Virus record (IMG/VR): IMGVR_UViG_3300014962_000003 | Coordinates: 1 to 29,503 of that record | Length of the DNA stretch: 29,503 nucleotides | Strand: one strand, 5' to 3' | Source: a virus | In this document: positions 1 to 29,503 of the stretch, piece by piece | How the letters are laid out: each line of letters opens with the position of its first letter | Position numbering within the stretch: position 1 is the stretch's first letter | Position numbers and translations under genes: made by a program | The notes under the pieces: model-generated | The model's database searches: none | The model's input: the letters and a program-made list of their open reading frames with translations, nothing else | Told to the model about the DNA's origin: nothing

Positions 1-79
1 GAAGCAGGTTGTGGATAGGTTTGGGCGCAAGATTTTCTATGACGAGAATGGGATTGCTCGCGGCCCGAATGATTGGCAA
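1..79. repeat. 79-bp terminal direct repeat, left copy. Circular-closure or assembly overlap, or a short terminal redundancy.
   Basis: Bases 1-79 (gaagcaggttgtggatagg...gaatgattggcaa) are identical to 29425-29503. Confidence 0.95.
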
Positions 80-109
80 CAGGCTGACGGCCGGTGGGTG
101 CAGGGATGA
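1..109 (+). CDS. 3' end of the wrap-around replication-organiser ORF. Bases 1-79 duplicate the window end; 80-109 are the unique last 9 codons plus TGA.
   Basis: The frame continues from 29503 (..NDWQ) into cag gct gac ggc cgg tgg gtg cag gga TGA, ending at 107-109. The stop overlaps the helicase ATG at 106 (ATGA). Confidence 0.55.
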   Translation, partial: KQVVDRFGRKIFYDENGIARGPNDWQQADGRWVQG

Positions 110-1275
110 CTGACGCTGAGAGGGCTGTCATTGGCGCTATCCTTCTAGATTCCCGCGTGTTCGTTCTTGCCGAGAAGGAAGTTTCGGGCGAAGATTTCGA
201 GGATATGCGGCTAGGCGAACTATGGTCTGGTATTGCACGGATGATTCACGACCGGCAGCCCGTCGATGTGTTGACTGTCTCTGCGAAACTGTCTGAGTGG
301 GGTTTGCGCGGTATCGAGGCGGCAGACTTACACAAACTGGTGGCTGATGTTCCTACGGCGTCGAATGTCGCACACTATGCACGACTGGTCAGGGATGATT
401 CGGTTCGCCGGCAGATACGGCAAGTGTCTGCGAAAGCTATCGCCCGTGCTGACGAGGGTAGGGTGAAGCCGGCTGAGACTGTCGCTGACGCTATCAAAGA
501 CTTCAGGGATGTGCAGTCTGGTGCTATCCGTGAACAGTTGGATGCGAAACGGCTTGACGATGTGGCGGTGCAGGATACTGAATATGACTGGCTTATTGAT
601 GGATTGTTGGAGCGTAAGGATCGGCTCATCGTTACTGGCTCTGAGGGTGCAGGTAAAAGCACTTTTGTTCGCCAGTTTGCGGTGATGTCTGCTGCGGGCA
701 TTCATCCTTTTACTTTGCAGCCGATTGAACCGTTGAATGTGTTGGTTGTGGATGCTGAGAACTCGGAACGCCAGTGGGCGCGTGCTGTTCACCGGATGTT
801 GTTTGCGGCGAAAGCTAAAGGCGCAGGAGACCCAGGCTTGAATGTCAGGTTGGCGTGTTCCCCACGGTTGGATATAACCCGCGATTCACATTTGGGTCAG
901 ATTCACCGGCTTATTGACGAACACCAGCCTGACCTTGTATGTATCGGCCCTCTCTACCGGCTGTCACCTAACGCTTTACAGACTGATGATGACGCAGCAC
1001 CCGTGCTAGCAGCTTTGGATACTATCCGTGACCGTAACCTTGCGCTTATCATTGAGGCTCATGCTGGTCATGCGATGAATGCTGGCGGTGAAAGGAATCT
1101 GCGGCCTCGTGGTTCGAGTGCGCTTCTTGGTTGGCCTGAGTTCGGGTACGGGTTGCGGCTTGTACCTGCTACTGGTGAAATGCAGTTCAGCCAGTGGCGT
1201 GGTGATCGTGACGCGCGTGAATGGCCAGAGCTATTACGAAAAGGTAGTCAATTCCCGTTTGAGGTGGTTCGATGA
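106..1275 (+). CDS. DnaB-like replicative helicase (DnaB N-terminal domain plus RecA-like/AAA_25 ATPase).
   Basis: N-terminus AERAVIGAILLD...DFED..LGELW..I resembles the DnaB N-terminal domain. Walker A is TGSEGAGKST and Walker B-like is LNVLVVDAE. I prefer ATG 106 (ATGA coupling) over GTG 94. Confidence 0.8.
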   Translation: MTDAERAVIGAILLDSRVFVLAEKEVSGEDFEDMRLGELWSGIARMIHDRQPVDVLTVSAKLSEWGLRGIEAADLHKLVADVPTASNVAHYARLVRDDSVRRQIRQVSAKAIARADEGRVKPAETVADAIKDFRDVQSGAIREQLDAKRLDDVAVQDTEYDWLIDGLLERKDRLIVTGSEGAGKSTFVRQFAVMSAAGIHPFTLQPIEPLNVLVVDAENSERQWARAVHRMLFAAKAKGAGDPGLNVRLACSPRLDITRDSHLGQIHRLIDEHQPDLVCIGPLYRLSPNALQTDDDAAPVLAALDTIRDRNLALIIEAHAGHAMNAGGERNLRPRGSSALLGWPEFGYGLRLVPATGEMQFSQWRGDRDAREWPELLRKGSQFPFEVVR

Positions 1276-1652
1276 ACGAGGCACAGTTACGCGGCATAGA
1301 TTTACGCAAGCTCGAGACTGAACGCTTCGACCATTTCAACCACACTGTCACTATGATGCGGCACTATGAGAGAGCAAACCGTTTCTACAACCGGATGAAA
1401 GGCGTGAACGCGGTGCTTGCATTCGGCACAGATTTCGACAAGACTAGAGCAAAGGTTCAACAGAGCCTTGAAAGAGAGGAAATATCGGGGATGACTCCGC
1501 AAGAAATCGAGGCGGCTATGGCTGCCATTACGAAAGCGTCTAACTATTTAGACAAATATCAGACCATAACGATTGTGTGTCAAAACTATTTGGCAAACAA
1601 GATGAGCGCTGAGGTGGCGCTTGAGAACATTATCCGAGTGATTGGGGAATAA
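1272..1652 (+). CDS. Hypothetical protein (126 aa).
   Basis: ATGA overlap with the helicase stop; uninterrupted ORF in a coupled gene string. No motif recognised. Confidence 0.6.
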   Translation: MNEAQLRGIDLRKLETERFDHFNHTVTMMRHYERANRFYNRMKGVNAVLAFGTDFDKTRAKVQQSLEREEISGMTPQEIEAAMAAITKASNYLDKYQTITIVCQNYLANKMSAEVALENIIRVIGE

Positions 1653-1654
1653 GC

Positions 1655-1999
1655 GTGGCGAAAGTATCTGAACTGGTCGGCTATGTCGGCAAGTGGTCGA
1701 AGAATCAAGACCAGCATCCGAACTGGGCGTTGAAGCTGTCTGAAGCGCACGGTAAGGGTGACGAGAAAACCTACACTGATTGGACTGTGAAAGTGTCGAA
1801 GGCTTCGGGTCTCGACCTTGCCAAGTTCCAGCCTGGGGATCGGGTGACTGTTGCTGGTCGTTCGACGACTGAAGTGCGCGAGTATGAGGGCAAGAGTTAC
1901 AAGAATCTTGTTTTGTGGGCTGACAGTATTGAGAAGGCTGAGCAGAAGTCTGCTATCCCGAATAATTGGGTTGAGGTGGATGATGGCGCACCTTTCTGA
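1655..1999 (+). CDS. ssb: Single-stranded DNA-binding protein (short OB-fold type).
   Basis: GTG start 3 nt after the upstream stop. The C-terminal acidic tip VDDGAPF matches the canonical SSB D-D-D-I-P-F tail. Located in the replication module. Confidence 0.6.
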   Translation: MAKVSELVGYVGKWSKNQDQHPNWALKLSEAHGKGDEKTYTDWTVKVSKASGLDLAKFQPGDRVTVAGRSTTEVREYEGKSYKNLVLWADSIEKAEQKSAIPNNWVEVDDGAPF

Positions 2000-2180
2000 A
2001 CCGATTGAGCTTGACCTTACGGATGAGCAGGCTTTTATTGTGAGCGTGTTTATTCGTGAGGGTGAGTTGCGGGAGCGTGAACGCATTATCGCGCTACTCG
2101 AAACCGAGGCAACCATTTACGCCGATGGACTGCTAGACCCTGCGGAGGTTATCGCGCTTATCAAGGGGGAGAACGAATGA
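1980..2180 (+). CDS. Hypothetical small protein, paralog A of a tandem pair.
   Basis: ATG 1980 overlaps the SSB 3' end. ERERIIALLETEA...EVIALIKGE parallels the next ORF. A 21-nt exact DNA repeat (cgcattatcgcgctactcgaa) occurs at 2082-2102 and 2264-2284. Confidence 0.55.
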   Translation: MMAHLSEPIELDLTDEQAFIVSVFIREGELRERERIIALLETEATIYADGLLDPAEVIALIKGENE

Positions 2181-2377
2181 ACCGTGAGGTTATCCGCGCC
2201 GCAGGGATTATGTCTAGAGCGATTGACGCTTATGGAAATGAAATTCGCAAAGCTGAACAGACTCGCATTATCGCGCTACTCGAAGAAGAAGCATCAGCTA
2301 ACGATGATGTCAAGAATCCTTACGATGCCGAATATATTCGCGCACTCATAGGAATTATTAGAGAGGGGACAGCGTGA
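2177..2377 (+). CDS. Hypothetical small protein, paralog B of a tandem pair.
   Basis: ATGA overlap with paralog A. QTRIIALLEEEA...YIRALIGIIREG. Confidence 0.6.
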   Translation: MNREVIRAAGIMSRAIDAYGNEIRKAEQTRIIALLEEEASANDDVKNPYDAEYIRALIGIIREGTA

Positions 2378-2544
2378 AGATAGTTCTGAACCTGTATGTG
2401 TTGAGCATGGTGGTTACTTTCATCCTGCTGGCACTCACCACCACTGAGCCAGTGCTTGCCGTTCTCGGCTACCTTTTCGGTGCAACACTTGGACTCGCAC
2501 TCCTGCTGTCATTTCTGAAGGGTGGCCGTAATGGGTCTGCTTGA
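2374..2544 (+). CDS. Small membrane protein (56 aa, two hydrophobic segments). Below the ORF-track cutoff.
   Basis: GTGA overlap with the upstream stop. Hand translation: MKIVLNLYVLSMVVTFILLALTTTEPVLAVLGYLFGATLGLALLLSFLKGGRNGSA. Confidence 0.45.
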   Translation: MKIVLNLYVLSMVVTFILLALTTTEPVLAVLGYLFGATLGLALLLSFLKGGRNGSA

Positions 2545-2764
2545 CGACATGAATCCGCACAAGACAGCTACGGGCTGTAAAGTCTGGAAGATTCGTCAGG
2601 GTCTCGAGCCGTCGGATCAGAAACTCTGGGATGCGATGATTAATGACGCAGAGTTATGGAAAGCTGAGACCCTTTCACGCCAACTACGGCCCCGCGGCAT
2701 TCAGGTAGCATCATCGGTTATCCGACTGCACCGCGACATGAACTGTGCTTGCCGTAACCTTTAA
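2531..2764 (+). CDS. Hypothetical protein, possibly DNA-binding.
   Basis: ORF 2522-2764; ATG 2531 preferred. No clear family. The start is ambiguous. Confidence 0.5.
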   Translation: MGLLDDMNPHKTATGCKVWKIRQGLEPSDQKLWDAMINDAELWKAETLSRQLRPRGIQVASSVIRLHRDMNCACRNL

Positions 2765-2766
2765 CC

Positions 2767-3936
2767 ATGCTCGAGAACTTGCAGCCAGCTGAGCGTATCC
2801 AGCAACGCCAAGAAGTCAGACCTTCGGTTGAGTTCGACGGCTATGAGGGTACGGCGGTAACGCCAGGCTATGCGGGCGAAGCAAACTTTGACGAATTCCT
2901 TGCCGATGCTGGCATTGACGCTGACGGTATCGAAGTGATACCACCAGTGAGAACCTCAAGATGGCAAGCGCAACGCAAGGCTGATGATGGCGGTACAGAG
3001 ACGGTCTGGCTGACCAGCTATCGGTTTACTTTCCGTAAGAAGTCTGGCGGCATCGATTTACCGTTACTTCTTGCTGAGGGCCGCAAGAAACTCAAACCTA
3101 GACAGCTCGCCACGAATGCAGATAAGTGTTTGGTCATCTTGTGGAGCGACCTGCAAGTGGGCAAGGTTGACTATCGGGGCAACAGCCAGACTCTCATCGA
3201 ACGGGTCGAGCTTATGCAAGACCGGCTCATTGACCTTGTGAAGCGGGAGAAGCCAGCGAAGATAGTGTTTGCTGATACTGGCGATGTTGTCGAGAACTTC
3301 AGTAACGCGGCATCTATGGCTCAACTCCAGTCCAACGATCTCAGCATCATGGAGCAGGTAGACCTTGCCGCAACATTCGCCTGGGAAACCCTCAAGAAGC
3401 TTTACGCCTATGTGCCAGACATAACTTATGCAACTATCGGCTCAAACCATTGTGAATGGCGGGTAAACGGTCAACGGGTAGGTAAAGCAACCGACGACTG
3501 GGGCGTGTTCATTGGTAGACAGTTAGCGCGACTGGCAGCCGAAACAAACACCCTCATACGGTTTGTCGAGCCGCAACCACATGACGAATCCCTTGCACTC
3601 GATGTGTTTGGGGATGGCTCGCATATTCTTGGACTCGTTCACGGGCATCAAGTCAACCGGCCAGAAGGTCTCGGGGATTGGTGGCGTAAGCAAGCCTTCG
3701 GACAACAGCCAGTCTCGGCCGCTAGTATTTTGGCGCATGGACATTTCCACCATCTCAGAGTGACAGAGATGGGTTCTACTCCAACTGGTGGCTCGCGGTT
3801 CTTGATAAGCGCAAGCACACTTGACAACGGATCAGGCTGGTTCAAGAAAAACTCTGGTGAAGATTCCGTGCCAGGGTTAGTAACCTTCATCCTCGAGAAA
3901 AGCGTCAACTATACGGGAACGGTATATAAACTGTGA
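2767..3936 (+). CDS. Calcineurin-like metallophosphoesterase (SbcD/Mre11-like nuclease family).
   Basis: Ordered motifs ILWSDLQVGK, FADTGDVVEN, IGSNHCEW, LVHGHQ and AHGHFHH match the metallophosphoesterase signature. Confidence 0.7.
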   Translation: MLENLQPAERIQQRQEVRPSVEFDGYEGTAVTPGYAGEANFDEFLADAGIDADGIEVIPPVRTSRWQAQRKADDGGTETVWLTSYRFTFRKKSGGIDLPLLLAEGRKKLKPRQLATNADKCLVILWSDLQVGKVDYRGNSQTLIERVELMQDRLIDLVKREKPAKIVFADTGDVVENFSNAASMAQLQSNDLSIMEQVDLAATFAWETLKKLYAYVPDITYATIGSNHCEWRVNGQRVGKATDDWGVFIGRQLARLAAETNTLIRFVEPQPHDESLALDVFGDGSHILGLVHGHQVNRPEGLGDWWRKQAFGQQPVSAASILAHGHFHHLRVTEMGSTPTGGSRFLISASTLDNGSGWFKKNSGEDSVPGLVTFILEKSVNYTGTVYKL

Positions 3937-4571
3937 AACAGATAACAGACTTGCACGGCATGACACAAGACCGCACTGTATATGTTCTCGGCAGCGGTAA
4001 AACACTTGACTATATCGACACAGACTTTTTCAAATACGAGAATGTGTTTGCTACTAATTTTGCCGGACAAATCAAAGGTGTGCTCTCTTACACCGCATTC
4101 ACCCATTATCACGAAGATGCTTTAGAACTTCTCAAAGAGGATGGCGCAGACTATGTTGTGACACCACGCATACACCAGCACACCGGCCGCGAATGGGAAC
4201 ACGGCGACTATCCCCACCTTGTCTTAGTTGACATGATAGAAAACTTCCCGCCAGGCGCAGGATTCAACCCGTTCATCTATTCAGGCACAGGCAACCATCT
4301 ACTGTTCGGATCATCCTCGCTACATGGCACGATGCATCTCGCCGCCTATGCGGGAGCATCCACCATCATCCTTGTCGGCGCAGACTGCGGAACACTTGAC
4401 GGCGAACATAGGATTGACGGTTATCCTGACGGCGACAAACATTGGGGCCTCTATAACGGACATCTTGAACTTATGAAGGCATGGCTGAAGCAAGAATACG
4501 ACTGCAACATTTACAGCCTCAACCCGTTCGTAAACCTCAACCTAGAAGGTCACAGGTTTGACGGCGTATGA
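3933..4571 (+). CDS. MptE/DUF115-like protein (Maf-type, putative glycosyl/sugar-nucleotide transferase-like).
   Basis: GTGA overlap. VYVLGSGKTLDYID and GSSSLHGTMHLAAYAGASTIILVGADCG resemble the DUF115 G-x-S-G / ..G.D pattern. The functional call is tentative. Confidence 0.4.
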   Translation: MKQITDLHGMTQDRTVYVLGSGKTLDYIDTDFFKYENVFATNFAGQIKGVLSYTAFTHYHEDALELLKEDGADYVVTPRIHQHTGREWEHGDYPHLVLVDMIENFPPGAGFNPFIYSGTGNHLLFGSSSLHGTMHLAAYAGASTIILVGADCGTLDGEHRIDGYPDGDKHWGLYNGHLELMKAWLKQEYDCNIYSLNPFVNLNLEGHRFDGV

Positions 4572-4996
4572 ACGGATCAAACACTTACGAGGAACGCAAC
4601 AGTATCGCTTTCAACAAAGGCGAAAACCTATTCGTGGACTGGGCGCAAGACAACGGCTACACACTCCACCGGCTAGGGTTTGACGAGAAGCAAGGCAAAG
4701 TCTCCGGCTTCTACAAGCTCGCATCATATATACGCCACCTGCCAGACTTCATCGTCTCCAAAGGCGACATGATGGCACTCGTAGAAGTCAAAGGCTCAAC
4801 CAACTTCAAACAGTCAGACTATGAACGGCTAGGCGAAGCCTTCTATATCTACTCCACTAGGGAATGCCCTCTCTACTATGTGTTTGCTACCGACCAAGGC
4901 ATCACATGGAGAACAGGTCTCGAGGTTGCTGAACTGTATGAGAAAGCCGAAGACCAACAGTGGGATGACGGCGTAACCTATCGGCGGCTATGGTGA
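4568..4996 (+). CDS. PD-(D/E)xK nuclease-like protein (Hjc/resolvase-like).
   Basis: ATGA overlap. LPDFIVSKGDMMALVEVKGS gives a D...E-x-K arrangement. Confidence 0.5.
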   Translation: MNGSNTYEERNSIAFNKGENLFVDWAQDNGYTLHRLGFDEKQGKVSGFYKLASYIRHLPDFIVSKGDMMALVEVKGSTNFKQSDYERLGEAFYIYSTRECPLYYVFATDQGITWRTGLEVAELYEKAEDQQWDDGVTYRRLW

Positions 4997-5373
4997 CAGC
5001 AATATTCGCCTACATCATCCTTCTACTCGCCATGATAGGAGCAACCATGCCACGATTCGCCCGCGCCTGTCTCGGATGCAAACAACTCACAAACGACGGT
5101 TCATATTGCACAAACTGTTCTAAAGCATTCGAGAGGGTACGCGACGCCGACCCTACCCGCCGGCAGAAGAAGGCCACCCTCTACGACGCCACCTACCGCA
5201 AACAAGCAAAGCAAGTAAGACAGACAGCAACAACCTGCCACCTATGCGGCGAACCAGCACGACTCAACGATCCGTGGGAAGCCGACCACCTCACCCCAGG
5301 CGACCCAACCTCACCACTCGCAGCCGCACACCGAAGCTGCAACCAAAAACGAGGCAACAAACCACTTCAATAA
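4990..5373 (+). CDS. HNH endonuclease (terminase-associated position).
   Basis: CLGC...CTNC zinc-binding pairs and EADHLTP...AAHRSCNQKRGNK as the HNH core. Sits immediately upstream of terS. The start may be ATG 4990, 5032 or 5047. Confidence 0.75.
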   Translation: MVTAIFAYIILLLAMIGATMPRFARACLGCKQLTNDGSYCTNCSKAFERVRDADPTRRQKKATLYDATYRKQAKQVRQTATTCHLCGEPARLNDPWEADHLTPGDPTSPLAAAHRSCNQKRGNKPLQ

Positions 5374-5407
5374 ACAACACAACAAACACACACATAGGCC
5401 CACCGGC

Positions 5408-5439
5408 ATCAATACCGGGTGGGTCTTTTCCTTATGAAT
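5408..5439 (+). terminator. Rho-independent terminator candidate ending the early/middle transcription unit.
   Basis: cccaccgg-catcaata-ccgggtggg stem (one bulged G) followed by tcttttcc. Confidence 0.5.
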
Positions 5440-5505
5440 GCGCAGGAGTTCACCCCGCAGCCCCAACTTTTTTGCATACCCGCGAAAAAAGGCCTTCGGC
5501 TCGGC

Positions 5506-5511
5506 TAGACT
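5506..5511 (+). promoter_or_regulatory. -10 box TAGACT(TG), placed for a leaderless terS mRNA.
   Basis: ggcTAGACTtg matches the actinobacterial gnTAnanTng extended -10. The hexamer ends 7 nt before ATG 5519, and there is no Shine-Dalgarno sequence. The same 8-mer recurs at 13092 and 25685. Confidence 0.4.
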
Positions 5512-5518
5512 TGTTGGC

Positions 5519-5956
5519 ATGGGTAGACCGGCTAAACCGATTGAGCAGAAGCTGATGCAGGGGAATCCTGGTAAGCGGGCTTTATATACGAGTGATGCAC
5601 TTGCGCCGCTCGAGTATGGCTATGTTTCGCCGCCTGATGATTTGGGTGAGATTGGTCGCGCGTTTTGGGATTCGATTTTTGGTGCGGGCGAGTTGTGGAT
5701 TTCTGTTCGGACTGATACTCAGCTTGTTCATTTGGTTTGTTTGCAGCTTGACCGTCGTGCGATGTTGGCTGAGTTGTTTGTTGCTGATCCGGCTGACCGT
5801 AAGGTGAACATGAGTTTGTTGGAGACTGAGCGTGAGATTACGCGCGGTTTGTCGATGCTTGGTTTTTCACCGGCTGACCGTACTCGTCTTGGTTTGGTGA
5901 GTGCTAAGACTAAGAGTAAGTTGCAGGAGCTTCTCGAGGCGAAGAATGCTGGCTAG
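5519..5956 (+). CDS. terS: Terminase small subunit (P27 family-like).
   Basis: MGRPAKPIEQKLMQGNPGKRAL is the typical P27-family N-terminus. Sits directly upstream of, and overlaps, terL. Confidence 0.8.
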   Translation: MGRPAKPIEQKLMQGNPGKRALYTSDALAPLEYGYVSPPDDLGEIGRAFWDSIFGAGELWISVRTDTQLVHLVCLQLDRRAMLAELFVADPADRKVNMSLLETEREITRGLSMLGFSPADRTRLGLVSAKTKSKLQELLEAKNAG

Positions 5957-7472
5957 TTGGCCGCCGCTTTATTTGACTCCTGTCGCTGATGATGCGCTTG
6001 AGCGGTCTGATGGTAAGTGGGCTTCTGCGTTTGCTGAGGCGTTTGGTTCGATTGGTAAGGATGGTATTGCTGGTCGCGCTGGTGAGCCTCTCGTTTTGCG
6101 TGATTGGCAGCGGTCTTTGCTGGATTGTTTGTATGCGCGTGATGAGTCGGGCGGCTATGTGGCGCGTACTGCTCTGATTGGTATGCCACGCAAGAATGGT
6201 AAGAGTGCGCTTTCGAGTGCTGGTATTGCTATTTATTCGCTGATGGCTGAGGGTGTGCAGGGTGCTGAAGTGATTGTTGCTGCGGCTGAGAAGGAACAGG
6301 CGCGGATTGTTTTCGGTGAGGCTAAAAGAATGGTCGAGTCAAGCGAGCTTGCTGATGAGGTGCAGATTTTTCGTGACTCTATCTATGTGCCTTCGACTCA
6401 AAGCGTGATGCGGGTTGTTTCAAGTGAGAGTTACAGCAAGGAAGGTTATTCCCCCAGCAGGATTATTCTTGATGAACTCCACGCGCACCGCGACCGTACT
6501 TTGTTTGATGTGTTTTCACTGGCTATGGGTAACCGTGGTTCGCTCGCCCAGTTGGTCGCTATCACGACGGCCGGCGTGAAGTCTGATATTACGGGTCAAG
6601 ACTCAATTGCTTATTCGCTGTATCAGTATGGCAAGAAGGTTGCTAACGGTGAAGTAATTGACCCTAGCTTTTTCATGGCGTGGTGGGAAGCACCTGAGTC
6701 TATGCCTTATGACAAGCCTGAAACTTGGGCTGTCGCCAATCCTGGTTTTAATGACTTAGTGGCTGAGGATGATTTCGCGTCGGCGGTGTTGCGTACTCCT
6801 GAACATGAGTTTCGCACTAAGCGCCTGAATCAGTGGGTGAATGTGAAGAATGCTTGGCTTCCTGCGGGTGCGTGGGAGAACCTTGCTGAGGATGTTGAGC
6901 TGCTCGAGGATGACGACTATGTGATTGGGTTTGACGGTTCGTTCAAAAATGACTCAACCGCGGTGGTTGGCGTTATTGCGCCACGCTTTGAAGGCGATGT
7001 GTACCGTGCTTTTAAGATTGCGGCGTGGGAGAAAGATTTCACCATTGATGATGATTTCTGGATTGTCGATAAGCAGGAAGTGGCGAATACGGTTATCGAG
7101 TTTGTGCGGGCGCACCCGAACTGTCGTGAACTCGCCGCTGACCCCTCTTTTTGGCAAGACGAAATGTTCCAGTGGTCACAAGCTGGTATCACTACTGGTG
7201 AATATCCACAAACTTTGCCTCGTCTTGTTCCGGCGACGGCGAAACTTTATGACGCTATCCTCACAGGCCAGTTGAAACATGACGGTGATCCGGCTCTTGC
7301 TCGTCATATGGAGAATTGTATTTTGAAGATGGATTCGAAGGGGAATAGCCGTTTGACGAAGGATTATCGTAACCCTAAATTGAAGATTGACCTTGCGATT
7401 GCTTTGCTGATGGCTTATGACCGCATATCGGCTAGAATAGAACCTGAAGTAGTGCCACAATTTTTCATGTGA
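5946..7472 (+). CDS. terL: Terminase large subunit.
   Basis: Walker A GMPRKNGKSA, Walker B IILDELH, and a C-terminal nuclease-like region. ATG 5946 overlaps the terS stop. Confidence 0.9.
   Translation: MLASWPPLYLTPVADDALERSDGKWASAFAEAFGSIGKDGIAGRAGEPLVLRDWQRSLLDCLYARDESGGYVARTALIGMPRKNGKSALSSAGIAIYSLMAEGVQGAEVIVAAAEKEQARIVFGEAKRMVESSELADEVQIFRDSIYVPSTQSVMRVVSSESYSKEGYSPSRIILDELHAHRDRTLFDVFSLAMGNRGSLAQLVAITTAGVKSDITGQDSIAYSLYQYGKKVANGEVIDPSFFMAWWEAPESMPYDKPETWAVANPGFNDLVAEDDFASAVLRTPEHEFRTKRLNQWVNVKNAWLPAGAWENLAEDVELLEDDDYVIGFDGSFKNDSTAVVGVIAPRFEGDVYRAFKIAAWEKDFTIDDDFWIVDKQEVANTVIEFVRAHPNCRELAADPSFWQDEMFQWSQAGITTGEYPQTLPRLVPATAKLYDAILTGQLKHDGDPALARHMENCILKMDSKGNSRLTKDYRNPKLKIDLAIALLMAYDRISARIEPEVVPQFFM
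7433..7438 (+). promoter_or_regulatory. -10-like box ggcTAGAATag.
   Basis: Member of the G-G/C-TAGAAT motif set (also at 14953 and 16820). Lies 41 nt upstream of ATG 7480. Confidence 0.25.
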
Positions 7473-7479
7473 GGCGAAT

Positions 7480-7611
7480 ATGTCAACCATTCTTCAGATT
7501 GCCGGTGCGGTGGCTGTGACTGTCGGAGTCTCGCTCATCTTTTTACCGGCTGGGATTATTGTTGGTGGTTTGCTTTGCGGTCTTATCGGTTTTGCGTTAG
7601 GTAAGCAGTAA
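7480..7611 (+). CDS. Small membrane protein (43 aa) between terminase and portal.
   Basis: GAGG Shine-Dalgarno upstream. MSTILQIAGAVAVTVGVSLIFLPAGIIVGGLLCGLIGFALGKQ. Its TAA overlaps the portal ATG (TAATG). Confidence 0.5.
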   Translation: MSTILQIAGAVAVTVGVSLIFLPAGIIVGGLLCGLIGFALGKQ

Positions 7612-8972
7612 TGGTTTTCAATCGTCTTTTCGAGTCTCGAGCTGTACCGTATCAGAGTATTTTTGCTGCTGGCGGCAGTATTGATTCTGAAACTCTTTCA
7701 GGTACTTCTGTAAATAGTGACACTGTTTTTCAGGTGAATGCTGTTTTCAGCGCTGTATCTCTTATTGCTGACACTATTTCTACTCTGCCGGTGGATGTGT
7801 TTATTCGCCGCGATGGTGCGCGTTATCCTTTCCGGCCGGCCCCGGCATGGGTGACGAAACCCGATGTTGACTTGCCGCGTGAAGCATTCTATTCGGCTGT
7901 GATTACTTCACTTCTCCTTGACGGTAACGCTTTTGTCAGATTGTTTTCTAATGATCGTGGCGAGATTGTGAACATGGTTGTTTTGAATCCGCACACTGTT
8001 GAAGTGAAGCGGAATGGTCTTGGCCGTCTCATGTTTAAAGTTGAGGGTGAAGATAATCTTGTTTCTTCTGATGAGATGGTTTTTATTCCTGACTTGTTGA
8101 AGCCTGGCACTGTTCGTGGCGTGTCGCGTGTTGAGGCGTTGAAAGAGAACTTTGCTTTGGCGAAGGCGCTCGAGAACTTTAGTGCAACTTTTTTTGGTCA
8201 GGGTACGAATACTGCGGGTGTTATCGAATATCCGGGTAATTTGACGGCTGAACAGGCTCAGGATTTGGCGCGTGGTTTTGATGCGCGGCATAAGGGTTGG
8301 CGTCGTGGTCATAAGACTGGCGTTCTTACTGGCGGTGCAACATTTAAGACAACACAGATTGACCCTGACAAGTCCACTCTTATTGATAGTCGTCGTATGG
8401 CTGTTGAGGATGTTGCCCGCGCGTTTAATATTCCTAGTAATCTGCTTGGCTTGCCGGGAACTAATTCTTATGCGAGTGTTGAGCAAAATAATCTTGCTTG
8501 GGTTACTCATGGTCTGCGGCCTATCGTGCAGAAGCTTGAGAATGGTTTTAGTCCATTGATGTCGCGTTATCCTGGCGGCGAGACAGCGTTTGTCCGTTTC
8601 AACATGGATGGTCTGTTACGGGCTGATATTAATTCGCGTATGAGTGCTTATAGTGTTGGACTTCAAGCGGGATTCTTGAGCATTAATGATGTTCGTGCGC
8701 TTGAGGATTTGCGGCCGGTGGTTGACCCGTCAGCTGATACGGTTCGTGTGCCTCTAGCTAATGTGAACATTGATGCTGCTACTTTGTCTGCCGAGGATAA
8801 GCAGGTTGCGATGGCGCAGAAACTTATTCTCGCTGGCTTTGATCCGGCTGAGACTCTTGCGGCTCTTGGTTTGCCAGCTATCGCGCACACTGGCGTTCCT
8901 TCTACTCAGTTGCAGCCTGTCTCGCAGATTGCTGATGTGGCTGGCGCTGAAAATGTATACGGAGTGAACTAA
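7611..8972 (+). CDS. Portal protein (HK97 family-like).
   Basis: 453 aa, positioned after terL. Sequence character is typical of HK97-type portals (..LLDGNAF.., ..FNIPSNLLG.., ..YSVGLQAGFLSINDVR..). Confidence 0.85.
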   Translation: MVFNRLFESRAVPYQSIFAAGGSIDSETLSGTSVNSDTVFQVNAVFSAVSLIADTISTLPVDVFIRRDGARYPFRPAPAWVTKPDVDLPREAFYSAVITSLLLDGNAFVRLFSNDRGEIVNMVVLNPHTVEVKRNGLGRLMFKVEGEDNLVSSDEMVFIPDLLKPGTVRGVSRVEALKENFALAKALENFSATFFGQGTNTAGVIEYPGNLTAEQAQDLARGFDARHKGWRRGHKTGVLTGGATFKTTQIDPDKSTLIDSRRMAVEDVARAFNIPSNLLGLPGTNSYASVEQNNLAWVTHGLRPIVQKLENGFSPLMSRYPGGETAFVRFNMDGLLRADINSRMSAYSVGLQAGFLSINDVRALEDLRPVVDPSADTVRVPLANVNIDAATLSAEDKQVAMAQKLILAGFDPAETLAALGLPAIAHTGVPSTQLQPVSQIADVAGAENVYGVN

Positions 8973-9328
8973 TGCAAGAGCCAGGCTATCTTGACTTGAA
9001 TTGTTACCAGGGAGCAACTTTCGATTACACGCTGACTTGGCAGACTGGCGGTACACCTGTCAACCTGACAAGCTATACGGCGCGAATGCAGGTACGCGAA
9101 TCATATGACGCTGGTACGGCGATTCTTTCGCTCACTAGCGGTACAGGAATCACGCTTGGTGGTACGGCTGGAACTATCGTCTTGAATGCGGCAGCCACAG
9201 CAACAGCAGCCCTTGATGGCACACCTAATAAACAATATATTTACGATCTCGAGCTTGTGAATGGCTCTGGGGTGGTGACTCGACTCGTTGAGGGTAACTT
9301 CACTGTCTATCCTGAGGTGACTCGATGA
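8972..9328 (+). CDS. Small beta-rich structural protein (Ig-like fibre or decoration-type domain).
   Basis: TAATG coupling to the portal. The pattern QGATFDYTLTW...LTSYTARMQVR...YIYDLELV...G.FTVYPEVT recurs in phage structural proteins. Confidence 0.45.
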   Translation: MQEPGYLDLNCYQGATFDYTLTWQTGGTPVNLTSYTARMQVRESYDAGTAILSLTSGTGITLGGTAGTIVLNAAATATAALDGTPNKQYIYDLELVNGSGVVTRLVEGNFTVYPEVTR

Positions 9329-9900
9329 CTGAAGTTTTAGTTACAGTCACTAAGCCTACTGTCACGGTTGTTTCACCGACTGCCGCGACCGTAACGGTAA
9401 GCGATGTTCACGATAAGATTGTTTTGAACAAATTTGATCCTGCTTATATTTCTGTTTTCGATGCGACTACGCAGACTGACGGCGGCGGAACAACCAGTTC
9501 GCAAATCACTTTCAGTAATCAAGACATAAATTATGATTTTGGTTTCGCTAACAACACTTTTACTTTTTTGCGTTCTGGAACTTTTATGGTGCAATATTCT
9601 GCACAGTTGCGTAATTCAGCAACAAGCATTCAAGATGTCAACATTTTTTTGAAAAAAAATAATCAAGTTGTTCCTGAAAGCTCAACTTATGTTTCAATTC
9701 CTAATTCACATGGTGGTTCACCTGGCGATGCAGTTAGTTCTGTAACTTATGTTCAGCAATTTGAGGTGAATGACACACTCCAATTTTGGTGGTATTCGAC
9801 TAGTACGAGCTGTCAACTTGCTACGATTGCTGCTCAGGCTTCTGGCCCTGAAATGCCGCGTAGTCCTAGCATGATTGTTACGATTGCACAGATTAGTTAG
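9325..9900 (+). CDS. C1q/TNF-like (BclA C-terminal-like) jelly-roll domain protein.
   Basis: ATGA coupling. The C-terminal half GTFMVQYSAQL...VNIFLKKNNQVV...VTYVQQFEVNDTLQFWWY resembles the C1q-like fold pattern. The region is AT-rich (about 32% GC at 9601-9660). Confidence 0.4.
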   Translation: MTEVLVTVTKPTVTVVSPTAATVTVSDVHDKIVLNKFDPAYISVFDATTQTDGGGTTSSQITFSNQDINYDFGFANNTFTFLRSGTFMVQYSAQLRNSATSIQDVNIFLKKNNQVVPESSTYVSIPNSHGGSPGDAVSSVTYVQQFEVNDTLQFWWYSTSTSCQLATIAAQASGPEMPRSPSMIVTIAQIS

Positions 9901-9908
9901 GAAAGATT

Positions 9909-11216
9909 GTGCCTTATTACATTGAGCAGGGTTGTGATGGTAAACCGGAATGGTGGGCTGTCAAAGATATTGCTGGCGAACAGTTCGGATGCCACGCGAC
10001 TAAACAGGATGCTATTGACCAGGGTGTTGCAATTTCGCTTGCCGATAATGAGCCTTTTCTAGGCGAAAATAAACCTGAAGATCGTAATGCTGATGGTGAA
10101 CCGATTATTGTCTGCGATATTGATGGCACTCTTATTCAGGGCGGGGCGCGGGTTGAGCGTGTTTGGTCTTATGTTGAGGATGCTGAGGGTGCGCTGTTTA
10201 TTGTGACTGGCCGGCCTGAGAATGAACGGTCTGATACTGAAAGCCAGTTGGCTGACCTTGATATTGAGTATTCACGGCTGATTATGAATGATGGCTCTAC
10301 GGCGGATAGTGCCGAATATAAGAAAGCTACGGCCGAGAAGCTGCTTGAGACTTATGATGTTGTTTTGGCTGTCGAGAATGATGCTAAAACTTTGCGCTAC
10401 TATCGTGAGCTTGGCATTGATGCTGTAGACCCTGCCGATATTCCTGCAACAGCTTCGGCTGGTAAACTGGGCAAGTACCGTTCGAAGGATGAATTAGTGA
10501 ATAAGTTTGAAACTCGTATTAGTGCGGCCGAGTTTGAGGTTCGTGAAGAAGCTGATGGTATGCACTTCAGCGGCTATGCTGCCGTTTTTAATTCTCCTTC
10601 TGAGCCGCTACCGTTTACTGAACGGATTGCTCCTGGCGCTTTCAAGCGTTCACTTCGCGCCCGTAACGACATTAAGCTTTTATGGAATCACGACACTAGC
10701 GAGGTTTTGGGTTCTACTCGCGCTAAAACTTTGAGCCTGTTTGAGGATGAGCGTGGTTTGCGTGTTGAGGCTATGTTGCCGAACACTCAGCGGGGTCGTG
10801 ATACTGCCGAGCTGTTGCGTCGTGGCGATGTAGATTCTATGTCTTTCGGTTTCTCGGTTATCAAAGATTCTTGGTCTGCTGACGGTAACGAGCGCACACT
10901 TAATTCTGTTCGTTTGCATGAGGTTTCGGTTGTGGCTTTTCCGGCTTACAGTGCGACGGCTGGCACAACTTCTGTCCGTTCGCTTGATAAAGTTGCGACT
11001 CGTGCCGAGGTTGACGCTGATCAGCTTGCGGCTGCCCTCGATAAGATTGAGGCGGGCGAAGATATTACGCAAGATGAGCGGACTATTCTTTCACAAGTGA
11101 TTGATAAATTGTCGCCTGAACTTCATCTCGAGCCTGAACCAGAGCAGGGTGATGTTGCTAATCTTGGTTTGTTGGCTTTGAAAAAGAAGCGTCTTGAAAT
11201 GCTTAAGGGCATCTAA
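9909..11216 (+). CDS. Fusion protein: DUF2188-like N-terminus, HAD (Pnkp-type) phosphatase domain, HK97-family prohead maturation protease, and a C-terminal coiled/targeting tail.
   Basis: GTG start after the AGGAAAG Shine-Dalgarno. HAD motifs: IVCDIDGTL, FIVTGRPE, EYKKATAEK and LAVENDAKTLRYYRELGI. Protease motifs: FSGYAAVFN, LLWNHD, VLGST, SMSFGF and EVSVVAFPAY. Confidence 0.75.
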   Translation: MPYYIEQGCDGKPEWWAVKDIAGEQFGCHATKQDAIDQGVAISLADNEPFLGENKPEDRNADGEPIIVCDIDGTLIQGGARVERVWSYVEDAEGALFIVTGRPENERSDTESQLADLDIEYSRLIMNDGSTADSAEYKKATAEKLLETYDVVLAVENDAKTLRYYRELGIDAVDPADIPATASAGKLGKYRSKDELVNKFETRISAAEFEVREEADGMHFSGYAAVFNSPSEPLPFTERIAPGAFKRSLRARNDIKLLWNHDTSEVLGSTRAKTLSLFEDERGLRVEAMLPNTQRGRDTAELLRRGDVDSMSFGFSVIKDSWSADGNERTLNSVRLHEVSVVAFPAYSATAGTTSVRSLDKVATRAEVDADQLAAALDKIEAGEDITQDERTILSQVIDKLSPELHLEPEPEQGDVANLGLLALKKKRLEMLKGI

Positions 11217-11572
11217 TGGATATTGAAGAATGGGATTTGCTCAACGAGCGTCAACAAGAACAAGCTGAAAATTATACAGAACTTGTTTTGAAGTTCGATA
11301 TGTTCGATCAGTCGTCTGGTGCTGATGGGGCGCATTATGCACCGGCTGATAAAAACCCTTTTAAGGCTGATGGTTTGATATGCCAGAATTGTGTTTTCTT
11401 TAATGAAGAAAATAATCAGTGTCAGATTGTTGCGGGCATGATTGAGCCTGAGGCTGTTTGTAAACTTTGGATTATTCCTGAAGCGTCTATTGTTTCTGCT
11501 CAAGCTAGTGCTGACGCTATGCGTAAACTTGATATGAAGCGGCGTAGATTGGATTTGCTGAAAAGCATTTAG
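11216..11572 (+). CDS. Cys4 (putative metal-binding) head-assembly-region protein.
   Basis: TAATG coupling. CQNCVFFNEENNQCQIVAGMIEPEAVCKLW gives C-x2-C-x9-C-x13-C. The C-terminus MKRRRLDLLKSI parallels the protease C-terminus. Confidence 0.55.
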   Translation: MDIEEWDLLNERQQEQAENYTELVLKFDMFDQSSGADGAHYAPADKNPFKADGLICQNCVFFNEENNQCQIVAGMIEPEAVCKLWIIPEASIVSAQASADAMRKLDMKRRRLDLLKSI

Positions 11573-11582
11573 GTTACAGATG

Positions 11583-11620
11583 CCCTCGGTTTTCCTTTCG
11601 GCCGGGGGTATTCTGTTTTT
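11583..11620 (+). terminator. Hairpin plus interrupted T-tract (weak terminator candidate).
   Basis: ccctcgg / ccggggg 7-bp stem (one G:U pair), then tattctgttttt. Confidence 0.4.
11609..11614 (+). promoter_or_regulatory. -10-like TATTCT upstream of the tmRNA-like element.
   Basis: ggTATTCTgt. The hexamer ends 7 nt before G11622, the first base of the acceptor stem. Confidence 0.3.
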
Positions 11621-11621
11621 A

Positions 11622-11701
11622 GGGGCTGAATAGGTTTCGAAGATATGTAAAACCCCACGAGGGCAACTGTCTGACGCGAGTTCGACTCTCGCCAGCTCCA
11701 C
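11622..11701 (+). ncRNA. tmRNA-like tRNA-like domain (mini-tmRNA; acceptor and T arm only, no mRNA-like domain).
   Basis: GGGGCUG pairs with CAGCUCC (7 bp, with a G3:U pair), then discriminator A. T arm is GCGAG-UUCGACU-CUCGC. The 5' GGGGCUGAAUAGGUUUCGA and 3' GACGCGAGUUCGACUCUCGCCAGCUCCAC resemble the conserved tmRNA termini. No anticodon arm can be drawn. Confidence 0.65.
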
Positions 11702-11727
11702 TGAATACTGAGTATATATATTCGGGG

Positions 11728-11733
11728 TATACT
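11728..11733 (+). promoter_or_regulatory. -10-like TATACT upstream of the major capsid gene.
   Basis: ggggTATACTgt lies in the 250-bp intergenic gap, about 90 nt upstream of ATG 11824. Confidence 0.3.
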
Positions 11734-11823
11734 GTAAATGTCGATGTGAGTAAGCTCTGCGATTTCCTTTTTAGGTTGAGTGTAAGCACCGCCGACAAAT
11801 CAAACTATTTGGAGTTATTTCTG

Positions 11824-12942
11824 ATGAGTGAGTTCATTAAAACTCAGCAGGAGCTTCGCGCAAACCTCGTATCTCAAATGCAGGAAGCACTTGATGTTGC
11901 TGAGGAGCGCGGCGGGCTTGATGCTGAAACGACCGCTAAAGTTGAGGCTATTGAGGCTGACATTCGTAAAGCTTCTGAGGCTATCGCCGTAGCTGAACGC
12001 CACGAGGAGCGCAAGGCTGAAGCTGCTGTTGCTGCTCGCGGTTTCATGCCTGTTGAGGAAGCTCGTGGAGATGCAGACATTTTCCGCGCACTTGCTAACG
12101 GTGAAATGCGTAACCACAAGTTCGAACAGCGTGCAACACTTGTTCCTGCTACCGCAACTGTTCCCGTTTCGTTCCTTGACCGTGTTTACGGTCTGGCTCG
12201 TCTCGTTGGCCCGATGCTTGATGTGGCTGAGGTTATCCAGCGTTCTTCCGGTAACGATCTTCGTATCCCGGTTTACACTGGCTTCTCGACTGCTACGGCT
12301 TCGTCTGCTGGTTCAGCAATTAGTGAAAGCAACCCGACATTTGACAGCATCCTTCTTCAGCCTGTGAAGATGGGCTTCATTGTTCCGATTGCTAACGAGC
12401 TTATTTCTGACGCTGGCTTTGATATTGAAGCTGTTATTGCTGAACAAGCTGGTAACGCTATCGGTTACGCTGTGAACGGTACGGCAACTTCTGTTCTTGT
12501 TGCTGCTGCTGGTTCTGGTGTTACCGCTTCGAGCGCAACCGCTATCTCGGCTGACAACCTCATTGATCTGGCTTACTCGGCCGATGGCGCTATCCGTCGT
12601 CGCCCAGGTGTCGGTTACATGGCTAACGGTTCGACCATTGGCGCTATCCGCAAGCTGAAGGATACTGCTGGCAACTACCTTTACCAGGTGGGCGTTGGAC
12701 AACCTGACACTTTCGCTGGTTTCGCTATCTACGAGAACCCTGCTCTCGACTCGGTTGCTACCGGCAAGAAAGCTGTTCTGTTCGGTGACTTCAAGAGCCA
12801 CAAGATCACGACCACCGGTCTTGATGTTGCCACCTCGGTTGACGCTTACTTCGCAAACGATGTAACGGCATACCGCTTCACTTACCGTGTCGCTTCTGGC
12901 CTAAGCCACAGCGGCCATGTTAAGTACCTGCTCCAGCCGTAA
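11824..12942 (+). CDS. Major capsid protein, HK97 fold, with an N-terminal delta (scaffold-like) domain.
   Basis: GGAG Shine-Dalgarno before ATG 11824. Coiled N-terminus TQQELRANLVSQMQEALDVAEERG...AIEADIRKASEA, then a typical HK97 body. A strong terminator follows. GTG 11746 is the longest start but less likely. Confidence 0.88.
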   Translation: MSEFIKTQQELRANLVSQMQEALDVAEERGGLDAETTAKVEAIEADIRKASEAIAVAERHEERKAEAAVAARGFMPVEEARGDADIFRALANGEMRNHKFEQRATLVPATATVPVSFLDRVYGLARLVGPMLDVAEVIQRSSGNDLRIPVYTGFSTATASSAGSAISESNPTFDSILLQPVKMGFIVPIANELISDAGFDIEAVIAEQAGNAIGYAVNGTATSVLVAAAGSGVTASSATAISADNLIDLAYSADGAIRRRPGVGYMANGSTIGAIRKLKDTAGNYLYQVGVGQPDTFAGFAIYENPALDSVATGKKAVLFGDFKSHKITTTGLDVATSVDAYFANDVTAYRFTYRVASGLSHSGHVKYLLQP

Positions 12943-12960
12943 GGTTTGAGTAAATAAGAT

Positions 12961-13000
12961 TCCCCCGCCAGTTGTAGGTTCTGGCGGGGGATTCTCTTTT
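12961..13000 (+). terminator. Strong rho-independent terminator after the capsid gene.
   Basis: tcccccgccag-ttgtaggtt-ctggcggggga gives a perfect 11-bp stem, followed by ttctctttt. Confidence 0.8.
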
Positions 13001-13057
13001 ATCGTCTGTGCCGCACCATTGGCACTCCACTAACAGCTTTACTTTCTGTGTAGTAGA

Positions 13058-13076
13058 TGTCACCTATCTGGTGACA
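13058..13076. promoter_or_regulatory. Inverted repeat (possible operator) upstream of the glycosyltransferase promoter.
   Basis: tgtcacc-tatct-ggtgaca, 7-bp arms. It lies 16 bp upstream of the TAGACT box at 13092. Confidence 0.3.
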
Positions 13077-13091
13077 CACCGAGTATATGGC

Positions 13092-13097
13092 TAGACT
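13092..13097 (+). promoter_or_regulatory. -10 box TAGACT(TG), placed for a leaderless glycosyltransferase mRNA.
   Basis: ggcTAGACTtg matches the motif at 5506. The hexamer ends 6 nt before ATG 13104, with no Shine-Dalgarno sequence. Confidence 0.4.
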
Positions 13098-13103
13098 TGG
13101 CTT

Positions 13104-14309
13104 ATGGGCAAACCTACTTTTGAAAAACTTTCTGGCGCTATTTCTCTCGTCTCTAACACTCCTGGGATGCCGACTGGTTACGGTCAGCAGGGCGAATATT
13201 TGGTTGAGCGTATGTTGCGCCACAACCTTGATGTTGCCGTGCTATCTAATTATGGGCATGAAGGTACTTTGACGACTCTTGACATTGGGGGTAAATCTAT
13301 TCCGCATTATCCTCGAGGGTTGAAACAGTATAGCGAGGATGTGATTCGTGCCTACCATCTGGATTTTACGAGCCAGTTCCCGAATAAGAAGAATGCTGTT
13401 TTTACTCTTTATGATGTGTGGGTTTACGATAATCTGCCGAAACCTGACGAGTTTGATGTGCCGATTATTTCGTGGGTGCCGCTGGATCATGTTTCTTTAC
13501 CGCCGCTGGTTCACAAGTTTTTATTGCGTGAGAATGTTCAGGCTGTCACTATGTCTCCACATGGTCAACGACAACTTGAACAGGCGGGTATTGATTCGAT
13601 TTATATTCCGCACGGTGTCGATTTGAAAGTGTATAAGCCGACAGAGTTTATGTCTGATGGTTCGACGGTGCGCGAATATTTGGATATTGGCGGCGAGTTC
13701 CTTGTTGGTATGGTTGCGGCGAATAAGGCGAATGGTCTGGTTCATCGTAAAGCGTATGCTGAGCAGTTGCTTGCGTTCAGTATGTTTTTGCAGAAGAAGC
13801 CTGACGCGAAACTTTATATTCATGCTGAGGCTTCTGCGTCGATGGGCGGGTTTGATTTGCCAGCTTTGGTGAAGGCTTGTGGTATTCCTGAAGGTTCAGT
13901 TATTTTCCCTGACCCGTTAGCTCATAGGCTTGGGTTTAGTCAGCAGGATTTGGCAGCACTATATACAAGTTTTGATGTTCTTCTGCATGCCGGTTATGGT
14001 GAGGGTTTTGGAGTTTGTGGGGTTGAAGCTCAAGCGTGTGGTACGAGGGTTATTACTTCTGATTGGGCTGCTACCGCAGATTTGGCTTCTGAGGATTCGT
14101 GGCTTGTTCCTGGTTCTCCGTGGTGGGATGAGCCTCAAAAGTCATGGATGCAGATTCCGAATATTAATGCGATTGCTCAGGCTTTGGAGATGGCTTCTGA
14201 GATGGAGCGTGGCCCATCTGAGTATGCTCTCGAGTTTGCGAAACAGTTTGATGTTGAGACTGTCTGGCATTGGCGTTGGCTACCGTATTTGAGAAAGATG
14301 TTTAAATGA
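13104..14309 (+). CDS. Glycosyltransferase, GT-B fold (GT4/GT1-like).
   Basis: C-terminal EGFGVCGVEAQACGTRVITSD is the E-x7-E retaining-GT signature. 401 aa. Confidence 0.75.
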   Translation: MGKPTFEKLSGAISLVSNTPGMPTGYGQQGEYLVERMLRHNLDVAVLSNYGHEGTLTTLDIGGKSIPHYPRGLKQYSEDVIRAYHLDFTSQFPNKKNAVFTLYDVWVYDNLPKPDEFDVPIISWVPLDHVSLPPLVHKFLLRENVQAVTMSPHGQRQLEQAGIDSIYIPHGVDLKVYKPTEFMSDGSTVREYLDIGGEFLVGMVAANKANGLVHRKAYAEQLLAFSMFLQKKPDAKLYIHAEASASMGGFDLPALVKACGIPEGSVIFPDPLAHRLGFSQQDLAALYTSFDVLLHAGYGEGFGVCGVEAQACGTRVITSDWAATADLASEDSWLVPGSPWWDEPQKSWMQIPNINAIAQALEMASEMERGPSEYALEFAKQFDVETVWHWRWLPYLRKMFK

Positions 14310-14947
14310 TTCCTGTTTTGGGTGTGCCAACTTTGACCCGGCACGATTTGTGTGAACGGTTGCTCGAGTCGATTGATTACCCTGTTGAGCATTTGGTTAT
14401 CGTCAATAATGGTGATCCAGCGTGGCGAGCTGTGAAGCCGAAACTTGTGGAGCGGTTGAGTCAGATTGATATGCCAGCTAATCAGGGTGTGGCGGGGTCG
14501 TGGAATCTGATTATTAAGGCGACTCCTTTCGCACCGTATTGGCTGATTACTGGGGATGATACTTGGTTTCCTGAAGGATCACTCGAGGAGATTGCTTGTA
14601 AAGCTGGCCCTGATGCTTTATATCATTTGCAGGTTGCGCCGAAATGGGCTTCTTTTGCTATCGGCGAGGATGTGGTGCGTGAGGCTGGGCTTGCGTGTGA
14701 GCTTTTCCATCCAGCATATTTTGAGGATAATGACTGGCAGCGTCGTATAGATGAGGTTGCTGAAACTAAATATCTTGATATTCCGGTTCATCACGACAAT
14801 AGTTCTACTTTGAAGAGTGGTTTTGAATATAAGAACGGTTCTACTTTTGTAGCGAATATGGCCGTATATGAGCGGCGGCGTGAAGATGGCGTGTCTACTG
14901 GTGGCGAATGGGATTTGGATATTCGCCGCACGAACAGTTGGGATTGA
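14306..14947 (+). CDS. Glycosyltransferase family 2-like protein.
   Basis: ATGA coupling. N-terminus PVLGVPTLTRHDLCERLLESIDYPVEHLVIVNNG and a D-D motif (ITGDDTWF), as in GT-A enzymes of actinophages. Confidence 0.6.
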   Translation: MIPVLGVPTLTRHDLCERLLESIDYPVEHLVIVNNGDPAWRAVKPKLVERLSQIDMPANQGVAGSWNLIIKATPFAPYWLITGDDTWFPEGSLEEIACKAGPDALYHLQVAPKWASFAIGEDVVREAGLACELFHPAYFEDNDWQRRIDEVAETKYLDIPVHHDNSSTLKSGFEYKNGSTFVANMAVYERRREDGVSTGGEWDLDIRRTNSWD

Positions 14948-14952
14948 CGCGG

Positions 14953-14958
14953 TAGAAT
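14953..14958 (+). promoter_or_regulatory. -10-like box cggTAGAATga.
   Basis: Lies 23 nt upstream of GTG 14982. The same gcggTAGAAT string occurs at 16817-16825. Confidence 0.3.
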
Positions 14959-14981
14959 GATAGGAGACTTGAGGAGTTTCT

Positions 14982-15575
14982 GTGAGCGTTACTAATGGTT
15001 ATTGTTCGCTGGCTGATGTGAAGGCGGCTTTGCGTATCACTGATGCGATTGATGATAGCCTTATCGAACTTTCGATTGAGGCTGCGTCGCGTGAGATTGA
15101 CGGCTACTGTGAGCGTGTCTTTTATTCGACTACGGGTACGCGCGTTTATTTCCCTGATTCTGTTTTAACGGTTGAGACTGACGACATTATTTCGGTCACT
15201 ACTTTAAAAACGCTCGGTACAGATAACACTTTCTCGGTCACATGGAATCCTGCTACGGAGTTTCAGCTTGAGCCTTTGAATGGTGTGGTGGGCGGTATCA
15301 GCCAACCTTATACTCGTATTCGCGCGATTTATGATCTTGTTTTTAATGACAGATTGCAAGTTGCTTCTGTGCAGGTTGCTGGCGTTTTTGGTTGGTCATC
15401 TGTTCCTACTGCCGTGAAACAGGCTTGTGTTCTTCTTGCTATGCGTCAGTTCAAACGGTATGACTCGCCTACCGGTGTGATGGGTTTTGGCGATATGGGT
15501 GTTGTGCGTGTCGGCCGTGTTGACCCTGACATTGAGGCTCTTTTGCAACCGTTCAAAAAGATGGCATACGCTTAA
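14982..15575 (+). CDS. Head-tail connector/adaptor (gp6-like).
   Basis: GAGGAG Shine-Dalgarno. CSLADVKAALRITDAIDDSLIELSIEAASREIDGYCERVF is the typical gp6-like N-terminus. Confidence 0.75.
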   Translation: MSVTNGYCSLADVKAALRITDAIDDSLIELSIEAASREIDGYCERVFYSTTGTRVYFPDSVLTVETDDIISVTTLKTLGTDNTFSVTWNPATEFQLEPLNGVVGGISQPYTRIRAIYDLVFNDRLQVASVQVAGVFGWSSVPTAVKQACVLLAMRQFKRYDSPTGVMGFGDMGVVRVGRVDPDIEALLQPFKKMAYA

Positions 15576-15985
15576 TGTCTATTTCTGAAATGCGTTCAGG
15601 TATCGCAACAAACCTAACAACTATTCGGGGCTTACGCGCAAGCGAAACTATCCCCGACCAAGTGAATCCGCCGGTTGCTGTTATCGGTTTGCAGTCTGTA
15701 ACTTATGACCAGTCTTTTGGTCGCGCCGCCGTTGGCACTTCAATTTACAATTTTATTATCACTGTCGTTTGTGGTCGTGCTTCTGAACGCGAGGCACAAA
15801 ATAGGCTTGATGCATATATTTCTACTGGGGCGAGTTCTGTGAAAGCTGCTGTAGAGTCTGAACGGACTCTTGGCGGTTCAGCTTATGATTGTCGCGTAAG
15901 CGAAATGTCTAATGTTTCGTCGGTTATAATAAATGATGTAACTTATCTGACTTGTGATTTTGCTGTTCAGGTTTATTCAAATTAA
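15575..15985 (+). CDS. Head-tail joining or neck protein (tail terminator/completion candidate).
   Basis: TAATG coupling. 136 aa, positioned between the connector and the tail tube. Confidence 0.5.
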   Translation: MSISEMRSGIATNLTTIRGLRASETIPDQVNPPVAVIGLQSVTYDQSFGRAAVGTSIYNFIITVVCGRASEREAQNRLDAYISTGASSVKAAVESERTLGGSAYDCRVSEMSNVSSVIINDVTYLTCDFAVQVYSN

Positions 15986-15996
15986 GGAGATACAAG

Positions 15997-16410
15997 GTGG
16001 CTAAACTAGTAGCAACCGATTACAAGATTACGGTTAACGGCACTAACTTTAGTGATCACCTTGCAGCCGTGACTCTCGACACTTCTGCTGACGAGGTGGA
16101 GACTACTGCGTTTGGGCAGACTTTCCGCACCCGTGTTGGCGGTCTCAAGGATGGCTCTATTCAGCTCGACTTTCACCAGGATTTTGGTGCTTCGTCTGTT
16201 GACGCCACACTGTTTCCCCTTCTCGGCTCGAATGCTACTGTTGTCGTCATTCCCACGAGCGGTACTGTCAGCGCAACAAACCCGAGTTATACTGGCGTTT
16301 TCCTTGTATCGCAATATCAGCCTGTTGCTTCTTCGGTTGGCGACCTTGCTACGCTTTCGGTGACTTGGCCGACTGCTGGTACGGCTGGTATCACTAGGGC
16401 TACTGCGTAA
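15997..16410 (+). CDS. Major tail (tube) protein.
   Basis: AAGGAG Shine-Dalgarno and GTG start. 137 aa beta-rich protein (DYKITVNGTNFSDHLAAVTLDTSADEVETTAFG) immediately upstream of the chaperone pair. Confidence 0.7.
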   Translation: MAKLVATDYKITVNGTNFSDHLAAVTLDTSADEVETTAFGQTFRTRVGGLKDGSIQLDFHQDFGASSVDATLFPLLGSNATVVVIPTSGTVSATNPSYTGVFLVSQYQPVASSVGDLATLSVTWPTAGTAGITRATA

Positions 16411-16412
16411 CT

Positions 16413-16664
16413 ATGAATCCGCTTAACCTACAAGTTGCTTACCTTGACGGTACTGAGGCTTCTGCTGATGTTATCGCTATTGACATGATTGCTTTTGAGT
16501 CAAAGTTTGATTTGTCGATGGCGCGGCTTGATAAAGATATGAAGTTGACTCATCTTTTTTGGCTGGCTTGGCATTCTCTTTACCGACAAAAGCTGACTGC
16601 GCTCGAGTTTGAAGAGTGGGCTGCTACTGTTGCCGGTGTCGGCGAGGGTGATTCAAAAAAATAG
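16413..16664 (+). CDS. Tail assembly chaperone (G-like).
   Basis: 83 aa, ending ..GDSKK* on an A7 run directly upstream of an open -1 frame. Confidence 0.8.
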   Translation: MNPLNLQVAYLDGTEASADVIAIDMIAFESKFDLSMARLDKDMKLTHLFWLAWHSLYRQKLTALEFEEWAATVAGVGEGDSKK

Positions 16665-16822
16665 TTGGGCTGGGCGAGTCTAGCTTTCACTGGACTATTG
16701 CCACTATTGCGGTTGAGACTGGGATTGCTCCTAGCGAACTGTTATCGCTTGAGCCTCGAATGTTGTGGACTATTCACCGCTATATGGTTGCCCGTAGTCA
16801 GGCGAGCCAACGGAAGCGGTAG
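16413..16822 (+). CDS. Tail assembly chaperone G-T fusion, produced by a -1 frameshift at 16655-16661.
   Basis: The -1 frame reads KKIVGLGESSFHWTIATIAVETGIAPSELLSLEPRMLWTIHRYMVARSQASQRKR* and ends at TAG 16820-16822. This is the canonical position before the tape measure. Confidence 0.7.
16655..16661 (+). promoter_or_regulatory. Programmed -1 ribosomal frameshift slippery heptamer A_AAA_AAA.
   Basis: gat tca aaa aaa TAG. Seven A residues sit in X_XXY_YYZ register with respect to the G frame. Confidence 0.75.
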
Positions 16823-16825
16823 AAT
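16820..16825 (+). promoter_or_regulatory. -10-like box gcggTAGAATat.
   Basis: Same decamer core as at 14950-14958. Lies upstream of ATG 16843, which has an AGAGG Shine-Dalgarno. Confidence 0.3.
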
Positions 16826-16842
16826 ATCTTAGAGGTGTTGTG

Positions 16843-17352
16843 ATGCTTAAGCCATATATTGAGGGCGCTAATTTTCGGCAGATGGTTGCCGATTTGAAGG
16901 AGCTTGACCCTAAAATGGCTGCGCGTTTTCGCAAGGAAATTCGGACTCCTTCTAAAGATTTGGGTAATCAGGGTGCGGCTGCGTTTCCTGCAACTGATCC
17001 GCTCAGTAATTTTTGGATGTCGAAAATGTCTGAGTATGGTTCGCGCCCACCTGTTTCGATTTCTATTACTGGCGGTTCAAGTAAAGCTAAAAGTTTCAGT
17101 AAGTTGTTGCAGATTGTTTTGAAGCCTGGCACTCCTGGTTATTCTCTTGCTGAGAACATTGATTTGCGTCGTGTGAAAACACCGCAAGGTCGTGCGTTGT
17201 TTAAGAATCTTGATGACCGTTATCCGCGCAAATATAAGCGTGGTCGTTTCGCTTTCCAGACAATTATGGCTAAGCGTGAAGAATTGTATAAGACGATTGA
17301 GAATGCCATGGAGCGATGGCAGAACGAGATTACTAGGGAACAGGCTGACTGA
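16843..17352 (+). CDS. Hypothetical tail-region protein (HK97 gp10-like tail-completion candidate).
   Basis: 169 aa ORF between the chaperones and the tape measure. ANFRQMVADLKELDPKMAARFRKEIR is reminiscent of gp10-family N-termini. GTG 16840 is an alternative start. Confidence 0.45.
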   Translation: MLKPYIEGANFRQMVADLKELDPKMAARFRKEIRTPSKDLGNQGAAAFPATDPLSNFWMSKMSEYGSRPPVSISITGGSSKAKSFSKLLQIVLKPGTPGYSLAENIDLRRVKTPQGRALFKNLDDRYPRKYKRGRFAFQTIMAKREELYKTIENAMERWQNEITREQAD

Positions 17353-18884
17353 TGGCTATTCGCATACCTATTCTTTGGCGTAACGAGGATTCTGGTCTTA
17401 GACAGGCTCAAGCCTCGGTATCTAATTTCAGTACGGTTGCCGCTGGCGCTTTCGCCTATATTGGCGCGATGGCCGTTCAGGGAATGGCTCAGGCGGCTCG
17501 AGCTGTCGTCGATTATGGTATTGAAGCTGCTAAAGCTGCTGCTGAATCCGATTCTGTTGCTCGAGGATTGGAACAGATTGCTAAAAACAGTTCAGCTTTT
17601 TCTGCTACGACTTCGAACCTTAAAGCTGCAACTACTGCCCTAACGGATCACTCAACAAAAATGTCAAAACTTATTGGCATTGATGATGAAGTTTTGAACA
17701 GCATGAAGCGTACTTGGCTTGCTGTTCCTGAGCTTGCGGGTCGTGGTGCTGATGGTATCAATAAGCTCGCTGAGGTTGCGGCTGATGTTGCGGCTGGTAC
17801 TGGTAAAGATATTGAGTCTATCGGTCAGGCGTTTATCAAAGTTTCTGGTGACGAAGAAACGGCGTTAAGTAAGTTGCGCCGCGCGGGTATCGTTTTGAGC
17901 GACCAGCAGAACGCTACTTACCAGCAAATTCTTGATACTAATGGCCAGATTGCCGCTCAGGATTATTTGATTGAAACCCTGGGTCAAACATATAAGGGTG
18001 CGGCTGAGGCTGCGGCTAACCCCTTTGAGCGCGTGAAAGCTATTCTTGAGGATTTACAGGAGCGTATTGGTGCTGCGTTTATGCCAGCTCTTGAGGCTGC
18101 AATTCCTAAAATTCAGGAGTTCGCTGACAAGCTTGTTGCTGACCCAGTATTTCAAAGTTTCCTTTCAAGCGTTACCCAAAATTTTACGGATATGATTCCG
18201 GTAATTTATGAAACTGTCCAAAATCTTATTCCGTTAATTGAATCTCAACTTCCAACCATTAATGAAATATTGCCTTCTATCAATAGTTTGATGGAAGCTT
18301 TAGCTTCTGCTATTAAATTAACTGGTGATAGCGCTACTGATTCTTATGGCCCGCTGGGTGATTTGATTATTGCTGCTGGGCTACTTGGTGATGCGGCAGA
18401 TTGGGCTTTTACTTCAATAAATAATTTGAAAGGTTCTCTCGGCGGTGGGTGGGGGCCTGTGGTTGATTCTATAATTCAGACTCTTACGCCACTGCAAAGA
18501 ACTATTGAAATTATTATTGGTGGGCTTGCTTTTATTACTGGCAATAAAGAGGTAGCTACTCAAATGGCTACCGGCAAGTCAATGAAGCAATTAGAAAATG
18601 CCTATAATCAACGCACTAAAATTTTAAAAAGTTATCCTGGTCAGGCTGATGGTGGTGTGACTACTCGTGCTGGTTTGTCGTGGGTTGGTGAGAATGGCCC
18701 TGAACTTTTGAGCCTTCCTGTTGGCGCTCAAGTGACGCCTTTAGATAAGGTTTCTGGTAGTGGCGGCTCAACCTACAACATCAACATCAGCACTCTGAAA
18801 GCTGACGCGAGTATTGGTGAAATCATCGTGAACAGTATTCAACGGTATGAACGGTCAAGTGGCCCCGTCTTTGCGAAGGCTTAG
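17352..18884 (+). CDS. Tape measure protein (short, 510 aa).
   Basis: Ala-rich helical protein after the chaperones. C-terminal GLSWVGENGPELLSLPVGAQVTP is typical of tape measure proteins. Confidence 0.85.
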   Translation: MAIRIPILWRNEDSGLRQAQASVSNFSTVAAGAFAYIGAMAVQGMAQAARAVVDYGIEAAKAAAESDSVARGLEQIAKNSSAFSATTSNLKAATTALTDHSTKMSKLIGIDDEVLNSMKRTWLAVPELAGRGADGINKLAEVAADVAAGTGKDIESIGQAFIKVSGDEETALSKLRRAGIVLSDQQNATYQQILDTNGQIAAQDYLIETLGQTYKGAAEAAANPFERVKAILEDLQERIGAAFMPALEAAIPKIQEFADKLVADPVFQSFLSSVTQNFTDMIPVIYETVQNLIPLIESQLPTINEILPSINSLMEALASAIKLTGDSATDSYGPLGDLIIAAGLLGDAADWAFTSINNLKGSLGGGWGPVVDSIIQTLTPLQRTIEIIIGGLAFITGNKEVATQMATGKSMKQLENAYNQRTKILKSYPGQADGGVTTRAGLSWVGENGPELLSLPVGAQVTPLDKVSGSGGSTYNINISTLKADASIGEIIVNSIQRYERSSGPVFAKA

Positions 18885-18886
18885 GG

Positions 18887-20098
18887 ATGCAAACTAACAC
18901 CACTGTTGAGGTTGGTTTTGAACTGACCACAGGAGACCAGCCGGTTTTTCGTCTTGACGATACTGTGCGTGGTCGTCTCGATAACACTACTTATCGTTTG
19001 GCTGGCGCTATCTTCATTGATATCACTAATGCTGTTACAGGGTTGAGTATTAAGCGGGGTAAGAGTCGTGAGCTTGACCGCTATTCGGCCGGTCAGGCTT
19101 CGATTACTTTAAATAATGAGAACCGTTATTTTGACCCGCTATATTCTTCTTCTCCGTATGTGAATAATATTATTCCGCGTCGTGCGGTGAGGATTTCGAC
19201 TAACTCGGTTGTGCAGTTCACTGGTTATGTTGAGGACTGGAATTTCGATTACGATATTTCGGGTAAATCGAATGCGATTATTCAGGCTGCTGATGCGTTC
19301 ACCCTGTTGGCGCAACAAAATGTTTTACCTGGTACTGCTACGCCACAGTTGACTTCTGATCGTGTGGCGGCTGTGTTGAATATGTCTACGGTGGCTTGGC
19401 CTGTTATTGACCGGAATATTGATACAGGTTTGCAGACTGTTGGTGCTGATGTTTTTTCGGGTAATGCGCTCGAGTATTTGCAGAAGGTTGAGACTAGCGA
19501 GCAGGGTTCTCTCTATATTTCGAAGGATGGCAAAGTTACTTTCATGGCGGGTGATGCCACTCCGACTACGACTACGACTACGACTTTTGCTGATGATGGT
19601 TCTGGTATTCCGTTTACTGCCGCACAGGTCACTTATGGTACGGAGTTGCTTGCTAACCAGGTTACGGTTACTTCTTCTGCCGGTACTGCTTCAGCGAACA
19701 ATTTGACTTCTCAAACCGCATACGGAATTACTGCTACTTCACTTGATACTTTGCTTTCTACGAACGCGGCAAATCAGAGTGTCGCTGATTTCACTGTCGC
19801 TAAGTATGGGAATCCTGAATACCGTTTCGAGGTTATAGATATTCAGTTGGATGGTATTACTGGTTCTCAAGTGTCGTCTGTTTTGGCACTCGACTTGGGT
19901 TCTATCGTGAAAATTGTTTTCACACCTAATAAGTTGGGTTCTGCTATTACTCAGTACGGGCAGGTTATTGCTATCGAACATCGTGTTGGAATTGATCAGC
20001 ATACGGTTAGGCTTGGGTTTGCAGGACTATCGTTTTCGTTGCTCGTGTTGGATGATGTCGGTTTTGGTATTCTTGATTCAGATAGTTTAGGGATGTAG
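18887..20098 (+). CDS. Minor tail protein (distal-tail-protein position).
   Basis: 403 aa, immediately after the tape measure. Contains a poly-Thr linker ATPTTTTTTTF. Confidence 0.65.
   Translation: MQTNTTVEVGFELTTGDQPVFRLDDTVRGRLDNTTYRLAGAIFIDITNAVTGLSIKRGKSRELDRYSAGQASITLNNENRYFDPLYSSSPYVNNIIPRRAVRISTNSVVQFTGYVEDWNFDYDISGKSNAIIQAADAFTLLAQQNVLPGTATPQLTSDRVAAVLNMSTVAWPVIDRNIDTGLQTVGADVFSGNALEYLQKVETSEQGSLYISKDGKVTFMAGDATPTTTTTTTFADDGSGIPFTAAQVTYGTELLANQVTVTSSAGTASANNLTSQTAYGITATSLDTLLSTNAANQSVADFTVAKYGNPEYRFEVIDIQLDGITGSQVSSVLALDLGSIVKIVFTPNKLGSAITQYGQVIAIEHRVGIDQHTVRLGFAGLSFSLLVLDDVGFGILDSDSLGM
19565..19585 (+). repeat. Hexanucleotide tandem repeat (ACTACG)x3.5 encoding poly-Thr.
   Basis: act acg act acg act acg act, in frame within the minor tail gene. 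Confidence 0.9.
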
Positions 20099-20099
20099 T

Positions 20100-21020
20100 A
20101 TGGCTGGTTTGGGTTACAAGCATTGGGCTGCTAATGATGTTTTGAGCGCCTCGGATATTAACGGCTATTTGGCTGATCAGTCTGTGATGCGTTTTGCTTC
20201 TTCTGCCGCGAGGGCTGCCGCCATTTTGTCTCCTACTCAGGGTATGACTACTTATTTGGATTCGACTGGGGCGCTTGAGGTTTATTCGGGTTCGGCGTGG
20301 GTTGCTGTTGTTGCTGATGGTTCGATTACTAATGCAAAACTTGCGGCCAGTAGCGTTGATTCTACAAAAATTCAAGCTGGCGCTGTTGGTGATACACAGA
20401 TTTATGCGAATGTTGATGCCGCAAAAATTACTTCCGGCACTTTTTCCACTGCTCGTATCCCTAACTTAGATGCTTCTAAAATTACTTCTGGAACTATTAC
20501 AGTTGGTGTCGATACGACTTCAAGTGTTCGTGGCACTAATCTTTATGTTTCTGGTGCGGAAGTTACTCCCGGTTCTTCGGGGCATTTTTATCACACTGGT
20601 TATGGAATTTTTGATGCTGGCATTAATTCTGCAAATGTTATCGCGCGCCCGCTGGGTTCGTGGACTTCTGTTGTCACAAATTCGAGCGGTTATCTTGGTT
20701 ATGGTTCTTCGAACCGTGACAGCAAACAGGATATTGAGGCGGCCGAGTTTACTGCTGAGCAGGGTCTTGGCGTTGAGGTTAAGCAGTTCCGGTACAAGCT
20801 TGATGTTGAAGAGTTTGGTGATGATGCGCCGGTTACTGTCGGTGTGATTGCTGAAGAACTTATTGAGCTTGGTCTTGAGAAGCTGGTTGTTTTCGATGAT
20901 GAGGGCAAACCTAAAGGTGTGCATTATGAGCGTTTAGCGCTTGTTTTGTTTCCTGTTGTGAAGGAGCAGCAGTCTAGGCTTGATGCGCTTGAGGCGCGTC
21001 TTGAGAAGTTGGAGAAGTAA
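20100..21020 (+). CDS. Tail fibre 1 with a C-terminal intramolecular-chaperone (peptidase S74-like) domain.
   Basis: N-terminus MAGLGYKHWAANDVLSASDINGYLADQSV is shared with the next ORF. Repeats AAKITSGTF / ASKITSGTI. The C-terminus SSNRDSKQDIEA...GVIAEEL...VHYERLALVL plus a coiled coil looks S74-like. Confidence 0.7.
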   Translation: MAGLGYKHWAANDVLSASDINGYLADQSVMRFASSAARAAAILSPTQGMTTYLDSTGALEVYSGSAWVAVVADGSITNAKLAASSVDSTKIQAGAVGDTQIYANVDAAKITSGTFSTARIPNLDASKITSGTITVGVDTTSSVRGTNLYVSGAEVTPGSSGHFYHTGYGIFDAGINSANVIARPLGSWTSVVTNSSGYLGYGSSNRDSKQDIEAAEFTAEQGLGVEVKQFRYKLDVEEFGDDAPVTVGVIAEELIELGLEKLVVFDDEGKPKGVHYERLALVLFPVVKEQQSRLDALEARLEKLEK

Positions 21021-21727
21021 TGGCTGGCTTGGGTCGTAAGGTTTTTACTGCTGGCGAGGTTTTGCGGGCAGCAGATGTGAACGGCTATCTGATGGATCAG
21101 ACTGTTCAGGTGTATGCGGGTACTGCTGCGCGTGGCTCGGCCATTGGCACAGCAACAACTGAGGGAATGATTACTTATCTTGCCGATACAAACAAACTAC
21201 AGGCCGCAACTGGTACGGCAACTTGGGTTGATGTGTCAAGTAAAATTGTTCAAGTTGTTCAAGGAACATTGACAACAACCGCTTCATCGAGTTCAACCTC
21301 TTTTACCGATACTGGTCTGAGTGTGACAATTACTCCAACCGTAAACACTTCAACTATTTTGTTGATATGTCAAGGTAATGCGTCAATAACTTATCCTTCT
21401 AGCTTCAACTCAACGGCACAATTCCGCTTGACTGGTGGTAATTCTTCCAATTTTGTTGGTGACGCAGCATCTAACCGTACTCGTACAGCTATTCATTTGC
21501 GTTCAGCCTCCGCATGGATTCCAGCAGATACTTCAGTACCGTTCAACATTACTTACATGGATTCTCCGGCTACAACCTCAGCTACTACATATAAGCTGCA
21601 ATATAAATATGGTGAGTCGGGTGCTGGCGGTGGTGTTGTATATATTAACCGTTCTTACAACGACACAGATTCTACTTTGTTTGGCCGTACAGCTTCTTCA
21701 CTTATTGCTATCGAGGTTCTCGCATAA
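21020..21727 (+). CDS. Tail fibre 2 / receptor-binding protein candidate.
   Basis: TAATG coupling. N-terminus MAGLGRKVFTAGEVLRAADVNGYLMDQTV is paralogous to fibre 1. The C-terminal part is a distinct Ser/Thr-rich beta domain and is AT-rich. Confidence 0.6.
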   Translation: MAGLGRKVFTAGEVLRAADVNGYLMDQTVQVYAGTAARGSAIGTATTEGMITYLADTNKLQAATGTATWVDVSSKIVQVVQGTLTTTASSSSTSFTDTGLSVTITPTVNTSTILLICQGNASITYPSSFNSTAQFRLTGGNSSNFVGDAASNRTRTAIHLRSASAWIPADTSVPFNITYMDSPATTSATTYKLQYKYGESGAGGGVVYINRSYNDTDSTLFGRTASSLIAIEVLA

Positions 21728-22032
21728 TGGATATTTCACAAATTCTTTATATTAATTTTCCTGGGGCCGAATGGACTTTGAATGGTGATGAATATTCTGG
21801 TTTGAATTGGTTGGATGATTCACCAAAACCTACCGAAAATGAACTTGAAAAATTATGGGCTGAAACACAATATAAAGTTGCTTGCGATTTGATTTCTAAA
21901 GAGCGTAGAAATGCTTATATTTCTGAATCCGATCCAATATTTTTTCAATATCAGCGTGGTGAAAAAAGTAAAGAAGAATGGTTGGCTGCTGTCCAAGCAG
22001 TAAATGCGCGTTATCCTATGCCGGTGAAATAA
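21727..22032 (+). CDS. XkdW-like small tail-associated protein.
   Basis: TAATG coupling. The pattern W..NG...GL.W.D....P...EL...W plus C-terminal EEWLAAVQAVNARYPMP resembles PBSX XkdW-type proteins. About 35% GC. Confidence 0.4.
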   Translation: MDISQILYINFPGAEWTLNGDEYSGLNWLDDSPKPTENELEKLWAETQYKVACDLISKERRNAYISESDPIFFQYQRGEKSKEEWLAAVQAVNARYPMPVK

Positions 22033-22033
22033 T

Positions 22034-22747
22034 ATGCGGCAGCCGTGTGACTATCGTTATGATGCTTCCGATCCTTTCGGGTCGATGGCTGGCGGCCGTA
22101 AGTATCCTCATACAGGTTCAGATTGGCCTGCACCGACAGGTTCTAATGCTTACGCGATTTCTGATTGTGTAGTGACTGCGACCGGCTGGCATAACGGTAA
22201 CGGTAATTATGTGGCTGTACGGCTTCTTGACGGCTCATACTGGTCTTATATTCATTTGAGCAAGATTCTCTGTAATGTCGGCCAGTCTCTCGCTGAAGGG
22301 GCGATTCTCGCCCTCACCGGCAATACGGGAACAAACTCGCGCGGCCCACACCTGCACTGTTCACATTCTGACTCGCCGCAAGTCTATGTAGGCTTAGGGC
22401 ATCTCACTGATCCGTGGGAATATTTGAAAGCTCACCCTGATAATATAGTTACTGGAGATATTGATATGCGCGTAATTTTTAGTGACCCAGCTCAGGGCGG
22501 TGACGGCTCGTTTGCTCTTATAGGCGAGTTCAGTTATCAGCCGATTGCCAACATGGATTTGGTTACGATGTTGACGAAAACTTTTGGAGCATATGCGGCA
22601 CTTTCGAAAGCTGAATATCTCGAGAACATTAATTGGGTGAATGCTCGTCGTGCTTCTGCCCCGGCTTCTGGCGGTTCTGCCACGGTCGATGTGAAAGCTA
22701 TTTCGAAGCAGGTTTTGGATGACGCGGCTGCGCGTCTAAAAGCATAA
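22034..22747 (+). CDS. Endolysin, M23 peptidase domain plus a C-terminal domain of unknown type.
   Basis: HTGSDW (HxxxD) and GPHLH motifs with NGNYVAVRL...YIHL, as in M23 metallopeptidases. Confidence 0.75.
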   Translation: MRQPCDYRYDASDPFGSMAGGRKYPHTGSDWPAPTGSNAYAISDCVVTATGWHNGNGNYVAVRLLDGSYWSYIHLSKILCNVGQSLAEGAILALTGNTGTNSRGPHLHCSHSDSPQVYVGLGHLTDPWEYLKAHPDNIVTGDIDMRVIFSDPAQGGDGSFALIGEFSYQPIANMDLVTMLTKTFGAYAALSKAEYLENINWVNARRASAPASGGSATVDVKAISKQVLDDAAARLKA

Positions 22748-23025
22748 TGTCTGGCATTGACCAGGCAAGCTTTCAGGAGCTGCTTGGTGAAATTAAGTCT
22801 ATTAAGACTGATACTGCGTGGATGCGTAAAGAGATTGCGAGACAGGGGGCGAGTGTGAAAGACCTTGACGAGCGGGTGCGTGAGCTGGAACAGGCTGTGA
22901 CGCAAATTAATGCGAAGATGGACGCGCAGAAAAAGACTCCGATTGGTTGGCCCGCGATTGTCGCAGCCTGTGTTGCTGTGATTGTTCTTATCATTAGTAT
23001 TCTTGACCGTTTGTATGGTGTCTGA
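22747..23025 (+). CDS. Coiled-coil membrane protein with a C-terminal TM segment (lysis-cassette accessory or holin-like).
   Basis: TAATG coupling. C-terminal GWPAIVAACVAVIVLIISIL transmembrane segment. Confidence 0.5.
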   Translation: MSGIDQASFQELLGEIKSIKTDTAWMRKEIARQGASVKDLDERVRELEQAVTQINAKMDAQKKTPIGWPAIVAACVAVIVLIISILDRLYGV

Positions 23026-23036
23026 TTGGAGATTGA

Positions 23037-23261
23037 ATGTCGTGGTTGACTCCCGCGAAGCGTAAATGGTTGTATTCGGTTACTGCCGCCGTGAATGCGC
23101 TTGCTGTTGCTGTTGTTCCTGTCTTGGTTCAATTGGGTTGGATTGATGCTCCCGCCGCTGAACAGGTGTTGCAGATTGCCGGTGGCGTTCTTGCGCTGGT
23201 GTCTGCTGTTGTTGCTATCAATTTTGTTCCAGGGAAGGTTGATAAGTCGGTTGGAGAGTAA
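23037..23261 (+). CDS. Holin (r1t-like, two TM segments).
   Basis: GGAG Shine-Dalgarno. KRKWLYSVTAAVNALAVAVVPVLVQLGWI...IAGGVLALVSAVVAINFV, adjacent to the endolysin. Confidence 0.6.
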   Translation: MSWLTPAKRKWLYSVTAAVNALAVAVVPVLVQLGWIDAPAAEQVLQIAGGVLALVSAVVAINFVPGKVDKSVGE

Positions 23262-23268
23262 GGATTCT

Positions 23269-23331
23269 GTGGCGGGCTATCAAGTGCCGATTGATCCGAT
23301 GGATGCTTTCCAATGCGAGTCTTGCCAGTAG
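23269..23331 (+). CDS. Possible 20-aa peptide VAGYQVPIDPMDAFQCESCQ.
   Basis: GTG start 7 nt after the holin stop, with GGAGAGTAAGGA upstream. It is the last ORF before the late terminator. Very short, so uncertain. Confidence 0.25.
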   Translation: MAGYQVPIDPMDAFQCESCQ

Positions 23332-23363
23332 TATAGGAATTGCGCGTTCCCCCATGCCGCGCA

Positions 23364-23401
23364 GCCCCGCCAGTACCTCTCTCTGGCGGGGCATTTCTTT
23401 T
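23364..23401 (+). terminator. Strong rho-independent terminator ending the late/lysis operon.
   Basis: gccccgccag-tacctctct-ctggcggggc gives a perfect 10-bp stem, then atttctttt. Confidence 0.8.
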
Positions 23402-23411
23402 GCCTGAAATG

Positions 23412-23441
23412 TTGCTTATTGTCGGTGGGCGGGTCTAGTAT
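23412..23441 (+). promoter_or_regulatory. Early promoter candidate (-35 TTGCTT, 18-bp spacer, -10 TAGTAT).
   Basis: Located between the late terminator and the first early gene (ATG 23468, Shine-Dalgarno GAGAGAGG). Confidence 0.35.
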
Positions 23442-23467
23442 TTAGTCAGCCTAGAGAGAGGATATTT

Positions 23468-23662
23468 ATGGCTACGAAATCGACTCCACCGCTGAAGCGG
23501 GATGAAATCTGGTCGCAGTCTGCCGACGAGTTTAATCAGTGGCAGCTTATCGACCGTCAGGAACGCTATCAGGAGCGTTTATTCTGGTTGGCGCTATGTA
23601 CGGGTGCTATCACTTTCGGTGCGTTCTGTTTCGCGCTGGGGGCGATTGTGGCTGGCTTATGA
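23468..23662 (+). CDS. Small membrane protein (one C-terminal TM segment).
   Basis: Good Shine-Dalgarno. LFWLALCTGAITFGAFCFALGAIVAGL. Confidence 0.55.
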   Translation: MATKSTPPLKRDEIWSQSADEFNQWQLIDRQERYQERLFWLALCTGAITFGAFCFALGAIVAGL

Positions 23663-24297
23663 TTACCGCAGATAGGTTTGTTGCTCGCTCGTCGGATCGT
23701 GTGGCGTGGCTTGAAGCTAGGCGTAATTCGATTAGTGCGACGACGGTGGCGAAGGCTTGCACTCCTGCGGGTTTTCGTCAGGTGATTGAGGATATGGTCA
23801 CGCCGCGTGAGATTGTGCCGAATGATGTGATGCGGTGGGGTGTGGAGCGTGAACCGTTTATCGCCCAAAGGGTGAAAGAGTTGATGGGGATTATGCCCAA
23901 TGACTGGCTTATCTCTTATGATGCTGGAACGCGGGCATGGATGACTGCAACACCTGACGGGTTGTCGCTCGACCATACGAAGATTGGCGAATATAAAACT
24001 TCGGGTAAGCCGCTTGACCAGATACCAGTTCACTATCTGCGTCAAGTGCAGTGGCAGCTTCATGTGACTGGTGCAGAGCGTTGCCTGTTCGCCTACGAGC
24101 TACGGCTCGAGCGTGACGGCAAGTTCTACCCTGGGATTGATATTGAGACCCAGTGGGTTGACCGTGACGAAAAGATGATTAAAGAACTTGTCTCGGTGGC
24201 TGAACAGTTGCAGCAGAATCTTGTCTACCGTGACTGGGATGAGATGCAGATGATAGAGAGTGAGTGGGGCGAAGCTCCGAGAGAGGAAATGAAGTAA
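23659..24297 (+). CDS. YqaJ-like recombination exonuclease (lambda Exo / PD-(D/E)xK family).
   Basis: ATGA coupling. ARRNSISATTVAKA, WGVEREP, TPDGL...IGEYKT and RQVQWQLHVTG fit the YqaJ pattern. Confidence 0.7.
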   Translation: MITADRFVARSSDRVAWLEARRNSISATTVAKACTPAGFRQVIEDMVTPREIVPNDVMRWGVEREPFIAQRVKELMGIMPNDWLISYDAGTRAWMTATPDGLSLDHTKIGEYKTSGKPLDQIPVHYLRQVQWQLHVTGAERCLFAYELRLERDGKFYPGIDIETQWVDRDEKMIKELVSVAEQLQQNLVYRDWDEMQMIESEWGEAPREEMK

Positions 24298-24803
24298 TGG
24301 CTCAGTTCAATTTGGAAAACTACGAAACCGTTGAGGAACGCATTACGCGCTTCTATGAGGCGTATCCTGACGGCCGGATTATGACCTACGACTATTCGAG
24401 CGAGGATGACCGTGCCCATTCGGTGTGGCGTGTTCGTGCCGAAATATTCCTGAATGTGGGGGATCAGGCGGCCGAGTTGCCTAAGTCTGTCGGTCACGCT
24501 TTCGAAGTTGACGGTGCGGGGATGACGCAGAAGGCTAGTGCGCTGGAGACTTGCGAGACTTCCGCAATTGGTCGTGCGCTTGCGAATATGGGCATGAGTG
24601 GTAATCGCCGCACTACGCGCGATGAGATGGAGAAAGTGAAGCGTATTGCTGATGCGCCTGTACCGTCTGACCTTGATGTTCGTTTGAAGGCTTGTGAGTC
24701 TCAGGCTGAACTTGATGATTTGTATGCTCAGGCTCTTGCTGGCGGCTGGTGGACTCCCGAAGTGCAAGCAAAGTTTAAGAAGCGGAAGGGAGAGCTGAAG
24801 TGA
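24297..24803 (+). CDS. Single-strand annealing protein candidate (Rad52/Sak-like).
   Basis: TAATG coupling to the exonuclease. QKASALETCETSAIGRALANMGM resembles the conserved Rad52-like SSAP helix. Confidence 0.45.
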   Translation: MAQFNLENYETVEERITRFYEAYPDGRIMTYDYSSEDDRAHSVWRVRAEIFLNVGDQAAELPKSVGHAFEVDGAGMTQKASALETCETSAIGRALANMGMSGNRRTTRDEMEKVKRIADAPVPSDLDVRLKACESQAELDDLYAQALAGGWWTPEVQAKFKKRKGELK

Positions 24804-24898
24804 GCGAACATAAATGCGATTCGTGCGGCAAGTGGGCTGTAAGTTTATGGCGGTCGAAAGACGGCGGTCTTTATTGTGCAGAATGTTGGGGTAAATGA
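24800..24898 (+). CDS. Zinc-ribbon mini-protein (32 aa).
   Basis: GTGA coupling. VSEHKCDSCGKWAVSLWRSKDGGLYCAECWGK has CxxC...CxxC. Its stop overlaps the next ATG (ATGA). Confidence 0.45.
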   Translation: MSEHKCDSCGKWAVSLWRSKDGGLYCAECWGK

Positions 24899-25131
24899 TG
24901 GATAGGGAAGTGTTGCAGCGGCGGCTGTCTGATGCGGCATCGCGTTTAGAGGATTGGCTTGAAGCGCACGAACATTTTGACGAGGTTTCCGCGTCGGATT
25001 GTGAGCGGTTTCAGTATGAGATGAACCAGGCGGTGTTGAAACAATTGCTTTGGTGTGCGGATTATGACCCGTTTGATGAGGATTCTCAACAGTTCGCTTT
25101 GGTGGTGGAGACTTATTGTGTTGACGCCTGA
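24895..25131 (+). CDS. Hypothetical acidic protein (78 aa).
   Basis: Coupled ORF; no motif recognised. Confidence 0.5.
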   Translation: MMDREVLQRRLSDAASRLEDWLEAHEHFDEVSASDCERFQYEMNQAVLKQLLWCADYDPFDEDSQQFALVVETYCVDA

Positions 25132-25444
25132 TGCTATCCGGCAAGAACTGTTTATGGTCGGTAAAGAGCTGTCAAAGGCTGCTGACGCTATCTACCAGTA
25201 TGAGGTTGACGCTGAAAAAGATGACATGTCGGTGCAGTTGGAGTTTGATAAAGAGTTTCTGTTGGCGGCGGGTTCTGTCGAGGATCGTAAGGCTCATGCG
25301 CGGGCGGTTTCGGCTGAGTCGAAGGCGGCCGCTATCGTGTCGCGGGCTGTCTATAACAGGGCGAGGATGAAAGCGAAACATTTGGAGCTTGAACAGATGC
25401 GGCTCATGGCGGTTTTGAAGTCTGTGCAGGGTGAGGGTGCGTGA
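25118..25444 (+). CDS. Hypothetical helical protein.
   Basis: GTG 25118 overlaps the upstream ORF's end; ATG 25166 is an alternative start. No motif recognised. Confidence 0.45.
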   Translation: MLTPDAIRQELFMVGKELSKAADAIYQYEVDAEKDDMSVQLEFDKEFLLAAGSVEDRKAHARAVSAESKAAAIVSRAVYNRARMKAKHLELEQMRLMAVLKSVQGEGA

Positions 25445-25676
25445 CCTTGAGTGGATGGACTACGCGAGCTGTGCTGAGGTAGTTCCTGACCTTTTCTTTG
25501 TCGAGCCAAACCAGCGGGCTGATGCTGAGTTGGCGAAACAGTTTTGTCGTCGTTGTCCGGTTCGTAAGCAGTGTTTGGAGTATGCGGTGTCGAATAAGTT
25601 TGTTGATGGTATTTGGGGTGGTACTACGGGGAATGAGCGGGCAAGGATTTGGCGGGCGAAAAAGTCTGAAAAATAA
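25431..25676 (+). CDS. whiB: WhiB-family transcription factor (4Fe-4S Wbl).
   Basis: Four Cys residues (C..., CRRCPVRKQC) plus the GIWGG turn and a basic tail RARIWRAKK. The start could be 25431, 25437 or 25455. Confidence 0.8.
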   Translation: MRVRDLEWMDYASCAEVVPDLFFVEPNQRADAELAKQFCRRCPVRKQCLEYAVSNKFVDGIWGGTTGNERARIWRAKKSEK

Positions 25677-25684
25677 TTGTGTTT

Positions 25685-25690
25685 TAGACT
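25685..25690 (+). promoter_or_regulatory. -10 box TAGACT(TG), third copy of the motif.
   Basis: ttTAGACTtg in the 81-bp intergenic gap upstream of ATG 25758. Confidence 0.35.
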
Positions 25691-25757
25691 TGCGCGTGTA
25701 ATACATCGGGTGTATGTTTTTCATATAGGCAGAAAGCCTAAAGAGAGAGGAAACAAA

Positions 25758-25895
25758 ATGGACACAACCGTAATCTACAAAGACTTCAGCACCGAGCGTG
25801 GCGCACTTGCTTATGTTGCTCGCAGCGCAGCTAAATATGGTGTCGAGCTTGTCGTTGCATACCGTGGCGGCACATACTATGTGGAAAGCAAGTAA
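25758..25895 (+). CDS. Hypothetical small protein (45 aa).
   Basis: Strong Shine-Dalgarno AGAGAGAGGAAAC. MDTTVIYKDFSTERGALAYVARSAAKYGVELVVAYRGGTYYVESK. Confidence 0.5.
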   Translation: MDTTVIYKDFSTERGALAYVARSAAKYGVELVVAYRGGTYYVESK

Positions 25896-25904
25896 GGGGG
25901 AATT

Positions 25905-26063
25905 ATGAATACTCCGATTCGTACTATTCGTGTTCCTGACTATTTATGGGATGCCGCGAAGTCTGCCGCAGAATATGAAGATTTGACTATTTCGGATGTG
26001 GTTCGGGATATGTTGATGCAGTATGTTCGTCTGATTGATGAAGAGCGGGCTAATGCGGTCTGA
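25905..26063 (+). CDS. Ribbon-helix-helix (CopG/Arc-like) DNA-binding protein (52 aa).
   Basis: Shine-Dalgarno AAGGGGG. PIRTIRVPDYLWDAAKSAAEYEDLTISDVVRDMLMQYV fits beta-strand, helix, helix. Confidence 0.55.
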   Translation: MNTPIRTIRVPDYLWDAAKSAAEYEDLTISDVVRDMLMQYVRLIDEERANAV

Positions 26064-26172
26064 ACGGTATTTGCTGGTGCGTGGTCTTGTACGATTGGCT
26101 GTGCTGGTTGCTGGTGCTGTGCTGGCTGCTGGCGGGTTGTGGCTGCTGGTTAGTTTGGCGGCGTGTTGGTAA
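26053..26172 (+). CDS. Possible 39-aa hydrophobic peptide.
   Basis: MRSERYLLVRGLVRLAVLVAGAVLAAGGLWLLVSLAACW. Overlaps the RHH gene's 3' end and the methyltransferase start. Confidence 0.3.
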   Translation: MRSERYLLVRGLVRLAVLVAGAVLAAGGLWLLVSLAACW

Positions 26173-26738
26173 TCCCAGAGAATCCGCGTATCGGATCACT
26201 GTTTAGTGGTTATGGCGGCCTTGACGAGGGGGTGAAGGCTGTTATCGGCGGTGAGGTGGTTTGGCATTGTGAGTGGGATGATGCGCCTTCAAAGATTCTT
26301 GAGGTGCGTTATCCTGGCGTTCCTAACTATCGGGATGTTTCTCAGGTGGATTGGTCGAGCGTTCCTGCTGTCGATGTTTTAACAGGCGGGTTTCCTTGCC
26401 AAGATGTGTCTCTTGCTGGTGCTAGGCGCGGTTTGGCTGAAGGTACTAGGTCGGGTTTGTGGTCGGAGTTTGCGAAAGCTATCGGGGTTTTGCACCCTAG
26501 TTTGGTGGTTATAGAGAATGTCAGAGGGTTACTTAGTGCAAGCGCCTCTAGCGATATGGAGCACTGTGCGTGGTGTTTGGGAGACGAGCCGGATGAACCT
26601 GTTTTGCGGGCACTTGGGGCCGTTCTTGGAGACTTGGCCGACCTCGGGTATGATGCGGAATGGCAGGGTGTTCGCGCCGCTGATGCGGGAGCGCCTCACA
26701 ACAGGTTTAGGGTTTTCATCGTCGCCTATCCCAGATGA
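26163..26738 (+). CDS. DNA (cytosine-5) methyltransferase, N-terminal part (motifs I-VIII). The frame ends prematurely.
   Basis: Motif I LFSGYGGLDEG, motif IV GGFPCQDVSLAG, motif VI VVIENVRGL, motif VIII GAPHNRFRVFIVA. TGA at 26736-26738. Confidence 0.8.
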   Translation: MLVIPENPRIGSLFSGYGGLDEGVKAVIGGEVVWHCEWDDAPSKILEVRYPGVPNYRDVSQVDWSSVPAVDVLTGGFPCQDVSLAGARRGLAEGTRSGLWSEFAKAIGVLHPSLVVIENVRGLLSASASSDMEHCAWCLGDEPDEPVLRALGAVLGDLADLGYDAEWQGVRAADAGAPHNRFRVFIVAYPR

Positions 26739-26742
26739 TTCG

Positions 26743-27558
26743 ATGTTGCGTACTCCTTCAGCGATTGAGGGTGAGGGTGGCGCGATTAGTGAGGATGATG
26801 CGCGGGCTAAGGGGCGTATGGTTCAGGTTCGTGATCAGGTTGCTCAGTTGGCGTTTGAGAATGGTTTGCGTGTTCCTGATGGGGTTGCTTCGAGCTTGTT
26901 GCCTACTCCAGCGGCAAGTCAGTTTAATGATTCTGAGGATGTGTCTACTTGGTTGAATAGGCGCGAGCAGGTTAAGTTAACTCTCAATAATGGGAATGGT
27001 TTTGGTACTCCGCTGAATATTGCTGTTCGTTTATTGCCTACTCCTCAGACTATGGATGGATTGCCAGCGCGGTCGCCTGAGAAGATTGCTGAAAGTAAGG
27101 AGCGCACACCGGCTGGGTACAGTAATTTGCGTGAATCGGTCGTGAATGATTTGCTTCCTACGCCTATGACTTCTGAAGCGCGACAAACTAATTCGCCAGG
27201 AGGTTGGAATAGAAACAGTCCACCTTTAGGCACTATGGTTCATGCTACTGATTGGGGTAAGTTTCAGCCAGCTATTGAACGCTGGGAGCAGGTTATTGGC
27301 CGTGAAGCTCCTGCGCCGACAAAGCCTGACGGTAAAGATGGCGCACACCGGCTGTCTAGTAAGTTGACTGAGTGGATGATGGGGCTTCCTGACGGGTGGA
27401 TTACTTCGGTAGGGTTGACCCGTAATGAGGAGTTGAAAGCTTGCAGTAATGGTGTTGTTCCCCAACAGGCGGCACTAGCATTATCTATCTTGCTGAATAA
27501 GCCCGTAGAGAGAGAGAGAGAGAGAAGTGATGAAGCTTCCCACACCAACGGTGTCTGA
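26743..27558 (+). CDS. DNA (cytosine-5) methyltransferase, C-terminal part (target-recognition region plus motifs IX-X), in the +1 frame.
   Basis: This frame is open from 26518. ATG 26743 lies 4 nt after the upstream stop. Contains repeated LLPTP modules, TEWMMGLPDGW and the motif X-like SNGVVPQQAALA. Confidence 0.7.
   Translation: MLRTPSAIEGEGGAISEDDARAKGRMVQVRDQVAQLAFENGLRVPDGVASSLLPTPAASQFNDSEDVSTWLNRREQVKLTLNNGNGFGTPLNIAVRLLPTPQTMDGLPARSPEKIAESKERTPAGYSNLRESVVNDLLPTPMTSEARQTNSPGGWNRNSPPLGTMVHATDWGKFQPAIERWEQVIGREAPAPTKPDGKDGAHRLSSKLTEWMMGLPDGWITSVGLTRNEELKACSNGVVPQQAALALSILLNKPVERERERSDEASHTNGV
27507..27525. repeat. Dinucleotide microsatellite (AG)9+A inside the 3' end of the methyltransferase ORF.
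   Basis: gt AGAGAGAGAGAGAGAGAG A agtg, encoding ..ERERER... Confidence 0.95.
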
Positions 27559-27658
27559 TACTTTCACCAGTAATCTTGCGAGTTCGCAGCAGAAGGATGG
27601 CAGTATGCATTCGGTTACTTTGCCGCAGATTGTGGAGCGGATTCATGGCACGAAGTAG
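27530..27658 (+). CDS. Small ORF (42 aa) carrying another LPTP module.
   Basis: MKLPTPTVSDTFTSNLASSQQKDGSMHSVTLPQIVERIHGTK. It starts 5 nt after the GA tract, in the frame reached by gaining one GA unit, and overlaps the next gene's start. Confidence 0.35.
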   Translation: MKLPTPTVSDTFTSNLASSQQKDGSMHSVTLPQIVERIHGTK

Positions 27659-28010
27659 GGCTTCTGCGAAGGCGGCCGGATCATCATTCGAACGGCTGAT
27701 TGCTGACTGGCTGGCTATGAATATTGACGACCGTATCGACCGGCGTGTAAGGTCTGGCGCTCAAGATAAGGGCGACCTGGCGAATGTTCGCGCCTACGAT
27801 AACCGAAAGATAACTTGCGAGCTAAAGAATGTGACTCGCCAGGATTTGCCTGGCTGGTTGCGTGAGGCTGAGACGGAACGCCAGAATGCGGGGGATGATT
27901 TGGCTGTTGTGATTCATAAACGGTTTGGGAATGGTAAAGCTGGTGAGCAGTATGTGACTATGACTGTCAAGACTTTTGCAGAGTTTTTGCGGAAGGATGA
28001 CGGGCTATGA
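27645..28010 (+). CDS. PD-(D/E)xK nuclease (Holliday-junction-resolvase-like).
   Basis: ATG 27645. GSSFERLIADWL...DKGDL...TCELKN gives a D...E-x-K core. Confidence 0.55.
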   Translation: MARSRASAKAAGSSFERLIADWLAMNIDDRIDRRVRSGAQDKGDLANVRAYDNRKITCELKNVTRQDLPGWLREAETERQNAGDDLAVVIHKRFGNGKAGEQYVTMTVKTFAEFLRKDDGL

Positions 28011-28441
28011 GCATCGGCCGTAAATCGCGTTCTCAGGTGTCGAAAAACCGGCAGCAAGTATTCACCCGTGACCATGAGTGTTGTGTCGTTCAAGGTTCGT
28101 TGTGGGCGCGCCTAGAGCCTTGCCGTGGACAGTTGACGGTACAGCATCGGGTTGGCCGCGGCATGGGTGGTTCAGCGAAATATGATGCGCCAGAATATAT
28201 GGTTGCGATGTGCGCACACCATAACCAGTTGCAGACTTCGAGTGCCGAGTTTGCGAAAGCGTGTGAACGGCTCGGCTGGTCGGTGCGCCGATCTGTTGCC
28301 GACCTATATTCGGTGACGGGTATTCCCGTGTTTTATGGCTGTGAGGGCTGGTATCTATTGACGACGGATTTCCGGCGGGTGCTTATCTCGAATGAGGAAG
28401 CCGAGGAATACATGGCGCTTCTTTACGGCAAGTCTGACTGA
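28007..28441 (+). CDS. HNH-type endonuclease-like protein.
   Basis: ATGA coupling. Cys pairs plus QHRVGRGMGG...MCAHHNQL resemble an HNH core. Confidence 0.5.
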   Translation: MSIGRKSRSQVSKNRQQVFTRDHECCVVQGSLWARLEPCRGQLTVQHRVGRGMGGSAKYDAPEYMVAMCAHHNQLQTSSAEFAKACERLGWSVRRSVADLYSVTGIPVFYGCEGWYLLTTDFRRVLISNEEAEEYMALLYGKSD

Positions 28442-28447
28442 CGGTGG

Positions 28448-28453
28448 TATTAT
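28448..28453 (+). promoter_or_regulatory. -10-like TATTAT.
   Basis: ggtggTATTATga in the intergenic gap upstream of the replication module. Confidence 0.25.
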
Positions 28454-28472
28454 GAACCTACAAATAAAAAGT

Positions 28473-28503
28473 GCCCGCCGCGAAGTGGAAGCTTCCGACG
28501 GGC
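28473..28503 (+). other. Imperfect stem-loop. Could be an I-shaped terminator, an attenuator or a protein-binding site.
   Basis: gcccgccgcgaag-tggaag-cttccgacgggc gives 11 pairs with one mismatch and one bulge. No T-tract follows. Confidence 0.3.
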
Positions 28504-28526
28504 TGACCAGCTAACAAGGAGCTGAT

Positions 28527-28763
28527 ATGCCTAGCATACCTATAAACACAAGCCGACGCGATACGGCTCTACAATATCTCGCATTATCTGCCCGCAAACT
28601 CAGCGAGGCGACAACACTCGAACAGTCTCTTATTGAGGCGAAACAGCGGCTGCGTTATATTCAGCTTGCAATAACTCACGGATGTACCGAGAACGAGCTG
28701 CGAATGGCGCTTGGAGTATCGGTACAACACTTGCGCGAACTTGTTGCACTCGAGGTGAACTAA
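28527..28763 (+). CDS. Small HTH-like DNA-binding protein.
   Basis: AAGGAG Shine-Dalgarno. C-terminal TENELRMALGVSVQHLRELV looks like a helix-turn-helix. Its TAA overlaps the initiator ATG. Confidence 0.5.
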   Translation: MPSIPINTSRRDTALQYLALSARKLSEATTLEQSLIEAKQRLRYIQLAITHGCTENELRMALGVSVQHLRELVALEVN

Positions 28764-29503
28764 TGGCTCGAATGCGTACTATCAAACCCGAGTTTTGGAC
28801 TGACGACAAGATTGTCGAACTCTCACTACTGGCAAGACTGCTATTCATTGGCTTATGGAACTTCGCTGACGATGACGGCTATCTCGAGCATTCACCCAAA
28901 CGCATAAAGCGACTCATCTTCCCTGACCAAGACATTGATGTTGAGCAGGGCCTTCTTGAGCTTCTTGCGGCAGGTTTTCTCTGCGTATGCGACTCGGATC
29001 AAGGCGAGCTTTTGAAGATATGCAAGTTTGACGAGCATCAGCGGCCACAGCATCCTGTTCGCACGAAGTTTACGGGCATTCTCGAGCGTAATCTTGACGA
29101 TTCAAGAGTTCTCATGAGTGCTCATGAGGTCTCCGCAGGTAGAGTAGAGGAGAGTAGAGTAGTTAAGAGTAGAGAAGTTAATAATGTTCACGATGTGAAC
29201 GCTTTTGACGAGTTCTGGACTATCTGGCCTCGCAAAGAAGCCAAAGCTAAAGCGCGTACAGCCTATGCGAGAGCAATAAAGAAGATTTCTGAATCTGACT
29301 TACTGGCTAAAGCTAGAGAGTATGTCGATAATCCTTACCGGCCTGAACTTACTTTTGTTCCTCATGCTACTTCTTGGCTGAATGGTGAACGGTGGAATGA
29401 TCCGCTGGCGGGTGATGTGCGCGAGAAGCAGGTTGTGGATAGGTTTGGGCGCAAGATTTTCTATGACGAGAATGGGATTGCTCGCGGCCCGAATGATTGG
29501 CAA
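28763..29503 (+). CDS. Replication initiator / replisome-organiser-like protein. The first 247 codons are here; the ORF runs off the window end and finishes at 80..109.
   Basis: ATG overlaps the upstream stop (TAATG) and the frame stays open to the window end. N-terminus MARMRTIKPEFWTDDKIVELSLLARLLFIGLWNF and C-terminal FDEFWTIWPRKEAKAKARTAY resemble phage replication-organiser (DUF1376/DnaD-like) proteins. It sits directly upstream of the helicase and contains an iteron-like array. Confidence 0.55.
   Translation, partial: MARMRTIKPEFWTDDKIVELSLLARLLFIGLWNFADDDGYLEHSPKRIKRLIFPDQDIDVEQGLLELLAAGFLCVCDSDQGELLKICKFDEHQRPQHPVRTKFTGILERNLDDSRVLMSAHEVSAGRVEESRVVKSREVNNVHDVNAFDEFWTIWPRKEAKAKARTAYARAIKKISESDLLAKAREYVDNPYRPELTFVPHATSWLNGERWNDPLAGDVREKQVVDRFGRKIFYDENGIARGPNDWQ
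29111..29200. other. Putative origin of replication inside the initiator gene (phased palindromes, iterons and an AT-rich inverted repeat).
   Basis: CTCATGAG occurs at 29111 and 29121 (10-bp phasing). GTAGAG occurs at 29139, 29144, 29154 and 29169, with GTAGT at 29159. AT-rich ttaataat follows, then GTTCAC-gat-GTGAAC at 29186-29200. Confidence 0.45.
29425..29503. repeat. 79-bp terminal direct repeat, right copy.
   Basis: Exact copy of bases 1-79. One ORF reads through it in a single frame. Confidence 0.95.

Follow-up and report, generated by a model that had tools for sequence, protein, structure and literature searches.

The window examined here, a stretch of viral DNA of 29,503 nucleotides, carries on its plus strand a gene at positions 9909–11216 that opens with GTG and runs for 435 codons plus stop, containing neither an internal stop nor a frameshift. 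The GTG start is supported by the conservation of the initial residues M-P-Y in at least 107 of 121 aligned homologs. The encoded protein consists of a conserved N-terminal domain (residues 1–55, positions 9909–10073), a minimal capless HAD phosphatase module (residues 59–180, positions 10083–10448), a disordered linker (residues 182–206, positions 10452–10526), an HK97-family S78 prohead serine protease (residues 207–363, positions 10527–10997) and, as a candidate targeting tail, a helical C-terminal region (residues 364–416) with a terminal amphipathic helix (residues 417–433, LLALKKKRLEMLKGI), which together occupy positions 10998–11213. The gene sits between those of the portal protein (7611–8972, plus strand; PF04860, E = 2e-71) and of an HK97-type major capsid protein whose N-terminus forms a delta or scaffold region (11746–12942, plus strand; PF05065 at residues 137–394); translation of the capsid gene probably begins at the ATG at 11824, and the homolog in phiPsal1 is annotated 'HK97 including scaffold/propeptide'. 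Between the fusion gene and the capsid gene lie the gene of a weakly HiPIP-like, Cys-rich protein of 118 residues with the C-terminal end ...KLDMKRRRLDLLKSI (11216–11572, plus strand) and a CDS-less mini-tmRNA of 82 nt, of which Rfam recognizes the tRNA-like domain (11622–11703); ARAGORN found no tRNA near the gene. The order portal, protease, capsid is shared by the related loci L001, L002, L003, L005, L007 and L009, and synteny is kept in five independent loci that bear the fusion (L002, L003, L005, L007 and L009).

Residue conservation was counted in an alignment of 121 sequences that includes the 120 best database homologs, which are metagenomic. All 120 present the same fusion of N-terminal domain, HAD module and protease, and they were drawn from independent JGI, ENA, Logan and NCBI assemblies that share the fused reading frame. 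The sequence-only reading, which had proposed one unbroken frame joining a phosphatase to a prohead protease, is thus borne out, and the survey of relatives that it called for shows the fusion to be real. The mean pairwise identity amounts to 63% in the N-terminal domain, 57% in the HAD module, 25% in the linker and 67% in the protease.

The protease assignment made from the sequence was confirmed by Pfam Peptidase_S78 (PF04586; residues 209–363, E = 4e-51, 173.8 bits against a cut-off of 21), by the HK97 proheadase model TIGR01543 (132.1 bits against 59) and by invariant His and Ser residues, H261, S312 and S340 being found in 121 of 121 sequences and E338 in 120. The protein resembles the gp4-type protease of HK97 (MEROPS S78) in these residues, in the location of its gene between a portal gene and a capsid gene bearing a delta domain, and in a C-terminal extension that ends in a conserved helix. 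It differs from gp4 by about 200 additional N-terminal residues that fold into an enzyme and a second domain, and by a tail motif common to a second, non-protease protein of the head module. The C-terminal region is predicted to be helical, with a disordered break at residues 409–416 before the terminal K-rich amphipathic helix. In HK97 the C-terminus of the protease reportedly targets it into the prohead and, by analogy, residues 417–433 are a candidate capsid-targeting peptide.

The N-terminal domain is predicted by AlphaFold2 to comprise three strands and one helix with a pLDDT of about 90 or higher, and its conserved residues include C9, C28 and H29. The segment noticed from the sequence alone is therefore a conserved and confidently folded domain; the label DUF2188 proposed for it did not hold, the profile (PF09954) reaching 13.8 bits at residues 15–43 (E = 0.064) against a cut-off of 22. 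The domain is retained in phiPsal1, which is devoid of the HAD module, and in P0254, which is devoid of the protease, and cargo polyproteins with and without protease both begin with it.

For the HAD module, PF03767 is the sole Pfam HAD family above its gathering threshold, with 29.9 bits for the whole protein and 33.5 bits for the isolated domain (cut-off 27), the match being limited to profile positions 130–202 of 230. The HAD_PNKP profile (PF25109) stays below its cut-off of 27.6 with 21.9 and 26.5 bits, respectively; some relatives exceed this threshold, such as P0128 at 38.4 bits. Compared with PDB sequences, the HAD family profile matched Pnkp1 (4xrp, E = 7e-6), the single-sequence search returned nothing except Pnkp1 at E = 0.95, and the matches in PHROG carry the annotation 'polynucleotide kinase' (phrog_415, E = 1.5e-15). 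An AlphaFold2 model of residues 1–205 (pLDDT 87) was used for a Foldseek search, in which 33 of the 33 PDB matches at E ≤ 1e-3 are HAD-fold proteins. The best of these are the phosphatase domain of T4 Pnkp (1rrc, E = 7e-7; 5uj0_A, target TM-score 0.70 and rmsd 2.2 Å) and Pnkp1; 4xru_D matched with an rmsd of 2.4 Å. The HAD fold is thus well predicted and Pnkp phosphatase domains are its nearest neighbours, with the Nir2 LNS2 domain (lipid-phosphate) and acid-phosphatase folds scoring nearly as well.

The set of HAD motifs listed in the earlier reading was found with the same residues and is conserved throughout the alignment. Motif I (D70-I-D72-G-T74) retains D70 and D72 in 120 and T74 in 117 of 121 sequences, motif II (T100-G-R102) retains T100 in 119 and R102 in 120, and K138 of motif III is present in 120; in motif IV, E156 occurs in 114 sequences (with D in six more) and N157 in 120, while position 158 alternates between D (78 sequences) and N (42). 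The catalytic residues are therefore about 95–99% conserved across the 120 homologs and, in 145 far more divergent representatives, the D, D, T, R and K are kept in at least 90%. Such conservation of catalytic residues, together with identities of 57% in the HAD module and 67% in the protease against 25% in the intervening linker, indicates purifying selection on an enzyme, and the HAD module is, judged by its residues, apparently a catalytically competent phosphatase.

The resemblance to T4 Pnkp that had been pointed out for the last motif holds for the fold and is limited in its details. Like T4 PseT and Capnocytophaga Pnkp1, the module has a capless HAD core of about 120–140 residues with DxDGT, an (S/T)GR motif II and a Lys as motif III; its motif IV is acidic and leads into an xxxL/VxxxY/WRxxG helix. 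Unlike T4 Pnkp, it is not joined to a kinase domain in the window protein, its motif IV reads E-N-[D/N] instead of D-D, and it forms part of a late head protein, whereas the T4 protein is an early cytoplasmic enzyme. The substrate-binding residues of T4 Pnkp, which we take to be R176, R213 and D254, were placed on the window protein by visual comparison and with the help of the HMM alignment rather than by superposition; on this correspondence the equivalent of R213 (R102) is present in 120 and that of D254 (D133) in 99 of 121 sequences, while position 81, which would correspond to R176, carries R in 73 sequences and L in 42 and is thus unconserved. Owing to the different motif IV and the unconserved R176 equivalent, the substrate is not inferable from this likeness. 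The Asp/Glu-Asn pair of motif IV recalls the GDN motif of class B and C acid phosphatases; unlike these and the plant vegetative storage protein (PF03767), the module has neither signal peptide nor cap domain, and its structural similarity to class B/C enzymes is weaker than that to Pnkp.

The linker between the HAD module and the protease is predicted to be disordered (pLDDT below 50) and is an insertion hot spot, homologs carrying insertions of 70–216 residues at positions 183/190. Cargo modules are swapped at two fixed linker positions, residue 56 and residues 183/190, and polypeptides of relatives comprise three to five modules; the set shuffled within the clade consists of the HAD module, a 'module A', an SH3-like module, the Cys-rich module and ferritin. 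In phiPsal1, which has the N-terminal domain, the protease and the tail in common with the window protein, the Cys-rich module and 'module A' are found in place of the HAD module. The predicted disorder would be compatible with the release by autoproteolysis that had been suggested from the sequence, making residues 182–206 a candidate proteolytic release site. An internal start that would yield free protease, AAGGA-N7-GTG at V197 just before ETR, found no support, neither start codons nor Shine-Dalgarno-like sequences being conserved there in five relatives.

The tail motif was identified in 111 of 120 proteases and in 34 of 115 Cys-rich proteins, and a comparison of 1041 six-frame segments, taken from the window and from six related loci, showed it to be confined to these two ORFs. 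The Cys-rich module, a separate downstream ORF in the window, is fused into the protease in relatives, and the Cys-rich protein, which bears a tail copy of its own, is probably a second, co-packaged cargo. The cargo polyproteins of L008, which are separate from the protease, are devoid of the protease-type tail motif, so the tail can be neither the sole nor a universal determinant of packaging.

We further analyzed the distribution of the HAD module by searching 1.84 billion representatives with its profile, which yielded 2468 matches at E ≤ 1e-3 and 235 at E ≤ 1e-10; with this number of matching cluster representatives, the module appears widespread in uncultured aquatic phages. Among 50,697 records of cultured phages none contained a close match, the only match being a Streptomyces phage polynucleotide kinase at E = 7e-4. 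A direct fusion of the module to a head protease or to a portal occurs in 40 of the best 145 representatives: 31 contain Peptidase_S78, six the XkdF-type S78_2 and one ClpP, and two are C-terminal fusions to the portal. Within the same 145, seven also have ferritin, two a zeta toxin, two an ADP-ribosyltransferase and one a Nudix domain. Copies not fused to a protease also lie among head genes: in L132 the module follows an S49 protease and is joined to an Ala/Glu/Lys-rich, scaffold-like tail, in L130 it follows an SU10 adaptor, and in L008 a polyprotein of N-terminal domain, HAD, ADP-ribosyltransferase and zeta is encoded between the portal and a stand-alone S78 protease. In some relatives (P0163 and P0254) the HAD module shares one polypeptide with a P-loop kinase of the zeta/AAA_33 type; the zeta-like kinase of P0163 had no match among PDB sequences. 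The attachment of the HAD module to such varied head proteins, its cargo-like neighbours and the shared tail point to a head-packaged cargo.

These observations suggest that the product of the gene is a prohead protease that carries cargo, and that its packaged N-terminal domain and HAD phosphatase would act early in the next host, a reading to which we assign a probability of about 0.55. The S78 protease domain and the C-terminal amphipathic helix would enter the assembling procapsid in the manner of the HK97 gp4 C-terminus, with the capsid protein, which forms the shell, presumably acting as the tail's receptor, and the folded unit of N-terminal domain and HAD module, of about 20 kDa, would be dragged in by the protease. 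Upon completion of the shell, the protease would trim the delta domain of the capsid protein and probably also cut its own linker. The freed unit, too large for escape, would then remain in the head with the DNA and act, most likely at or just after genome delivery into the next host, as a Mg-dependent phosphomonoesterase of the capless Pnkp and class B/C acid-phosphatase type. The Cys-rich neighbour, having the same tail, would probably be packaged together with the fusion. The claim made from the sequence alone that the fusion places an enzyme inside the procapsid is favoured by the comparative evidence, in which the module is attached to head proteases of three classes as well as to the C-termini of portals and to a scaffold-like protein, and by the restriction of the tail motif to the protease and the neighbouring Cys-rich protein. 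Proheads of HK97 and D3 contain about 60–90 copies of the protease each (PMC12749128), and effector domains fused to a capsid-processing peptidase have been read as evidence for packaging in the head (PMC5512222, PMC9503650).

A broader form of this proposal, less probable in our view and put forward tentatively, is that the prohead protease, together with its short C-terminal helix, serves the clade as a general, encapsulin-like cargo loader delivering a toolkit to the next host. This toolkit may include the HAD phosphatase, ferritin, the Cys-rich metal-binding module, the ADP-ribosyltransferase, the zeta-type kinase and Nudix, and the phages concerned may be infectious phages of aquatic actinobacteria with DNA-filled heads. 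Were this correct, the HAD module would represent a previously unrecognised and widespread class of injected phosphatase effectors, and the tail would become a candidate for the ancestor from which the targeting peptides of encapsulins evolved.

It is rather unlikely, in our estimation, that the phosphatase acts in the producing cell or in the procapsid during assembly, for instance by dephosphorylating nucleotides, sugar phosphates or phosphoproteins late in infection, with the fusion merely ensuring late co-expression and stoichiometry and the HAD domain never reaching the next host because it is destroyed or expelled along with fragments of the protease. The HK97 protease reportedly digests itself and its fragments leave the prohead; a cargo joined to such a protease could likewise be degraded. 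The head module of the clade also holds glycosyltransferases, a cytidylyltransferase-like gene and methyltransferases, which makes a sugar-phosphate or nucleotide-sugar phosphatase for virion glycosylation conceivable, and standalone HAD copies are known. Nevertheless, action during assembly leaves unexplained why portal C-termini, a scaffold-like protein and three protease families all carry the module as a fusion, and why it is associated with ADP-ribosyltransferase, zeta-kinase and Nudix effector modules, and tethering inside the shell would bring no gain to a cytoplasmic enzyme.

The function envisaged in the sequence-only reading, a packaged Pnkp-type 3'-phosphatase or 2',3'-cyclic phosphodiesterase that repairs the RNA ends left by anticodon nucleases and is tied to a tRNA-like element 400 bp downstream, now appears improbable. 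The nearest solved folds, the phosphatase domains of T4 Pnkp and Pnkp1, and the PHROG matches to 'polynucleotide kinase' speak for it, and the HAD module joined to a zeta/AAA_33-type kinase in P0163 and P0254 recalls the kinase-phosphatase pair of end healing. Against it stand the sub-threshold HAD_PNKP score, the different motif IV, the unconserved R176 equivalent and the almost equal Foldseek matches to Nir2 LNS2 and acid phosphatases. Moreover, the downstream element is the CDS-less mini-tmRNA, a phage type already known from a mycobacteriophage, for which inhibition of the host tmRNA has been described (PMC11915505). phiPsal1, with a protease devoid of HAD, possesses the element, and four HAD-bearing relatives lack it; its distribution is thus independent of the HAD module in the six loci compared, and the suggested link between the two was rejected. 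A partner for end healing is not visible either, since neither a polynucleotide kinase nor an RNA ligase was detected in the 21 window ORFs scanned with Pfam, a scan that covered all but about a dozen ORFs of at least 90 residues, mostly in the tail region, and that recognized a DnaB-type helicase, HNH, YqaJ, terminase, portal, capsid and glycosyltransferase among the other ORFs.

We give equally little credence to the N-terminal domain and HAD module being a structural or regulatory pro-domain, which keeps the protease inactive or spaced, or a mere filler in which the phosphatase chemistry is incidental. The middle region is indeed replaceable, as the modules found in phiPsal1 illustrate, and modules are inserted, swapped and reordered freely. 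An intact active site disfavours a filler role, however, and each catalytic residue of motifs I–III as well as the Glu and Asn of motif IV is kept in at least 114 of 121 sequences, with the D, D, T, R and K also maintained among the 145 divergent representatives. An assembly or sequencing artefact that hides a stop or frameshift between two genes can practically be dismissed, for although one relative, L008, does have separate cargo and protease genes, the 120 best homologs from independent assemblies show the same fused frame and the synteny of the five fusion-bearing loci is conserved.

Enzyme fusions to head proteases have already been published, and the HAD-protease fusion is a further variant, for which a literature search on the combination of prohead protease and HAD phosphatase retrieved nothing specific. 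As in phage polyvalent proteins (PMC5512222, PMC9503650), effector or enzyme domains are joined to head proteins, and relatives carry ART, zeta and Nudix domains; the window protein has the features by which such proteins are recognized (PMC5512222), namely an effector domain and a head-associated domain in one chain, a setting among virion genes and an assemblin-like peptidase at the C-terminus. With a single enzyme as cargo it would, as far as its domain composition tells, represent the minimal end of the polyvalent or head-packaged effector class. It differs from other polyvalent proteins in being short, in the distinct module set of its clade and in a C-terminal tail that is also present on a separate cargo protein, and a search of PMC5512222 and PMC9503650 turned up no HAD phosphatase as packaged cargo.

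The similarity to encapsulins concerns the HK97-fold shell, a short C-terminal peptide on more than one protein as a candidate cargo mark, and ferritin-like cargo, which is fused to the module in the seven representatives mentioned above. Unlike encapsulins, the head is that of a genuine DNA-packaging phage with terminase, portal and tail genes, and the tail sequence LALKKKKLELL is, to our knowledge, unlike known encapsulin targeting peptides. In concept, the proposed cargo is also comparable to the internal proteins and Alt of T4, enzymes that are packed into the prohead, cleaved by the prohead protease gp21 and ejected with the DNA into the next host. In T4, an N-terminal targeting sequence is borne by separate proteins and the head protease belongs to an unrelated family, whereas the window cargo is covalently joined to the protease.

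If packaged and delivered, the phosphatase would act before any phage gene is expressed and would constitute a new class of virion enzyme, probably with a role in counter-defence or host takeover, and its substrate would indicate the host process or signal concerned. A tail common to the protease and a small separate protein would provide a simple and portable rule for loading HK97-type heads, of use in engineering and with a bearing on the relation between phage assembly and the uptake of cargo by encapsulins. Genes of this kind are today annotated as 'prohead protease' only.

The ORF at 9909..11216 (+) encodes, from a GTG start, a single protein of 435 aa. Its C-terminal half is an HK97-family proheadase (NCBIfam, 132 bits vs. 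a cut-off of 59) with Peptidase_S78 on residues 209–363 (Pfam, E=4e-51), and Pfam HAD families match residues ~66–173. PF03767 is the sole HAD family above its curated threshold (29.9 bits, 33.5 for the isolated domain, vs. 27), HAD_PNKP lying slightly under its cut-off (21.9 bits, 26.5 for the isolated domain, vs. 27.6). This domain placement by Pfam and NCBIfam bears out the three-part make-up (N-domain, phosphatase, protease) proposed in the sequence-only reading, although the name DUF2188 given there to the N-terminus reflects a weak resemblance only (Pfam, 13.8 bits vs. a threshold of 22). The ORF is part of a head module in the order large terminase (5901–7472), portal (7611–8972), two small ORFs, fusion ORF, 118-aa ORF, HK97-type major capsid protein (11746–12942) and glycosyltransferase. 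The two small ORFs separating portal from protease (8972–9328 and 9325–9900 (+), 118 and 191 aa) have counterparts of similar size (about 115 aa and 186–251 aa) at the same place in relatives and give weak β-sandwich matches only (LtfC-like, BclA_C). Directly 5' of the protease domain, an AAGGA-N7-GTG sequence (10488–10499, V197) could be a candidate start for a nested, cargo-free protease, the same arrangement as in lambda C/Nu3; it is not kept in the five relatives compared.

Surveying relatives for fused vs. separate domains, we found that in a collection of 5.8 billion proteins the best 120 matches, which stem from JGI, ENA, Logan and NCBI assemblies, without exception show this type of fusion (120/120), the fullest annotation among them being 'HK97 family phage prohead protease'. 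A single record out of 50,697 deposited phage genomes, Pontimonas phage phiPsal1 (31 kb, circular), aligns along most of the ORF; its protein has the N-domain, the protease and the tail, but differs in the middle and is devoid of the HAD. With the HAD segment as sole query, no close relative was found in the deposited phages. BFVD contains several 'uncultured Caudovirales phage' entries of the same fold, named 'Prohead protease' or 'HAD-like domain containing protein', and gene order is kept in the related contigs compared (26–32 kb). As judged from these sequence comparisons, the fusion is real and common, and confined to uncultured phages.

The AlphaFold2 model of residues 1–205 (pLDDT 87, pTM 0.74) comprises an N-domain of three strands and a helix (residues 1–46), a Rossmannoid HAD core (65–170) and a disordered stretch (182–203). 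In the full-length model (pLDDT 84.7) the protease (207–354) is followed by three helices, a second disordered break (409–416) and a terminal helix (417–433); the pTM of 0.42 indicates two lobes without fixed mutual orientation. Mean pairwise identity over 120 homologs is 63% for the N-domain, 57% for the HAD, 67% for the protease and 65% for the last 15 residues, and 25% for the linker.

All 33 Foldseek matches in the PDB (E<=1e-3) are HAD-fold proteins. Ranking first are the phosphatase domain of T4 Pnkp (1rrc, E=7e-7; 5uj0_A, target TM 0.70, rmsd 2.2 Å) and Pnkp1 from the Pnkp1-Rnl-Hen1 repair complex (4xrp, 4xru), in agreement with the Pnkp likeness noticed earlier; the LNS2 domain of Nir2 and a vegetative storage protein of plants form a second tier. 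Run against PDB sequences, the HAD family profile likewise recovers Pnkp1 (E=7e-6), with class C acid phosphatases next. The catalytic residues, including the Asp pair on which the sequence-only reading relied, are kept in the alignment: D70, D72, R102 and K138 each in 120/121 sequences, T100 in 119/121 and T74 in 117/121; in motif IV, E156 is found in 114/121 (with D in 6 more), N157 in 120/121, and position 158 is taken by D (78) or N (42). Even among 145 much more distant representatives, conservation of both Asp and of the Thr, Arg and Lys does not fall below 90%. Model and conservation together indicate that the HAD domain very probably has phosphatase activity. On the other hand, motif IV is D-D in T4 Pnkp and E-N-[D/N] here, and the position equated with T4 Pnkp R176 varies across the homologs, two differences that stand against naming a substrate from likeness. 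Pfam scans of 21 of the window's ORFs, chiefly outside the tail region, revealed neither a kinase nor a ligase. Given the modelled HAD fold, end healing is a possible role.

Nothing found here supports a link between end healing and the tRNA-like element at 11622–11703 (+), as had been suggested. This 82-nt element, directly 5' of the capsid gene, scores 59.3 bits to the Rfam tmRNA model (RF00023, gathering score 47) and has an acceptor stem with a G3:U pair and a T arm, the ~294-nt mRNA and pseudoknot part being reduced to 7 nt; on these features it is to be read as a CDS-less 'mini-tmRNA', which ARAGORN does not call. It occurs at the equivalent site in phiPsal1 (L001 5569–5650), which has no HAD; a search of four relatives that do carry the HAD did not detect it. 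In IMG/VR, pattern scanning yielded at least 10 further forms of ~78 nt with compensatory T-stem changes (contigs L027, L044, L045, L046, L062, L075, L086, L090, L111 and L118). The CDS-less tmRNA of mycobacteriophage DS6A has been reported as an inhibitor of host tmRNA (PMC11915505).

The strongest argument for packaging is that the HAD is repeatedly tied to prohead-interior proteins in several head-assembly systems. A HAD-only profile matched 2468 proteins at E<=1e-3 (235 at E<=1e-10) among 1.84 billion cluster representatives. Partners in the best 145 of these 2468 are Peptidase_S78 (31, two with the HAD after the protease), XkdF-type (6) and ClpP-type (1) proteases, ferritin (7, e.g. module A-HAD-ferritin-S78 in contig L009), zeta-toxin-like kinase (2), ADP-ribosyltransferase (2) and Nudix (1); two more are portal proteins with C-terminal module A and HAD. 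The ferritin-like domain (PF00210, E down to 5e-18) lies between the HAD and the S78 protease in P0157 / L009 1383–3551 and 6 other representatives; ferritin-like proteins are the classic cargo of encapsulins, and here ferritin is fused within HAD-protease relatives. Locus L008 (2167–5530) encodes a 798-aa Ndom-HAD-ADP-ribosyltransferase-zeta-kinase polyprotein, with the portal on one side and a stand-alone S78 protease on the other, and a second, 321-aa ADP-ribosyltransferase in the same interval. Freshwater actinophage ADP-ribosyltransferases have been interpreted as 'Trojan horse' anti-grazer toxins (PMC6802176); the placement in L008 suggests head-packaged effectors instead. In L132, the place of the scaffold, behind an S49 protease, is taken by a HAD protein of 290 aa whose C-terminal half is Ala/Glu/Lys-rich and coiled-coil-like; in L130 a 135-aa HAD comes after an SU10-type adaptor. 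By their gene neighborhood, the unfused copies of these three loci are head-module genes too.

Insertions in homologs are confined to two sites, after residue 56 and after residue 183/190, and consist of a ~110-aa 'module A' (on the N- or the C-terminal side of the HAD), an SH3-like module or a Cys-rich module; in phiPsal1 the HAD is replaced by the Cys-rich module plus module A. Module A, for which no Pfam match was found, is conserved, with the consensus APAYMRAAARRGLxYYExGxGGDG...TIREARxMAxGxVSxDKWVRIAAWIARHLxDLDxPxAxPxSxxYPSAGVVAHLLWGSG. In protease fusions it stands on either side of the HAD, and it is found at portal C-termini as well (P0010, P0013, P0024, P0075, L001 3809–5263, and portal fusions P0224 and P0238). 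ORFs of ~52–54 aa 3' of the protease in three relatives (L003 11923–12081, L007 4992–5156, L001 5263–5424) start with MAT.EEI and end with ...(E/K)ETR, which matches the nearly invariant E201-T202-R203 at the beginning of the protease domain.

The 118-aa ORF directly 3' of the fusion ORF (11216–11572 (+)) is a free-standing Cys-rich module whose four Cys form the motif C-x2-C ... C ... C and which gives weak matches to HiPIP and CxxCxxCC; the module is fused within the protease in phiPsal1 and P0118. Its C-terminus (KLDMKRRRLDLLKSI) and that of the protease (LLALKKKRLEMLKGI) have in common a K/R-rich amphipathic tail. Counted as a simple motif within the last 24 residues, the tail is present in 111/120 proteases; it occurs in 34/115 Cys-rich homologs, the remaining subgroups ending differently. 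In a six-frame scan of the window and six related loci (1041 stop-to-stop segments of at least 50 aa) the motif appears 11 times, always in a protease or Cys-rich ORF. As Duda, Oh and Hendrix reportedly found in 2013, the HK97 protease is targeted into proheads by its C-terminal part; for this reason we read the tail as a candidate capsid-targeting peptide serving two proteins. The 118-aa protein probably binds metal and is packaged as a second cargo. No protease-type tail is present on the L008 cargo polyproteins that are encoded apart from the protease; in them, this role must fall to the N-domain or to some other feature.

Packaging would proceed by co-assembly into the prohead via protease and tail and cleavage within the disordered linker; the folded N-domain-HAD unit would be retained and act at an early stage of the following infection. 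Protease copies number about 60–90 per prohead in HK97 and D3 (PMC12749128), which would put the cargo at tens of copies. The HK97 genome is 39.7 kb; the genomes of 30–32 kb are smaller and, speculatively, would leave spare head volume if T=7.

The principle of fusing enzymes to head proteins is already known: Iyer et al. described phage 'polyvalent proteins' in 2017 (PMC5512222) and in 2022 Nudix domains fused to MuF, portal and capsid-processing serine peptidase, taken as packaging evidence (PMC9503650). A search of both papers found no HAD phosphatase as packaged cargo, and a literature search for the combination of prohead protease and HAD phosphatase gave nothing specific. New are the kind of cargo, the range of head systems in which it occurs, the shuffled module set, whose ferritin recalls encapsulin cargo, and the tail that recurs on a separate protein. 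The HAD-protease fusion is solid and testable, its importance hinging on substrate and delivery.

Throughout the clade, glycosyltransferase genes separate the capsid gene from the head-tail connector (13104–14309 and 14306–14947 (+) in the window, L001 6979–9351, L002 13447–16949), in relatives additionally with a cytidylyltransferase-like gene, methyltransferases and Glyco_transf_17; this set suggests virion glycosylation. In L003, a tRNA (6213–6284; Rfam, 57.6 bits) lies within a called Mom-like gene adjoining the small terminase.

Follow-up and report, generated by a model that had tools for sequence, protein, structure and literature searches.

A phage gene for a tag-less, tRNA-like-domain-only tmRNA and its virus-borne family

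Results

A mini-tmRNA gene precedes the major capsid gene

The window analysed here is the whole stretch of 29,503 nucleotides at positions 1-29,503 of the IMG/VR record IMGVR_UViG_3300014962_000003, and all coordinates below are window coordinates unless another accession is given. PHROG scans showed a complete-looking siphovirus genome that carries all its genes on the + strand. Besides the genes tabulated below, the scans identified helicase, exonuclease, HNH endonuclease, small and large terminase and portal genes, two glycosyltransferases, connector and tail genes, a peptidase/lysin, a RecE-like exonuclease, two DNA methyltransferases and RusA. Neither an integrase nor a repressor was found among the 40 window ORFs scanned against PHROG, and no SmpB or other translation factor was found among the ORFs of the window. 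The protein genes around the locus under study are the following:

9909-11216, + strand, head-maturation protease (PHROG scan)
11216-11572, + strand, 118-aa four-cysteine ORF
11824 (ATG), + strand, start of the major capsid protein (PHROG scan)

A 251-nt gap, with the four-cysteine ORF upstream and the capsid gene downstream, holds an 80-nt RNA gene. An earlier reading of the bare letters (the sequence-only reading) had placed it there, in a genome that it took to lack an integrase, and both statements held. The parts of the element are as follows:

11622-11701, + strand, whole mini-tmRNA gene (tRNA-like domain only, tag-less), 80 nt to C74; from Rfam, the family model R1 and homologues
11622-11628, + strand, 5' strand of the acceptor stem, GGGGCUG, with G3 at 11624; from the sequence, pairing with CAGCUCC over 7 bp including G3:U
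11629-11640, + strand, linker AAUA and D-loop analogue GGUUUCGA (11633-11640), with no D stem; from the Rfam alignment to the consensus GGaUUCGA
11641-11648, + strand, 5' strand of the P2 helix, namely AGAUA (11641-11645), a bulged U and GU; from the MFE fold
11649-11652, + strand, A-rich internal loop AAAA between P2 and the cap hairpin; from the family consensus uAAAaCC and the Rfam alignment to the GAA internal loop of tmRNA P2
11653-11663, + strand, cap hairpin CCC-CACGA-GGG closing P2; from the MFE fold
11666-11675, + strand, 3' strand of the P2 helix, AC..UGUCU (UGUCU at 11668-11672), then the GAC junction; from the fold and the family counts
11676-11692, + strand, T arm GCGAG-UUCGACU-CUCGC; from the sequence and the family pairing
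11693-11701, + strand, 3' strand of the acceptor stem CAGCUCC (11693-11699), discriminator A (11700) and C74 (11701); from the sequence

The Rfam tmRNA model (RF00023) matched 11622-11703 with 59.3 bits (E 5e-21; gathering score 47), and the match covers model positions 1-374, with the 294 internal positions of the pseudoknots and tag region replaced by 7 nt. Our family model R1 gave the element 83 bits. This full-span match with its internal region missing supports the claim that the phage encodes a tmRNA tRNA-like domain (TLD) without an mRNA-like domain, and every proposed part was confirmed on the sequence, that is, the acceptor with G3:U, the discriminator A, C74 alone of the CCA, the T arm, the D-loop analogue and P2 with its CCC/GGG cap. 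Among the searches suggested along with that claim, Rfam matched above the gathering score, and ARAGORN called 0 genes and no tag on the element.

What identifies the element as tmRNA is the score above gathering, the 7-bp acceptor with G3:U, the discriminator A, the T arm and a D-loop analogue without D stem. A canonical tRNA it is not, with neither a D stem nor an anticodon arm, and the Rfam clan competition was won by tmRNA, not tRNA. An mRNA-like region with resume codon and tag frame is absent, only 35 nt lying between the D-loop analogue and the T arm, and so are pseudoknots PK1-PK4 or replacements for them, the fold showing a single capped helix. The cap hairpin takes the position at which full-length tmRNA goes on into P2b, PK1, the tag and PK2-4. 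In the window the first P2 pair has A20 instead of the usual C, compensated by U51, and the junction reads UGAC in place of the GGAC usual in the family. At the 3' end C75 and A76 are not encoded and UG comes after C74, so that the RNA would depend on host 3' processing and CCA addition. The single-sequence MFE fold equals the drawn structure, and its stability is unremarkable for the composition (z -1.44); the structure is significant by its covariance-model score and by the covariation seen among relatives. Together with the relatives described below, these results identify the element as a gene for a phage tmRNA tRNA-like domain, neither an attP scar nor a chance match.

The RNA gene is inserted between a terminator-like hairpin and the capsid promoter

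The remainder of the gap carries these signals:

11579-11620, + strand, terminator-like hairpin (11579-11612) and U-tract of the upstream gene, also in capsid relatives without the RNA gene
11608-11613, + strand, TATTCT, within the tail of the terminator U-tract and 7 nt before G1
11728-11823, + strand, promoter and leader of the capsid gene, a flanking framework outside the RNA, common to relatives with and without the element
11728-11733, + strand, TATACT, -10 box of the capsid promoter
11745-11760 and 11775-11793, + strand, two direct leader motifs
11811-11814, + strand, GGAG, ribosome-binding site (RBS) of the capsid gene

Capsid relatives without the element keep the terminator hairpin and U-tract, a TATACT-type promoter, two copies of the leader motif, the RBS and the capsid gene, indicating that the RNA gene in the window is an insert between the terminator (11579-11612) and the capsid promoter. 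In the viral locus L055 the terminator-like hairpin is conserved together with the element. The TATTCT that had been noticed as a -10-like box does end 7 nt before G1; its reading as a dedicated -10 box is ambiguous, because the terminator tail that contains it is also found in relatives without the element. No unambiguous promoter was found for the window element. A TANNNT box lies 6-9 nt before G1 in 31/116 family members among the matches listed, an enrichment that is real but partial, and a box in about a quarter of the members would be compatible with some of the RNAs having promoters of their own and others being cut out of longer transcripts.

The element belongs to a large family with covarying stems

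The nearest cultured relative of the window phage is Pontimonas phage phiPsal1, which is lytic and without sign of integration according to its authors (PMC6106888). Its genome carries an unannotated, syntenic homologue right upstream of the capsid gene, scoring 54.6 bits with the Rfam tmRNA model; the T stem of this homologue differs wholly in sequence from that of the window and yet retains its pairing. Viral sequences were then scanned with three patterns. The first, a short-form pattern with 24 specified bases, was found in at least 120 viral contigs, giving 94 distinct sequences of 65-93 nt; the second, in which the acceptor stem was left free, gave at least 120 loci, of which 110 sequences were counted; and the third, with the D-loop analogue in the GGAUUCGA form, gave 35 more loci of the same architecture. 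The homologues thus comprise phiPsal1, mycobacteriophage DS6A (see below) and more than 150 distinct viral sequences, one of which, at locus L278, has the cap hairpin CCCCACGAGGG, of the same type as in the window. The linker is 3-6 nt long across the family among the matches listed, and this variation made a plain MAFFT alignment of the 94 copies misplace the 5' acceptor strand; position-anchored counts and a covariance-model alignment were used instead.

By these counts, among the matches listed, all five T-stem pairs are paired in 94/94 sequences with up to 4 pair types, at positions that were free in the search pattern, and acceptor pairs 5 and 6, counted without any fitting, are paired in 93/94 and 92/94 with four pair types. 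Pairing over the first seven pairs of P2 reaches 93% in the 94 sequences listed, compared with 31-49% when the partner is slid, and at the first of these pairs C:G, U:A and A:U alternate across the family. In the covariance-model alignment of 100 distinct sequences among the matches listed, 95.9% of the cells are paired versus 42-51% after sliding, 20/23 pairs show double-sided changes, and the covariation score is 0.744 versus 0.07-0.15, with 0/500 shuffles at the observed value. The T arm is 100% paired in these 100 listed sequences, helix 3, the cap hairpin, is 87% paired with double changes at 3/3 pairs, and acceptor pairs 1-3 are invariant while pairs 4-7 covary. Stem covariation in relatives had been set beforehand as a check on the element, and it was borne out by these double changes and this pairing among the matches listed.

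The end of the acceptor behaves differently from the rest of the stem. In the search that did not specify the acceptor, G1:C was present in 109/110, G2:C in 106/110, G3:U in 107/110 and A73 in 109/110 of the sequences listed, whereas pair 4 showed six pair types in the same 110 sequences. G1:C, G2:C, G3:U and A73 make up the AlaRS identity set, and their fixation next to a variable pair 4 is a signature of selection on the alanine identity set, as expected if alanylation matters. Thus the G3:U pair, singled out by the sequence-only reading as the AlaRS identity element, and the discriminator A are selectively conserved among the matches listed. C74 is always encoded ("AC" present), and the full ACCA in only 25/110 of the listed sequences. 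The most conserved parts of the family are the D-loop analogue, the T loop and the GAC/GGAC junction.

We found no conserved tag frame: a GCN-to-stop frame is present in 26/97 interiors among the matches listed, compared with 28 +/- 4 in shuffles. The frame GCA-ACU-GUC-UGA, which had been pointed out as a possible mini-tag buried in the P2 stem of the window element, is by this measure a chance occurrence, such frames being no commoner than in shuffles.

The element is accessory, mobile and almost wholly virus-borne

Linkage to the capsid gene was followed in 80 viral contigs picked by capsid similarity to the window alone (52-83% identity). The element was present in 11/80, in ten about 120 nt upstream of the capsid ATG and in one downstream of the capsid gene, and the closest capsid relatives of the window are without it. 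Its absence from 69/80 capsid relatives indicates that the element is dispensable, an accessory gene. Conversely, the RNAs of the window and of L055 are identical at 73/80 positions, with all seven differences in P2 or loops, whereas the two capsid proteins have 45% identity and the sequences upstream cannot be aligned; conservation of the RNA goes well past that of its genomic surroundings.

Among the 94 loci listed, the downstream neighbour is a capsid gene in 16 and a helicase or primase gene in about 10, and upstream neighbours among the matches listed are exonuclease, HNH endonuclease or protease genes. At most of the loci listed the element lies on the strand of its neighbours. Contexts are highly heterogeneous, and no consistent neighbouring protein gene was found among the loci listed; integrase was not among the 25 commonest neighbour families on either side in the matches listed. 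Capsid adjacency as a family trait was rejected on these counts (16/94 loci listed; 69/80 capsid relatives without the element), and with it falls the specific link to late gene expression that the capsid-adjacent position had suggested. In several loci an ORF of 391 aa has its end exactly at the element; these ORFs were considered as integrases and rejected, no integrase family being among the commonest neighbours, and they are probably the six upstream neighbours that match exonuclease phrog_284, like the 389-aa exonuclease of the window.

Same-strand tRNA genes lie within about 120 nt of the element in 16/60 sampled loci among the matches listed, often only 1-13 nt apart, and some elements are inside tRNA arrays of up to 28 tRNAs. 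In the Streptomyces phages LuckySocke, BRock and pSt2308, the element occupies an unannotated gap after the tRNA-Val of a tRNA array and scores 76-80 bits.

A pattern search over the genomes of 185,579 cellular species gave 16 matches, of which 8 are true short forms, compared with at least 120 loci in each of the two main viral scans. Five of the eight true copies come from Actinomycetota, and the neighbourhoods include terminase, protease, tail and HNH genes. The other 8 of the 16 (from Treponemataceae, Rectinemataceae, Shapirobacteria, cyanobacteria and one Bacteroidota) were rejected, having no matching 5' acceptor strand. Taken together, these results show that the family is an accessory, mobile, almost wholly virus-borne gene.

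The element is a further member of the DS6A type

The kind of RNA described here is already known through mycobacteriophage DS6A, and the interest of the window element comes from the breadth, conservation and virus restriction of its family. DS6A was classed as "TLD only" by Hudson, Lau & Williams 2014 (PMC4131195), and the 2025 tmRNA database paper gives it as the phage example of the CDS-less form, besides jakobid mitochondria and two plastids (PMC11915505). As relayed by these two papers, the DS6A element reportedly inhibits tmRNA on expression in E. coli (Mao et al. 2009 RNA Biol 6:355, via PMC4131195 and PMC11915505), and the inhibition is described as independent of chargeability (Mao et al. 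2009, via PMC4131195). The host of that assay, E. coli, is a heterologous one.

With a structure-based script we located the DS6A element at 28478-28557 of JN698994 (80 nt), where Rfam gave no match at its gathering threshold. Model R1, which was built without DS6A, matches DS6A 28478-28558 over positions 1-80 of 80 with 67.6 bits (E ~8e-13), and the DS6A cap hairpin with its A-rich lead-in, AAAACCGCACGCGG, is the commonest version in the viral contigs among the matches listed. The neighbours of the element are gp33 and the DNA polymerase III gene, the integrase gene is some 10 kb away, and DS6A integrates at tRNA-Lys-CTT, not at ssrA (PMC10865867).

The two elements share a length of 80 nt, a 7-bp acceptor with G3:U, a D-loop analogue, a P2 of about 7 bp, an A-rich loop, a T arm and an AC end without CA, and both have a small cap hairpin, CCGCACGCGG in DS6A and CCCCACGAGGG in the window. 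Both are phage-borne and intergenic, that of DS6A far from the integrase and that of the window in a genome without one. They differ in the D-loop analogue (GGUGGUCGAC in DS6A, GGUUUCGAA in the window) and in their Rfam score, which is above gathering for the window element but below it for that of DS6A. The phages differ as well, DS6A being temperate on Mycobacterium and the window phage an integrase-less relative of a lytic Microbacteriaceae phage; and while an inhibition experiment has been reported for DS6A, the window element is known from its sequence. The 67.6 bits on the family model and the same order of parts indicate that the window element is a homologue and a further member of the DS6A type. 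The novelty of kind that the sequence-only reading had implied is lost with this homology, a TLD-only phage tmRNA having been described as early as 2009. How large the family is seems not to be reported in the 2014 and 2025 papers on DS6A cited above. BLAST matches of the 3' half in other mycobacteriophages, e.g. MrMagoo, were considered as short forms and rejected; these are full-length, unannotated tmRNA instead.

Discussion

Comparison with other tmRNA and tRNA-like systems

The tRNA-like domain of full-length ssrA tmRNA (RF00023), whether bacterial or that of Bxz1-like mycobacteriophages and MrMagoo, is homologous to the element from end to end, and its partners AlaRS, SmpB and EF-Tu are presumably those of the element too. 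The full-length RNA has PK1-PK4, a resume codon and a tag ORF, whereas the element has none of these, which makes the messenger half of trans-translation impossible. The parts retained are those that AlaRS, SmpB and EF-Tu recognise in full-length tmRNA, and the parts lost are those that supply the template.

Engineered TLD constructs share the design of the element, with acceptor, T arm, D-loop analogue and a capped P2a, and are alanylated and bind SmpB; an example from SmpB/EF-Tu/ribosome biochemistry and crystallography is reportedly the construct of Bessho et al. 2007. Another is the TLD-only tmRNA of Shimizu & Ueda 2006, which accepts peptidyl transfer in vitro (as cited in PMC3895274). 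These are laboratory truncations, whereas the element is natural and selected, with a conserved A-rich loop and cap hairpin. Natural tag-less tmRNAs are found in organelles: jakobid mitochondria keep them together with SmpB (Jacob et al. 2004, as given in PMC11915505), and two genes of about 65 bp are described from Mallomonadaceae plastids (PMC11915505). By their description, the organellar RNAs likewise hold little beyond the tRNA-like domain and are presumed to work together with SmpB and to add no tag. They arose by reductive evolution of a resident essential gene, whereas the element is an accessory, horizontally moving viral gene whose hosts keep the full tmRNA. The element often shares arrays, strand and tRNA-like spacing with phage tRNA genes, and probably their processing enzymes; phage tRNAs decode, but the element, without anticodon arm or D stem, cannot.

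Proposed function and alternatives

The best explanation, to which we give about an even chance of being right, is that the element encodes a minimal tmRNA acting as a competitor that can be alanylated, binds SmpB and makes trans-translation end without a tag. From the sequence we infer that the RNA is expressed, charged and bound by SmpB and that it benefits the phage. The RNA would be transcribed from its own start near G1 or by read-through and trimmed like a tRNA, and its CCA would be completed by a host enzyme. Host AlaRS would put alanine on it by way of G3:U and A73; host SmpB and EF-Tu would bind it, and host tmRNA would face a rival for SmpB as well as for the ribosomes that stall on non-stop mRNAs. 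With no template in the RNA, an accepting ribosome would add at most one alanine and no degradation tag, and infected cells would lose tmRNA-directed tagging and the associated decay of stalled-translation products. The proximity to tRNA genes in 16/60 of the listed loci and the tRNA arrays of the Streptomyces phages count in favour of tRNA-like expression. Against the explanation count the ambiguous promoter, the CCA end left to host enzymes, the unremarkable fold stability, the absence of the element from most capsid relatives, and the need of some phages for trans-translation, which makes a gain from blocked tagging less evident. The DS6A result in E. coli, together with peptidyl transfer to TLD-only tmRNA in vitro (Shimizu & Ueda 2006, as cited in PMC3895274), makes each step of the mechanism plausible, and the earlier hypothesis of a decoy or non-tagging rescuer, being consistent with both by analogy, appears reasonable. 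An inhibition that is independent of chargeability, as described for DS6A, leaves the strict conservation of the AlaRS determinants unexplained.

A beneficial tag-less rescuer, of the kind proposed for the tmRNA of jakobid mitochondria, would share the entry steps of this mechanism. Charged RNA and SmpB would accept the nascent chain and the peptidyl-RNA would be released or hydrolysed, which would give more ribosome recycling during late translation and spare phage proteins. The strict AlaRS identity set and perfect acceptor end argue for charging, and so for reaching the peptidyl-transferase centre, and phage tRNA genes, amid which the element is often found, are usually taken to boost translation. 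The in-vitro peptidyl transfer to the TLD, in the form in which it is cited (PMC3895274), as well as the jakobid mitochondrial tmRNAs kept with SmpB and the two plastid cases (PMC11915505), point in the same direction. However, the sole experimental report, on DS6A in E. coli and as relayed by later papers, is one of inhibition. No mechanism is known to us by which a peptidyl-TLD could be released from the P site when there is no stop codon. Rescue therefore seems to us unlikely, if still a serious candidate.

If the RNA were a pure SmpB sponge, sequestration of SmpB would suffice and charging and ribosome entry would be irrelevant. This agrees with the D-loop analogue, T loop and GAC/GGAC junction being the most conserved parts, but leaves the near-invariant G3:U, G1:C, G2:C, A73 and C74 unexplained while neighbouring acceptor pairs change freely. 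Such strict conservation of charging determinants argues against a pure sponge, which we regard as improbable.

More doubtful again is a role as a decoy or substitute in phage-host conflict, where the RNA would, for example, soak up a host nuclease or defence system directed at the acceptor and T arms of tmRNA or tRNA, or draw in tmRNA partners such as RNase R. Its co-occurrence with tRNA arrays and the RNA ligase genes of DS6A and BRock would suit this role, as would the tRNA and tmRNA fragments that serve an anti-CRISPR protein in staphylococcal phages (PMC11662646), but no consistent neighbouring protein gene was found among the matches listed, and what is conserved belongs specifically to alanylation and SmpB recognition; the chance of this role is small.

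The position of the element between a terminator-like hairpin and the capsid promoter, with neighbours on the same strand at most loci, would also allow a tRNA-like punctuation or stabiliser, that is, an RNase P/RNase Z site or a 3' cap for adjacent mRNAs with no part in trans-translation. We consider this very improbable: a conserved promoter and leader serve the capsid gene both in relatives that have the element and in those that do not, genomic contexts are very heterogeneous, and any tRNA-like fold would do for punctuation, yet tmRNA-specific features and the AlaRS identity are kept.

Integration into ssrA is found in many temperate phages, which carry the 3' end of that gene. A remnant of attP or of imprecise excision of host ssrA, or a decaying pseudogene, is nevertheless almost certainly the wrong account of the element, for although its BLAST search matches ssrA 3' ends in enterobacterial prophages, the element has the 5' acceptor half, the D-loop analogue and an exact internal deletion, the stems covary strongly, so that the copies are not verbatim ones, an integrase is missing from the window and from the commonest neighbour families in the matches listed, phiPsal1 is described as lytic (PMC6106888), and DS6A integrates at tRNA-Lys with its element about 10 kb from the integrase gene, so that the earlier judgement of attP as an unsatisfying explanation was borne out.

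The alanylatable, SmpB-binding competitor can be extended from the window to the whole family in a bolder proposal, which we offer tentatively and hold to be rather doubtful. Virus-restricted, alanyl-accepting tmRNA heads of about 65-93 nt would be spread by phages as an "anti-tag" RNA, would enter stalled ribosomes with host SmpB and would end trans-translation without a degron, by block or by tag-less rescue; they would then be a widespread, unrecognised counter-measure to bacterial quality control.

Annotation and meaning

The Rfam tmRNA model placed 16/20 other family members tested above its threshold, and ARAGORN missed family members or mis-called them as tRNA-Glu, tRNA-Arg or tmRNA with a spurious tag. 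Phage tmRNA surveys based on ARAGORN miss or mis-call these genes. In the GiJojo record a hypothetical protein is annotated over the element match.

All bacteria have trans-translation, which is a drug target, and to our knowledge its handling by viruses has barely been explored. The present results turn an oddity known from DS6A since 2009 into a large, structurally constrained and almost virus-confined family that keeps its alanine-charging signals, a testable class of viral small RNA. Cultured Streptomyces phages and phiPsal1 carry unannotated copies, and LuckySocke (on S. lividans), BRock and DS6A are tractable systems. If the "anti-tag" reading is true, the family would provide a natural minimal system for ribosome release after template-less peptidyl transfer.

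Unannotated and mis-annotated mini-tmRNA genes in phages

The mini-tmRNA, a short tmRNA lacking a tag, recurs as an unannotated gene in cultured Streptomyces phages with genomes of about 113 kb, where it lies 3′ of tRNA-Val within the tRNA arrays. In GiJojo, a hypothetical-protein CDS is annotated over the BLAST match to the mini-tmRNA.

Mini-tmRNA copies in cultured Streptomyces phages
LuckySocke: mini-tmRNA, L305 1501-1579 (OR725497 17977-18055)
BRock: mini-tmRNA, L306 1491-1569 (NC_048650, about 97142-97220), minus strand
pSt2308: mini-tmRNA, L307 1501-1579 (PV588686 33356-33434)
GiJojo: candidate mini-tmRNA, PP725410 17025-17103, BLAST match

RNA ligase genes are also present in the mini-tmRNA carriers DS6A (gp76, RtcB-like, L173 301-1503) and BRock (gp168, annotated 'RNA ligase', L306 3024-3069, adjoining the tRNA array).

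In viral contigs, ARAGORN mis-called the short forms at L043 1991-2081, L086 1899-1981 and L044 5905-6228, and the wrong labels given to some short forms were tRNA-Glu, tRNA-Arg, or a 324-nt tmRNA with the invented tag peptide AWDYNPMWVQCSA*. Contig L043 also carries a match to RAGATH-24 RNA (871-1073; 54.1 bits, gathering score 45.3), about 1 kb 5′ of its 65-nt mini-tmRNA. At the 3′ end, C74 is encoded in essentially all copies of the family (position 11701 in the window), while C75 and A76 are usually absent and the full ACCA is encoded in 25 of the 110 family sequences. This conserved first C of CCA may be a 3′-processing determinant.

Divergent, full-length and cellular forms

The tRNA array of Mycobacterium phage MrMagoo (NC_053515) contains both a tmRNA and a GOLLD RNA, neither of them annotated. 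In Microbacterium phage Eden (NC_048017), the space separating tRNA-Asn from tRNA-Gln has no annotation and is taken up by an 89-nt tRNA-like element.

Other structured RNAs in phage tRNA arrays
MrMagoo: full-length tmRNA, 101.5 bits, L171 2188-2531 (about 57334-57677)
MrMagoo: GOLLD RNA, 182.4 bits, L171 3131-3548 (about 58277-58694)
Eden: 89-nt tRNA-like element, L172 2439-2527 (about 40182-40270)

The Eden element has a 7-bp acceptor stem, the G3:U pair and the T arm, with a divergent middle; it matched the covariance model of the family weakly (31.7 bits) and was not detected in the Rfam search. It may represent a second, divergent type of short tmRNA.

Among the matches to the short-form pattern in cellular genomes, those in MAGs of Rectinemataceae, Treponemataceae and Shapirobacteria (L258, L262, L265, L266 and L267) and in cyanobacteria (L257 and L260) span about 45-55 nt from the D-loop analogue to the T arm, and a matching 5′ acceptor strand is absent directly upstream in each of them. 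Each of these loci may be a tmRNA gene of permuted or unusually compact form.

Head-maturation protease and capsid-gene leader in the window

At its N-terminus, the head-maturation protease (window 9909-11216; Peptidase_S78 at residues 209-363) has a HAD-type phosphatase domain (Pfam Acid_phosphat_B, 29.9 bits; cutoff 27). The PNKP phosphatase domain and 'polynucleotide kinase' families of PHROG were matched more weakly. A phosphatase domain joined to a prohead protease is an unusual fusion.

In the leader of the capsid gene, a motif of about 17 nt occurs twice in direct orientation between a -10-like TATACT and the RBS.

Capsid-gene leader (window 11728-11814)
11728-11733: -10-like TATACT
11745-11760: leader motif, copy 1, TGTGAGTAAGCTCTGC
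11775-11793: leader motif, copy 2, GTTGAGTGTAAGCACCGCC
11811-11814: RBS GGAG, 3′ of both motif copies

Every relative inspected, with or without the mini-tmRNA, has the promoter and the doubled motif ahead of its capsid gene. The doubled motif region may be an operator or leader element of the late genes.
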